In this document: positions 1 through 64,000 of the stretch, piece after piece
Layout of the letters: every line of letters begins with the position of its first letter
Numbering within the stretch: the first letter of the stretch is position 1
Assembly (NCBI GenBank): GCA_004764695.1
Contig: SMSO01000034.1
Location: forward strand, 3,534,001-3,598,000
Direction of reading: 5' to 3'
From: Schizochytrium sp. TIO01
Taxonomy: Eukaryota > Protista > Bigyra: Labyrinthulomycetes
DNA length: 64,000 bases
Position numbers and translations under genes: made by a program
The notes under the pieces: generated by a model
Told to the model about the DNA's origin: nothing
The model's input: only the letters and a program-made list of their open reading frames with translations
Database searches by the model: none

Positions 1-689
1 CTAGCTCTAGCTCCAGCAGCAGCTCTTCTAGCTCTAGCTCCAGTAGCAGCTCTTCCAGCTCCAGCAGCAGCTCTTCTAGCTCTAGCTCTTCTTCCGGATC
101 TAGCTCTGGCTCCTCGTCTGGATCTAGCTCTAGTAGTTCGAGCTCCAGCTCTTCATCCTCTTCGTCATCCAGCTCCTCGTCTTCTTCGTCTAGCTCCAGC
201 AGTTCGAGCTCCAGCTCTTCCTCTGGATCTAGCTCCAGCTCTGGCTCATCGCCTACCAAGGCCCCGACTAAGAAGCCCACCTCCAGTTCTAGCTCTGGAT
301 CTAGCTCTAGCAGCAGCAGCAGCAGCTCTTCTTCGTCTAGCTCCAGCTCCTCATCTTCTTCTTCGTCGTCTTCGTCCAGCTCCTCTAGCTCCAACTCTGG
401 TTCTAGCTCTGGTTCTAGCTCTGACTCAAGCAGCAGCTCTTCTAGCTCCAGCTCCAGCAGTGCCTCCAGCTCTAGCTCCAGCTCCAGCTCCAGCTCCAGC
501 AGTGCCTCTAGCTCCAGCAGCTCCAACTCTGGTTCTAGCTCTGACTCAAGCAGCAGCTCTTCTAGCTCCAGCTCCAGCAGTGCCTCCAGCTCTTCTAGCT
601 CTAGCTCATCCGACTCTAGCTCCAGCAGCGAGTCTGGCGCCCGCCGCCTCTTCAACTGGGGCCGCAGATTGCTTCGCGGAACGATGTAA
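1..689 (+). CDS. 3' end (5'-truncated) of an extremely serine-rich, probably secreted/cell-surface protein with a PT-type linker
   Basis: The frame starting at nt 3 reads almost pure Ser (alternating AGC/TCN codons). It includes GSSPTKAPTKKPTSS at ~243-290 and ends ...SESGARRLFNWGRRLLRGTM-TAA(687-689). Not in the ORF track because the start lies outside the window. Confidence 0.8.
   Translation, partial: SSSSSSSSSSSSSSSSSSSSSSSSSSSSSSSGSSSGSSSGSSSSSSSSSSSSSSSSSSSSSSSSSSSSSSSSSSGSSSSSGSSPTKAPTKKPTSSSSSGSSSSSSSSSSSSSSSSSSSSSSSSSSSSSSSNSGSSSGSSSDSSSSSSSSSSSSASSSSSSSSSSSSSASSSSSSNSGSSSDSSSSSSSSSSSSASSSSSSSSSDSSSSSESGARRLFNWGRRLLRGTM
400..600 (+). repeat. Internal ~120-bp-period duplication within the poly-Ser CDS
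   Basis: The sequence from 421 and from 541 is identical for ~53 nt (ctgactcaagcagcagctcttctagctccagctccagcagtgcctccagctct). Confidence 0.75.
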
Positions 690-1377
690 TATCCGAACCG
701 TCAAGATCTTCAATTCTGATAGGATCGATAATCAATCAAAACAGATCTTTATGAAAATATCTTTTATCTTACCTAAGTTCTTTCTTGGCTTCGTTGCAGC
801 TATGTTCAGACTTATGGCACACATAGTTAGTTACTTAGTTCTTTGGTGAACTTGTCAATTGGGTTTGTGGATTCCGAAAGTAAACGCTTAATTGAGAGGT
901 TTCAAGGCTGGGAATGGCCAAACAAGAACGAATCTCATCGAAGAATGCATACAGATAGTTAGTCACTTTCACAGCGTAGACGAAGCCAAGGCAACTGTCG
1001 CGGAATGAATGATCAGTTCTCTACAGCGGTTGCATGTTATGAAGAAATCATGGCACCGCGGGTACAGCTTGGAGGTGGAGTGAAGGCTTGGATTGAGACA
1101 TTCAACCAGCTTGGAAATTATGTCGGTACTGCGACTGACCCAAACTCAATTTAGTCGTTATGTATCCCACATATAAAAGCACTTAGCTTTTGCAATAACC
1201 AAGTAAGCAATTGTGGAGAGGCATACAGCTTATATGGTGCTCTACTGCTATCTTAAAATATCCAAAGCTGTGTTCCTTGTCGAGTTCTTTTCTGTCGCAC
1301 CATCCATCATCATGTCTTTGGTTTTTGTCTTCGTCTTAGCTTTAAACCCAACGTTTTGTGGGTCTTTCCCTGTGCGA

Positions 1378-1412
1378 GACTAGCACGAGGGGACTAGCAC
1401 GAGGGGACTAGC
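1378..1412. repeat. Short tandem repeat (GACTAGCACGAGGG)x~2.5
   Basis: Directly visible: gactagcacgaggg gactagcacgaggg gactagc. Confidence 0.8.
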
Positions 1413-2022
1413 CACTCCCTAGGCACTTCTATGTACTACAGCTTGGGAGAACTATGAGTGTTGAGTCGTATGTTTTCCAATAGTTACATTCTTATCCTCT
1501 GCTCTTTTAAAAATGATCCGTTGTGTTGGCGCGGATGGTCACTCTCAAAACTCCCAAGCTTGCAACTCAAACTTATCCTTGTCCTAACTTGAGCACAGCT
1601 AAAGACCAGATGAAGGCAAGGCATCGCCCATGTAGCTTTGTGAGCTTGCCATCCTCAGCGAACAATATCTTTGAATTCAAAGATAATAATAGAGCAAGAA
1701 TACTCAACACAGTATAAGGTGTTGTTCTTAAGTGGTGCGCTGTCCTGGTGTAACAGGGAACAGGCTTGCGGTGTGCCCAGTATTTTCATTTGAGAGTTCC
1801 ATTTGGAGTACCTTTTTCGATATAGTTGTATTGGTCGACTAGCTAGATAGTTGCCCCAAGTCCTTCCTTGTGGTCTCTGCTCTTGTTGAGCGAGTCAGAG
1901 TAGAGACCTAGGTAAGTGAGCTTTCCTCTTGCGCGTTTGGAGCGCGCGGGAAATCTCCCTGCCGACGCCCGCAGGATTGGATCGGAGGCATCCTGCAGAT
2001 TGCCAACGCAATCAGCCCCGAA

Positions 2023-5000
2023 ATGGACCGCTTTGAGATATACGATGTCATAGGTCGAGGAGCTTTTGCTGATGTGGAGCGAGTAAGGCGCAAAGAGGAT
2101 GGAAGACTGCTGGTGCTGAAGACTCTGAGGGCCGGAGTTCAAGATCTTTCTGATGCTGAGCGCAAAGAAATGATAAACGAGGTCAAGCTTCTATCAGAAC
2201 TCAATCACCCAAACGTAATTCAGTATTTTGGGAGTTTTGTCGAGGAAGGTAGGCAACACATTGTTATGGAGTATGCTGCGGGTGGAGCTCTGGCACAAGT
2301 CTTGAAGCAATCCAAATCCCTCCTGCCCGAAGATCAGATTTGGGAATGGTTTTCGCAAATATGCATTGCATTACGTTATGTTCATAGCTGCAATATATTA
2401 CACCGCGATATCAAGCCACAAAACATACTTCTATGGGGGCCTGAACGTCGTGTAGTTAAGCTTGCTGACTTTGGCATTGCGAAGGTCCTCTCTGCACCAT
2501 CCCATTTAGGTATGCAGCTCGTAGGAACGCCTTATTATTTATCTCCAGAAACTTGTTCTGGTGGGATATACACTCAGAAAAGTGATGTGTGGGCCCTCGG
2601 TTGTGTTTTATACGAAATGGTCTCCCTTAGTCGTCCTTATCAATCCCCAAACCTTGCTCAACTTGCACTCCAAATTATCTGCGAAAAACCCCAGCCCTTA
2701 CCACGAACTACAGCAAGAACATTTTCTGACGCTATCAAAGAGCTCATTGAATTATTATTGCAGAAAGATGCGTCTGAGCGCCCCGATATGGAGGAGCTTT
2801 GTTGTGCTCCGGTAGTGCGTCACAAGATGCAACTCTGGGACGCGTTCCGAGATTCATTGATACATAACGAGGCGAAAAATGTGCAAGCAGAAGCTGATGC
2901 TTATATTTTATATCGAAGGGAGCAAGCGGCTCAAATTACAACAGATAATGTTACTCGTAGTACATCAAACAACAGTGAACAAGCGTCCTTCACTAATGAA
3001 ATTCACCCTGAAAGTATTGCTGGTTCGCAAGAAAATCCCAACCAGAATGCTTATGTAACCTCACCACAAAGAAAACCACGTGGCGCGAAATCTATGTCAG
3101 TTTTAGAGCAAAATGCAGTTTTTCGTAGAGGAAGTGGTAATGCAAGCGTAGTAGAGTCTCTGTCTCCACGTTCATGTGTGGAACATGAAGGGAGTATGAC
3201 AGGTAAAAGCTTTTTCAGTACTGGAAGTCCACGGGCAAGTCTAGTCGGCGCAGTTAGTCATGCTAAACGTAGTAGCTTAACACCAGGACAACTGGGTACC
3301 TTGAATTTTGGTGGCAGCTTTGGGCGCATTCGCTCTTCAACTGGGGTTTTCTCTGGTTCAAGCGATGCACGTGACTCAGGAATGTCTTATACTTCAATGT
3401 CAGATTCGGAAGCTCGTATCCTCATGTCTCTAATAATCCGTGATGGTGTGCGAGTCTTTCGATGGGGTAATGGGCAGCGGCGACCAATCCTTGATGCAAA
3501 TTTGTATAACATGACCTTGCAGCATAGCTTGAATGTTGATCTTATCGCAGGAACTCGTTTCGAAGAATCTGATTCAGAGCTCGAGCATACTCTTGTGCTG
3601 ACAGAAGAGGGACAGGTATTTAGCTTCGGTTGCAATAGTTCAGGTCAACTAGGCCTTGGGAACACATCAACAGCTTCTCATGCTCGTTTGATACTCAGGC
3701 ATGTCAAGTACTTTGCTGAACGATCTATCTCAATTGCAAGCATTTCCTGTGGATCTGAGTTCTCGGCTGCTGCATCACGCGATGGCAAGGTTTATTTGTG
3801 GGGAGATTTGGATTCATTAGGCTCACCTAAAGATCTCGAGCTAAAAGTGGAAATGTGCTGCGATCTTGCAGGTCTTACGCGTCAACATTTTGTAGAAGGC
3901 ATGTCAGAAACTTCCTCAATTAGTGATAGCGATGCTGATCGAAGTCCATGGACTGGTCAATCTTCATTGGATGAAATTAAAATCCCTTACAATCGGGAAC
4001 TTGCGAGAAATAAGCAAGATTCTGGAAGACCAATTGCAACTGAGGAGGAAAATAATCAAGGTGCACGTGTTCAGGGAACAATGGCAATTAATTGCTCCTC
4101 GAAGAAAATGGATCAACCAGATGCTACAGAATGCTCAGACAGTCCAAAAGATAGTACAATATCAACATCATGCGCAAGCCAGTCAAGTGCAACAGAGGAA
4201 GACTATGCAGATGCTTCAGAATGGCCGGCCTGGGCGCAAGAAAGAGCCCAAGATCTACAACAGCAACAACGACAGCAGCAAGCTATATGTAATCTTCCTC
4301 AATCTCACAAAAATAAGGGAGCCAAGAATCGCACAACAGAGCTTGTTGTGGATGTTGGTGAAAGCACGAATGAAACCCCTCCCAGTTGGCCTACATGGGC
4401 TCAAGAGGCATATAGCCAGCAAATGGCCGCTCAAAACGCTGTCAATGAAACTTCAAGTTCTGCACTCAGAGAAGACATTTTGCAAGAGGAAATCGAGGAG
4501 GCTCCTGAGAGATGGCCTGCTTGGGCACGCGCGGAATTCAACAGACAAAAGTCCGTGAGATCTTTACTGACCCCAACACAGAATCCCTTCGCAAGCCCTG
4601 CTCATTCCTTAAATGGGACAAACCCTTCGTCTTTATCCTCATCGAATTCTTTAAGTTCGGGCGTGAGATCTCTCAAGTCCTTTGGTAGTGCTCAGTCACA
4701 GGCCGGGTTGTACAATTCAAGTAATTCAATTCCATCCTCAGTATCGTCGTCTGGGAGACCCAAAAGCCCAAACCCATTTGCGAGCGACAATGTTTTTAGC
4801 CTTCCTGATATTGATGAACCTGAGTTGGTACCATCAATGGTTCGTTCGTACGGCCCTTCTTACCTTGATAATGATGAAGGCCACGAAGAGGAAGTCAAAC
4901 TTGATGAAGATGGAGATAAAGATGAAGAATGTCTTGTTCACGCTCGAGGAACTCAGGCGACAGATCTTAACACAAATAGAAGCAACTCACAATCTGTGTT

Positions 5001-6858
5001 GAATGAAGATCAAGACAAGGTGCAAAGTCACACGCTCGTAAGAACTTTGACCCAAAGTATTCAAAATGGTATGTGGACAGCAAGCCGATCACGTGTGGGT
5101 TCTACCAGCTCTGCAGGTAGCAATGAGAGCTGGACAGCAGCTCTGAAACACTCTATGAGTAAGATTCTTTCTAAATCAGCTCGTTCTATGCGACGCACGA
5201 TGTCACGGTCTTCTACTTCCTCTGCTGTTAGCAAAACTCCTCCTGCGGGAGAATGCAACTCTGGTGCTTCGCCGCCTGTCGACGTTGAAAGTGCTGACCT
5301 AAGTCAACTCGATGCTCTACTGGTCGGAGGTGTTTCTAGTACAGTGGAACTTTCGAGTGATACCTCAGCTTCCCCTCCATCACATAAACCTCACAAGCTA
5401 AAAGTAGAGGGGTGTTCTACTTCAAATTTTGGTTCTAATACGGCTGCTACTGATGCATCTATTATTAAACAATCTCCTGTACCAGCAGTTCCTGATGCGG
5501 TTCCAGTTCAGGTTGGTAGACGTGTGCATCTGGTGACACAAAGGGCTGAAGACTGTGGCGTAGTACGCTTTATGGGTCGCACAGAATTTGCAAAAGGCAT
5601 ATGGGTTGGTATAGAGCTAGATAATCCAGATGGTAAGAATGACGGATCTGTTCGAGGGAAGCGCTATTTTGCTTGTGGTAAAAATCATGGAGTATTTGTT
5701 CAGCCCAAAAGCTTAATTGTAGTTGTTCCTGGGGTACCTGTTGTTTGGCCCGAATCAAGGTCGTACGCGCCAGCAATGAAAGTAAAAGTAAAATCAAATC
5801 GTCAGTTGCCCTCTGAAGCACCTAGGCGCTCCAACTCGTCACGACATGTAAATTCATTCAATCCTAACTCCCGGAGTAGCTCTCAGCTTAGGTCATCCGT
5901 CAAAATTGAAGAAGCATCACGTGAATTGCAATCATGGCATTCTTCGTCAGATCAGAGCGAGACATCACCCTCTGCACCGAGCTCTCGTGAAGCGTCGAGC
6001 AGAATTCTAGGTAGCCTTTCGTTGTCTAGTGCAGAAGAAGTTAGCAAGTATCGTTCCACAACAAGTGATGATCTACATTACCGAGTTGAGGATCATGTTG
6101 CGTCAAGTGATGGATTTGTCAACGAACCGCGCTGGGTTCATTCTCTGGCTACTGTTTTTGCCATTGAAATTGCATGTGGTTCGAATTTCGTGTGTGTCTT
6201 AAGCCGTGAAGGCCGACTTTTTTCGTGGGGCACAAATGATTTCGGTCAACTTGGACTAAATCATGACGAAGATCAAAGCCGGCCAGCATTGGTACGACTC
6301 GGGCAAGAGGATGTCGTGAAAAGCATTGCTGTAGGCGAGGGTCATGTACTGGCAGTGGCCGGTTCGGGTACATTATACGCTTGGGGGCGTGGATGCGAGG
6401 GACAACTCGGTTTGGATCGCGATATTCACGACGAGCCTAACAGTACACCGGAGGTGGTTAAACAATTTCCAGGTAAGGCAACGAACATTGCAGCTGGACG
6501 CTATCACAGTGCTGCGGTGACAGATGTTGGAGAGATCTACACTTGGGGTGAAGGCGAGAGTGGTCAACTTGGACATGGGGATCGTGATGCCCGCCGCATA
6601 CCACATCTTGTGGAGGCCCTTGGTCGAAATGGTGCAGATGTCCAAATAGAGTCAGTTGTCTGTGGAGCCGAACATACTGTAGTGCTGACAGACTATCGAG
6701 CGGTCTATGCATGGGGAGATGATCAACGTGGATCGGCAGTAAAGCTTTCACCACAATGTATAGACGCCCTTACTGGTTTTTCTGTACGCGATATATGCTG
6801 TGCTAGCTTTCAAACGTTTGCAATATGTCGTACAGAGAATCCGCAGGATGGACTGTAA
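2023..6858 (+). CDS. NIMA-related (NEK8/NEK9-like) Ser/Thr kinase with split RCC1 repeats and an inserted CAP-Gly domain
   Basis: Kinase motifs GRGAFA, VLK, HRDIKPQN, DFG, GTPYYLSPE, KSDVWALGC (NEK-type). RCC1 repeats (FSFGCNSSGQLGLG, SWGTNDFGQLGL, AWGRGCEGQLGL, TWGEGESGQLGHG). CAP-Gly signature WVGIELDNPDGKNDGSVRGKRYF at ~5600-5670. Confidence 0.92.
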   Translation: MDRFEIYDVIGRGAFADVERVRRKEDGRLLVLKTLRAGVQDLSDAERKEMINEVKLLSELNHPNVIQYFGSFVEEGRQHIVMEYAAGGALAQVLKQSKSLLPEDQIWEWFSQICIALRYVHSCNILHRDIKPQNILLWGPERRVVKLADFGIAKVLSAPSHLGMQLVGTPYYLSPETCSGGIYTQKSDVWALGCVLYEMVSLSRPYQSPNLAQLALQIICEKPQPLPRTTARTFSDAIKELIELLLQKDASERPDMEELCCAPVVRHKMQLWDAFRDSLIHNEAKNVQAEADAYILYRREQAAQITTDNVTRSTSNNSEQASFTNEIHPESIAGSQENPNQNAYVTSPQRKPRGAKSMSVLEQNAVFRRGSGNASVVESLSPRSCVEHEGSMTGKSFFSTGSPRASLVGAVSHAKRSSLTPGQLGTLNFGGSFGRIRSSTGVFSGSSDARDSGMSYTSMSDSEARILMSLIIRDGVRVFRWGNGQRRPILDANLYNMTLQHSLNVDLIAGTRFEESDSELEHTLVLTEEGQVFSFGCNSSGQLGLGNTSTASHARLILRHVKYFAERSISIASISCGSEFSAAASRDGKVYLWGDLDSLGSPKDLELKVEMCCDLAGLTRQHFVEGMSETSSISDSDADRSPWTGQSSLDEIKIPYNRELARNKQDSGRPIATEEENNQGARVQGTMAINCSSKKMDQPDATECSDSPKDSTISTSCASQSSATEEDYADASEWPAWAQERAQDLQQQQRQQQAICNLPQSHKNKGAKNRTTELVVDVGESTNETPPSWPTWAQEAYSQQMAAQNAVNETSSSALREDILQEEIEEAPERWPAWARAEFNRQKSVRSLLTPTQNPFASPAHSLNGTNPSSLSSSNSLSSGVRSLKSFGSAQSQAGLYNSSNSIPSSVSSSGRPKSPNPFASDNVFSLPDIDEPELVPSMVRSYGPSYLDNDEGHEEEVKLDEDGDKDEECLVHARGTQATDLNTNRSNSQSVLNEDQDKVQSHTLVRTLTQSIQNGMWTASRSRVGSTSSAGSNESWTAALKHSMSKILSKSARSMRRTMSRSSTSSAVSKTPPAGECNSGASPPVDVESADLSQLDALLVGGVSSTVELSSDTSASPPSHKPHKLKVEGCSTSNFGSNTAATDASIIKQSPVPAVPDAVPVQVGRRVHLVTQRAEDCGVVRFMGRTEFAKGIWVGIELDNPDGKNDGSVRGKRYFACGKNHGVFVQPKSLIVVVPGVPVVWPESRSYAPAMKVKVKSNRQLPSEAPRRSNSSRHVNSFNPNSRSSSQLRSSVKIEEASRELQSWHSSSDQSETSPSAPSSREASSRILGSLSLSSAEEVSKYRSTTSDDLHYRVEDHVASSDGFVNEPRWVHSLATVFAIEIACGSNFVCVLSREGRLFSWGTNDFGQLGLNHDEDQSRPALVRLGQEDVVKSIAVGEGHVLAVAGSGTLYAWGRGCEGQLGLDRDIHDEPNSTPEVVKQFPGKATNIAAGRYHSAAVTDVGEIYTWGEGESGQLGHGDRDARRIPHLVEALGRNGADVQIESVVCGAEHTVVLTDYRAVYAWGDDQRGSAVKLSPQCIDALTGFSVRDICCASFQTFAICRTENPQDGL

Positions 6859-7301
6859 GGATTTTTCCTCAGGTTGATATAGAGGTATAAAATTGCAAGA
6901 AACGGGTATTTATTCGTTGCTTATGTTGATATAGGAGATTCAAAATAACACTGTTGCTTTATTCATTATGTGCATGCTTGCATTAACAAAGCTTGTTCTG
7001 CTTTCTACCACTTGTTTTCATCACAATGTATGTTTTCTATCAATCTTTGTTATTTATTAAGAAAGGTAAACGTCACCCATCCTGGCATATGACATGGCAA
7101 ACTTTTGGTTTATTAAATGGAAGTCGGCAGCAGGTGCTGCTTAAAATAAAATCGTGGGCCCGGCAAAGTTAACTGAATAAAAATCGAATCGTATGCAGTA
7201 TATCGGAAACGTTTGCGTTAGTGTATATATGTATCGTATATGTGTGTGTTTATGGTTTATGAAAATAGGTCCAACCCTGCTCTGCTTTAACGATAGTCTT
7301 G

Positions 7302-8447
7302 TTATGCATCGAGCCGAATTTTTTTTGCAGGGGGTTCCTCTAGCGTGCTGAGCGAGTCAGCGTCTCCATTGGGAAGCTCATCAGCGAAGGCATATGGCTG
7401 CATAAGCTCGCTTGGCGGATGTAAACCAAGTTTTTCCCAAGTGATGTCGTCTGAGATGGGTTCCATTGCGGGGTCCAGCCCCATGGTTTCCATAATTTTA
7501 TGAAGGTTCGGTTTTGGCTCCTTAATTGCTTCAATAATCGGAGATTTAGACTTGCGCGGCACAGTTGTATTGTACCTCAGCATCTGCTGTAGCATCCACA
7601 TTGTACCCCTCTCATGCTGTCCCACAAGTCTGGCTACTCTAGTATAGTCCCTCATAACATCAAATATGGGTAACGGTCCATCCATTTTAAACACGCTGGG
7701 GTTCGCAAGTGCTCCCCGAGCGATCATTATCCTGTTCGCTCCATACTCCGACCGCAATTTCTCGATATCCTTCGCTGAATAGACATCTCCATTCGCCAAC
7801 ACAGGCACGTGTACCGCATCCACGACGGCTGAGAGCCTGTCCCAAATAGCAGGCTCTCGAGGTCTGTGGTGCGTTTCGCGCATGTGAACTCCGATCGCCT
7901 GTGCTCCAGCTGCTTCCAGTCGTCTCACCAGCTCGACGGTCTTGGCGTCGTCCTCAAGTAGCCTGATCTTGCACGTAACTGTAACATCTTCGCTCAAGTT
8001 GCGTCTGAGAGCGCGTAGCATATCTTCTGCAAGCTCAGGTTTACGAAGAAGTGAAGCGCCCATCCCACCTGATATAGAGAAGTGCTTTGGACATCCCATA
8101 TTGATGTCGATGCCGGCGACGTCACGCTGGTAGATCTGGGCAGCGCGGACGACAAGGTCAGCGTCTGCGCTACCAATCTGCAGAACAACACGCTTATGCT
8201 CAAGAGAGCATGTGGTAAAAACTGTGGAGTTGTCCTTGGTCCAGAAGTACTCCACGAGGCCGCCCTCATCGCCAGAGACTTGTCGCCGCTCGGTTTCCAC
8301 GAGCTTTTTGTCAATGAGCTCCTCGGAGTACACTATGTCAGCGCCGTATGCTAAGCATAGAAGGCGCAAAGGAAGCTTCCCAGCCCGCACCATTGGTGCG
8401 AGAGCCTTTGCACCATCGCGGTACAACCTCTGCACAGCGGAGCTCAT
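7302..8447 (-). CDS. DUS2: tRNA-dihydrouridine(20) synthase, DUS2-like
   Basis: LAPMVRAGKLPLRLLCLAYGADIVYSEELIDKKL matches the DUS2 N-terminus; DINMGCPK catalytic Cys, GMGASLL, TCKIR, ANGD, MIARGA. The start was moved to the ATG at 8447 because the upstream extension looks non-coding. The C-terminal PPAKKIRLD resembles an NLS; no dsRBD. Confidence 0.9.
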   Translation of the reverse strand: MSSAVQRLYRDGAKALAPMVRAGKLPLRLLCLAYGADIVYSEELIDKKLVETERRQVSGDEGGLVEYFWTKDNSTVFTTCSLEHKRVVLQIGSADADLVVRAAQIYQRDVAGIDINMGCPKHFSISGGMGASLLRKPELAEDMLRALRRNLSEDVTVTCKIRLLEDDAKTVELVRRLEAAGAQAIGVHMRETHHRPREPAIWDRLSAVVDAVHVPVLANGDVYSAKDIEKLRSEYGANRIMIARGALANPSVFKMDGPLPIFDVMRDYTRVARLVGQHERGTMWMLQQMLRYNTTVPRKSKSPIIEAIKEPKPNLHKIMETMGLDPAMEPISDDITWEKLGLHPPSELMQPYAFADELPNGDADSLSTLEEPPAKKIRLDA

Positions 8448-9520
8448 GCTGTCTTCACGTTGCGCTAAGCATAAAGCAATTGAATGAACGCGTGAGCCAT
8501 TTGAGTCAAGCAAGAAACAAATAGAAATATAGTATGAAAGTAGAATTTTTAACCTTATTTCAACTAAATAATAGTAGGTACCTACCCACCTACTACTAAT
8601 AGCGCGAAAGGTAGAAGAGAAGTCAGTCATCACAGAAAGAGTAAAAGAGTAATAGATCTACTAGTCAATTGATGTTTTCAATTGCTCTCTTGTTTCTCAA
8701 GCCTTGTGTCATGAACTGCTTAGTTGAGGTCAGTTTGAGCACATAAATAGAAGTGAACGAACCGAGTGCTGAAGGGTGTCTTTGATTGCTCCCGTTGACA
8801 AGATCTGTGCGTATTTGCTCGCCAATTCAATGACTGATCGAGACAATATTAAACTTGTATGTAAAGCAAAAAGTCTGAATGAATGCGTGGAGGAGTTTGA
8901 TACGAGTAGGGTAAAGGAAAAGAATTTGCAGTTAAGTTTTTATATGTTAAGGCTATCTATGGCTTTGGTGTTTAGACAGAGCCATGTAGAGTTTTCATTG
9001 TTCTTTTTCACAAGGATAAGACAATTTGAGGGGCTGGATCTGAGCATGCATTATTAGTACCTTTCTCTTTACGGGTAGCAGATGCAAGGAACTAGTTCCC
9101 CGCAGTTTAAAAACACTGTTCTGCAATTTCAAGCGGAAATCAAATACGCAGACAAACTCAAATATGAAACGATTATACAATAATAAGACAGATCTGGTTG
9201 CTAGAGCAAATGGGACCATAATGATTTCATCGAACCTTATTTGTGTAGCTTCTGCATTTGAGGTAGTACATTAGAAGGAAAAGAGCAAATTGAGGTTTAA
9301 AATATGGAAGAGATCGCGTATGTCAATGCAGCGAAATCAATATTCAATAAGGAAGGAAAAGTAATTTCCTGCTCAATTTGGAAAATGAAAAGGTCACAGC
9401 TTAGATTTGACAGTACCAGGTATTCATGAATAGATTGTTTGATTTATCGGGGTCGCTACAGTTAGGAAGTTCGCTAGTAAGATAGGTTAGTGTTGTTTTC
9501 TGCAAGGTCTCAGCACAGAT

Positions 9521-11941
9521 TTATGCTTGAGAAGACGCAGCTGCCTCTAGATCGGCGTAAACCTGTTGGAGGTTAGCAAGCTCCTCCTTTATTGCGTCAA
9601 GATAAGCAGCTGGGTTGCCGTTTGATTTTGTCTCCAGATCAGCGTTTACCTTGCGCTGCTTATCCATAGCCTTCTTGAGCTTCTTGCGCTGGGAGTCAGG
9701 GATGGGCTTCTCGTCACCAGCAGCCTGAGTAGGAATACCATCTTCATCCCAAGCAGTGTACTCAGCAGTCTTGAAGATCTCCGCTGCCGGGGTCTGGGCC
9801 GCAGTCCATTTGGCGAGCTCCTTCTCCTTTTGATCAACCTTGCCCTGAGCCTTCTTGAGGCGCTCCTCGGCCTCCTTGGCACGCTTTTGGGCAATCTCAC
9901 GACGCAAACTCTCAGGGTCCTCAAGGTTCCACTTTGTGCCCTCAGGGCGGTCCTCAAGACGGAGACCAAGATCCACCAAGGTCTCGTCACGAATAGTATC
10001 GCATGCCTGAAGAATGGATCGCAGGGCCGGGTCTGCCTTGTTCTCAGCGCCAAGAGCGAGGTTGCGCACCATTTCGCGGAAGCTGACCAGAGCTTCAGCA
10101 AAGGCATCAACGCCCTGGTTTGCACCAGCATTGTCAGCCACAGTTTCAGAAGCACCAGCGTGGTAGCCAAAGCCATCGTTACCCTGAACCACACCAAACA
10201 CCTTGAGGATCTGAGTTACATACACAGCAATACGACGCAGAAGCAGGATTGCAGGGCGCACGTCGGGAAGCTTAAAGTACTTGTTGCACTCAGTGATAAG
10301 GTCAATCATAGCACGCATGGCCTCAACAGTGTTGAAGTTGTCCAGAAGGGAACGGTGCACAGTCTCCTGAGTTGCAAGGAATGCATCTGCAAGCTCGTGG
10401 TCAGTGGCACCCATGCGCCAGCCAACCTCTTCATCAAGGTAGTCAGAGCGCGAGAGGTTCTCGACTTCCTGAAAGAACGTACGGAAGGCACGCTCCTTCT
10501 TGACTGCGTCCTCCATCTTTTGGTCACTGTACGCCATAGGGCTGTCCCATGCTTGGAGAAGAAAGAGAATGCGAAGTTGGCGCGCAGTGTGGGTAGAAAG
10601 GGCCTCGCGAATAGTGACAAAGTTCTTGAGTGACTTGGACATCTTGAGGCCCTTGATGTTAAGGTGGCCAGCGTGCAAAAAGTATGAGCACCACTGCTGG
10701 CAGCCGAAGCAGGCCTCAGACTGAGCAAGCTCGTTGTCGTGATGGGGGAACTTAAGATCCTCACCACCAGCGTGGATATCGAGGTGCTCACCGAGGATAT
10801 CGGAAGCGATCACAGAACACTCAATGTGCCAACCAGGGCGACCCATACCCCAGGGCGACTCCCAGGCAGGCTCACCCGGCTTGGAGGCCTTCCAAAGCGC
10901 AAAGTCGTTACGGTTGCGCTTGGCGAGCGCGTTACTGTCTCCGAGAGCACCCTCGCTCTCGGCGAGCTGAGCGTCACTTGTGTCTTCCTTAGCCGGCACA
11001 AGTTTACGGTAATTATGCTCCTTCTTGTACTCATCAAGGCTAAGGTACACAGACCCCTCAGCCTCGTAGCCGATGCCCTTCTCCACAATGCGCTGGATAA
11101 AAGCAATAATCTGCGGAATGTACTCTGTAACACGGGTAAGAACATCAGGCTCACGAATGCCGAGAGCAGCCATGTCCTCCATGAACTCACGTTCATATTT
11201 TCGTGCATGAGCATTAAAGATTTCATGCTCCGTGACCGTAGCTCCCTTCTCCTTGTCGAGCTTCTTCGACAAGACCCCGCGAGCAGCCTCTACAAGAGCC
11301 TCACGATCGCCAGCCTTGGTAGCCTGGGCAGTCTCAATATCCTCCACTTCCTTTGCAAATCCCTCAATCTTCTGCAAGTGCATGTTCAGTTGTTCTGTAG
11401 CCTCCTCGAGCTCGCGCTTCTTGGACTCTTGTCCTTCGAGCTCCTTGACCTCCTGCTCGAGCTTCTCGCGCTTGCTGACAAGGTCCTCCTGAGCCTCCTT
11501 GGTGGCTTGTGAGACCATTGTGGCAAGTTCTGCAAATGCTACGGATTCATCAGCTTTGAGGTCATCGACAAGCTTGTTTTGGCGGGCTCTCAAGATGATT
11601 TTGTCGTCGATGTCTGTGATGTTGACTTGGTACAACACGTTGTAGCCGAAGTAGTCCGTCATGATGCGGCGCAGGATATCGAAGGACAGGTATGAGCGAG
11701 CGTGACCAACGTGGGAGCTGTCATATACCGTGGGACCGCAGGTGTACCACTTGACGGTGCGTCCATTGAGAGGCACGAACACGTCTTTCCTGCCGGTGAG
11801 AGAGTTGTTCATGAGGAGCTTGCCCTCAGCAAGAGGGTCACCTTCCACAGGAAGAGGAGGGTACCATGGGTGCCGCTGAGCGCCGGCACCGTTGTCTGAT
11901 GCAAAGGCTGGGCCAAACTGGCCGCGTCCGGAAGTGCTCAT
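9521..11941 (-). CDS. CARS1: Cysteine--tRNA ligase, cytoplasmic type
   Basis: WYTCGPTVYDSSHVGHAR (HIGH), NITDIDDKII, DFALWK, GRPGWHIECS, DLKFPHHDNE, KMSKS; eukaryotic insertion and C-terminal extension present. Confidence 0.97.
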   Translation of the reverse strand: MSTSGRGQFGPAFASDNGAGAQRHPWYPPLPVEGDPLAEGKLLMNNSLTGRKDVFVPLNGRTVKWYTCGPTVYDSSHVGHARSYLSFDILRRIMTDYFGYNVLYQVNITDIDDKIILRARQNKLVDDLKADESVAFAELATMVSQATKEAQEDLVSKREKLEQEVKELEGQESKKRELEEATEQLNMHLQKIEGFAKEVEDIETAQATKAGDREALVEAARGVLSKKLDKEKGATVTEHEIFNAHARKYEREFMEDMAALGIREPDVLTRVTEYIPQIIAFIQRIVEKGIGYEAEGSVYLSLDEYKKEHNYRKLVPAKEDTSDAQLAESEGALGDSNALAKRNRNDFALWKASKPGEPAWESPWGMGRPGWHIECSVIASDILGEHLDIHAGGEDLKFPHHDNELAQSEACFGCQQWCSYFLHAGHLNIKGLKMSKSLKNFVTIREALSTHTARQLRILFLLQAWDSPMAYSDQKMEDAVKKERAFRTFFQEVENLSRSDYLDEEVGWRMGATDHELADAFLATQETVHRSLLDNFNTVEAMRAMIDLITECNKYFKLPDVRPAILLLRRIAVYVTQILKVFGVVQGNDGFGYHAGASETVADNAGANQGVDAFAEALVSFREMVRNLALGAENKADPALRSILQACDTIRDETLVDLGLRLEDRPEGTKWNLEDPESLRREIAQKRAKEAEERLKKAQGKVDQKEKELAKWTAAQTPAAEIFKTAEYTAWDEDGIPTQAAGDEKPIPDSQRKKLKKAMDKQRKVNADLETKSNGNPAAYLDAIKEELANLQQVYADLEAAASSQA

Positions 11942-12590
11942 CGTGTTCGAGACGGTATAGCAGGCAGCCTGACAGGATGAAGCGGACTTCGAGGTTTGAC
12001 TGTCTTCTGGATGTCTGTCTCCGTGGCGGAGAAGTTATTGATTTGTTCTCCTTTGTTCTGTTCAATTCTCTTTCTTTTCTAGCATTTCCCTTATTTGTTT
12101 AGTACAATCGCACTCCAAAGTGTCCTCACTTAAATTGCTCAATGCCTTCCTTTCCTGGTACGCCTTAGTAGTCACTCCGGAAAGAGCTGCTATCCTCGCA
12201 TGGTCACTTCTGTTTTCACAGGCTCTGTGTCACTCCTGTAGACTATAAATATGAATAGCTGTCATGTTTCTAAACCCAAAAGCTGCAAAATGGGAGCTTT
12301 CAGTAGTAGCAGTGTCGATCTTTTAATTAAAATTATACATAAATTTGTAAAGAAAAGAAAAGAAAAGTGAAAGATGTAGTATTGTGCCCAAAAAGGACAG
12401 ATCCAGGACCTTTACAGTCATTCTAATCTCACAGGTTTCTCACATCCCTGGCCTGCGAAGGTAAATGTTCACGCATAGCCAAGCCCTTCGTGTCTCACCC
12501 TCGAGTGGCTCTGCACATCAACCTCCCTCTAATTACACCAGGAAACAGCGCTGTGCTAGTCTCGTTCCTGAGATCGAAAGAAGTTGTGGG

Positions 12591-12610
12591 CTACCTACCT
12601 ACCTACCTAC
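12591..12610. repeat. (CTAC)5 microsatellite within a CTAC/GTAC/CTAG-rich patch
   Basis: ctacctacctacctacctac followed by caaggtactagt. Confidence 0.85.
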
Positions 12611-14451
12611 CAAGGTACTAGTGGTTTGCTAGAGAGAAAAGACAAGAAATGAGAGGAAGGGACGAAAGATAAATAATATGATAATGAGTGGTAGTAATAG
12701 TGCCAGCATAAATTAATTGCATTACGTACATCGATCGCAATCACTCGTTCCATTTCACTTCATAAATTCGATTGCGATACAATGCAACAAATCAGAATTC
12801 ACTGGCGTGACTAGCGATGTTTTATGCGTTGCATGCAGTTCAAGTCTGGCTATTTCTGCGACGATGAAGAAATGTCACTTGGGCTTGGGAAAAGAAGAGC
12901 TTTCAAAGAGTTTGCTGGTGGAGCATTCGCAGAAAGAGCTTTTGTGAGGAGGAACGGTGGAGGAACATTTGTCGCCGCCTGTTCTTCTGGAGCAGAACCA
13001 GAACCAAATCCAAATCAGTCACAGATCTGAGAATCCTTTGCAAACACTTCTCTAGCTCTACTCTAGAGCAATACAACATCAATTAAGAACTCCATGGTGC
13101 AGTAGGTACCTAAGTGCTATGCCTTAAGGTTTCCAAAGTACTCAAGGCAACCAAGAGAATCGATAAGCTAGGGAATAAACAAAATGCACGCTAGAAACTT
13201 ATCGTATAGCACCACGGTGCAGGCTGTGAATACGCGACAGGATTCTCGCTGAGAAAGCAAGGACCCCAAGAGAGATGAGCTTTTTCACATTTCAATTCTG
13301 AATTTGGAGGTAGGGATCGAATCCAAAACGGAGATGGCAACTTGCAACTTGCAAGCCTCCTACGGCATATAGAATCGCAAGCTACTAACGGGTCTACATT
13401 GTCAACGCGGTTGCGAATTAAGATAATAAGGATCAATTTGGCACATGAATCTTCACAAAGGTCTGAGTGATACGGTGGAAGGCGCTTGATTATAAGACAT
13501 CCCTTCTGAATAACCCGTTCTGCTTACTAAAGAGAGAACGAGGCGGAAACGCGCGAATGGTGGGCCCGTCGGAGTGATTCGGACTACCTGGGAGTTGACG
13601 CAGACGGGCTTTGGTGGCATGCGCAAATATGATCCAATGGTTCATGGCAACTTTTCTATCAAAAATATGAGAAAGAATGAACATTGTCACGATTCTCCCT
13701 ACCTCACCATTTACGCATTTACAGAAAAAAAAAAATGAGAAGCACAGCTCTGAGCCAAGAGTGAAAAAACAAAAACCAAGGATGATTTGTATTTTAGTCT
13801 CTGTAGTAGAATAGTATCGACCAGTGAATGTCGAAGTCAGGGATAATGTTCATAGAGAGTGTAAAGGGTGAAGGAAGAAGAACTAAGCCCTGGCAAGGTA
13901 CACACAAACAACAAAAAGAGAAATCGAAAAAAGAATTGACTCTTTTTCTGATGTGCATGGTTGCTCCTGCACGAAGAACCCGTTTTTGGAAATTTCTTTG
14001 CTCCAATTGTGAATGCAAAATGAAATTACCCTTCTGAAATTTATGTTCGGGTTAGGGCATCAACAAAGCAATATAGAGTGAAAAGTTTGTAAGACTTTCT
14101 TGATTTGTAAACAATAATGATGTTTTCTTTAGGAAAGAACAATTTTAAACGTTACCTCACTACTTTGCACTAATAAGAAAGAAGAAACTAGTGGCTGTAT
14201 TATACACAAATTATTGAATTGGATACAAGTATCGGCGAGGCCCATTTTTGTGAATCGAGCAGCACCCCACTTGTAATTTTCATCATCTTGAGAAACCCAA
14301 GACGATATCTATAGTAGAGTGAGACGAAAGAGAATTTATTTCTCAAAAAGCTGACAATCCTCTTGCCAGAAAATTCTACCATGGTACACCTGTTTTGAAG
14401 GATTGTTAACACTAACAAAAGAATTGGCATGCCACGTGAAGAAGGATTGTC

Positions 14452-15225
14452 TCAGTCATATGTTTGGTTTGCAGCCTGAAGTTCCTCAAGAACTGTAGTT
14501 TGAATGTTCTGCGTACGCTGCAGACGTGCAATAAGCTGTGCCTCTTTCTTCTCAAGGCTTAGTATTTTCTTCTCAATCTTCCTTGCAGCCGCTTCCTCAG
14601 CATAAACTTTTCGTTCGTACTCTCTGCGTGCCTGCTCACGCATTGCTTCTTGGCGACGATGCAGTTTGCGCTGTGCTTCCTCCCGTGATCTTTTGACAGC
14701 TTCTGCCCGCCTCAAAGCATCCTCGTGGGCCTTCATTCGCTGCTCCGAAGCAGTTTGCACAGCCTGCTGTTTCAATGCTCGCATCTCTTGTGCTTCGCGA
14801 ATTTTGCGTTCGTGAACCTCCCGAATTTGCTTTCTTCGTGCAGCGCGAGCAAGATCCTTTTCAAGCATTCGCTCCTTCCCCTCAAGCTCTAGACGTCGGT
14901 CCTCCAAAGCTTCTGTTTTCGCGCGGACATTTTTTGTGCGCTGCCGAGCAATCTCTGTTACTCGATGTTGAGCTTGAACAATACGATGTCTTGCTCTTTC
15001 CTCTTCCTTTTTGAGCAACAAGATTCGATTCTGTAGAGCTTGTTGGTCCACCTCAGCCTGTTTCCTAGCTTTTCTGGCCAACGCTAAGCTATGTGCAGTA
15101 CCGTGGTCTTCATCAGTTTGCCGAAGCACCAAGGCTGTGCTCTGTTGCGCAATTTCTTCATCTTCAAGGTCATCATCCATATGTAGCACTTGCTGCGTCA
15201 GAAGTCCCTCCCGGGGACTCGCCAT
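14452..15225 (-). CDS. Uncharacterised charged coiled-coil protein (257 aa)
   Basis: ATG-initiated, E/R/K/Q-rich helical ORF. Segments RKQAEVDQQALQNRILLLKKEEERA and LEKKEAQLIARLQRTQNIQ resemble a family of uncharacterised protist coiled-coil proteins (from memory, unverified). Confidence 0.8.
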   Translation of the reverse strand: MASPREGLLTQQVLHMDDDLEDEEIAQQSTALVLRQTDEDHGTAHSLALARKARKQAEVDQQALQNRILLLKKEEERARHRIVQAQHRVTEIARQRTKNVRAKTEALEDRRLELEGKERMLEKDLARAARRKQIREVHERKIREAQEMRALKQQAVQTASEQRMKAHEDALRRAEAVKRSREEAQRKLHRRQEAMREQARREYERKVYAEEAAARKIEKKILSLEKKEAQLIARLQRTQNIQTTVLEELQAANQTYD

Positions 15226-16282
15226 GTTATTTTAGCCCAGACCTCAGTTGGACGCACTGATGAAGACTTCCGCCGACCTCACAGGCTGGCTGCCTATTCG
15301 CAAATTTGCGTCTTTGCAGAGCCCAAGCCAGAGGGAACTAAGCTATTGCCTCAGCGCTAAGGAGGTTTATACTCTCCCCAATAACCGCAAGATTTTCTGC
15401 ATACGCAGGCCGCGCATCTGATCGTGATCTTCATCATTATTTCCATCTCTGCTAGTTCTCCGCGCCATCCCCATTCCAGTACACACCTGTATAGAGAGAC
15501 TAGTGCACACCTACCGCGCTGCGGAACCCGCACATATATAAGGCTCGGTGGCGCGCGAGCGAGTGCGTAAAACCGTCGTCGATAACACCCACCTCGTTTT
15601 GCCGGTATCAAGAGCCCCAGAAGCATAAATTTGCCTATGATTTTACCTTGAAGCAGGGCCTGCGGTTCAAGTTTTCTTCTCTGCGATCGTTTCGATTTGC
15701 CTGTTTGCCCCCTTATCGTGATATTTGTCTATTAGTTCGTTTCTTGGGACACCGACAACGCGAAGTAGTCTAAAGAAGAGCTTCTCCTTCTCTGACGACT
15801 TAAAAAAAACTTTTCTGTGCATGGTTACTTTGTCTTGGTCTGCTGCTAAGCTGATTGGGGCTCTGTGATTGGCAGTAAAGGTGAAACTCCCTTGTGGCCT
15901 AGAGACTCCTCAAACCTTGCTCTGGACGCTTAAGGTATAAACAGCTTGTGGCTTTGGTATCTGTTCTCACGTAAATCCTCTTCGCGGGAATAACTGCAGT
16001 GCAGCAGTTAAGTTGGCAGAACAAGCTCTTGAGTGAGTCGGCCAGCTTACTAGCTAGCTAGCTCGCATCTAACTCGCGGTAATCAATTGAGGCGCTGCAG
16101 ATCTATAGCTAGTACTTGACCTTGGATTGTTGACTTAGTTGCTCAGGTACTGGGACGACAGAAAAAAGTGCTCAATCAAGTTCGTTTGTTTGTTTGCTTC
16201 TTGAGCTATATCGTCTTCGTCAGGGCTTTCTTTAGTGATTCGTGGGAAAAAACAACAACTAGAGAATAGAGTGTTGACTGCT

Positions 16283-17683
16283 ATGCCACCTCCCGGAAGC
16301 TACCATGGCCTGAGTGGCAACAATTCTGATGAGCCCTCGCGAGAGGAGCTTAAGTCGGAGGTCTTTACATTGAAGATGAAATGTCACCAGTATGAAGAGC
16401 GCATGAAGTTAGTCAATTTACATGGTCTAAATGGCGAAACACTACAACAACGCAACAACGAGCTTGAGGAGCAGCTTGCAGACACCACTGCAGAGCTGCG
16501 TAACCGCTCTGAAGAGCTCGAAAACTATGTTGCTCTTCTAGGAAAGGCAAGAACTGCCATCGAAAAACTTAATACGCGTAACCAGGAGCTCAATGCGGCA
16601 CTACAGGAAAAAACTGTGAACCTCGAAGCTCTCAAAAACGAGTGCCATGACCTCGAGCAGAACCTTGCCACTTGCGAACGAGACCGCGATACGGCAGTTG
16701 ATCGTAGTAGAGCTTTTGAGAGGGAAGTTATTCGGCTTGAGCCTATGGAGCCCAAGGCGAGGCTTCTGCCGAAGGTTTGCGAGGAACGCGACTCGTTGCA
16801 ACATCGCGTGCAGGATCTCGAGCGGGATCTCACTAACAGCCAGGCCGAGGCTCGCATGGCTAGGGAGCAAGCGGAGAAGGAGGCGGCACGGTTAGAACTG
16901 GCAAATTTAGACTATCAAAATGCTCAAAAGGAGTTTCAACATGAGATTATGCGCCGCACAGAAGAACTCGAGCAGAAGCATAATCATGCTCAGAGTCGCT
17001 ACGAAGCAAACCTCAAAGAAAGTGAGCTACAGATTAAGTTCTACGAAGAGAAGGTCCAATCCCTAGAGTTTGAGCTGAGCCGTTATTCTTCGCGCACCGA
17101 GGAGCTCAAGGCTCATGAGCGAGAACTTGTGGATGAGGTAGCGCGTCTCAAGGTTGATTTGCAGAATGCCGAGCGCCGCGAAACCATGAATATGGATCGA
17201 TTCCGTCGTGAAATAGATTCCGAACGTCACGAGGCTGCTGATAAAGCTCAACAAGAGCTTCTCGAGGTCCGTGCGGACCTGAACAATCAACTTATGGATA
17301 AGCAACGGCAATACGAGAGCCTCTGTACCGCTATGGCCTCACAAAAAGAAAAACATCGCCGCACCGTTCATGAGTACTCCAAAAAGATCGATGACTTGAC
17401 AAGTCAACTCGAAACAATTAAAAAGCGCTGGAAAGACTCAATCTCAAACAAACGAGTTGCCCAGAAGGAAAACATCGTGCGGAGTGGCAACACCATACCT
17501 ACTGTCCCTTCTGGAGTTGTCAGCACATCCAAACCATCGAGTTCACGCCCTGCTTCTACAAAGAAGAGTAAATCCACGACCCTCAAGTCCCACACTGTTT
17601 CATCTGCTAACGGGACGACATCTGCGCCTAGCCTTGTTCGGAAAACAAAGACTCTTGTTGTTGCGCCGAAGCCATTTCGATAA
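16283..17683 (+). CDS. Uncharacterised long coiled-coil protein with a basic Ser/Thr/Lys-rich tail
   Basis: ~370 aa of heptad-rich sequence followed by a basic low-complexity tail; first ATG at 16283 (the track start is GTG). Confidence 0.82.
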   Translation: MPPPGSYHGLSGNNSDEPSREELKSEVFTLKMKCHQYEERMKLVNLHGLNGETLQQRNNELEEQLADTTAELRNRSEELENYVALLGKARTAIEKLNTRNQELNAALQEKTVNLEALKNECHDLEQNLATCERDRDTAVDRSRAFEREVIRLEPMEPKARLLPKVCEERDSLQHRVQDLERDLTNSQAEARMAREQAEKEAARLELANLDYQNAQKEFQHEIMRRTEELEQKHNHAQSRYEANLKESELQIKFYEEKVQSLEFELSRYSSRTEELKAHERELVDEVARLKVDLQNAERRETMNMDRFRREIDSERHEAADKAQQELLEVRADLNNQLMDKQRQYESLCTAMASQKEKHRRTVHEYSKKIDDLTSQLETIKKRWKDSISNKRVAQKENIVRSGNTIPTVPSGVVSTSKPSSSRPASTKKSKSTTLKSHTVSSANGTTSAPSLVRKTKTLVVAPKPFR

Positions 17684-18089
17684 GTTTGGCCTAGGCTCGG
17701 CGATGTTTCCTTCCCGGTCTACCAGTTTATTTGTGTGCTTGCCTGTATGTTGCCAATCATTGTATCATAGTCCCCCATAATTTTCATTGTAACCAAATGA
17801 ATCAGAAGGAAAGCAAAAGTCACGCAACTCATGAATTTAAACTTATAAACGTAAAAACGAACGAAGATAAAATTTAAGAAATACTACAAAACAGATTCAA
17901 ACCTCATTGAGTAAAGAACAAATCCTCTTTCCCTTGTGCAAGTCCCCTTTATTTCCAATTTACAATGGACAAATTAGTATTTTATCTTGACGTAAACAAA
18001 CAGCAAATGGTAAAAACTCTTGTACCCCAGCTGAAGAAAACTAGTTGAATGCCAAGGTATTTAATTTAAGAAATAAACATGAAAACTAA

Positions 18090-18530
18090 CTACTCGATTA
18101 CTCGGTGTACCTGTTGACCGTTGATGCGGAAACTATCGAGTTCCAGAGGAGGGTCACCAACCTGCCAACTGGAATGGTCCATTTTCCGATAGTTGTCAAT
18201 TTCGAATCGATTCCCACCTCCACACGTACAGCTTGGACAGCATCCCACAATTGGCGCATTGGGAAAAGCAAGGCCCCAGTCAGTGATTGGACCACTGTAT
18301 ACTTTAGCAGTGAGTCCTTCTTGGTTAAAGTAGCGCAAATACCCAGTCTGTGAAATCTCCACAATGATCCCAGTATGCCTTCCCATATTGTGACGACTTT
18401 CACGAAGAGAGATTTTGTACTGAGCAGAAGCTACGCATATACGGTAGCCAGCGCTTACATCTTCGCCAGACGTCCATCGCCCAACGAGGTGCTCCGGTGC
18501 GGCAACTTGTTTGCCGACACATGCACCCAT
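18090..18530 (-). CDS. Small hypothetical protein (146 aa) with a putative N-myristoylation/palmitoylation start (MGAC) and a Cys cluster
   Basis: ATG at 18530 gives MGACVGK; internal GCCPSCTCGGG; globular beta-rich composition; flanked by AT-rich UTR-like DNA. Confidence 0.6.
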   Translation of the reverse strand: MGACVGKQVAAPEHLVGRWTSGEDVSAGYRICVASAQYKISLRESRHNMGRHTGIIVEISQTGYLRYFNQEGLTAKVYSGPITDWGLAFPNAPIVGCCPSCTCGGGNRFEIDNYRKMDHSSWQVGDPPLELDSFRINGQQVHRVIE

Positions 18531-21500
18531 GAACAAAGCAGGAAACGCTTTCGGGACTTTCGAAACTGACTGAGACGAGAAGGAGAGAAACCAATACTAT
18601 TACTCACAGCTGTGGCGTTCATACTCTACCCAGGAAAAGCAGTCAACCACGCATAGTCGCGAACAGCATGCCTTCCACCTGTTTGCTGACGTGAGAACCT
18701 TAATACCGCATGTTTGAGTGGCAGGATTTTGCGATCCTCAGGCTAATCTAGGTCACTTATTTTAAAGAAAAAGAAACGAACAAAAAATGAAAATGAAAAA
18801 TTCGAGTCCAAGGACAGTTTGATATCAGCTTTGCATATTATAGTTAAAGCAAAATAGTCGCACTGCGGCGTTCAATGTAGCAAGAATTTGATCCCATGCC
18901 AAGCCGGATTGCTAATTAGCGAACAGAATTAATGTTAGCTCTCAGATAGGGTTTCCGATCCAGACCGAGACTGAGAGGTCAGCTACGACGAGTATAAAAC
19001 TCCGCTCAAAAGAAAAGTTGTCTTACAAACGAAAGTAGCAAGGATATGAAATGTAAAATAATCAAGCTTGATTAGGCTTGCATGTTTCTCGAAACTATAT
19101 TATTTGATTATGTGATAACTTCGATGAGCCGCAAAAATAGGAAAATTTTCTTACTCCCTTAGAAAGAGTAAGAAATAAACTCTGGATACTACGCACATAT
19201 ACCTTACAGCGAAAGTTTCCATACCATGAAGAGGGTTCCTTGTGATGTATTAACTAAGTACCACATTTCCACTTGCCATCAAGCCAGTGTCATTTTGCTT
19301 GCAAGTGCTTGTATCTATTCTTCGAATTCTTTAAAGCCCAAATAAGAAAGTCAGTCATCAACTGGTCATTCCGGACATCCAGTGACATCTATACGCTCCA
19401 GTTCCGAAGCCTGCGAACCATCATGGATCATCTCAAGCTCTTATATCCATGACGGTATAGGTAGGCACCTACTACCTAGTCCAAGCAGCACTCTTAACAG
19501 CTGAAGTAGCAGTTCTCATCACCGGCTTTGTGAGGCCTTTCCGACTTCTGCAAGCTCTCAAATGTCGATGTCGCGATCTCATTAAAACCCCACTCTTTTT
19601 GCAAGACAAAATGAAGCACAACCTTCTATTGGCATCGTCGATTCGCATCACGATGACCGTGTTTCTACAATTCATGAGGATGCACAGCTGCCAGCCCCAC
19701 CTCGTCCTGTGCGGTTTGCACCACCTCACGCCAGACAGGTCATCATTAGGTAGGTCCCCCCGCTGCAGAGTAAGAGAAATAAAGACCTTTTGACGTGTGG
19801 CGTCGATCAGGGGAGACAGTGGGCATGCAGAAGAGGAGGGTGACGATGGCTAAGTGCCAACTTTATCTTTTGCTTTTCGTTGGAACGGATGGCCAAATGG
19901 GCTCCAGCGACCGACGGGGGTGTAAAAATGGCCCACTGTTGCTACCTCTACCTACTAAGCTACTAACCTTTGTAAAACAAAAAACCCTATGCATAATATG
20001 ATAGCTTCTCGGAAGAAAGCACAGAGGATACAATACAACAAGAACTCTTTTTGCTTCCTAGGAGATGGGTTTGAGATGGACTATTTTGTCTGCTGTGAAT
20101 AACTGGTCAAACGCAACGGGGCCAGAGGTCAGCCAGAGCGTTCTCTGGATGGGAGTTATCATGTGCCATTGTGGGAAGATGTTGCGGGCTATTTGCGAGC
20201 TGTGTGAGAGTGAATAGTGGAAGCGCAGCTCTGCATAGCCTGAAGACAGCGATAACGATGCTGCTGGCCTCGAATTTTACATTGAATCATCAAAGTTATA
20301 GACAATGGGGCCTTGATGCCTTCAGACGTCATCAGATGTTACACGAATCCTGCATTCGCTCCATAAACTAAAGTATCTATTTTTGAAAAGCTTTGGAGCA
20401 GTTTAGGGATACCAGAATACAGAACTAGAGCCCGTACACTCTTAAATCATAATGAACTTCTCTTGGTACTCTTCAAATAACATCTGTCTACAAACGTAAA
20501 TATATTTCCATAATCGAAACAATTCATCAATGAAAGAAAGGCTAGAGAACGATAAGAATTTAATATATCAAATATACATATATAGTAATTTTCTGGGAAA
20601 TCAACTAGTAGTCTTCTCCAAGATTCAGGATTTGGTTGCCACTGGTTGTGGAAGCAAATAATTTAATTTATAGGCACATCTCTATCTTGGAATTTCCTTT
20701 GCGGAATGATGTTTTGGAGAGCAACAAATATCAGCGGAATATATGGCCTTCGTAACAGATTCAATGGCAATATCTCGGAATACGATGTTACCATGCAGTA
20801 CACTGACACAGTGCATTGCAACAAGAGAGCTCTCGAATAGCTTTGGTTCCCTAGTCACTGTTCTCATGAGGGGAATCTTTTGGTACAGTGTCATCTGAGA
20901 ATATTGTAGCAATAGTGATTCTACCTTGGATCCTGCCGTGGTTCCTCTGAAATGTCCAAGACTGCGACTTACCTCATCGAGAGAATAAGGTCCCTCTAGC
21001 TTGGCTTCTTTTATAGACCACTCTTCTCTAAATCACTTAGGCTCGCGAGCTGCATCGCGATATTCTGATCCTCGAGAGATTAGTCATGATTTAAGTTGTT
21101 ATTATTGCGGTCTCTCTAGCACAACATCAGTGCTCAGATTCACAACATCATCTTGGTTCGAAGTAAATTCTCAGCTATTAATTAATTGAGAACGCGAACA
21201 TCAGCTAATCAAAATGACGCCCAGAAATGCCAGCCATTGATATTCTTCTTCGTCTTTTTCTTATCTTAGCAACGCCACTAGGGAACCCCTCCATTACCAG
21301 TCCCAGATACAACACCGTGACTGTCACAATTTTTCGGAAAAGTCTCCCGATTAATCTTTTATCTTTTGCCTTTTATTTTAAATTGAAAAATAGAATCAGG
21401 ACTGAGCCTAAGAACAAAAAAACCAAAAACAAAAACAATCATACGTCGGCCTAAATACATATTATTTAAAAAAAACAAAAAAACTCATCGCTCCCATAAT

Positions 21501-23280
21501 ACCAGACTGGAGTATCTCCCATCGTTGGCGTGGGTACCACTTAGTACCAAGTTGGTCCTACTAACGCTAAGCTCGTATTATATATTATTAGGAGTGGCAT
21601 GCTCGGTTTCGTTTCTGGTGAAAAAGCCAACAATACGGAATGAAGGCTCTTCTTCCACACAGAGATGCTGCAACTGCGCCTAAACGTGTGGCCCAAAGCC
21701 AGCTAGCTCTCTGCAAGCGAAAGCTTAGAGCAGTGAGGCGGGAGGGCCTCAAGCACAGCTCACAATCCCTTCTAATCAGCTGAAAGGCGAGCCGGGCGGG
21801 CCTCGCGGGGGCAGGCAAATCGTCTCCCGCCGCCATAATCGTCTCAGTACCGTGGAGATCTTGGTCCCACATTACAGAACCTCATCAGGGTCCACCGTTC
21901 TCCCCCAAAAAGAACGGCCGCAAAGATCCGCCTATATTGCACGTAAGCACCGCGGAGCCCAAAGAACACCGGTATCATGGAGCGATGACTATCTTCTTTC
22001 CTTCTTCTTTCTCCTATCTTGGGCTATTAAGGCGGTGGATGTTAAAACTTTCATTCATCTTAACAATACCAGTTATCATGGCACTATGGCGAGTAAGTAT
22101 GATACTAACTCTAACTCTGGATAAGAAAAAAGAAAAACCTGCGTAGGCCCAATTGTTTCTTTACAAATTAATTATGATCTTTCAAAGTGCTTTAGTTGTT
22201 TCTTTATTTCTTCATTTGCTCTGTTTATATGATAGTCACACTCGCAGGCAGTCAGTCAGCTCGCTCGCCGCCAGAACTCCATCCCCGTCAGCCACGAGCA
22301 TCGTCCGCTGCCGCAGGGACGCTGCAGGGCAGCCTCTAGGCCCGCCCGCCGCCACGGTCGCCGATACACCTGGTGCCACGCTGCTGGGAAGCTGGAGAAG
22401 GTTGTGCAGTTGGCGAGCTTCTGCGGCTTCGCTCTCTCTCTCTTTTTCTCTTTTTGAATTCGAATTCAAAGTCGAATTCAACTCCAGTTCAAACTAAAAC
22501 TCGGCTGCTCACCGGTAAGGACGTCGCGCCCGTCTGAGCCTGCGTCAGCTGCAAGCTATAAAGGGAAATTGATCTTGTGGGCGTCGTCGTCATCGTTGCC
22601 GTTGTTGTTGCCGTTGCTTTTACTGCCGCTGTTTGAGCGCTGAGTTTCCTTCGTCTTCATCTTCGTCCTCGATCTCTTGGCCTTGTTTGGCTTCAGAGGC
22701 CGTCGCACGTGTACAGAAGGTCTGTTCGTTTGTGAGTTTTCCGGGTCGATTCGATTGGTCAGCGAGACAGTCAACTGGTCAGAAGTAGCTCAGGTCGTGG
22801 GAAATAGCCTCGAGGTCGTCGCGCGAACTGTGGTAACTCAAAGCGAGCTGGGGCTTGCCTGCGCTTAGACAAGAAGTTTTCTGTAACTGTCTTGACATTT
22901 CCTAAAGAGCAAGAGGAATATTATCTGCCTGTGCGTATTGTTTGTGCGAAGACATCGCCCTTCTGACCTCTTCTTCAGGTGTTGACGGGTGACACACATT
23001 TCAAGTTTGTGAATCTTTCTCCATATTATAATATAATATATACGCCGGCCGCGAGCGGAACAACTGCGGATCGGAGCCAATTCGCCAGTACTTTCTTTTG
23101 TTGGAGACAGAGCTCCAAAACCAAACACAAGTTGAGAGATCCGTACACGGCGCAGGGAAGTAAACAAAAAGGCGATTGAGTCATCATCTCGTTCATCTTA
23201 ACTGTTATTTTTGAAGAAGGAAATATACAATCAAAAAAATAGTGTAGTCAAGAAAGCAAAGTCCAAGGGCTTTGAGCAAA

Positions 23281-25818
23281 ATGGAACATGTTGTCTATGA
23301 TCCGGTAGACCAAAAGCCGATGAAGCCGTCCGAGGCATACGCAACCTCGGATAACTTGTACTTTGCCTCGCTTGAGACACAGCAAATGTACTATCATCTC
23401 ATCGATAAAGGCTTCGAGGTTGTGGTAGAAGGAGGTAAACCGATTTTAAGGCCAGCTCAGGCGAAACGTATTTGGACCAAAGATATGAACCTGAGTAGGT
23501 CAAGCAAAGATGGCCACTATGTCCAGAGCGGTCTGGAGCCTGGCACATATACCTTTCAAGCCGAAGCACCCGATGTACACTCCTTGCTTGGATCACGTAA
23601 ATGTACGGGCACACTTCAGGTCACCTCGGGAGATGGGCGTAACAAAATTGTCCAAGCAAACTTCAATCTTGGCAAGGATTCGCAGATGTGGTCCCAGAAG
23701 TTTAGCGTTGAGGTGGAGCAACAAAATGCTACGATGGTTGTGGATTTCATAAACGCATCTTCTTTTGGTAAATCAATGAACGCTCACGCATCGTTGGATT
23801 TTCTTCCACTCTCCAAGTCAAAGAAGGATATGATCGAGGCTCGCCGAAAGTCTACCGCAGTGGCTAGAAACGGAGAGTATGTTGTGGAGCTCACCAAAGG
23901 TACTACAGGTGTAGGTATGACCTTGTCATGGGATAACCGCATCAAATCAGTGCTTATCCGCACAATTGAGGAGAATGGTGCTGCGCAGCGTACGCACAAG
24001 CTCAAGGTCGGTGATCGCATCAAAGGTATCCAGGGCCAGCGAGTGGATACCCTATCTTTCAAGGATGTTATTAAAATGCTCCGTAACATTCCTACCACTG
24101 TGGTTCTCCTCATGGAGGCCGCCCCGCCTGGCTTCAAAATGGAGGAAAAGAAACCTGGACGCAGGGTTCGACGTATAGACGCCCCGCCCCGGCCTCCTCG
24201 AGCTGCTCCGCCCGCTCGTCAAGGTGCACCCGCTGCCGCAGGAGGTCCAGCTCCTCCAGCTCCTCCACCTCCATCGAGAGCGAGTGGTGTGCCTCAGGTT
24301 CCGAGCACCCCAAGCCAACCACAGATGCCCCCCGCCATTCCAATTAACAGAACTCCTGCACCTCCGCCGCAACCTCAGGCCCGCACTCCTCCTCCCCCGC
24401 CCGTGAACACAAGTTCGGCCACTGGGGTTGCCGCAGCTGCCGCTGCTCTTGCTCAGGAGAAGAACGACTCCCCGCTGTCTCGAGATAATTCCATGAAGCG
24501 GCGATCCCGTCCTCCTCCACCCTCGAGACCTCGTCGCCCAAGCACACCAACAAGGCCTGCCGCATCCAAGTCTTTCTCCAGCAGCACGGCAGCAACAGCC
24601 CCCCCTCCCCAGCCGCCAGCACCACCCTCAAGGCCGGCAATGCCGTCATCTGCGGCATCCACAGTCTCGGCGCCTCCTCCTCCGACAAGAGCTCCGCCGC
24701 GGTCAAGCTCTGGCCGAAATCTCGTGCCACCACCCCCTCCGACTCTCTCAACTTCACAATCTTCACTTGGAAGCCAAAACTCTGCTCGTTCTGCGCCGCC
24801 TCCGCCTCCTGTGCCCTTGCACGCAACGTCCTCCAGCACAATGCCTCCACAGCCACCGACAAGAGTTCCCTCGATGCGTGGACCACCGCCGCCTGTGCCA
24901 GCGCCTGCTGCCTCTTCCTCAGCTCCTGCTCCCAGTGCGGGCAACGATGGCTTCGACAAGTACAGGCAAATGCTCAAGGTCGGCCTACCAGAAGGCGCTG
25001 TGCGCAACAAGGCGGCCCAAGATGGCGTGATGTTGCCTGATAGCTTCTTCTCTGGCGCGGGAGACCAGTCTGCAGCACCTGCAGCACCTGCAGCACCGGC
25101 GCCCCCGACGAGAACAGCAGCACCGCCACCACCGACGAGAACAGCAGCACCGCCACCGCCACCAGTGCAAAGCTCTGGAGGAGCACAAGATGCGGGAACG
25201 GCCCTTCCGCCAGGATATGAAAAGTATTCGCGCATGCAAAAGGCTGGACTGCCGGAAGGGGCAATTCTACAGGCTATGGCGAGAGATGGAGTTCAGCCTC
25301 CACCTGGATTTGGAGCACCAATGGCGGCAAGCGCGGCCCCGGCTGCATCAAGAGCCCCGCCGCCGCCGACACCAACGCCGAGCGCAGGAGGAGCTGGAGC
25401 ACCGGGAGGACTTCTTGCGCAGATTCAACAGGGAACACACCTCAAGAAGGCAGAAGCACCGCCTCCACCTCAGTCATCGTCTTCAGCTTCGGGTGGCGGG
25501 GGCAACGATCTGCTATCGGCGATTCAGAATGGAGTCAAGCTCAAGAAAGCAGCACCTCGCGAAGAAATACCAAATGGAGCAGCTGCGCCCTTGAACCCGC
25601 TTTTGGCAGCTTTACAGAATGCCAAGAAGGAAAATCTTCGCCACGTCGATGTGGACAAAGTGCAGGAGGAGCGTCGTACCTCGGTTGCACGTGGCAGCGC
25701 TGTTGGAGGAAACCCCATGTCTGCCATTGCGCAGGCTCTCGACGCCCGCAGAGACCAGATTGTGGGTGGTGATAGCAGTGATGAAGAATGGAGTGATAAC
25801 GATGAGTGGGCCCTCTAA
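23281..25818 (+). CDS. WASP/WAVE-like Arp2/3 nucleation-promoting factor: N-terminal globular domain, PDZ, poly-Pro, two CCDC53-like motifs, 3xWH2-central-acidic tail
   Basis: PDZ (ELTKGTTGVGMTL...GAAQRTHKLKVGDRIKGIQG...FKDVIKMLR). WH2: LLAQIQQGTHLKKA, LLSAIQNGVKLKKA, LLAALQNAKKENLRHV. C helix MSAIAQALDARR. Acidic DSSDEEWSDNDEW. An upstream exon cannot be excluded. Confidence 0.85.
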   Translation: MEHVVYDPVDQKPMKPSEAYATSDNLYFASLETQQMYYHLIDKGFEVVVEGGKPILRPAQAKRIWTKDMNLSRSSKDGHYVQSGLEPGTYTFQAEAPDVHSLLGSRKCTGTLQVTSGDGRNKIVQANFNLGKDSQMWSQKFSVEVEQQNATMVVDFINASSFGKSMNAHASLDFLPLSKSKKDMIEARRKSTAVARNGEYVVELTKGTTGVGMTLSWDNRIKSVLIRTIEENGAAQRTHKLKVGDRIKGIQGQRVDTLSFKDVIKMLRNIPTTVVLLMEAAPPGFKMEEKKPGRRVRRIDAPPRPPRAAPPARQGAPAAAGGPAPPAPPPPSRASGVPQVPSTPSQPQMPPAIPINRTPAPPPQPQARTPPPPPVNTSSATGVAAAAAALAQEKNDSPLSRDNSMKRRSRPPPPSRPRRPSTPTRPAASKSFSSSTAATAPPPQPPAPPSRPAMPSSAASTVSAPPPPTRAPPRSSSGRNLVPPPPPTLSTSQSSLGSQNSARSAPPPPPVPLHATSSSTMPPQPPTRVPSMRGPPPPVPAPAASSSAPAPSAGNDGFDKYRQMLKVGLPEGAVRNKAAQDGVMLPDSFFSGAGDQSAAPAAPAAPAPPTRTAAPPPPTRTAAPPPPPVQSSGGAQDAGTALPPGYEKYSRMQKAGLPEGAILQAMARDGVQPPPGFGAPMAASAAPAASRAPPPPTPTPSAGGAGAPGGLLAQIQQGTHLKKAEAPPPPQSSSSASGGGGNDLLSAIQNGVKLKKAAPREEIPNGAAAPLNPLLAALQNAKKENLRHVDVDKVQEERRTSVARGSAVGGNPMSAIAQALDARRDQIVGGDSSDEEWSDNDEWAL

Positions 25819-26239
25819 GCTGGACCCCCTGTTCGTGGTCAAAAGGGCGTATTCTGCTTGCTTGGTTTCTCCCAAATATAATTTTGACTTTTTCATCTGC
25901 CACTTCATATTATTCGCAAAACACATAGAAAATCCTATAAAAAATGAATTACCTACCATTCTTCTAATGCTCATGTTCATGACTTAATTCTGGAGAAGTC
26001 TATGCCTATGAATTGCAAGATACCTATTTGTCTACAAAGAATACTTTCTTCTAGAGTGAAGTGGGGATTGGATAGAATTCAAGGTATGAAAAAGCTTTGG
26101 TAGCTTCAGAACGAGAACAACTTATCATGAGTATGTGCATATAGCTAGGGCAGACAAACAAGAAGTGAAAAGTGAGCAATTTCTGCCTTTGCCCAAACTA
26201 TTCAGGATGTATCGATTTAATTTCAAATTATGTCTAAAT

Positions 26240-27964
26240 TCATCCACAACGACCACCAGCACACCCACCCTTCTGCACATAGTCCTCGCCTGAGCGAGTT
26301 GTGATGGTGAGATCAACAAATGCTTCAGCATTCGTAGGGTGAATACCTAATACACGGTCATATAGGTCTTCTTTGGTAGCACCGAGATTGACTGCAAGAG
26401 CAAGGCCTTGCATAGTCTCACCAGCTGCAGGTCCAACAAAATGAAGACCTACTACCTTTTGCTCTGAAGGATCATCTCCCCCGCGCAGACATACCACCTT
26501 GGCCATGCACTGGCGTGGGTATTCAGTTCCATCATGTGACGTACGGTGTGTTGCAGAGATATGCAAGCTCTGCCATTCCATAATGTAGGTCTCCACATTT
26601 TCAGGACCAAGTTGTTCACATGCGGCCTCCTCACCAAGGCCCACACGGCCATACTCAATTGGCGTGAAGACTGTGCTTGGGACCATAAGGCTTGCAGCGG
26701 CGCTTACACCAATGAACTCGCTCACTGCGGTTTGTAAAAACTTATTCTTGCGCTTACCCTCAACAGGCGCAAGCATGTCTACAAGAACATCAGCTTGACG
26801 AATTGCAACAGGTGTTAGCTCGGGCATATCCAATGGGGTAAGAGCACAATCACCAAGAGCATAGATACCGGCCTGCGTTGTTTTAAATTGGTCATCTACT
26901 ACAATCTTACCCGACACGGAGTCAACTTTGATATTTACCTGCTCCAAGCCCAGACTGGCCACCTCCGGTGCTCGGCCTGTGCCAAATAGAACAGTGTCAA
27001 ATTCCTCTTCGTACTGAAATCCCATGCTATCTTCCATAGTCACGCGAATAGGACCATCCTCCTTTGTTCGTTCAAGTTTCACAGGTTGGGCCTGCTCTAC
27101 CTTCGCTCCATGTGCTTGCAGCAGTTCAAGTACTTTCCCGGCACATTGCCTGTCAAAAGCTGCCCCCCTGAGTGCTTTGCTGCGCACTGCCACAGTTGTA
27201 TCAAGCCCTAGGCCTGCAAGAAACCCCGCAATCTCTAGTGAAACATAAGAGCCTCCTACGCAAAGTGTACGTCCTGGAGACCTGGCTAGCGAGAAGATAT
27301 CGTCGCTTGTGACTCCGAACTCCTTCGCTCCTGGCACGTGGTCAGGGACTTTCGGGCGACCTCCCATCGCTAGAATGACGCCCTTTCGAGCCTCCATCTT
27401 GATGTTTTCGCCCGAGTTATGGTCCAGCAACACATTCTTAGCGCCGCCTTCAATCTGCAGACCCACTGCTCTAGATCTCACAAGCTGTACGTTTTTGTCA
27501 AGGCCAGAGGCGTACGAAAAGCTAAGTGATTTGACATGGTTTTGGACAGTCTTCACAATGTCATTCCAATCGCTTTGAAAATGTTCTCCGTCCCGAATTT
27601 CGCCTTGATCAGAACTGGCACTGAGGACCTTGGCAAGACCAAACGCAGCACCGTCAAGCAAAACATCGTCGCGAAGAGTAGCAGCGCGGTGAAAGAGATA
27701 CTTTGGAATGCAACCGACGTTGACACAGGTGCCACCGAAGCCGTAAGAAGTACCGCGGTCCGAAGGTCGAACGTGGTCCAAGAGTGCTACCTCAAAGCCA
27801 CGTTGAGCAAGGTTATTCGCACAAGCAATACCTCCAGAACCACCACCAACAACCACGTAATCAACGGCGGAAGGAAGAGCAGGACCCTGCAAAGCGGCAC
27901 CTAGGTCTAGACCGCCACCAGTGAAGAGGCCGCGCCGAGCAAGAGATGCTCCGTGGCGAAGCAT
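26240..27964 (-). CDS. High-Mr thioredoxin reductase, probably mitochondrial, with a non-seleno CxxxxC C-terminal redox centre
   Basis: GGGSGG FAD motif, GGTCVNVGCIPK, GGSYVSLE, IHPTNAE; C-terminus GGCAGGRCG; Arg-rich, acid-free presequence MLRHGASLARRGLF. Confidence 0.92.
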   Translation of the reverse strand: MLRHGASLARRGLFTGGGLDLGAALQGPALPSAVDYVVVGGGSGGIACANNLAQRGFEVALLDHVRPSDRGTSYGFGGTCVNVGCIPKYLFHRAATLRDDVLLDGAAFGLAKVLSASSDQGEIRDGEHFQSDWNDIVKTVQNHVKSLSFSYASGLDKNVQLVRSRAVGLQIEGGAKNVLLDHNSGENIKMEARKGVILAMGGRPKVPDHVPGAKEFGVTSDDIFSLARSPGRTLCVGGSYVSLEIAGFLAGLGLDTTVAVRSKALRGAAFDRQCAGKVLELLQAHGAKVEQAQPVKLERTKEDGPIRVTMEDSMGFQYEEEFDTVLFGTGRAPEVASLGLEQVNIKVDSVSGKIVVDDQFKTTQAGIYALGDCALTPLDMPELTPVAIRQADVLVDMLAPVEGKRKNKFLQTAVSEFIGVSAAASLMVPSTVFTPIEYGRVGLGEEAACEQLGPENVETYIMEWQSLHISATHRTSHDGTEYPRQCMAKVVCLRGGDDPSEQKVVGLHFVGPAAGETMQGLALAVNLGATKEDLYDRVLGIHPTNAEAFVDLTITTRSGEDYVQKGGCAGGRCG

Positions 27965-30618
27965 GGCACCACAAGCTCGAAGCTTAGCTGCCTGTCAGCA
28001 CAAATTTTCTTTAGTGAACCCAACTTTGACTACTTAAGGAGAGATCGCAATGCAGCAGGTTTCCGAATTGGATTCCGCTGCAATGCAAGGGTTTTGCGAT
28101 TGTTGAAATGGTTTTGATTCTCGATCAGGACCACTATGGTTACTAAGTAGAAGGTAAAAGTAAAAACTATTAGGTTCGAGTTCCTTTTTTGTTTTGTTTT
28201 CTCTTCCAGCATTTTGTAATGATGATCAAAGTTCAAAGACCTGGAATAAACAAGAAGATCTAGGAAAAGCGAGTCATTGCGGTTTGTTGCACTGAGGATT
28301 GGGCACCTCCCTAGCGGGAATTGTAATTTTAGAAGCTGGAGCTAAGTGAGAAGTGCAAGCATGCGCTTACTATGAAGTAGGTAAGGAGGTTCCTACGTAC
28401 CTTCTCACCAAAAAGGTTCTCCGCTCCCCTGGCAAGGTATTTAACCGGATTATCTTTCTCGGAGGAATAGAAAATCGATACAATGCGACTTTAACAAAGT
28501 TGGAGCGACGAATCACGAATGTATATCACTACGGATGAACTTTAAATGGCCATTTCCTGAGAAGTAAAACAATACCTTGGGGCCGATTTAACGAAGATGG
28601 ACAGCAAATACATATCTTGGTAAGCACTTTGCCTCGAATGCTGCTATGTCTGGTGTCCAAGAAGAACGTTTCTCGCCAGCGTGGAGTTTAAAAGCGGACC
28701 ACGCAGGAGCTGGTAGGATTCACCGATGTGGGCCCGTGCGTGCTGTTTTTGTTTGAGAGGTGTTCTTGTTTGAGCCTTGGAGAATGTATCTGAAATCTCC
28801 ATCGATGGAATTCGGAATTCACTACTGCTGTTGACTTGAATGACCAAATAGTTCTCAGAGTTATATGGTAGAAAAGGCACACAAACACAGAAATTTCATA
28901 CGCATATGCAGTGACCTTCTTGTTGCTCTACGGGACTTGGGATGTTGGTCTCTTAAAATGTACTTGGGAACCTAGGCTGCAAGGTTGTGAGATTGTCTGA
29001 TTACCCCTCTGTCCCACAAAAAAAAATGTGGTGTAGGTACAACCATTACTCGAGTGAAATTGAGTGTTGTTATCAAGCTCACCTTTTCCAATCCGTTATT
29101 AGGCTACCTGTTAGGTAACCATAAATGAGTTTTTGGTTCGAGGCTGCCGTCTTCTACGGAGTTCTCTTGTAGAAAGTTATGAAGGTTTTTTTTAATATAA
29201 AGTGAAGCAAAGATTATATAATAGCCAACATGTCAATCATACTAACATAATTATTCCGCAGAATCCCAAAAGTTGTGTTCTTTTCCCCTTTGATTGGCTC
29301 AAGCTGGCATCCACATTGCCAAGTTGCTGGATGTCCCAAGATTCCCCGAACGACTGCGTAGAATGAATGCTTCAGTGTGGGCACATAATTCCCCTGCTAT
29401 ATCAGCCACCCTAAAACTCGGAACCCCGAATCAAGGTCTCCTCGACCTCCTCATTACTGCCTGCTAATTTTGTGAAAAGTTTTTTAGGAGTCTTTCGTTT
29501 AACCTTGGTTTTTCTCGATGGTTTCCAAATTATTCGCTCTTGCGCGTCTTGAAGCAGCTTTCTGACAAGCAGTCGCCGTGAGGTGAATTATAAAATGCTT
29601 TTCTTTCAAGACCGGTAGTGCTGATTGTGTTGGTCTACTTGCTGCCCAGTAGAGCCCACTTCGAGGGCCCCTTATTAACTCATTGTGCTAGCAGAAAGGG
29701 ATCTTTTAAAAGCAAGTGGGTCTAAGCAAAGATTGCAGTAGGCGGTAGCGACCTTCACGAATCGATTGAAGAAGCAAATTGATAGACCAGGAAGACAGCA
29801 GTAGTGAGGTGGTGTAGCATAGAGGTGCGCCAGTAATGGGGTTGGATAGCAAACCTGAATATATTGCTCAGGTGCAATGTAAGAAAGTATTTATTACACT
29901 ACTAATAGGATTATATGGGTTCCTACCACTATAAAATTTGTTTCAGTCTGTGTGGATCTTGCAATGGCCACGAAACTATCATGCCCATGCCATGAAGGGT
30001 GAATCCATCTCAGCTATGGCCACAAGAATACAACAAGTACATCCATTTCTTGACTTAAAATTGAAACACTTATTGAGATGCAATCAGACGAGAGCGCAAG
30101 TCATCCATTTAGTTGGCATTTATCCTTCAATAGTGCCATAATCAAGCTCTACACGAATAAATGCCAGCTTAATTTGTCAATCTATTTGTCACCAATAATT
30201 AAAACCTCGTCGCTCTTATATCACCATGAGATGTAGGTGCAGATTATCCACACAAACAAAGCCTGCAAGAACAAAAAAAATAAACTTGGCGAGTCAAAAT
30301 AATTGCCAGAGAATCGCTGAGCTGCATCCATGCATGGTACCTTCATCCGCTAAGGAAGCAACGACGTTTACTATGACTTTAAGAAACCCAAACCGACAAT
30401 AGGGGAAGGACGAAATAAAGTAACAGAGAATGAGCATGAATATGCAGAAAAGGAGGATAAAAGAAAGAGAAAAAGACATTAAGAAAAAATAAGAAAGAAG
30501 TTGGAAAAAGAAAGAGTTTGCAATCACTTTCGATTAATTCATCAACCCATCGATTGCCAAAGCACGGCCTCCGCAGTCCTTCGTGCCTCTCTTCAAGAGA
30601 GGGGGGGGGCTAGAGCTT

Positions 30619-33600
30619 ATGTTGTGGCATTCTTCGGACTCCGCGGAGGAGGTCTCTTCTGCAGGCGCCTTTCTAGGCGAGCAGGAGGTGGCTGAGGGCC
30701 CTCGCAGACGTGGCAGCTTGCCACAAGACCTCGGCAGCCTACACTCAGAAACCTCTCAAGAAGATAGCTTTGAAAGCGGAATTGGACTTCACTACGCAGG
30801 TAGCCGAGAGCTCTCTTTAGGCTCCTCAATACACCACATTCAGCACTCTCAACACAGCTCCAATGCAAGTAACAGCCACATCAGCGCCAATCTCAGCAAT
30901 AATATCAACAACAACAACAATGGTAGCGGGAATAGCAATGGCAACTGCTCGAGTCACCATTCATTTCATGCTCATAAGAATACAAGCCATCCAAGCCCAT
31001 GTATGAGTACGAGCTGCAGCGCATGTGGAGATAATAATATTGGAGGAGGCAATTCCCATACACATGGGAACGCTGTTTCAAGCGCATTGAGGAATTTATC
31101 ATTCGTGAGCGCTGCACAATGCGGTTCGCAAAGTCGTGGAGGTCAATCACACGCTTCAGAGACATCTGCTGACGAAAGGGTCCGCTTTAAACGCAAAACT
31201 TCTGTGTATTTAGAGAATAATACTATGGCACTCTTCGAAGAAGAAGAAAACGCCGATCACCCGGTCGATGGACCGTGTGGGTGTTTAGAAGAGACATTTA
31301 GTAGACCAGCAGCGATGGTTCTGGTATCTATATGGTTTGTTCTCAGCTGTATATTCTACATTAAACTTCGCAGGTCCATGAAGGGCTTCAGTGGCGGTGG
31401 CGACGTGGTGGCGCAAACTGGTGTCCACTTCCTTACAAGCGGCATTATAATGCTTCTTCATTCCACAATCATGTGGACAACAGGCCAACAAAAACACGAG
31501 GCCCTCTCGAAATTACTCAAAGAGACACCTGCGCCTGTATGGCTGGTGCTTGGTTTTGCCCACTTTGTGGGCCATGCACTCTTAATATGCGGCTTATCCG
31601 TTCTGACAGTGTCAAATATGCAACTTGCGCGACTTATTGAACCGGCTATTGCTGTTGCTATGGCGGGCCTTGGCTGGGTTCCACAGAGTCATGCACCTCT
31701 AACATCAACCCAAATGGCCTTCGGTGCTGTTCTTGCAGGTGGTGGTTTGCTGGCTGCACTCCCCTCGCACGAAGTATTTTCTGGGGTTGTTCTCATTTAT
31801 TTGTCTAGCTTCTTATTGCAGTGGCGCGGGCATGCTGTCCGCAGGATGATGCAGACAGTACATGTCGACGCTTGTTTTGTGGCGTTTGGTATTACTGCTG
31901 TGGTTGGTTCTTTCATTGCCATGTTGGTTCTCCTTCTCCTCTACACCACTGGGCTTTCTGTTTTTTCGGGGTCTGTTAATCTTGAAACTGGCCTTTATTA
32001 TTTCGGAGCTAATGCGGTAAGCCTTCTCCTTACACAAGTTTATCACCATGGTGCCCACGAGGGATTGAAGCTCTTGAAGCGAGTTCTCACTGCTGCAATT
32101 GCTGCTTATATTCAATATGAACATATCACTCAAAGTCAATGGATCGGTGTTGCTGTGGTGGCGATCGGCTGGGTCGGCCTTGATATGGATCGTCAAATCG
32201 CAAACTCAAGGCGAAGTAGAATTCTTGGAGTGTTAGTTGCTCTTCTTTTGTTGGCCGTCATATCTCTCGGTGGAAGTTTACAAGAACAGTATGGCCCAGA
32301 AACCTGGCTACAACAGCGCTCTACCAAGCCATTTGCACCGGGAGTCAGCGAAGATGGGCGAACTGAAGAAGCTCGTCCCTTTTGCGAAATCTATGAGGAT
32401 CAGCTTTACAGTATTTGGGCGTATCCGTATGGCCCTGATCCCAGTGTAACGCGTCGCTGTCCTACTGAAGTTGTGTATTGTGCATATACTGAGTGCTTAA
32501 ATCATTTTGCAGGTGCGCGGCGACTCAACCTTGCATCTTTGGCTAAGGGAACACCTTACGAAGATTTCGTACGTTACCATATGTGGTATAAAATAAAACA
32601 CAAGAGGCAATTCGTACATCATGTCCAGTCCGTTGCAATGCTTTCTCTGCTTTTGAAAAAACCTGGAATTTGCGTACGTATTATTGGTGATATGCGATGG
32701 CACTGTCATGAAGACCGGAACTGGCCTTCTCTCGACTATGATCCAGAGAGTGGCGTGACCCTGCCTCACTTTATGCCCCATCGACCTGTGATTTTGCATG
32801 ATGAATTTACTTCATTTAGTTATGTTTCACGCATGAAGCGTGTAGTTGGTGTGGACCTTGGTGATGAACTTCAAGCATTCGCTGGACTCTCGTTTGTCCC
32901 TTATCTCACCCATTTCACCGATCGAGATCAAGGACTACCCAACTCGCATGGCCACATCTTTATGAATTCATGGTTTGGACCCTCCGTTCGCTGGCCACCC
33001 AGTAACGCTCTTAATCCTGTAATGGTTTCGTTACATACCAGTCCAAAGTTTCGACGCACCTTGCAGGCACAAAATTTTACTTACCTTCGACGATACAACA
33101 CAATATACGGCGCGATTGGCGCGCGTGAACATGCAACCCTAGATTTCCTTCGCGCAAACGGAGTTGATGCATATTTCTCCGGCTGCTTTTCAACCATTGT
33201 GGATATTACTAAAGATGCTACGACCAGGTTACGGAACAAAACATTCTTGGTGGATGTGGCACGTCTTGAGCTTGTGCCTAAAGAAATTCGTGACGTTGCA
33301 GAACGTCGGACAGTGCTTCCTCAGACGCGTGGGCTGCAAGACGAGGAATCTCTTCATTTAAATGCTTTTGAACTCTTACGCACTTTCGCAACAGAAGCTA
33401 GGCTTGTAGTAACCTCAAGAATTCATGTTGGCCTTGCTGCAATGTCACAAGGTGTTCCTGTTGTGTTTCTCAAGCCGCCCCCTGGGGCTGCCGCAACAAC
33501 TACGGATGTAACAGGTGCCACAGGGGCCGGTATGAATGAGGTAATGACTTATTTCCATGTGCTGAGTAAGGATCAGCCTCTTCGGAAAAACTTCAATTGG

Positions 33601-34683
33601 AGTGATCCTCTCCCCAATCCAGGCAACCACATTGTTGACCGCCACCGTGCCAGTTTTTGGAGAGTTGTCTCGAAGCGTTCTCATTTCTATGCTGACACTG
33701 CACATCTCTTTGGTGTAGTTCCTCTGGTGCGTCTCGGCCAAGGTCAAAAGTATGCCAACAAAGTGTCTCATCACACTTTTCACTTAGCCTTGCCGCATGC
33801 TGACGCCGTAACAGCCTCAACCATCCAGCTTGCTGAAAGTGTTTTTAGACATCACCCAAACGCGAAATTAGTTGTTCACTGCAATGATTTTGGTGTGCGG
33901 CACACTGACCTCGTTAACTTTGCCTTGGTGGGCTATGATGTTGTTGTTGAACCATTTGATCTCGTTCAGCAATTACGCCAGTTTCACCTAGATCATAAGC
34001 TCGTAAGACGCTTTGTCAAGCACATCAAAACGAACCCAGATGACATTTCCATTCTGCCTGTTCTTGCTTTGTGGCTTCAAGGTGGAGTGTTTTTACGTGA
34101 ACATGACTCTTTGATTACAAATACAATCCCTCATTCCATATCTGCTGCATATCAACCAGATTACAGCATCCTTATGTTCCCCAAGAATTCGCCGATTTTA
34201 CTTCGTGTGGCTGAACTCTTTCTACGGAATCCTCAATTGGCTTTGGATAATGCCCTCAACCAGGCCATCAATGAGATCTCAGTGATCACTAGTCCTCACC
34301 ATGAGGCGCCCTTCGACAGACCTCTTCCTCTTCAACAAACATTGCAGGTTGGGGTGGAAGATAACGATTTCGAAAACCCCGAAAATAGCTTACAACAAAG
34401 TGAAGAAAAAGAACAAAATGAAATTGTGGAATTCGATGACACTATTCTGCAGCAGGGATCTCCCGTCGCGCCTCCTGCCGATGCTCCGACTTTTGTATCT
34501 GCACCAACTTCTTCAGGCACTGTCTTACCTGAAGGTACGAAGGACCATTCAAGAAACTTTCAAATTATACGACTTTCTGAGGGCGAGTATTCAACTGGAC
34601 CTTGTGTCAATTCTACGATAGTATGTACTAATCTCTTTGAGACTTCGTGTCTGTTTTGCGACTCTCCGTGGGGCCCAATGTAG
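30619..34683 (+). CDS. Fusion protein: triose-phosphate/PEP translocator-family (DMT) transporter + extra TM + GT32-like domain + polysaccharide pyruvyltransferase + second GT32-like domain
   Basis: TPT-like motifs IWFVLSCIFYIK, AHFVGH, VSNMQLARLIEP, YYFGANAVS, LLKRV. Pyruvyltransferase motifs DLGDELQ, IFMNSWF, VSLH, IGARE..T...L...GVDAYFSGC, LVVTSRIH..LAAMSQGVPVVF. GT32-like AESVFRHHPNAKLVVH and LALWLQGGVFL. Single uninterrupted ORF; first ATG at 30619. Confidence 0.82.
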   Translation: MLWHSSDSAEEVSSAGAFLGEQEVAEGPRRRGSLPQDLGSLHSETSQEDSFESGIGLHYAGSRELSLGSSIHHIQHSQHSSNASNSHISANLSNNINNNNNGSGNSNGNCSSHHSFHAHKNTSHPSPCMSTSCSACGDNNIGGGNSHTHGNAVSSALRNLSFVSAAQCGSQSRGGQSHASETSADERVRFKRKTSVYLENNTMALFEEEENADHPVDGPCGCLEETFSRPAAMVLVSIWFVLSCIFYIKLRRSMKGFSGGGDVVAQTGVHFLTSGIIMLLHSTIMWTTGQQKHEALSKLLKETPAPVWLVLGFAHFVGHALLICGLSVLTVSNMQLARLIEPAIAVAMAGLGWVPQSHAPLTSTQMAFGAVLAGGGLLAALPSHEVFSGVVLIYLSSFLLQWRGHAVRRMMQTVHVDACFVAFGITAVVGSFIAMLVLLLLYTTGLSVFSGSVNLETGLYYFGANAVSLLLTQVYHHGAHEGLKLLKRVLTAAIAAYIQYEHITQSQWIGVAVVAIGWVGLDMDRQIANSRRSRILGVLVALLLLAVISLGGSLQEQYGPETWLQQRSTKPFAPGVSEDGRTEEARPFCEIYEDQLYSIWAYPYGPDPSVTRRCPTEVVYCAYTECLNHFAGARRLNLASLAKGTPYEDFVRYHMWYKIKHKRQFVHHVQSVAMLSLLLKKPGICVRIIGDMRWHCHEDRNWPSLDYDPESGVTLPHFMPHRPVILHDEFTSFSYVSRMKRVVGVDLGDELQAFAGLSFVPYLTHFTDRDQGLPNSHGHIFMNSWFGPSVRWPPSNALNPVMVSLHTSPKFRRTLQAQNFTYLRRYNTIYGAIGAREHATLDFLRANGVDAYFSGCFSTIVDITKDATTRLRNKTFLVDVARLELVPKEIRDVAERRTVLPQTRGLQDEESLHLNAFELLRTFATEARLVVTSRIHVGLAAMSQGVPVVFLKPPPGAAATTTDVTGATGAGMNEVMTYFHVLSKDQPLRKNFNWSDPLPNPGNHIVDRHRASFWRVVSKRSHFYADTAHLFGVVPLVRLGQGQKYANKVSHHTFHLALPHADAVTASTIQLAESVFRHHPNAKLVVHCNDFGVRHTDLVNFALVGYDVVVEPFDLVQQLRQFHLDHKLVRRFVKHIKTNPDDISILPVLALWLQGGVFLREHDSLITNTIPHSISAAYQPDYSILMFPKNSPILLRVAELFLRNPQLALDNALNQAINEISVITSPHHEAPFDRPLPLQQTLQVGVEDNDFENPENSLQQSEEKEQNEIVEFDDTILQQGSPVAPPADAPTFVSAPTSSGTVLPEGTKDHSRNFQIIRLSEGEYSTGPCVNSTIVCTNLFETSCLFCDSPWGPM

Positions 34684-35155
34684 TTTCATACTACAAAACA
34701 TCTGCTACAGATCATCACTTTCCCCCCTCATTTGATAATACTATGTACTGCACAATTTTATTCTGTTAAAACAAGAAAAACACCATAGCCACCTTTCTTT
34801 AAATTTTGCACGTGTACGTATCTAATCTATTTTGTCCAGGTGCGCGCAGACAGACTTCCGTAAGCCTTCAGCTTCTGATTCGTAAAATTAAAAGAACTGA
34901 AACTATTTTATAAGTAAAAAGATGTTTGTTTTTTTTTAAAATTAAAAAATTAAGAAATAAAAGCCATAGCATACATGCTACTAGTAGAAGGTACTATGCA
35001 ACACACTAGCGGTAATTTAAAAAAATCAAAAAGAGCAAACCTGAACAACCTGCACATATAAAAACGCATTTAGAATCGGGAAACACGCTGTCGCCCACGG
35101 AGGTTAAACCCGCTTTATCGAAACTTCGTGGCAAACACATTAATCCTCCGATACC

Positions 35156-36622
35156 ATGTCGGCCCTGAGTGCCGCGCGGAAACACATGACGGCCGCTAAG
35201 GGCGCCCTAAAGACTTCGCTCTTCAAATGGAGTCCAGACTACATCTCGGCAGCTCATCTTTACGAAAAAGCTGCTGTTTCCTTCAAAGCTGCAGGTGACC
35301 CCGAGCAAGCGGGAGATGCGTACAAGTGTGCTGCAGAAGCCAATTCCAAAGGTGACAATGAAAATGCGGCCGCCAAGTGCTGGGAATCCGCTGCAGAAAT
35401 GCACCTGAGCATCTTCCGAAACCAATCTAAAGGTATCGAAGGTGGTCTTCAGCAAGCCAGAACAGCTGCAGACTACTACAGCCAAGCTGTGATGATTTAC
35501 CGCGAATCAGGAGCAGCTAGCCAGGCGTCCACAGCTCTTAGCAAAAAGGGGCAGGTTCTTGCAGACGCCGCGGCAACGCTTCCAGAGGCACACAAGAAGC
35601 GCGACGCACTTCTCACGGAGGCACTCGAGTGCCTCATGACTTCTTGCGAAATTCTCGAAATTGCCAACAAGCTTGTTTTTAGCAAGGACACTTACCGCAA
35701 CACTTTTAACCTAGTTGTACGTATGCGACGCTGGTCAGATGCCCTCCAGGTCCTTAATAAGATGATACCAGTGTACAAGGAGCTCAACCAGACAGCTGGA
35801 GGATTCAAGCTGCGCTTGAGCGCAGTAATTATTCAACTTCAAAGGAATGATCTTACAGCAGCTAAAGCTTCTTTTCGAGAGGGTTTTGATGATACAGCGT
35901 ACCTCAGCTCTGACGAGTGTGCGGCTGCTGAAGATTTGCTGCGGGCATGGGAGGACATGGACGAAGATGCTGTGCGGAAGGTAATTGCCCGACCTGTATT
36001 TCAATTCTTAGAACGCGAAGTTGCGCTGGTGGCGCGTGACCTAAGCCCATTTAACAGCTCTGCTCAACCACGAGATGTCCCATTGGCAAGTAGTGCTACC
36101 ACTGGCTCCGGGGCAGGAGCAGGTGCTCGCGCATCTCTTGCTACAGCAAGTTATGCTCAACCGGGACCAGCCGCTATGGATGCGAAGATTGTCACTTCGT
36201 CTAAATCTGACGCAATGCCAGCTAAGACCACAGCTGCATCTACCCCAACAGGTGAGGCTGATGCGGTTTCGGATGCTAATCGTCAAAGCTTGTTCGCCCG
36301 GAAGCCACAGCTGGCACCAGCGCCACCGGCTCCGGTTATAGCTGAGGCAACTCCCATTTCGAGCGAGTTTGAGGCAGAACAGATGCCCATGGCTGCACCG
36401 GAACCTACGCCAGCACCCAAGACGGCATCACTGACGAGCACTGCTGCGCTGGACCACAGCGTGGAAGCTGCCACGTCGCAGCTTGCCTCCTCTTCACTGT
36501 CCGATAAATCTATGCCCTCAGACTCTGCTGCAGGGGAACCAACTGCTCACTCACAAAGCACATCGCTTCCGCATGATGCAAATGATGATGACGAGGACGC
36601 AGATCTTGACTTTCTGCGTTAA
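35156..36622 (+). CDS. NAPG: Gamma-soluble NSF attachment protein (gamma-SNAP) with a long low-complexity C-terminal extension
   Basis: The N-terminus LKTSLFKWSPDYISAAHLYEKAAVSFK matches the gamma-SNAP 'KW.PDY..AA..Y.KAA..FK' motif; TPR-like helices; acidic terminus DDDEDADLDFLR. Confidence 0.88.
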   Translation: MSALSAARKHMTAAKGALKTSLFKWSPDYISAAHLYEKAAVSFKAAGDPEQAGDAYKCAAEANSKGDNENAAAKCWESAAEMHLSIFRNQSKGIEGGLQQARTAADYYSQAVMIYRESGAASQASTALSKKGQVLADAAATLPEAHKKRDALLTEALECLMTSCEILEIANKLVFSKDTYRNTFNLVVRMRRWSDALQVLNKMIPVYKELNQTAGGFKLRLSAVIIQLQRNDLTAAKASFREGFDDTAYLSSDECAAAEDLLRAWEDMDEDAVRKVIARPVFQFLEREVALVARDLSPFNSSAQPRDVPLASSATTGSGAGAGARASLATASYAQPGPAAMDAKIVTSSKSDAMPAKTTAASTPTGEADAVSDANRQSLFARKPQLAPAPPAPVIAEATPISSEFEAEQMPMAAPEPTPAPKTASLTSTAALDHSVEAATSQLASSSLSDKSMPSDSAAGEPTAHSQSTSLPHDANDDDEDADLDFLR

Positions 36623-37085
36623 ATTGTAAGACACAACTAAAAAATAGACAAAAGACCTTAGAAACATTTTTTCCCTTCTGCATTTATATACGAATCAAAA
36701 TGATTCACCTGCATTCATTCATGATTTGTCTTCGTATTTGATGGTTGTGGTGGTCAGAAGTTAACACGTAAATATTCACTTTTAGAAACCAGACCATATA
36801 TCAATTACTCATGTATAAAAAAATCTCCAACTGTAATCTCCTCTAATTATGTGTAAGATAAAGCAGGAGGCGAAAATTGAGAAGCAAAATTTCCACAAGA
36901 AATGACGACGAGCTATGCGTCTCAACTTTTGAGTATCGAAAACCATAAAGCATTTTTTGCAGCAATTTAAGCAATCATTTCTAGTTGTGACTTACTTTTT
37001 GTGTCGATTGGCTAGCTAGAGAATTAACGATGCAGCAAAGCGTGTCATTAGGATAAATTTGGCTATACGCACATGATCATGTTAT

Positions 37086-38936
37086 TTATGCAGACTCGTT
37101 CGCTTGGGTATCAACTTGATGTTCACCCTCCTTGCGGCCCTGGAGAGTGAGCTTGACCACAGTCTCCCGAAGCTCAGAGGCCTCAATCAAAATTCCAGGG
37201 TACAAGATCTCTACAGATTCCTCGGAACCGTCCTTCAGCTTGCAATCAAATTTCATGCCCGTGCGGTTCATGGATTTGAGTTCTGCTGAGATGGCAGAGG
37301 GGAGATCGCCATAAACCTGAACCAGTGTCAAATTGTCCTTAGCATGATCTTTGTTCATGTGCGTAGTGGCCCGTTGACAACCAGCCTGGAAAGACTTCTC
37401 GCTCGTAACCTCCTTGCGGCGTGTAGCTTGGTCACGCACACTTCCCATGAGGCGCACAGAGAAGTCGTACTCCTGTTTCGAGATGCCAAGGTTTACAGGA
37501 GTTGGCAGTTTACGCTCGGAGTGGATCTTGAGAAGTTTATCATATCCAGAAGGAGCGCAAATAACAAGGTTATGGGGTGTGAGGGGGCGGTCAAAGCGCC
37601 ACATAATGAGCTGGAACTTGGTTCCGTCGCCCGGCTTCGTGCCGGATACTGGGCAACGCAATCCAAACTGGGAGGCGATAACCTCAACATCCTCTTCACT
37701 GACATCATCGAGGTTCCAAGACTTCCACGCGGCATCCTCAGCCTCATTCTCCGGTGCACTGGCAGCCAAAGTTTCCTTAATCTTCTTCAAGTTAGAGCGG
37801 AACTTAGAGTAGAGTTTGTGGGCGCCACGCTCTTTCATCCGAGGAGCAGAGAGGGGCTCAAACGGTTGTTGAGCAAGGTTGGTAATGACACGGGAAGCCA
37901 TCGACATGCCAAAGATAGCCGGGATAGGGCCAAGCACAGGCATGATTCGCACACGGAAGTTTGCCACAGCTCCAAGGTTGTCTGGCTGTTCTTGAGCAAC
38001 TTCCTCATCTAGAGGGAGCAAGTTCACACGTGCAGTCTCAGACGAGTAGAGCACTTCAATTTTAGAGCTTTCGTCAATCAAAGCCTCGGAGCCAGCCTCC
38101 ATAAACTTCTTACGGATCAGCCAGCGCAGCTTAGATGCAATTGGGTCACGGATAACATCACCGAGAGAGCAAAAGTGCAGACGAGTTGGGTCAGTGCGGG
38201 CTCCGGCGGCCATAGAGCTGATGACTGGAATTTTGTGCTCTACGCAATACGCCAGTAGGTCGGTTTTTGTGTTGGAGTCGTCGATACAATCCACAACGTA
38301 ATCAGGTTCCCCAGCAAGCAAGCGATCAGCTTCCTCGCCAGTGAACATTTCGTTGCGAGCATCGACGTGACACTGAGGCATAAAAGCAGCGATATGGCGC
38401 TGGAGAGCACGCACCTTGGGCTTACCAACATCGGAACGGTCTGCAACCGCATGCCGGTTCAAAGAGGAGAGGGTAACATTATCAAAGTCAATGATACGGA
38501 GACGGCGAACTCCGGAGCGAGCTAAGAAATGAGTGCAGTGAGATCCTACACCTCCAGCACCAACCACGATAACAAAACTTTCCTCGAGACGTTTCTGGCC
38601 CTCGTCACCGAGGAAGACGCGGCCGCGTGAGAGCTGTTCGTCAAGAAGCTCGATTTCGCTTTCTGGCAAAGGTGGTAACACAGATGTTTTTGAAACCTCG
38701 TGAGATTCCACAACACATTCACTTTGCTTTTGCGAAGAAGTCTCAGCGACGCCAGAATTTCCCACACGAGATGTTGCGTTTATTGCCGCTGATGAAAACT
38801 TGGCAGCTCGCTGGCGAGTCTGGAGTTCCTTCGTAATCGCAACAGTGGCCAAGGCCCCAACTGCAGCACTTGTACAAGCTACGATAGCCAAAAGTGCTGT
38901 GGAGCTGCTTGAGGAGGTGCTGCTTGAGGAGGACAT
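37086..38936 (-). CDS. tRNA threonylcarbamoyladenosine dehydratase (TcdA/Tcd1-2, ThiF family) with an N-terminal membrane anchor and a C-terminal DUF2470-like domain
   Basis: EQLSRGRVFLG, VIVVGAGGVGSH, IDFDNVTLSSLNRHAVA, DYVVDCID, ISSMAAGARTDPT, FRVRIMPVLGPIPAIFG match yeast Tcd1/2-type proteins; hydrophobic N-anchor; C-terminal HMNKDH motif. ATG at 38936. Confidence 0.9.
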   Translation of the reverse strand: MSSSSSTSSSSSTALLAIVACTSAAVGALATVAITKELQTRQRAAKFSSAAINATSRVGNSGVAETSSQKQSECVVESHEVSKTSVLPPLPESEIELLDEQLSRGRVFLGDEGQKRLEESFVIVVGAGGVGSHCTHFLARSGVRRLRIIDFDNVTLSSLNRHAVADRSDVGKPKVRALQRHIAAFMPQCHVDARNEMFTGEEADRLLAGEPDYVVDCIDDSNTKTDLLAYCVEHKIPVISSMAAGARTDPTRLHFCSLGDVIRDPIASKLRWLIRKKFMEAGSEALIDESSKIEVLYSSETARVNLLPLDEEVAQEQPDNLGAVANFRVRIMPVLGPIPAIFGMSMASRVITNLAQQPFEPLSAPRMKERGAHKLYSKFRSNLKKIKETLAASAPENEAEDAAWKSWNLDDVSEEDVEVIASQFGLRCPVSGTKPGDGTKFQLIMWRFDRPLTPHNLVICAPSGYDKLLKIHSERKLPTPVNLGISKQEYDFSVRLMGSVRDQATRRKEVTSEKSFQAGCQRATTHMNKDHAKDNLTLVQVYGDLPSAISAELKSMNRTGMKFDCKLKDGSEESVEILYPGILIEASELRETVVKLTLQGRKEGEHQVDTQANESA

Positions 38937-40291
38937 GGTGCCTTCCACAGACTTTTCAGCTCCTAGCGACTAGGGCTGTTCTTAATATGAGCTGGGCTCA
39001 CGCCAAAGTTTTGTAAGCTTGGTGTTCGTATAACTTAGTCAAATTTAGTACTAGTTCTTGCCTGCGAGGTCGCCACTTGCGAGCGCCAATGGGTGTCTGG
39101 CCAAGAGAGCTTACCAATGTTTTACCCTCTATGTCTCGCAAAGCAGGACCATAGCTATAATTAAACCAAATTTTAAGTTACCTGTGTTCCCTAAGTATTT
39201 TCTATGACAATATTGGACAATATTGTGATTCATAGTGGCTAACGGGATCCTGATCTAAAATTTGCGGGAGGCTATCCATGATTTATATCATAAATCAGTC
39301 ATCTAGGTAAGTCTCAGAGAATGAGTTGCAACTTCTAGTATGAAGTGATAATTGCAAGCAAATCAGGCATAGCAAACTGAAATTGAAGTAATTCGAACAG
39401 TTTAAAACCGTTAAGCTTATCGATAGGGACACCTTAGTTGTGTAAAAGATAAGCTCATAAGATTAAAAAGCCCTGTAAACTCTCTTTCCAACATATGCGA
39501 TGGTAAAAATTAGACATTAATTTGCGTTGGTTTACATAGGCCTGCTCAAAAAAATATCTTTGCTGAAGATTCTGATATTCTAAATGCCTAGATCGTACGA
39601 GAATGGCACTACCTATCTTTCAAGCAACATGTCGCGGCCTTCCCCGTCTCCTCGCTTATCACTTGCTCTTCCCAAGTTGCTCTTCTTCATCTCCAGATTT
39701 TCATATATGGTCCTCATAATAATTGAAAGAAATAAAAGAGATTTTTGGTTTCCTGTCACAACTTTCTATGCTCAGCTTTTCTTCCTTGACCCCTAGTGCG
39801 TCAGTTTTCTAGTAACCTCCAGGTCTTTGAAGTCATAGTACTTATATCCCAATGAAAGCAGCATTCACCTTGTGGATCCATCACGATGAAGCTGGTTTTG
39901 TAGATGATTCCTTTCCCACCTCACATTCCTTTCTTAATTAAAAACGTTTTCCTTTTTTCTTTACTCAGGCTCTAAAATAAAAAGTAGAGAGTGATACTCC
40001 ACGTCTACCAATAATGTTACAAGTCGTGACAAATTAAATTAAAATGTACAGGCCTATATATAATTAAAACTTTAAACATTCATCGACAAATGAAGAGAAA
40101 ACAGTGATGAGACAGATCTCAGTCTCTCTTGTGTTGTCTCTCTCCGTTGGAGCGAGCGTGCGCGAGAGCACGGGAAAAGCAACTTGGTTGTCTCCCATAG
40201 AACCCAGGCAGGGAGGCAGGCTATCCTGCTGCCACTGCTTCTTTCCCTTGGCCGCTGTTTAGGCTTTTTCATCTTCAGGTTGGCGACAGTC

Positions 40292-42167
40292 ATGGCCGGC
40301 TCCGCTACTTTAGGCTCGGTGCTCCTCGTGACGGCCTCTCTTCTAGCGGTTCATACACTCGCTGCTCAAGATGCTGTCGAGCTTGGCAGTCGTGCACTTT
40401 CATCAATGTATGGCCCTGATAATGTAAATGTTGCGTTGTACGGAGATGTAGACAAGCTGGGATACGTGTATGCTAAGTCAACGTTTTCCCGTACTTTTGA
40501 AGCAGGTGCTGATGCGCAAGGACATGTAATGCGTATGATTGTGGATTCTTCGTCAAAATTGACATACGCCCCATGCACAGGTTGTACGGAGGAAGATTGC
40601 GGGTCTCGACGTATGGAGAGGCTCGTGAATGAGCTACACCAGACTATGAGATTGGGATGCCATGACCAGGTATGCCCAGCGTCAGCGAGGAATTGCCTCG
40701 CGACAAATCAAGGCAGGACAGATGACTGCTTCATGGAGCTCGAATACCCTGATGAAAACTGGCTAGAAGGAAACTTTGTGCAGACTTTTCTCAATTTGAG
40801 CTCCAGCTTGAGGTTCACTCTTTTAGGATGCGTGTGGGATATGAGTGCACCATTTCGAAACATGTACGCAGATGGATCTCTCGCATTGGCACAGTCCTCA
40901 GAGACATTGGCGGTTGGGATCGGCCGTAGCAATGGATGGTCGATGTGCCTAGCTCCTGGAGGCTACTATGGCGGTTCCCTGGAAGTTGGCAAGTCTTTGC
41001 AATTTAGCGATGCCGAGGACGAGATGTGGATTGAGCTCCATGAAGAACGTACAGACCCTCTTAACCAATGGAAGGGATATTATGTGAGTGCTCTTGCAGA
41101 CCCTCAGATGAGCATTGGAAACTCTACGATATCAATTGAAAAACATACCCATGCTCTCATAAATACAGGTTCCTCTCTGACGTTTCTTCCTGAGGAGCTT
41201 TTTAATGATGCACGCGAAGCGTTGTTCAACTTTTGTGATAAAAGCAACCCCTCAACAGACGCAGACGGTGCAGATAGCTCAATCTCACGTTGTGCTGGCA
41301 ATAAGCGTGTTACAGGTCGGCCGAGCTCACTTGCATGCTACGACGTGACTGGCACAGACTTTTTCCGTAAGAACGCTGAGCTCTTCGCGAATAATGATGG
41401 TCCAAACAAGTATCGTGTATACAAACTTCTTGATAGCTTCCCGAACGTGACATTTCACTTCCATGCTGAGAGCAGCAAGGTTGGTGGACCTTCAATTTTC
41501 AAGTTGTCGGTACACCCCAAAGAATACATGTTTTATGAAGGATCAGGCGTTTACTGCGCGGGCATCATGCGCGATACCAGCACCTCTGGTCCAACCAAGG
41601 GCGATGTAACCCTTGGTGTCAACGTTCTTCGTGGCTGGAACATAACCATGGATTTACGCAATTTCCGCCATGGCACAGAGGAGTGTCGTTTCTCATTTAA
41701 GCCCTGCCTCCGCAAGTTCGATCTCGCGGTAGATCAGGACACTCAGAGTGAAACTACTTCCAATTCGTGGGCCATGCATGCTGGCGCACAGTCAGGTGTC
41801 GCAGCATTTTTCGGGCTCTTCTCTTTGACCATGTGTCTCCTCTGTTGTATTCGCTGCTTGTGCGTGCGCCGGGGCGTACAATATGAGGCAGTCAATGAAT
41901 TTGGCACAGGTAACACTGACCATGCTCGCGCAGTCGAAATTCCGCGTTTGGGTAAATTCAGCATTGGTTCAGATGACGACCTTCCTTCCGATGATGAGCA
42001 TGATGAGTTGGCGTTGGAAATGGACGGTGGGGACGACGACGAAGATGAAGACTTTGTTTCTGAAGCCGCAAGGGTTCGTCCTGTTAATGACAGCCGCAGT
42101 AGCAGCAATAGCAAAGGTCGCGGAGGCCGAAACTCTGGAGCTGTAAAACCAGGCTATCCTCGTGGAA

Positions 42168-42198
<31 letters not shown>

Positions 42199-42277
42199 AA
42201 ATGGCGGTTTTTTGTTTGACCAAGATGATTTTAGTGACGATGATGATGCCTCGAGCAGCTTTACGCGCCGACGATAA
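40292..42277 (+). CDS. Plasmepsin V/ASP5-like A1 aspartic protease homologue, type I membrane protein, catalytically degenerate
   Basis: Signal peptide; LYGDVDKLGYVY; MIVDSSSKLTYAPCTGC..CG (first DTG site altered, Cys-rich insert retained); ALINTGSSLTFLP (second Asp replaced by Asn); TLGVNVLRG; C-terminal TM with Cys cluster and acidic tail. Confidence 0.8.
42170..42196 (+). repeat. (CAG)9 poly-Gln tract in the protease homologue tail
   Basis: Directly visible CAG run encoding Q9. Confidence 0.85.
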
Positions 42278-43887
42278 AGTTTATAGTTTTCTTCGTCAAC
42301 TTTTTTCTCTGCAAATTATTCCATGCGTGCTTTCCTCCACAACTAGGTACTACTGCAACAGTATTCATGTGCGTGGAAAAAACTGTATTGCTGCCTTAGA
42401 TAGTATAAACGTACCCTTCTTCACAACCTGGATTATTTTTACAGGTTTTTAAAACTAAAGGAAATTTCAGTCTTTTTCTCTGTACTGCCTCCGACATGTC
42501 TATACTGAAGGGAAACGATGCCTACGCAGTTCTTGTGCACAGCTTTCCACAGTGCTGGTCTTGAACTGCTTCCCAGGCATGATAAAATACGGAAACGAAC
42601 ATAACAGATGAAATCGACTCTTCTCCAACCCCCGCTCGAGCCAGATATAGATATATTCGCTGTTGACCTCCATTATTACTATGTGCTATAACATTTTAAA
42701 AGTTCAACATCTCTAATCTATGCAGCGCGTGCATAGCATCAAAGCTCATCAATATTGTCACAACACAGACTCTCGCGTTCCATAGTTAGTAAATCAGATC
42801 CTATTAGTAATTAGTTATGGTTGGTTAGTAATCAACCATACCATTGTATATGGCTTGCGCCATCAGAACTTTGAAGCTAAATGTAGTCGAGCAGAATATA
42901 TTAAGAGCAGGCTCTTTTGAAATTAATTGCTAACAGAACATTCTGAGTTTCGTTTATCATCAACAGAAGTTAATCTGTAGAAACCATTACTAACAAAACT
43001 AGGTAGGTTATGCTCGTTCTCTTTCGGTATGGCTCTTGCGCCTGCCCTTTCACCCGTTTTAAGGTAGCTAGGTAGGTAGTTCCTCATTTTATATTTTCTT
43101 TTTCTTTTTATTGTATTCTTTCCTTTTTCCTTCTTTTCTGATGTCAGAGACCTTCGAAACCTGGTCGAGGCCTATACGATGCTCACTCAGGTCCGAAACT
43201 TCATATCAAGCTGTATCGCCAGAGATTAAACAGTCCCCATATTCACAAACACACATACAAATGTGCAATTAGAGCAGTCCTTCCCATTCGAAATGACTCC
43301 GTGATCGCGGTATACTTTTTAGTCCTGCAATTTTGGTTCATCTACCCCTAACTATTCTTAATAACACTTCTAGCGCGACTCTGACCGCGATCAAAACCAG
43401 AATCGCTACGATTAGCGTTGCGACCGCTCTCTCACGAAGTCCGGGAGTGGCACCGCCCGAGCGACAGGACTTAAAACGGGCTAAGTTGTTAAGGTACTCG
43501 AGCCTGTCTCCTGTACTTGTGGGGTTTATTCTTGCTCGTCATCTAACAAGGTGGCTGCAGGTCTGAGATTTCATCGCTATCCAGGCGTGACAACTTCTTT
43601 CCTGAGCTCTGAGTCCTTGCAGGTGCTTTGTTCAAACAAAGTCACAGCATATCACAGTGCCACGAGTTGATTTGCTGTCGTGATTTTTGGGACCCACTTG
43701 TTGCTCACCAACTTCTCGCGGAATAGAATAGTCACATCTGAAGCAGTCACGACCAGGACATCATTCTTACGGTTGTCTAGTCCACCAAACTGGTCTGTGC
43801 AGGTCAAGAACATTGACAAAGTGACCACAAATCGATAGCAACTGGGGGCCAACCTTACAGGCCATGCGCGAGGGGCATTTGACGTCA

Positions 43888-45108
43888 ATGGGTGCAGGGT
43901 CTTCTACAACAACTGAATCTCCCCTTGGTGTTGGTGGCATGCTTGATCATGACCCAACCATGTTCCAGTCTAAGCTCAAGCCACGTACGTCTATGGAAGA
44001 GAGAAAATTGGTACCCCCGGAGCTGGAACGGCGGGGTGAGGCTTGGCTACGCATGGCGTCTAGAGATTTGTTGCTTCCTGTAGTTGACCCTAAGTGGGAA
44101 TTAAACAACACAAAGGAGCTCGCAGCCTGGAGTGCTTTAAAACCTAATATCATTGTAGAGACCCTTTGCGCTAAAAGACCAATCAGTTCGAGTCAATACA
44201 TGATTGAGACTATGGAGCAAATTGAACGCGACTTGCCGCGGACCTATCCTGATGTAGACTTTTTTGCAAATACTGATATTAAGGACGCACTGGGGCGCAT
44301 TCTTCGAGCGCTTGCCATTGCATACCCTGAGACGGGCTATGTGCAAGGAATGAACTTTCTCGCTGCCAATATATTGCTGCACATGCGTGGATCCGAGGAT
44401 AAAACATTTTTGCTCCTTCGATATATGATGGAAGCACCCAAGTATCGACTTGTCAATGTATTTCAAGAAGGTCTGCCTAACCTTCGACGTTTTACAGATC
44501 TGCTCTCTGACTTTATGCAAGTGCGTCACCCGCTCTTATTCCAGCATTTTGAAGATATTGGGCTTGAGCCATTGTTCTACTCTCAAAATTGGACTGTTAC
44601 CCTTTTTTCCTATATGGTCCCGTTTCTCCCTCTTGCAAAGATTTGGGATCGCTTCTTTGAAGTTGGCTGGGAGGCTATCTTCAAGCATGGGCTAGCATTT
44701 TTTCACATCAATATTGGAATTCTTATGGCTGCAGACTTTGAAAAGGCAGCGGTTATCTTACGTTCTACAGCGGAGCGTCCTCCGCCAAATCTGTCAATCG
44801 TGGCTGACACAATCAAGCTTACCCCGGAAGAAGTTGAAAGAATTGCGCATACTGTCCAACTTCAGGAGCAGTATTCATCCTCCTCGGCTAGCCCTCATGT
44901 TGCTCATCTCAACCGTCGTCGCTCAAGTGTCAACAGTCAACTTCGAGAAGAAGGATGTGCGAGTCCTGCAACCATCATTTCCGCTGAAAGCCCAAAGGCG
45001 GCTTCTTCATTTTTCGGGAGCTTTCGACGAAGGCAGGCTTCAGAAGAAGGTCCGCGCTATGTAAGCGCAAGCTCCTTGGCATACGGCGCAGACACCAATA
45101 CTTTGTAG
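43888..45108 (+). CDS. TBC-domain Rab GTPase-activating protein, putatively N-myristoylated
   Basis: QIERDLPRT (Arg finger), GYVQGMNF (Gln finger), WTVTLFS, IWDRFF. The ATG at 43888 gives MGAGSS (myristoylation consensus); the alternative ATG is at 43864. Confidence 0.92.
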   Translation: MGAGSSTTTESPLGVGGMLDHDPTMFQSKLKPRTSMEERKLVPPELERRGEAWLRMASRDLLLPVVDPKWELNNTKELAAWSALKPNIIVETLCAKRPISSSQYMIETMEQIERDLPRTYPDVDFFANTDIKDALGRILRALAIAYPETGYVQGMNFLAANILLHMRGSEDKTFLLLRYMMEAPKYRLVNVFQEGLPNLRRFTDLLSDFMQVRHPLLFQHFEDIGLEPLFYSQNWTVTLFSYMVPFLPLAKIWDRFFEVGWEAIFKHGLAFFHINIGILMAADFEKAAVILRSTAERPPPNLSIVADTIKLTPEEVERIAHTVQLQEQYSSSSASPHVAHLNRRRSSVNSQLREEGCASPATIISAESPKAASSFFGSFRRRQASEEGPRYVSASSLAYGADTNTL

Positions 45109-46175
45109 ACTATTATCATATCAGTATATCATTTTTCTTTTTTTATAAGGTACAGCTAGTCTAATCAAGGATTAGACCATCACCATGAACCGTTATATTC
45201 ACTTCGCCGCCTAGGCGCTTATAGCTAGCTATCAGTTCCAGATGCTAACCTCGCAAGTTAGCATTTGGAGAGAGGAAACGCATCTACTGGCATTAAGAAG
45301 AAGCGACTAAGACTTCATTTTAAAAGTCTCTCTACCTGAAACATCATGTAAATTGAGAACCATCATGCTTTAACACTGCAAAACGAACCATTCTAGACCT
45401 CCGCATGTAAACCTGCACTCATACAAAACACGCAAACCATACAAACCAAACAGAGGACGCACTGGTCGAAAGCCTAAGGAAAACCTCAATTATCGCACAA
45501 GCATGTGAACTTCTTTAAGAAAGATAGCTTTATAGAATAGGAGATAGTATATGAACAAAGCCTGTGCAATGAATGTACAATCAGCAACTTGAATGCAGAT
45601 GACCAAATGAGAGTAATAGGGATTTGACAGACAAGATTTAGTACTGCAGGAATTCAAATACCTGCGCTGAGCTCCGTGAAAGGAAACATTACATATGAGA
45701 GAATGCATACGAATTTCTTATTTCACTTTACAACATCTTCAATCAAGCCGGGAACGATTACAAAAAAAATGTCAGTCAGGATACAGATAAAAAGTAACTA
45801 GACATAACCTTCTCTTAGACTACTATGTGGGAGTAAAAATGAACTACAAATGCAATTCAAACTCGTGAATCTTCATTTTTCCTTTGCAGATTGAATTTAA
45901 CAATTCTAGAAAAAAAGAAAAGAAAAAAAAACAAGATATTTTTCATTTGGTAGAATATAGGTAAAGAAACATGCAAAATCAAACCAAATGTGCTGAGCAT
46001 AGTAAAAAATTGTGCACCCGAGACTAAAAATTCAACGAAATTGCACTTGTTGAGCTGGTAGCCGGGTTTCGAGTTAGATTGAACATATCATTCTAATGGA
46101 GCATTTGTTCTCACAGTAGAAATTTGACTCTTAGGAGATATGTTTCTGTTCTCAATGAACCTAGCAGCGGTATAT

Positions 46176-47543
46176 CTAATAGTCAAAATCACGGTTGATA
46201 ATCAAAGGTGCTACAATGGTCCAGACATAGAGCAAGACAGTAAGCCAGGAGGCTGCAATCTTGACCCAACTTGAGACCGTGCCAATGGTAGAGTTATCTG
46301 TGGAATTTTCCGAGATACCCCAGTTGGTTAGAATCATGGCCATGTAAAAGCTTGCAAAAATAAGCACCGAGTAAAATATGTGCGGCTTGTCCTCAAGAGA
46401 ATCATTCTTGTTGTTCGCTTCTTCATTAGCCTCATCGTCCTTAACCTCAATAGTATCGCGCGCCATAATCGCCTTGCCATTTTTATCCTCGCCAATCTCA
46501 TAAATACCACCAAGTTGACTATCACCAAGCTTGGGTTTCTCCTCACTCTTGGTGTCACCAGCAAGCAGGTTACTGGTTCGCTTTGAGGCAGTGTAAGCAA
46601 GCCAAACCAATGAGACTAAGGCGATGATTACACCAACGATAACCAGTGCACTGTTGCCATCATCAAAGGGGTGGCACTCCGTGCTGGGAATGGACTCTGT
46701 GGCAGACCAGACCAAATAAGATGTGTAAAAGAAGACAATGGAGACAGGGACTGCCGAGCCTGCAATACCTGTGAACTTCTCACGGAAGACAGTCATGGTG
46801 GCGTAAATAACAAAGAGAATCAAGTTCACCACAGCAAAGCTCTTTCCTGCACGGCAGTCATCGTACTTGGCAAAAATAATGGCTGTAAACGCGAGGCCAC
46901 CGCCGAACATCAAAAATGTAATCACGTACAAGCCCACAAGCCAACCTTTGCTGCCAGTTTCCGTTCGATCGAGCCAATCTTCATTGAGCTGATAGCTGAA
47001 ATCGATCAACAGAAGAACCTGCAAAATGATGAAGAGGCCCGATGCGATGCGGGCAACCCATGCAAAACCATTTTCTGGATTATCAAAGATAGAAGACGGA
47101 AGCCACGGAAGGGAGCACATTGCACCAAGGTATAGAATCAGCTTGATAGACCACCAGCCAAGGTGAAAGCTCCAGCCACATAGCGGGCGGAAACGCTCCT
47201 CACCAGTGCAGGTTGGCACAGGAAAGGTCGCAAGAAGCATGAAGGAGAAGAAAAGAACATTGATGAAAGAGACCCTGTACACAAAGCCAATATCGGAACA
47301 AACTGTATTGCCGTCTTGGCCATCACATGAGAAATCAAGTTGTGCAAATGTCTTACCTCCATCTGGTCCATAATACTCCACGAGCCATGCCATAAGACCC
47401 GAAAGAAGCAACAGAATCACATAAGTGGCCTTGGAGGCCTGACGTGACCCCTTGACAGCTCCAGAGCCCATTGCGCAGCAGCATGAGCCCGCTGACGACA
47501 CTAAGGTGCCGCAGCAGCACAGAGCGCTAAGTACAATACCCAT
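46176..47543 (-). CDS. Serine incorporator (Serinc/TMS1/TDE) family membrane protein
   Basis: Cys-rich N-terminus, VYRVSF, GWWSIK, FIILQVLLLIDF, FASFYMAMILTNW, SWVKIAASW, LYVWTIVAPLIINRDF (Serinc consensus). Confidence 0.93.
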   Translation of the reverse strand: MGIVLSALCCCGTLVSSAGSCCCAMGSGAVKGSRQASKATYVILLLLSGLMAWLVEYYGPDGGKTFAQLDFSCDGQDGNTVCSDIGFVYRVSFINVLFFSFMLLATFPVPTCTGEERFRPLCGWSFHLGWWSIKLILYLGAMCSLPWLPSSIFDNPENGFAWVARIASGLFIILQVLLLIDFSYQLNEDWLDRTETGSKGWLVGLYVITFLMFGGGLAFTAIIFAKYDDCRAGKSFAVVNLILFVIYATMTVFREKFTGIAGSAVPVSIVFFYTSYLVWSATESIPSTECHPFDDGNSALVIVGVIIALVSLVWLAYTASKRTSNLLAGDTKSEEKPKLGDSQLGGIYEIGEDKNGKAIMARDTIEVKDDEANEEANNKNDSLEDKPHIFYSVLIFASFYMAMILTNWGISENSTDNSTIGTVSSWVKIAASWLTVLLYVWTIVAPLIINRDFDY

Positions 47544-48406
47544 TGTGCTGCTACTGTAAGTCTCCCCTTAAACCTCTGGGAATCACCACGCTGCAAACTT
47601 GTTGCCTCGCAGACCTAATAACGCTTTGGACTGGGAAGACAAACAAAGTTGAGCTACAAGAACTTAGTAGCGAGGGATCGATTGAGCGATTTGCTATTCG
47701 ATCGACTACCATGAAATGCTAGTAGGTAGTAAGAAAAAGAAGCCCTGAGGAGAACTAGTTGGCGCGTGTACTTTAAAAAGTACTTGGACACACAAGGGTC
47801 TCCCTCTCTGGAAAAAGAGCTACAAACTAGAATTTAAAAAATGACTAATGAAACAGAGAAAACCAACTCAGGCCATGTACTCAGTCTGCTGCAGCAAGTC
47901 TCCATCACAGCCAGCAAGTCAAAGCCAACGAGCCAGCAAAGCAATGAGCCACTTGCTCAATTGCGAAATAAACAGTTGATTTCCATTCTCTCTTAATTTT
48001 TTTTGTAAGTAGTAGCACTACTACTTACCTATTAGTGAATGAGGAGTAAAATGTTTCCAGCACGTGCACACATGTTTTCGTAGGTGCAGCCTAGGCATAG
48101 TTATGTATGGTGTTTACTAGTGTGATCATGGACTTAGAGAAAGAAGAAGACTTCGCCTCGAGAATAGCTCTTAATGATGAAGAATTCAAGGTAGAGGATG
48201 TTGAAGAATATTTACCTCCACGCTCTTTACCTAACACTACGTATGCAGTCTCAAATCCTAAAGCAAAAAGACAAAAACATTTACTTTGCGTTTGTGAGTG
48301 CGACTTGGTACGTTCGAGGCACTAGTAGTATGTACCCTGGCACTCTGGGAGAACGGTGGTGTTTGCTGTGAGCTCTGTTGACTGCTATTGCCGTGACTAC
48401 TTGGTA

Positions 48407-48424
48407 TCTACTACTAGTAGTAGA
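48407..48424. repeat. Perfect 18-bp palindrome TCTACTACTAGTAGTAGA
   Basis: The sequence equals its own reverse complement. Confidence 0.85.
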
Positions 48425-49637
48425 CCTTTACTCATTAACATTGCCGCTCATTTAATCTGGCATTTCCAGTCAAAAAATCCAGACGGTCCAGTTTGGGGAT
48501 AGAGGCGTGTGCGTCAAACCGTGACTGCATAATCGTCCAGCGTTCATAGGTACTAGGAAAGGAAAAGTAGGAGTCCTTCTGTAGCAGCGACAATCAAGGC
48601 GCGATGCCTAATTAAAAAAGAAACAACCAATCGCTCGAACCGCGAAAAGATTGCAAAGAGCTATGAAATAGCTTCCGAAGAATCAAATTGCCACCGAAAA
48701 GAATTGTTTCACGTCTAGACAACTTCTATAAGTGCCCTGTTTACCTCAAGATGTTGGAAAGACTACCTTGAAAAGTCGCCAAATTAAGAATAGTCTGTTT
48801 CGCAAGCAATTCCGACGGCAAAATAATAAGTGTGCTATGCCGAAGTAGTACCATAGCATAGTGTATAATAAAGCCAAATATTTCAAAGTGTTTCATAATT
48901 CTAGTTTCTGTCATATCACTCCTTTAAGGACCAACCAAAATTTGGTCCTTCACTCATTGGGCCTTTCAGACAAGTTTCGGAGAGCAGTTCTGGAGTACTA
49001 ATCAAATCTAAAGGAAAAAATGCGGGGGAAATTAAAGTCAATCAACTTAACATATATATCCTACTCCCGACTACTAAGATTGTTTCATGACAAAGTAAAT
49101 CTTTATCTTCAAATTATCCCTCCCCATTCAATGTAAGTTCTCTTTCTTTACATTCGTTTAACAAGCGTCATTTTGCGTATTGCAATTTGTACTTTTTAAA
49201 ATAGCTATACTCAAGATTGTAATCCATGTTGGTCAGAAGCTTGCATGTATTTGTGTTATCAAATACAGTGTTAGGATATAGAAGAGTATCTAGTTAATGT
49301 TCTCAGAATAGTGTTTCTTTTTTTCAGTTATGCTGGTCATCTTGATGTTATTATAATTATGGAAATGTTCCCTGAATCAATATAGAACCTTGCAAGAAAC
49401 CCCAATTGTTGATGGCTTCGAATTTCTCTCCAAGTATCTGCGGCATTTATTTGTTTGTCTAGAATTTGGATAATAATATAGCTTATTTCACAAAGACCTC
49501 AGAAGTCTTTTGGATTAGGAATCGAGACAATCTCGAAATAACCATGAAGTAAGGACACTGGAGCGCCTAAAGGGTAAACATATACTTGATGACTTTAACT
49601 AGATGCGAATGTGTTTCAAAGGTGCTTCAAAGGTGCT

Positions 49638-50648
49638 TCAAACAATCGTGACGATAATCTTGCCGATGCTGACATTAGACTCCATGTACTCATGAGCGAG
49701 TCCAAAAGACTCAATTCCGTGGAAACACCTTTTGTCGCGCACAGGTTTCAAAACCTTGGAAGCAAACTTGTCGAATGTATTTTCTACAAAGGTCTTGCAC
49801 AATTCAGCCTTGTATTCTAAAGAGCGTGAGCGCAAAGTAGTCCCAAGGAGCTGGATCCGCTTGTGAAGAACCTCCTCAAACAGCGCTGGCATCGTACCAT
49901 CTTTAGGGATACCACCAAGGAAACCGAAGAAAATCCATCTACCGTCTACTGCAATTGCTTTGGTGTTTCCTTTTACGTATGGGTAACCGACTGGGTCATG
50001 AATAATACTTACCCCATTTCCGCCTGTTGCATCGAGGACACATTGTGCCCAATCATCTGTCTTGTAGTTGAAACCTTCTGTTGCACCAAGACTCTTACAA
50101 AAGTCAATCTTCTCCTGCGTGCCTGCTGTCACAAAGATTTTGGTTAAACCAAATACGTGGCGAGCAAGTTGAATGGCTGCGGTTCCAACTCCACTTGCAC
50201 CAGCATGGATAAGTATGGAGTCATTTGGTTGGGCCTTTGCTACATATCTAAAGTGTTGAAATGCTGTTAGCCATACTTCTGGTATAGCAGCTGCGTCTTC
50301 GAAGCTCTCATCATCGGGTACACGGAGTACTTGGCGCTCATCAACAGCGACATACTCAGCATAACCGCCGCCGCCAAGGAGCGAGGAAACACGGTCACCT
50401 TGTACCCAACCAAACTCACAATCACCACCTATGGCAATGACTTTTCCGGCGCACTCAAGACCTAGCACATCAGTGGGCCCATGGTATTCACCTTGAACTT
50501 GCATAAGGTCTGCACGATTGAGGGCAGAGGCATAAATCTTAATAAGCACCTTTCGGCCTTCGGGATGTGGAACAGGGCGTTCTTGTTCTTCTATGCTACC
50601 TTCCTTCGCCACAATACATCGCATAGACTTTGGCAAAGGGGACGCCAT
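49638..50648 (-). CDS. NAD(P)H quinone oxidoreductase, PIG3/TP53I3 family (zinc-free MDR)
   Basis: ALNRADLMQVQG, LGLECAG, GGGYAEY, AIPEVWLTAFQ, LIHAGASGVGTAAIQLA, GTTLRSR, IGKII. Confidence 0.93.
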   Translation of the reverse strand: MASPLPKSMRCIVAKEGSIEEQERPVPHPEGRKVLIKIYASALNRADLMQVQGEYHGPTDVLGLECAGKVIAIGGDCEFGWVQGDRVSSLLGGGGYAEYVAVDERQVLRVPDDESFEDAAAIPEVWLTAFQHFRYVAKAQPNDSILIHAGASGVGTAAIQLARHVFGLTKIFVTAGTQEKIDFCKSLGATEGFNYKTDDWAQCVLDATGGNGVSIIHDPVGYPYVKGNTKAIAVDGRWIFFGFLGGIPKDGTMPALFEEVLHKRIQLLGTTLRSRSLEYKAELCKTFVENTFDKFASKVLKPVRDKRCFHGIESFGLAHEYMESNVSIGKIIVTIV

Positions 50649-52224
50649 CTTACCCTATTCAATTCGAGAGTGCGTATTATTTGCAAGATTTAAGCGTATA
50701 ATGTGGACTGTAGCGCGTTGCGGAATTGCAATGACCACTGTTGGCTTCGAGTTAGGTATTTCCCAAAATAGTATTTGAAGCGGCCTGACACAGAATTAAT
50801 GGAACAGATGGCGAACGATGTTTTGCAACTTGGAAATGCGAAATAGAGAGGTAAGGATACCTTGTAGTGTTGAAAATGATTCAAAGTCATGCACAGCGAG
50901 TGCGGGCCTTGTGAAGAGTGTATTCTCACTACTGATAATAGTCGAAGCTTTGGCGAGATCTTTTTTTCCAGTCGCTGAGATGCAGCGGCAAAAAGTATCA
51001 GTTCGTGCGGCATGAAATAAAAACCCGGCGTCTGAAAAATGGTTCAGAAACTGCAACGAATTCACGATTCAAGATCATTAACCAAAATCTTTCGTCCGAC
51101 TCATCAATCAACACAAGGAATCTCCCAGTAGTGACATCGGCGTGTCCAAGCAAACAGCAGGATTCGGCGCTTGCCTTGTCGCGAGAACTTTCGAATTCCT
51201 GCGACGTGTAGCATTCTTTGTCTATATTTTTATTTTCATTATATATAACAAAAAACCGGATTCTCAAGTTGTCTTTATAAAAGTAAAAAAAATATCGGTA
51301 GGAGAACGAACACTCCGAAGAACAATAGAATTCAAAGTAGTCGTCTGCCGAGTTGCTCATCAGTCTATAATACGCAGCTCAAAATGCATGATATTTAGAT
51401 ATATCGAAAAGTTCATACTAGACGCTATAGCTCTCGAATTACAGTGCTACAAAACATCGTTATGGCACAACTTTTTTTAAAATTTAACTAACGTTTCTTC
51501 ATTGAATAATTATTTTGGTTGGAGTTTTTCTCCAAGTTAAAAGATTTTAACTCAGTACCTCTGAGAGTGACGTTTCTTCGAAGGTCAGTTCTCTAAATAG
51601 GTAGGAGGTACTACCAAGGTACCAACTAGCAGCCTGGATTACTACCATTACAAATGAACGGAGAGAGCGAACTTCGTTCCCGAGATTCAGTTTGCGATTT
51701 GTAAACCACCAGTAATCTCAGCAATCTGACCCGAAACCAATCAACTACACAGATCATTAAAAACCTCGGGAAGCTTACCTCACAGATTGTAACAGTAACA
51801 GCTTCCTTTCTCTCTGTTTTGGAGTTCTTTGCCGATGATACTAAGCTAAGAGCCAGGTAGGAACCCCAAGATCTGAAGTGTCATTTTTCTAATACAACAA
51901 GCAGAGTGAGATGAGATTTTTTGAAACAGCAATTATAATTACGTATGCATACTCCCTGCAAAGCTTTGTCATTTCCTCCAGTTGCATATGATTTGGTTTG
52001 GGAACCGCAAAGAACTATCACATAATGCGATAAGTTGGGGGTTGATGTGTAATGGTTGACAGAGGGCTTGCTTTTCTTGTCCCAAAGTTGGAAAGTAGAT
52101 CCATGCATTCTTTTTATTACTAATATCTATTCTATTATTTTATTATTTTTTAATTTTAAACAATGTAAAACTATTAAGAATATAAATAGCCTATACCTGT
52201 ACATAGAGACGAAAGTTTTGACTT

Positions 52225-52245
52225 AAAAAAAAAAAAAAAAAAAAA
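52225..52245 (+). repeat. A21 homopolymer
   Basis: Directly visible run of 21 A. Confidence 0.85.
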
Positions 52246-53235
52246 TCCCTCTCAAATATTGTCAGATAATTAATTGCCCCTTAAAGCTCTTCGCCCTCCA
52301 CTTTAAAGACCAGCAATAAAGCGCAACTTAGATACAGGCTATTTTGTTATCGTTTGGTTTATTTATTTGTACAGACACGCTTTACAGGCTAGCAGGCCAC
52401 TTGGATTCGGAGGTACGAAAGAGCCTGCGGAGCTCTCGAGTCGTGATCATAAAGAGAGCTCAACGAAGGCCGTGCAGTTTAGTCCCGATGCTAATCAGGC
52501 TTTCCAACCATATGTTGTAGTAAGCGCCTCCTCTTTTTATTCCATGTCCTTGTTGCGGCGTCAGCGTTGTGAATTTCCGAGTAGCTGAATTCATTAGCCC
52601 TAAAAGTCTTATATTTGCGTATGTCCCATACGTACAGATCTCTAACTCGGAAGTCGCACCAGTTTAGAAGCGTATAACTGCACGTTAGCGATTCTTTGTA
52701 GTATTAGATCGACGCGAGGCTGTCTTGTTCCGTTGCTTCATGGCTAATCTGTAATATGCAGTTTCGCGCGCATTAATAAAAGCAATCCGTTTATGCAAAT
52801 AATTCTGTAAGTCTATGTTTATGATTTTAAAAAGTAAATAAAGTCATTTGCTATTTTTCAACCTTCGAAGGATACTATCATCTAGTTTATTAGTTAGCTT
52901 GGGAGATCATTTTAGCCTATTGTCAACAACTCAAGGAGGTACGCTACCAGCTCTGACAAATAATCACCACTCTCACTAGAGGTAAAGAGTAAAAATCGTT
53001 TAGCTAGGGTAAAAAGTCAAGCCAGAACAATCGCTGATTGCATTGGGTCGTTACTACCTAGGTAGGTACATCCTAGGTATCTAAAGTTTTTGACTTTGTA
53101 AGAATAAGTCCATGTCCCTGATAGAAACCTACTTTCTTTTATTTTTCATTGCAGCACAACTTTCTCATTACTCGAGATCTGTGTTGACTTAGTTCAAGCG
53201 CCGTCAACAGTCTACTACTACAAAAACTATCATCA

Positions 53236-53373
53236 CTACTTCTCATCACTTTCATGCATTCTCTCTACGCTCATTCTGCATTTGCGCCTGGCTAGCTGCA
53301 TTTCTACTTCTCATCACTTGCATGCATTCTCTCTACGCTCATTCTGCATTTGCGCCTGGCTAACTGCATTTCT
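53236..53373. repeat. 68-bp direct tandem duplication (two copies, 2 mismatches)
   Basis: The unit ctacttctcatcactt(t/g)catgcattctctctacgctcattctgcatttgcgcctggcta(g/a)ctgcattt starts at 53236 and again at 53304. Confidence 0.9.
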
Positions 53374-54671
53374 GGATCGTAGAACTACTTCGTCTTGCTC
53401 ATAAGTCAGAGAAAAGAGCAATATTCTTTGATTGGACAGCATTATCGCTTTGTAACACAAAAAAATGCCTTCCTCCGTGATATGGCGGTAATACACAGCT
53501 ATTTCTCCAGTGTTCTTAATTAGATAGTGTGAGAAATAGATCTTTGTTCTAGTGATTCAACATTTTGAAGTCCCTCGTCCAGAACGTGAGAGTTTGATGT
53601 AATTCAGACCAGAGTTCTGGGTGATCAGGCTGCTGGTGATCAGGAGATAGGCCTGATCGGCAATACTTGAATAGATTTTAGATATTAAAGCGAACAAAAA
53701 CAGAAAGTTAGAGGCTCATTACACAAAAAAGAAAGAAAAGAAAACAGGTTTGCATTTTTTAATCCCGTAAAGTATCAAGATCGGTGTATGCAAGGAAAAC
53801 TGAATCAGCTGTGGAAGCTGAAACTGCTGGGAACTCTTATGCCTAACAAAACTGGAGGCAGGACAATTAAACAAAGAAAAAAAGATCGAAATCTTAACTA
53901 GGCCTGAAACTGGCGTTTCGTTGTTGCATGCAAGACAGTAGTTTACCTGACAACTGCATCAGAAAATAGTTACTCGAACTGCAATACGTGTTTTAACCAT
54001 AACCGATAATCCTCCACCGTTTTCGTATCCTTAAGCTAATTTAAATTATACTTGTAGTCAATAGAGCTCTGAGTTGCTGGATTTAACCTTTTAGTGACTA
54101 TTTGAGATACAACCAGCTATCGTTCAATTGGAACCGTCACGTTAAGTTACGATTCCTTCTTCGGTTAAATTTGCTATAAGCGGCCGATCCCGATTCAAGT
54201 TGTGGCTTGGAAAACCTTGAGCAATTAATGTCTTTGGCACTTTAATAAATGAAACCAAGATGAGCATCAATTCATCCTCACAGATGACTCTGAAAGGGTA
54301 AAAAAATAAGCAAGTATAAAAGTTACCCCGACTAATCAATTGCCCTTTTCTAAGCAAACGTGGAGATGCGATGCCTGTCCTCTTCCCTCTGCAGACTTTA
54401 TTTAGCACAATCTTTTGCAATACTGTCATATCCCTGGCAAGGCAAGTCAGTTAACGATTGCGCGGCAAACCCATAATAGCGAGCCTGCTGTGAATTGGTC
54501 AAGATCCAGTAGCAGTAGCTCCATAGCTTCGACTCAGTTCGTAAAGGCATAAGTCCAAGCAATTCACCATAGCTCGAATTTGTGGAAAGACTTCAGCAAA
54601 TCTACAAAAGAGCACACATTACAAAAAAAAATCAAGTGAAGGTATTCTCCTTAAAAAACAGCTTTTGCAGC

Positions 54672-57600
54672 ATGTTGAACAACTCGAACTCCGGCGATAC
54701 ACCTGAAAATTCTGAGAGGGTTTGGACATCTTCACGCACTCTTCATTCCGATGAAGATGGCTCAGAAGATCTTGAGCTGGATGCTGGTGAATCTCTAGCA
54801 TCTGGCTCCTCGGTTTCAGAATTCTCTGATAGCATCCAAGGAGATGCACAGACGTTGAAACAGCTCGATAATAGCCTAGAATCCTGCAACATGGGTCCCC
54901 ACCGCAAATTTTCTGAGCAATTTCAACAAGACTCTCTTTCGTCTAACCCTGACCCTACGCCTTCGCCGATGCCAGTGTCTGGATACCAAAATTTGGACCA
55001 GCGATTTGACAATACCAAACGTGAATTTTCTGCTGTAGAGAGTGCTCAGATCCTCTCCAGTGTACGAGGTGAAAATTCTGGCCTGTGAGTGTTGCTTTTG
55101 AAAACCTGAGCTACTCAGTGATGCTGCCGAAAGGAGGAACGGAAATTTCAACTGTAGCTACAACATTTGCCAGGTTGTTTTCGCCAGTCATAAAGTTTTT
55201 AACTTGTAAGTGGGAGACCCGGTCTGAAGTGACTATCCTGCATCCAATGTCAGGCTGCTTTGAGGCTGGTAAGTCGACCCTTGTACTCGGTCCACCAGGC
55301 TGTGGCGTATCGAGTCTTTTCAAGGTTCTCTCGGGACGAGCGAAAACCCGTCGGGACTACAGGCTCCATGGGCAAATGTATTATTCAGGTTTTACTCCTG
55401 AACAAGTACATGTTTCCAAAGCTCGCCATGTATGTGGAGCAACTCGATCAGCACTTACCAGTCTTTACGGTTCAAGAGACCCTTGAGTTTGCCTACGCTT
55501 CATTTGGAGGCCCCACAACTGCAACTAAAGCTGTCGGTTTTAGCTCTACCTCTAAAGAATGGAATGAGCTGGTTCCCGAACAAGTAGCCTGGATGCACCA
55601 ACACTTCGAGGAATACCCTGATTTTATCATACACAACCTCGGATTAGATCGAGCAAAGGACACCATCATTGGTAACGCCATGCTTCGTGGAGTTTCAGGA
55701 GGTGAAAAACGACGAGTTACATCAGCGGAAATCCTTATGTCTCGTCACCCAGTAACCTTCTACGACCAGATATCCACGGGTTTAGATAGCGCTGCAACTT
55801 TCGATGTTTGCCGAAGAATTACTAGCGTGGCCCAGAATCTGAGCCTCACTCCGGTGATTGCGCTGTTGCAACCTCCTCCAGAGGTATACAATCTCTTTGA
55901 CGAGATTTTAATCCTTGCCCAGGGCTACGTTATTTACCATGGGCCGCGTGAAAACGTGCTTATTTACTTTACAAGCATTGGCTTTGATTGTCCATTTGAT
56001 CGTGACATTGCGGATTTCATACAAGAGGTCGCAACAACGGCTCGGGTACGCTTTCAAACTCGTTTTGATGCACCTCGTGATGATAAAGAAATGGCACAAG
56101 CTTGGGAGCGCTCGCCTTTTTCCCAAGCTAAACGGGACACCACTAGAGCACTTTGCAACCCTGAGGCAAAGATGGACAGCCCTCTACGGCGTGAACTATA
56201 TGCTCGAAATCAGCCTCGGTACGCGAATACCTACTGCAGGGACTTCACGCTAGTACTCAATCGTCAATGGCAACTCATTCTGAGGGATCCTTCTTTTTTT
56301 CGCGCACGCTTGATGCAAGCTACAGTCATGGGAGTCGTTATTGGAACCATTTTTCTCAAACTAGATCCTAATCTTCCAAACGGCGATGGGTCAACATTTG
56401 ACTATACTCCAATCACACAGCGTTATGGTGTCATTTTCTCGACGCTCATGCAATGTGCTCTTGCAGGCATGGCGCAAGTTCCGGTGGTGCTTGCTCAGCG
56501 CCCTGTGTACTACAAGCAAAGTAGTTCTCACTTTTTCCGCACAATAAACTATGTGCTTGCTCAGCTCATTTCGACAATCCCAGTGGTAATTGTTGAATCA
56601 ATCATTATGGCTTCCCTCATCTTTTGGATTACAGAGATTGTACCATGGGACAACAATGCCCCTACTGGCGCAAACGATGTTGCTGGTTGCTTCATGACTT
56701 TTCTATGCATCATGATTGCTCTCAACCTTTCATTTGCAGCTTACTTACGAGCAATTGCCACATTCGTGCCTACGCCAGGCGTCGGGCAAGTCTTCGCTGG
56801 TCTATCGCTTGCTGGATGCGTTGTCTTTAGTGGATTCATTATTACGCCGAGTGCGATGCCGCCTTGGTTTATCTGGATCTATTGGCTCTCACCAATTGCA
56901 TGGGCCTATCGGTCAGCAGTTCTTACAGTATTTACATCAGCAGCCTTTCAACAAGATCAACAGGCGTTTGCTCTCGAGCTCTTTGCGTTTCCTACAAATC
57001 CTCAGTATATTTGGGCTGGTGTTTTGGTGCTCATGGGATACCTAGTGCTAAATATTTTTCTAGGATATTTGGGCTACACTTCCATGCGCTACGAAAGTAT
57101 TGGCTCAAAACAAGCTCCACCAAGTCAGAATGCAGAAGTCGAGGAAATTACACGTATCATAAAAGAGCGAAGCTCGTCTCGTATCATTAGCCATGGATTG
57201 GCCCGAGCTGACTCTCAATATATTGTTGATGAGCAAACGCTTTCTTCACGGATGCTTAACACACCGATGTGCGCTTGTAAAAACCGGCAAGGCACAGATA
57301 TTGAACTCCGGGTTGCAACCTCTCTGCAGAATGAAAACTTCACTCCGTGTGATATGGTTTTTCGTAACTTGCAATATTCTGTGCAGGGGCCCAATGACAA
57401 ACGAGGACAGTACTCTATTGAGCTGCTTAAAGGAATCACAGGATTTGCAGAGGCTGGCACTCTGACTGCTTTGATGGGAAGCTCTGGAGCTGGGAAGACT
57501 ACTCTTCTAGATGTGCTCGCTATGCGAAAGACTAGTGGTAAGATCACTGGTGAAGTCCTAGTAAACGGTCGTCAGCAAGACAAAACAACATTTTCTCGGA

Positions 57601-59174
57601 TTGTCGGCTACGTCGAGCAAAACGACATTCACAGTCCTTTGGCCACAGTAGAAGAAGCGTTCTTATTCTCTGCTGTTTTGCGTCAAGCAGCTGACATACC
57701 TCGTAAGGAGAAAGAGAACTTCGTGGAAGGTGTCATTGATACATTAAATCTTGGTGCTATTCGTAACTATATCATTGGATCTAAAACCTCAGGAGGGCTT
57801 TCAACAGAACAAGCAAAGCGTGTCACTATTGGCGTTGAGCTTTCTGCTAACCCTGCTATCATCTTTGCTGATGAACCAACATCGGGTCTTGATGCCAACT
57901 CTGCTCGCATCGTAATGATCGGGCTCGAGAGGATTGCTCGTGCTGGGCGTACCGTTATCTGTACAATTCACCAGCCGTCCAAGGATATATTTTTCAAGTT
58001 TGATAGACTTCTTCTTCTCAAACGGGGTGGTGAGACAGTGTTTTTCGGAAATCTTGGTGAAAAAGCGGAACATCTCCTGACCTATCTCGCAAGCATCCCA
58101 GGTACACCACGCATGCCGAGTCCTCGGTATAACCCAGCAACATATATGCTCGAGGTCATTGGCGCTGGAGCTGTTGAGAAGGAAGGAGTAGACTATGCTG
58201 AATTATATCGTGAGAGCAATTTGTGCGCTAGTAATGTTGAAAATCTTGAAAGAATTGTTCGCACTAATATTGAGGATCGTCCTGAAATTTACTTTGAGCA
58301 TTCCTATGCGAGCACCTTTTCAGAACAACAGGAATTACTTCTGAAACGATGGGTAAATGCCTATTGGCGGAACTCTTCATACAATGTTGCACGTTTGATT
58401 GTGGCAATTTTAATTGCTCTATTTTTCGGTCTATCCTTTCTGCAAAAGGCATCCTTACTTGAGAATACTCAAGATGTACAAAGCGTTTGTGGTCTGACAT
58501 TTTCCTGTGCATCTTTTCTTTGCGTTATTTCTATGAACACTGCTATACCAGTCGTGATGGACGAGCGTACTCCATTTTATCGTGAACGTGCTGCTCGTTA
58601 TTATGGTGTAGCTCCGATGGTTATTGCGATCACTTCTGTTGAAGGTCCCTGGGTGATAGCAACATGCCTTATATACGTGCCAGTGTTCTACTTCCTAGTT
58701 CACTTCTGGGTCAACGCAAGTGTTTTTTTCCTGTGGCTTGGTGTTTACACCACGTTCCTTATGACAATGACCTTCTGGGGGCACTTTTTAGGTAGCGTTG
58801 CTCCTAATCAGCAAGTAGCAAGCATTTTAGGAGCTTTGTCCTTTGGTCTTTGGGTGCAGACAACGGGTCTTGTTATTGCCATTCGTGATATTCCTATTTT
58901 CTGGTACTGGCTGAGCTGCATTAACCCTTTGCGATATATGTTCAATGCTTTAATTGTCATTCAACTCGCTTGCGATGACCCCGTGGGGAGTGCAGACTCT
59001 CCGGGTTGTATTGAAGTGTCAGAAGGAATGACTGCATGGAATTATGTACAGAGTAATTTCGGGTTCAAATCAGACGATTGGAAGTTTTGTTTTGCTTCAC
59101 TGGCGGGCTTTTGTGTGGGTTTTCGCATACTCAGCATCCTTGCTTATAGCTTCGTTTCCTATCTTAAGCGATAA
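54672..59174 (+). CDS. Full-size ABCG/PDR transporter (NBD-TMD-NBD-TMD), split in this sequence by two compensating 1-nt frameshifts (sequencing errors or recent pseudogene)
   Basis: Three track ORFs (54582, 55085, 55260) join into one PDR: NBD1 LVLGPPGCGVSS, RGVSGGEKRRVT, DQISTGLDS, ALLQP; NBD2 ALMGSSGAGKTT, GLSTEQAKR, DEPTSGLD, CTIHQPS. Breaks fall in A-runs at ~55072-55075 and ~55418-55420. Confidence 0.88.
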
Positions 59175-60739
59175 ATTTTATAGCATATATAGTTATTTAT
59201 AGCATATCTCGCAGCAGCAATAATATGAAGCTCCATATTCCCAGATACAATTAATCCTGAGTTATCTCTTTGATTTTCTACACAAGGCATCGGCAATCGA
59301 CATCGAATCCCAAAACTTTTAAAATAGATATTACACCCAAGAATTTTTTTTGGGCTATCTTAAAGAGATAATCAGCTAAATTTGTCTACTTAATTATGCT
59401 ATGTTACATACAAATTTGCCACAGAGTGGACAAAAAAGTACCCTCTAATGATACCAAGTAAAAAGAAATGGCCATACAGTCTACCTACACAAGCAAACAG
59501 ATAAAGTAGGTTAGTGCATCAGGCCAAGATCCGAAGAAGTTGATGTGACTGAGGTTCGAATGTTTCTCTCCATTGATCCAAGTTGGTAAATCTATATAAT
59601 GCATGGTTTCCCCTGAATGCGTAAAACTAGACACTAGCAGAGAGAAACTTTTGAAGCAAGCAACAGCCTTAATATTCGGCCGATGGATGTAACATAAAGT
59701 AAAACTCCTGAGTGGATAATTGAGTCTTACATTAAACCATACGACGCAAAGAAAGAGAAACAGGATAAGAAGGAGAATACGAAGAAGAAGAAAAAGGAAA
59801 GGAAAAACTCGTCACCGCCATCACCACCATCACCAAAGCTTCCCAAATGGAAAAGAAAAGACAAATAAAAAGAACCCATTGATGATTCCACAAGTTCATT
59901 TGAAACTTCTTTCCTTTGGATAATGCCAAAAAAAAGAACCCAAACTTTTTCATCCACAACGAAATGAATATGAAAACCAAATTGTACTACCACTCAAAAC
60001 CACTCCATTGAAAATCCCAGGATAACTCCTGGATCGCATTGTTGTCAAGTCCCCACCTAAAATATAGGCTCATGAAGCCACGAGGAATATAATGCACACT
60101 CATCAGAAAGAGATAAGGTATGAATGTATGATGGCCATCCTGAGAGAAACGCCGCAGTACGAAGCCCAGCGGGAAAGCACGGAAGAGAGAAATAGAGAAA
60201 ACGAAAATAAAGCCAAATGAAATGAAGTCAACGCAAGTGCCAGAACAACCTTGCCGAAAGAATGAGAAAGAAATGTCTCTATTGTCTTGAAAAGGAAGGA
60301 TATATAGAAAAGGGAGATGATACCTAGAAGGGAAGAGTGAAAAAGACGCAGTCGAAGAGAGAGGTAGCTTCAAGATGCTCGAGGGGGGATAGTGTGTGAA
60401 GGTATATCTTGAACTGCAAGATGATGCCCCAAATTGAACCAACATGATGCAGCAGTGGGCTCTCATCAGTTGTAGGCCATAACGCTGACGATAAATGATG
60501 GTAATTCTCAAGATTTATGGCGCCCTGAGAGAAATGGGGAAGAAAGTGTCTTTTAGCATTGCTGTCGTCATATTGCACTCCTTTACGGTGTGAGATAATC
60601 TCGAGGGTTTTGTTTTGCTTTGCGTTGCATTAAAATTATCCCCGCGAGTAAGGGACGTCAAGTATAGCTTCTGTTTAAATGTAGACACATTCGATTCTGC
60701 GACCGAAGAAAAATGTATCCAGGTTCCTTTGCAATTGAT

Positions 60740-61819
60740 TTACTTATCTTCGGTAGCCTTGTCTGCGTGGTCCTTAGGGGGGGAGTCACTGTTACTGTGG
60801 TCAGCAGGGCGGTCTTCGGAACGGTCATCGCGCGTCTCTCCGCGTCGATCATAGCGTTCCTCGCGTCTGTCATCGCGCCTGTCGCGGTCGTCCCTACGGT
60901 CTCTCTCGTCCCTGCGATCCTCACGCCTGTCGTCGCGCCTGTCGCGGTCATCCCTACGACCTCTGTCGTCACGCCGGTCTCTGTCATCGCGGTCATATCT
61001 GTCTCTGCGATCACGGTCATCCCTACGGTCGCGCCTTCTGTCGCGTCTCGGGCTGTGAGATCTCGACCGCGACCGCGAAGGCGATCTTCTGTACCTCGGG
61101 GAGGGGCTTCTCGACGGACTTCTCGAGTAGGACCGGCGTCTTGGCGAGCGAGATCTGCGCCTCGGCGAGCGCGAGCGCGAGCGAGAACGAGATCTGCTGT
61201 GCCTCTTGGGAGACCGAGATCTTGACCTCGAACTGCGTCCCCGCGGGGAACCTCCACGGCGCCTGCCTCTCATGCGGGACTCCTCGTCCACGCGGATGTG
61301 GTAATTACCCATGGAGTAGCCCTCAAGTTCGTCCAAGGCGCGCTCCATATCGTCCCGGTTCGAGTACTCAATGAGACCAGTTCCATCACGCTCCACCTTG
61401 GTGAAGTTCACGTCTCCGGCCTTCCTGGCAACGTCCTTCAGGTCCTGCCACGAAGCCCGCGGGGGGAGGTTGGTCACCACGAGGCGGAATTCGGTGCGCC
61501 GGGAGCCAGGGCCATCCCCGGAGCGAGCGCCGCGGGGTGCACGCTCGCTAGGGGGAGGACCGCGCTCACGAGGACCGCCACGATTGGTGGAGACCTCAAC
61601 CTTGAGGCGACGGCCAAGGTACTCGCTGCCGTCGCACGCACGAATGGCAGCATCAGCGTCTTCCGGTACCATGGTGACAAAACCGAAGCCACCAGGGTGA
61701 CGGGCGAGCCACACACCGGTCACACGGCCGTGCTTTCCAAAGTACTCTTCGAGGTCATTCTCACGAGCGTCGTAGGAAAGGTTTCCCACGTAGATCTTCG
61801 TGCCTTCAGGAGCAGACAT
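60740..61819 (-). CDS. SR splicing factor (two RRMs, SRSF1/4/5/6-like) with an RS domain and RD-repeat tail
   Basis: RRM1 IYVGNL...GFGFVTM; pseudo-RRM with the invariant SWQDLKD; RS/SP dipeptide region; RDDRDRR repeats. Confidence 0.95.
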   Translation of the reverse strand: MSAPEGTKIYVGNLSYDARENDLEEYFGKHGRVTGVWLARHPGGFGFVTMVPEDADAAIRACDGSEYLGRRLKVEVSTNRGGPRERGPPPSERAPRGARSGDGPGSRRTEFRLVVTNLPPRASWQDLKDVARKAGDVNFTKVERDGTGLIEYSNRDDMERALDELEGYSMGNYHIRVDEESRMRGRRRGGSPRGRSSRSRSRSPKRHSRSRSRSRSRSPRRRSRSPRRRSYSRSPSRSPSPRYRRSPSRSRSRSHSPRRDRRRDRRDDRDRRDRYDRDDRDRRDDRGRRDDRDRRDDRREDRRDERDRRDDRDRRDDRREERYDRRGETRDDRSEDRPADHSNSDSPPKDHADKATEDK

Positions 61820-62048
61820 GGTATGTATGTGCTTCTTGGACGGACGGCTTCAAAGTCGTCGGCCGTTCGAAGCTCCAGCCAATTTAATCCAACCAACCAG
61901 CGGTTCTTCGTGGATCCCTCGCCGCAACGGCTGGCCGCTACGGGTGATCCGGAGGATCAGGCTCCGGTACGCTACACTTCCACGCAGGCGGGCGTGGGCG
62001 CAAGCGGCGGTCTTGTCTCGCGCAGTCGTCGCGAGGCTGATTTGCTTC

Positions 62049-62068
62049 GCTCTCTCTCTCTCTCTCTC
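62049..62068. repeat. (CT)n microsatellite upstream of the SR gene
   Basis: Directly visible ctctctctctctctctct. Confidence 0.75.
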
Positions 62069-64000
62069 TTTGGCTGTTGCTTCGATAGATAATCTGCCTT
62101 CGGTTGCTCCTATGCAGCCTCCTAAGCTTTACCCATAGCAGTATTCCCTCTAGGATGAGGTGGCGCTAGGGCTTCACCTACCGAAAACAGTAGGGGTGCG
62201 ACTAGCGAAATAACGAGAGAAAATCGATACTTGTAGACCGAGAAGCCTGAGGCCTCATCTGCGACAGGCCTGGCGAGAGGCTGGCCGGTGCGTGCGACCT
62301 GCTGCTGCTGCATGCGCCCGGAACGAACCTCTTGGGCTTGATTGAAGCGCCGCGAGGTCTGGGGCCGGCCGAGCTTGGCGCAAGACCGCTGCTGCTATGG
62401 GAAATCAGAGGCTGGCAGTAGGTCCCGAAATCCAGGACATGGACAAAGGTCTGCGGGGGTTAGTCCACGTAGCGCTGATAAGGGCACGATGACTTGCTTG
62501 CTTACTTCTAAGAATGCCACTGTGACGAAAGCAGAAGAAGCCAGGCTCTTGCTTGAGTTGGATTGGAAGGGGGGCAAGTGCAGGGCGGGAGAAAGAAACT
62601 GCTTTGTGTACCGGGTCACTTCACTTCACTCACTCAAGATTGCCCGTTATTGTAAAAGGGTCACAGACAGCTCAGTTTCACAAGCTTGAAGAACCCTGGG
62701 AAAGCGAGCCTTTGTTATAGTTTACAGAGGCGACTAGATGTAAAGGAAAGGAAGTGGACCCAGAGGCAGAAAGCTTGAAGAGTACAATGCAGACCGTGAC
62801 TCGTCGACACAAGTCATTAGTGGGGGTAGTCTCGTAGTCTCGCACAAAGCTGTAAAGTTGGAATTAACAGGACTCTAGAGCAGTATTTGGCTGAAAATTT
62901 AATCAACAGACCCAGCAAAGTTCAGACTATCCGAAAGGTCAAACTAATTACAGGCGAAGTATTTTGCGTAGCTTGCGACGTATCATACCTGCCAGAAAAG
63001 GGGTTTCTTTGTCATTTCTATTTTGATCGAAGTACTCTCTATTGCAATTGAACTTCATCTCGTCTGAACGTTGCAACGATGACAACAATAATACCAAGAA
63101 GCGTTCTAGGCTGCACAGGCCGCTGTACCTTTTACAATAAGACTCAACCACCTGCCATGTTATTAACTGCAAGTCATGTGCTAGTATGAGGACAGAGCGA
63201 AACCTGTTTGTCCTTTCGTCAAGAATCCTTATAGCTAGCAGTCTCTGGGACTTGAGGAAAGACCCGACGCAACATATACGAACCATGTTCTGCGGGTCAC
63301 TCTCTCGCATCCTTTCTTCTTTTAACAGCCACTGATATTCACTGGCCTGTACACGACGTAATGCTTCACTGCCTATGTTTATGCTTCTGCATTAACTTCC
63401 CTTCCATCTAATCTGAATTCATCTAAAACTTATGAGCTCGAGCGAATTGGAGGATCTCACGGAATTTTCCCAGGGTCACGGTCGACCCACACTCGTTTAG
63501 GTTCTTACAGTTCTGCCTATCAAATGGGATAAGTACTACCACCTACTAGCTTTGCACTACGTGAGTACAACCATGCGTCAAAAAGCGAGATTACTACTTT
63601 GAAAAATCAAGCAGAATTCGATTGGAGGACCTAACCTCGGTCAATGCACAGGCGCTTCAATGGCGATCTTTGGCATACCATAGTATCTGCGACGACTCCG
63701 TTTGCTGCAACCTGGGAGGAAGAAGACGAGAAGCTGCTTTCTAAGATGCCGAAGTAAAAGGAATGGGATTCAGAACCAGGGCTTTTGTTTCACATGAGAA
63801 GAATTGCTGATTGCTTATGATGATTTAGGTGGAGGATAATGTAATGTCAAGCTTCTGTACAGATTTCATTGCCACTCTAGCTCATCACCCACCTTCCTCT
63901 GACGCAAACAGGGCAGTCTGGGACTAAGTTCGCTTTGGAGAAGGTGTCCACCAAGGACTACTACCACAGGATGGGGGTCTGCACGTGCGGCTAGAAACAA

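Follow-up and report, generated by a model that had tools for sequence, protein, structure and literature searches.

A thraustochytrid protein with a translocator-type transporter domain and a pyruvyltransferase-like domain in one chain

A single open reading frame of the thraustochytrid Schizochytrium sp. TIO01 encodes a transporter domain of the phosphate-translocator (TPT) type and a pyruvyltransferase-like domain, joined by an additional membrane helix (Table 1; coordinates refer to the window, the whole 64,000-nucleotide stretch of DNA that was analysed). The architecture is real and undescribed: we found it in no paper, and a search of 1.84 billion representative proteins returned two relatives only; a first-pass annotation likewise knew of no characterised protein of this make-up. 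We suggest, giving the reading an even chance, that the product is a membrane protein, most likely of the Golgi, comprising a TPT-type DMT carrier, helix 11 and a lumenal pyruvyltransferase-like module, with PEP/Pi exchange feeding glycan pyruvylation.

Table 1. Features of the gene and its product, in window coordinates.
Feature	Position (nt)	Strand	Basis or remarks
Transcript-like unit	30553..34936	+	Outermost limits of single gene-covering contigs, 4 runs from 4 studies
Coding sequence	30619..34683	+	1354 aa + stop; intron-free
N-terminal low-complexity region (aa 1-221), presumed cytosolic	30619..31281	+	26% identity to Hondaea, gap-rich
10-helix DMT-fold transporter domain, TPT type (aa 222-526)	31282..32196	+	hhalign, TPT HMM, AF2, Foldseek, VIA
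TM3-TM4 signature: H315, H319 (=GsTPT2 His185), R338 (=Lys204), E341-P342	31561..31644	+	
TM9 basic residues: K484 (invariant), K487-R488 (=GsTPT2 Lys362-Arg363)	32068..32082	+	
RRSR (aa 531-534), then 11th hydrophobic helix (aa 535-553)	32209..32277	+	Sequence, AF2, relatives
Cys-rich stretch (aa 561-740)	32299..32838	+	Six invariant Cys; best-conserved part of family
Pyruvyltransferase-like domain (aa ~741-1035)	32839..33723	+	Pfam, hhalign motif alignment
Possible GT-A-like domain, GT32/toxin-glycosyltransferase type (aa ~1036-1225)	33724..34293	+	Leads only; without DxD (REH)
Variable acidic/low-complexity tail	34294..34680	+	Ends in conserved SC(L/I)FC (C1344, C1347)

The frame is open from 30583 to 34683 on the forward strand (1366 residues counted from a mechanical GTG), and its first ATG, at 30619, encodes the methionine at which the alignment of both orthologs begins. 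In four public runs from four studies, the gene is covered by single contigs (30563-34733, 30553-34856, 30601-34936 and 30611-34879) that are unspliced, free of joints and of comparable depth; the RNA nature of these runs was inferred from the contig limits, hence the term transcript-like. The upstream stretch 29500-30484 has no contig coverage in the runs examined, and the next gene has its own contig from ~35069-35102, separated from the unit by a gap. One open frame and one transcript-like contig thus hold both halves of a single-polypeptide fusion that is kept in relatives, and the unbroken frame reported at the outset was borne out. It is extremely improbable that a faulty gene model has merged two adjoining genes into one long ORF: nothing in the frame, the contigs or the relatives favours it, there is no stop across 4.1 kb, the whole ORF lies within single contigs, and the layout recurs in Hondaea (GBG27728.1) and in a JGI protein. 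The ORF and its domain layout are far beyond chance, because two orthologs (61% and 36% identity) have the same layout and strain variants in the gene are mostly synonymous (17 against 6 non-synonymous, and 12 against 1).

The transporter domain falls into the TPT/NST branch of the DMT superfamily, as a divergent member; among solved structures, a plastidic phosphate translocator comes closest to it. The region of about ten transmembrane segments marked earlier at ~31310-32180 agrees with an AF2 model, built with an alignment, that has ten membrane helices at aa 227-525 (nt ~31297-32193; pLDDT 70-90 over the domain). By hhalign the domain is homologous to the genome's own TPT paralogs (97.5%, 272 columns); a TPT HMM scores it at 17-31 bits, whereas local shuffles reach no more than ~6, and BLASTP aligns it collinearly over 324 residues (E=7e-4) with the transporter of a paralogous fusion on contig C30, described below. 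The TPT-type identity proposed earlier holds by homology and fold, but not by the Pfam threshold: PF03151 (gathering threshold 30 bits) does not match the window protein, including in a scan of the whole genome, and the only Pfam match of the transporter part is a sub-threshold one to EamA (17 bits, E 0.0075). The P0002 ortholog reaches 19.9 bits (E=5e-4) against the full-length PF03151 profile.

The top Foldseek match of the domain is the translocator structure 5y78 (E=5.5e-7), with a VIA Z of 26.4, an rmsd of 3.5 and 287 of 305 residues aligned, a fold match that is not independent of the family assignment, as the AF2 input alignment contained TPT proteins. Structurally tied with it is the nucleotide transporter SLC35B1 (Z 25.6). 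This closeness, together with that of the CMP-sialic acid transporter (Z 19.3) and the inclusion of many nucleotide-sugar transporters in PF03151, favours a different cargo: the domain might carry a nucleotide sugar or nucleotide, serving glycosyltransferases close by in the Golgi or the possible GT-A-like domain, with PEP entering the lumen by a different carrier, for example the C30 paralog or a stand-alone translocator-like protein, L004. We consider this improbable. Golgi nucleotide-sugar transporters (Vrg4, SLC35) share the fold, the expected cytosolic termini and the compartment logic, but the translocator outscores both Vrg4 (Z 14.4) and the CMP-sialic acid transporter, and the signature residues of the window protein are translocator-like.

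These residues were placed in the register of GsTPT2 by ungapped counting from the Lys204 equivalent and by MAFFT and hhalign alignments. In GsTPT2, phosphate is bound by Lys204, Tyr339, Lys362 and Arg363, mutation of any of which cripples Pi exchange, and His185 holds the C3 substrate by its C1 carboxylate (10.1101/169169). As judged from the alignments, the translocator substrate site is partly retained in the window protein. The motif AHFVGH, likened earlier to the translocator pattern, supplies H315 and H319, the latter invariant in the three family members and separated from the Lys204 equivalent by no gap in the alignment; QLARLIEP, noted as a Lys-to-Arg variant, supplies R338, E341 and P342, and both orthologs have Lys at the R338 position. 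YYFGANAVS is likewise in register, but the residue equivalent to Tyr339 is Ala464, with Ala in Hondaea and Phe in P0002, so that the tyrosine is lost in all three. The Lys-Arg pair recognized at 32077-32082 is present as K487/R488 and as KR in P0002, but had been called conserved, and in Hondaea it reads QC. The four phosphate-binding positions thus read R338-A464-K487-R488 in the window protein, K-A-Q-C in Hondaea and K-F-K-R in P0002, and the full set is absent from all three by alignment. At the Phe263 position the window protein has L400 and the C30 paralog Phe; plant PPT has Asn there. The C30 paralog itself has Gly for Arg363 and Asn for His185. While the missing Tyr339 equivalent and the loss of KR in Hondaea would suit a non-PEP carrier, H319, R338 and K487/R488 of the window protein fit the translocator signature. 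Compared with the plastidic translocators (GsTPT2, 5y78/5y79; plant TPT/PPT), whose 10-TM DMT fold it shares, the window protein differs in the Tyr339 and Phe263 positions and the PF03151 score; its host has no plastid, and it carries ~800 extra residues.

The RRSR motif and additional hydrophobic helix reported after the transporter are there, at 32209-32220 and 32221-32277; AF2 places the helix at aa 530-558, and one extra helix past the DMT domain occurs in four of four fusion proteins (window protein, Hondaea, P0002 and C30 paralog). Counted with the AF2 helices, the loops predicted to be cytosolic carry 10 Lys and Arg and those on the opposite side 4, and six invariant Cys follow downstream. 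Because the termini of the 10-TM domain are probably cytosolic, as in solved family members, helix 11 would put the enzyme in the lumen.

For the enzyme itself, expected at ~32850-33475, Pfam PS_pyruv_trans (PF04230) matches aa 830-951 (nt 33106-33471) with 31.1 bits when the whole protein is scanned and with 33.9 and 34.9 bits when pieces of it are, all above the gathering threshold of 25.3 bits. This secures one part of the earlier assignment; the N-terminal part finds no counterpart in known pyruvyltransferases. The match covers profile positions 123-276, the C-terminal half only, positions 1-122 have no match in the window protein, and the N-terminal (acceptor) half is unalignable to Pvg1-like or Pfam profiles, this lobe having an AF2 pLDDT <50; hhalign with 79 Pvg1-like sequences aligns 34 columns only. 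Within the matched half, hhalign aligns R934-x-H936 (33418-33426; TSRIH) to SDRLH/TDRLH, so that the PEP-binding Arg-x-His motif, Pvg1 R337/H339 and CsaB R306/H308, is retained (residue roles from PMC4872226 for Pvg1 and PMC10435577 for CsaB). R882 (33262-33264; FLVDVARLEL) is likely the equivalent of Pvg1 R217/CsaB R148: it fits VLILARLDHE by eye, at 26 rather than 28 residues from a PD-like motif, though a low-confidence hhalign extension puts R217 elsewhere. The position of Pvg1 K361/CsaB K328 has no Lys in the window protein, with K952 near, and a clear equivalent of Pvg1 D106 was not found in the domain. Apart from R-x-H, nothing detected in the enzyme half marks it as of the Pvg1 subtype. 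With the bacterial enzymes of PF04230 (CsaB, WcaK) it shares an above-threshold score and R-x-H, but the window protein is eukaryotic, membrane-tethered and multi-domain, and its N-terminal half is unrecognisable.

The orthologs match the profile of this domain less well. Hondaea scores 22 bits with PF04230 and P0002 has no match, with Q and K in place of the two PEP-binding arginines; CsaB R148Q/K is inactive (PMC10435577). Such losses, which also include the A464 position in all three proteins and QC in Hondaea, speak for a degenerate paralog whose transporter and/or enzyme is inactive and which might serve as scaffold, regulator or glycan-binding factor, with pyruvylation left to the C30 fusion. 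So do the very long branch of the window protein in the tree described below and the fact that conservation is highest in an uncharacterised Cys-rich stretch, which shares 52% identity with P0002, whereas the transporter and pyruvyltransferase parts share 33%. Against this stand many invariant intrahelical polar residues (Q266, H270, H315, H319, E341, R403, H415, E456, H480, E481 and K484), the retention of R338, K487, R488, R934, H936 and, probably, R882 in the window protein, DMT-part variants in strain X16 of which five are synonymous and one is not, and expression of the gene, given the inferred RNA nature of the four runs. On balance we regard degeneracy as rather unlikely.

Further support for a working pair comes from the rest of the 64-Mb genome, in which PF04230 has two matches, each preceded, without a break in the frame, by a TPT-type domain. 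The second, the C30 paralog (L016:4151-6634; 828 aa), holds the sole other pyruvyltransferase domain of the genome and scores above the Pfam cut-off in either half (73 bits for TPT, 56 bits for PS_pyruv_trans); it matches Pvg1 5ax7 (E=4e-14) and translocator 5y78 (E=1e-6), and its enzyme half retains Pvg1 D106, R217 and R337. Because a second, canonical TPT plus Pvg1-like fusion exists in the same genome, functional pairing is credible. In a tree of the TPT-family domains of this genome, the window-family and C30 transporter domains are sisters (support 92/86), and their next relative is L004 (85/88), whose sole PDB match is 5y78 (E=3.5e-15), the only TPT-type sequence relative in PDB for the paralogs. 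The nearest paralogs are thus a pyruvyltransferase-fused and a translocator-like protein, not UAA or Nuc_sug_transp types, which argues against a nucleotide-sugar cargo, although in a metagenome locus (L054) a UDP-galactose-transporter-like ORF lies directly upstream of a Pvg1-like gene.

That cargo would also gain from a possible GT-A-like domain in the same protein. Its ESM features reach 0.93 to SseK/NleB, Gly_transf_sug and TcdA_TcdB, and Foldseek matches it to YeGT 8ovt (prob 0.99, E 0.028; VIA Z 5.1). The region has no Pfam match, however, hhalign with the PF04488 paralogs of this genome is not significant (0.8%), and the DxD motif is absent, the position reading REH, RNH or V-GD across the family; moreover, the C30 fusion keeps its transporter although it has no glycosyltransferase domain.

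The closest functional parallel to the preferred reading, a PEP/Pi exchanger with its own transferase, is in S. pombe, where Golgi Pvg1p gets PEP through Pet1p/Pet2p (PMC4872226; PMC6801904). The same two activities are proposed here, a PEP carrier to the Golgi lumen and a lumenal ketal pyruvyltransferase, but the yeast proteins are separate, Pvg1p being type II with a single anchor, while helix 11 joins both in one chain; the likeness to Pet1/Pet2 is one of proposed activity. What appears new is the joining, the kind of system being known and the activities predicted. The transporter domain would bring PEP into the lumen and let out the phosphate released by the transferase, which helix 11 would place in the lumen and which may put pyruvate ketals on Golgi-made glycans. 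Plausible acceptors are the galactose-rich sulfated wall scales, as the walls of thraustochytrids are built of scales that are made in the Golgi from sulfated galactose/xylose polysaccharide (PMC11642839). Because the Tyr339 equivalent is lost, KR reads QC in Hondaea and the N-terminal half of the enzyme is unrecognisable, we infer rather than assert PEP/Pi exchange; the antiport, residence in the Golgi, a lumenal enzyme and pyruvylation are each probable at best. More tentatively still, thraustochytrids may have each of their pyruvyltransferases tethered to a PEP/phosphate exchanger of its own, the window protein being a diverged three-module version (carrier, pyruvyltransferase and GT-A-like) that acts on galactose-rich wall scales. 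If that holds, nature would here provide its first example of a Golgi donor-substrate carrier fused to its transferase, with donor import and by-product export tied stoichiometrically to catalysis at the membrane.

Two further predicted lumenal modules were overlooked in the first-pass annotation, the Cys-rich stretch (aa 561-740), which matches no known family, and the possible GT-A-like region (aa ~1036-1225). At the other end of the protein, the N-terminus is disordered and contains two conserved basic Ser motifs, GPRRRGSxPQxL (aa 27-38) and R(F/L)KRKxSV(Y/F) (aa 190-198).

The open frame of the window gene extends from 30583 to 34683, and its first ATG, at 30619, gives a protein of 1354 aa; the same Met is where the alignments to both relatives begin, namely a protein of the thraustochytrid Hondaea fermentalgiana (GBG27728.1, 1257 aa) and a 1095-aa JGI protein, P0002. 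The Hondaea protein is the closest public homologue (61% identical across 99% of the region used as query). The genome comprises 64 Mb in 37 contigs, and the window lies on contig C33. Contigs from four public runs, from four studies, were mapped to positions 29500-35400, and in all four the entire ORF lay within a single contig, without joints, starting at 30553-30611 and ending at 34733-34936. Within this region, none of the four runs had a contig upstream of those of the window gene, and downstream a gap was followed by a separate contig of different coverage for the next gene. That the contigs end at gene borders suggests transcript assemblies, the RNA nature of the runs being a guess. Between runs the gene varies at 12-26 positions, mainly synonymous ones (synonymous to non-synonymous differences 17:6 in one run and 12:1 in the others), and the sole indel, in run X16, removes 3 nt in frame from a poly-Asn tract at window position 30906. 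The window gene appears to be one message and under selection; an artefact of the gene model is extremely improbable. The next gene downstream has a separate contig, 2-5 times as deep, and as that contig begins approximately 130-330 nt past the end of the window gene's contig, the intergenic spacer must be very short.

Pfam did not call a TPT domain in the window protein, reporting EamA alone at 17 bits (E 0.0075), and the locus was absent from a genome scan with PF03151 (TPT). Deeper profile tests were positive. A profile of the three-member family (the window protein, the Hondaea protein and P0002) matched the aligned TPT paralogs of this genome in hhalign at 97.5% over 272 columns, the TPT HMM gave the three members 17-31 bits with a shuffle maximum of about 6 (300 local shuffles each), and P0002 matched PF03151 end to end (E=5e-4). 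Language-model features likewise indicated EamA/TPT/nucleotide-sugar transporters (0.96). Sequence searches of the PDB with the membrane piece and with the family profile found no match, and AF2 on the membrane piece as a single sequence gave an unusable model (pLDDT 47). From a 15-row alignment, AF2 modelled aa ~231-526 at pLDDT 70-90, with ten membrane helices plus an eleventh, and the top Foldseek match was the Galdieria triose-phosphate/phosphate translocator GsTPT2 (PDB 5y78, E=5.5e-7). VIA-align gave Z scores of 26.4 for 5y78 (287/305 residues), 25.6 for SLC35B1, 19.3 for the CMP-sialic acid transporter and 14.4 for Vrg4. Because TPT proteins were in the model's alignment, the fold match backs up the profile tests without being independent of them. 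By the deeper profile tests, then, the membrane domain appears clearly homologous to the TPT family.

The first-pass annotation had matched motifs of this domain to the plastidic phosphate translocator/SLC35E pattern by eye. In GsTPT2, His185 binds the substrate carboxylate and Tyr339 the phosphate (10.1101/169169). With the register set by an ungapped count from the Lys204 equivalent and by a MAFFT alignment, H319 of AHFVGH falls on His185, R338 of QLARLIEP on Lys204 (K in both orthologs), and K487/R488 of LLKRV on Lys362/Arg363. YYFGANAVS lacks the tyrosine, having Ala464 at the Tyr339 position (Ala in Hondaea, Phe in P0002), and the KR pair is QC in Hondaea; K484, one turn earlier, is invariant. 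Given this incomplete match, the translocator signature is recognisable but partial, and the window protein, as judged from its residues, is not a canonical pPT.

PF04230 (PS_pyruv_trans) finds only two pyruvyltransferase domains in the genome, that of the window gene and one on contig C30, and the TPT genome scan places the latter in one 835-aa open frame with a TPT domain. This second fusion protein scores 73 bits for TPT and 56 bits for PS_pyruv_trans over the full profile, matches the S. pombe Golgi pyruvyltransferase Pvg1 (PDB 5ax7, E=4e-14) with D106, R217 and R337 in place, and matches 5y78 at E=1e-6. The same fusion is predicted from an independent Logan assembly (P0003). One extra helix separates its halves, as in the Hondaea protein and P0002.

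Coordinates of features in the window and elsewhere in the genome
Feature	Location	Strand	Remarks
Cys-rich stretch, aa 561-740 (180 residues)	32299-32838	+	follows RRSR and helix 11; six invariant Cys
C30 fusion, 828 aa	G000:C30:1445150-1447636 = L016:4151-6637 (coding 4151-6634)	+	passes both Pfam cut-offs
L004, stand-alone TPT-family paralog	G000:C3:332609-333538	-	PF03151 167 bits; nearest unfused relative of both fused carriers
N-terminal motif GPRRRGS(L/V)PQ(D/E)L	30697-30732		kept in Hondaea
N-terminal motif R(F/L)KRKxSV(Y/F)	31186-31212		kept in both relatives
Tail motif SC(L/I)FC (C1344, C1347)	34648-34659		invariant in 3/3 family members
Next gene downstream	ORF 35156-36622 (region 35069-36622)		

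A maximum-likelihood tree of the TPT-family domains in this genome pairs the window family with the C30 domain as sisters (92/86), and the stand-alone paralog L004 branches next (85/88). As 5y78 is the sole PDB relative of L004 (E=3.5e-15), both fused carriers fall within the family's translocator-like branch, apart from the UAA- or UDP-Gal-type paralogs. PEP specificity of the carrier is suggested by the logic of the fusion together with the partial residue signature, and a carrier for some different solute, for instance a nucleotide sugar, seems somewhat unlikely. A single ancestral fusion is plausible, tentatively so because the branches are long. In L004 itself, Arg takes the place of both Lys204 and Lys362 (RSAEP, FRR); the organism lacks plastids.

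The pyruvyltransferase domain proposed at first reading was recovered by PS_pyruv_trans at aa 830-951 (31-35 bits, cut-off 25.3), for the C-terminal lobe only. Against 79 Pvg1-like sequences, hhalign was confident only for TSRIH...GVPVVFL / TDRLH...GIPHVVL, placing R934 and H936 at the positions of R337/H339 of Pvg1 and R306/H308 of the bacterial enzyme CsaB, which are PEP-binding residues (PMC4872226; PMC10435577). R882 (FLVDVARLEL) agrees with VLILARLDHE of Pvg1 in pattern and spacing, by eye only. For the N-terminal half, hhalign/HMM comparisons with 3 and then 79 Pvg1-like sequences aligned only the R-x-H segment, and candidates for Pvg1 D106 are P788 (a weak hhalign extension) or D749/E750 (an alternative register by eye). 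In P0002 the two PEP-site Arg are replaced by Q and K, so this member, at least, may be inactive. That the window gene is a degenerate paralog, its carrier and/or enzyme no longer working, we consider somewhat unlikely.

Conservation within the family is highest in the Cys-rich stretch (52% identity to P0002, compared with 33% in the carrier and enzyme domains), which had no Pfam, PDB or fold match; in the long AF2 model aa ~560-1050 lay below pLDDT 50, with no fold for this stretch or for the enzyme's N-lobe. The ~190 residues before the tail look GT-A-like, of GT32/toxin type, by language-model features (0.93), with a weak fold match to YeGT (prob 0.99, E 0.028; Z 5.1). Membership of GT32 was rejected, as hhalign was not significant, profiles gave no support and DxD is missing, and we treat a GT-A-like domain as a lead only. 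The tail around the SC(L/I)FC motif is unconserved.

Solved family members have both termini inside, on the cytosol-equivalent side (10.1101/169169). On the helices of the AF2 model, 10 Lys and Arg fall on predicted cytosolic loops vs 4 on the opposite side, where most are part of a basic cap, conserved in the family, that follows helix 1. Helix 11 has RRSR ahead of it and, behind it, Cys residues and an N-x-S/T site (N993) that are likewise conserved. All this fits a predicted lumenal enzyme domain. Two basic Ser motifs within the unconserved N-terminus could be cytosolic-side phosphorylation or sorting signals.

We suggest, in keeping with the first-pass annotation, that the carrier domain would bring PEP into the Golgi and return phosphate, while the tethered enzyme would add pyruvate to Golgi-made glycans; this is the best reading, and we give it an even chance. 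The fission-yeast PEP transporters Pet1/Pet2 and Pvg1 provide a precedent for carrier plus enzyme, although as separate proteins (PMC6801904; PMC4872226). An obvious target would be the wall scales that thraustochytrids make from sulfated galactose/xylose polysaccharide (PMC11642839). This natural fusion provides evidence, of the Rosetta-stone kind, for cooperation between a translocator-type DMT carrier and a pyruvyltransferase, and it predicts a new anionic modification of thraustochytrid walls or exopolymers. Pyruvate ketals give glycans a negative charge like that of sialic acid, and thraustochytrids are cultured industrially for DHA. To our knowledge, the eukaryotic pyruvylation pathway has been worked out only in fission yeast, with carrier and enzyme separate. 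A compact two-in-one module could serve glyco-engineering by providing pyruvylation to a Golgi without PEP import, and the fusion offers a handle on how TPT/NST Golgi carriers choose between phosphorylated C3 acids and nucleotide sugars.

What is new is that known parts of a known pathway are combined in a single chain, and that this genome has two such chains. We found no description of a transporter-pyruvyltransferase architecture in the literature searched, and the Hondaea entry was auto-named from its pyruvyltransferase domain alone. Among 1.84 billion representative proteins the window protein had two relatives; word-index searches for further members returned only Hondaea and the C30 paralog's own copy, a metagenome scan with the family profile found no others, and none of the best 80 Pvg1-like metagenome loci carried a TPT fusion. 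In one of these 80, on a fungal-looking metagenome contig (Ga0265780_10003431; L054:1749-4790), the Pvg1-like type II pyruvyltransferase ORF is preceded on its strand, at a distance of ~690 nt, by a UDP-galactose-transporter-like ORF; the two are neighbours rather than a fusion. In six others of the 80, which look bacterial (L072, L078, L079, L083, L085 and L087), an EamA/DMT-like ORF scoring 24-31 bits to the TPT HMM lies beside a pyruvyltransferase gene, on the opposite strand.
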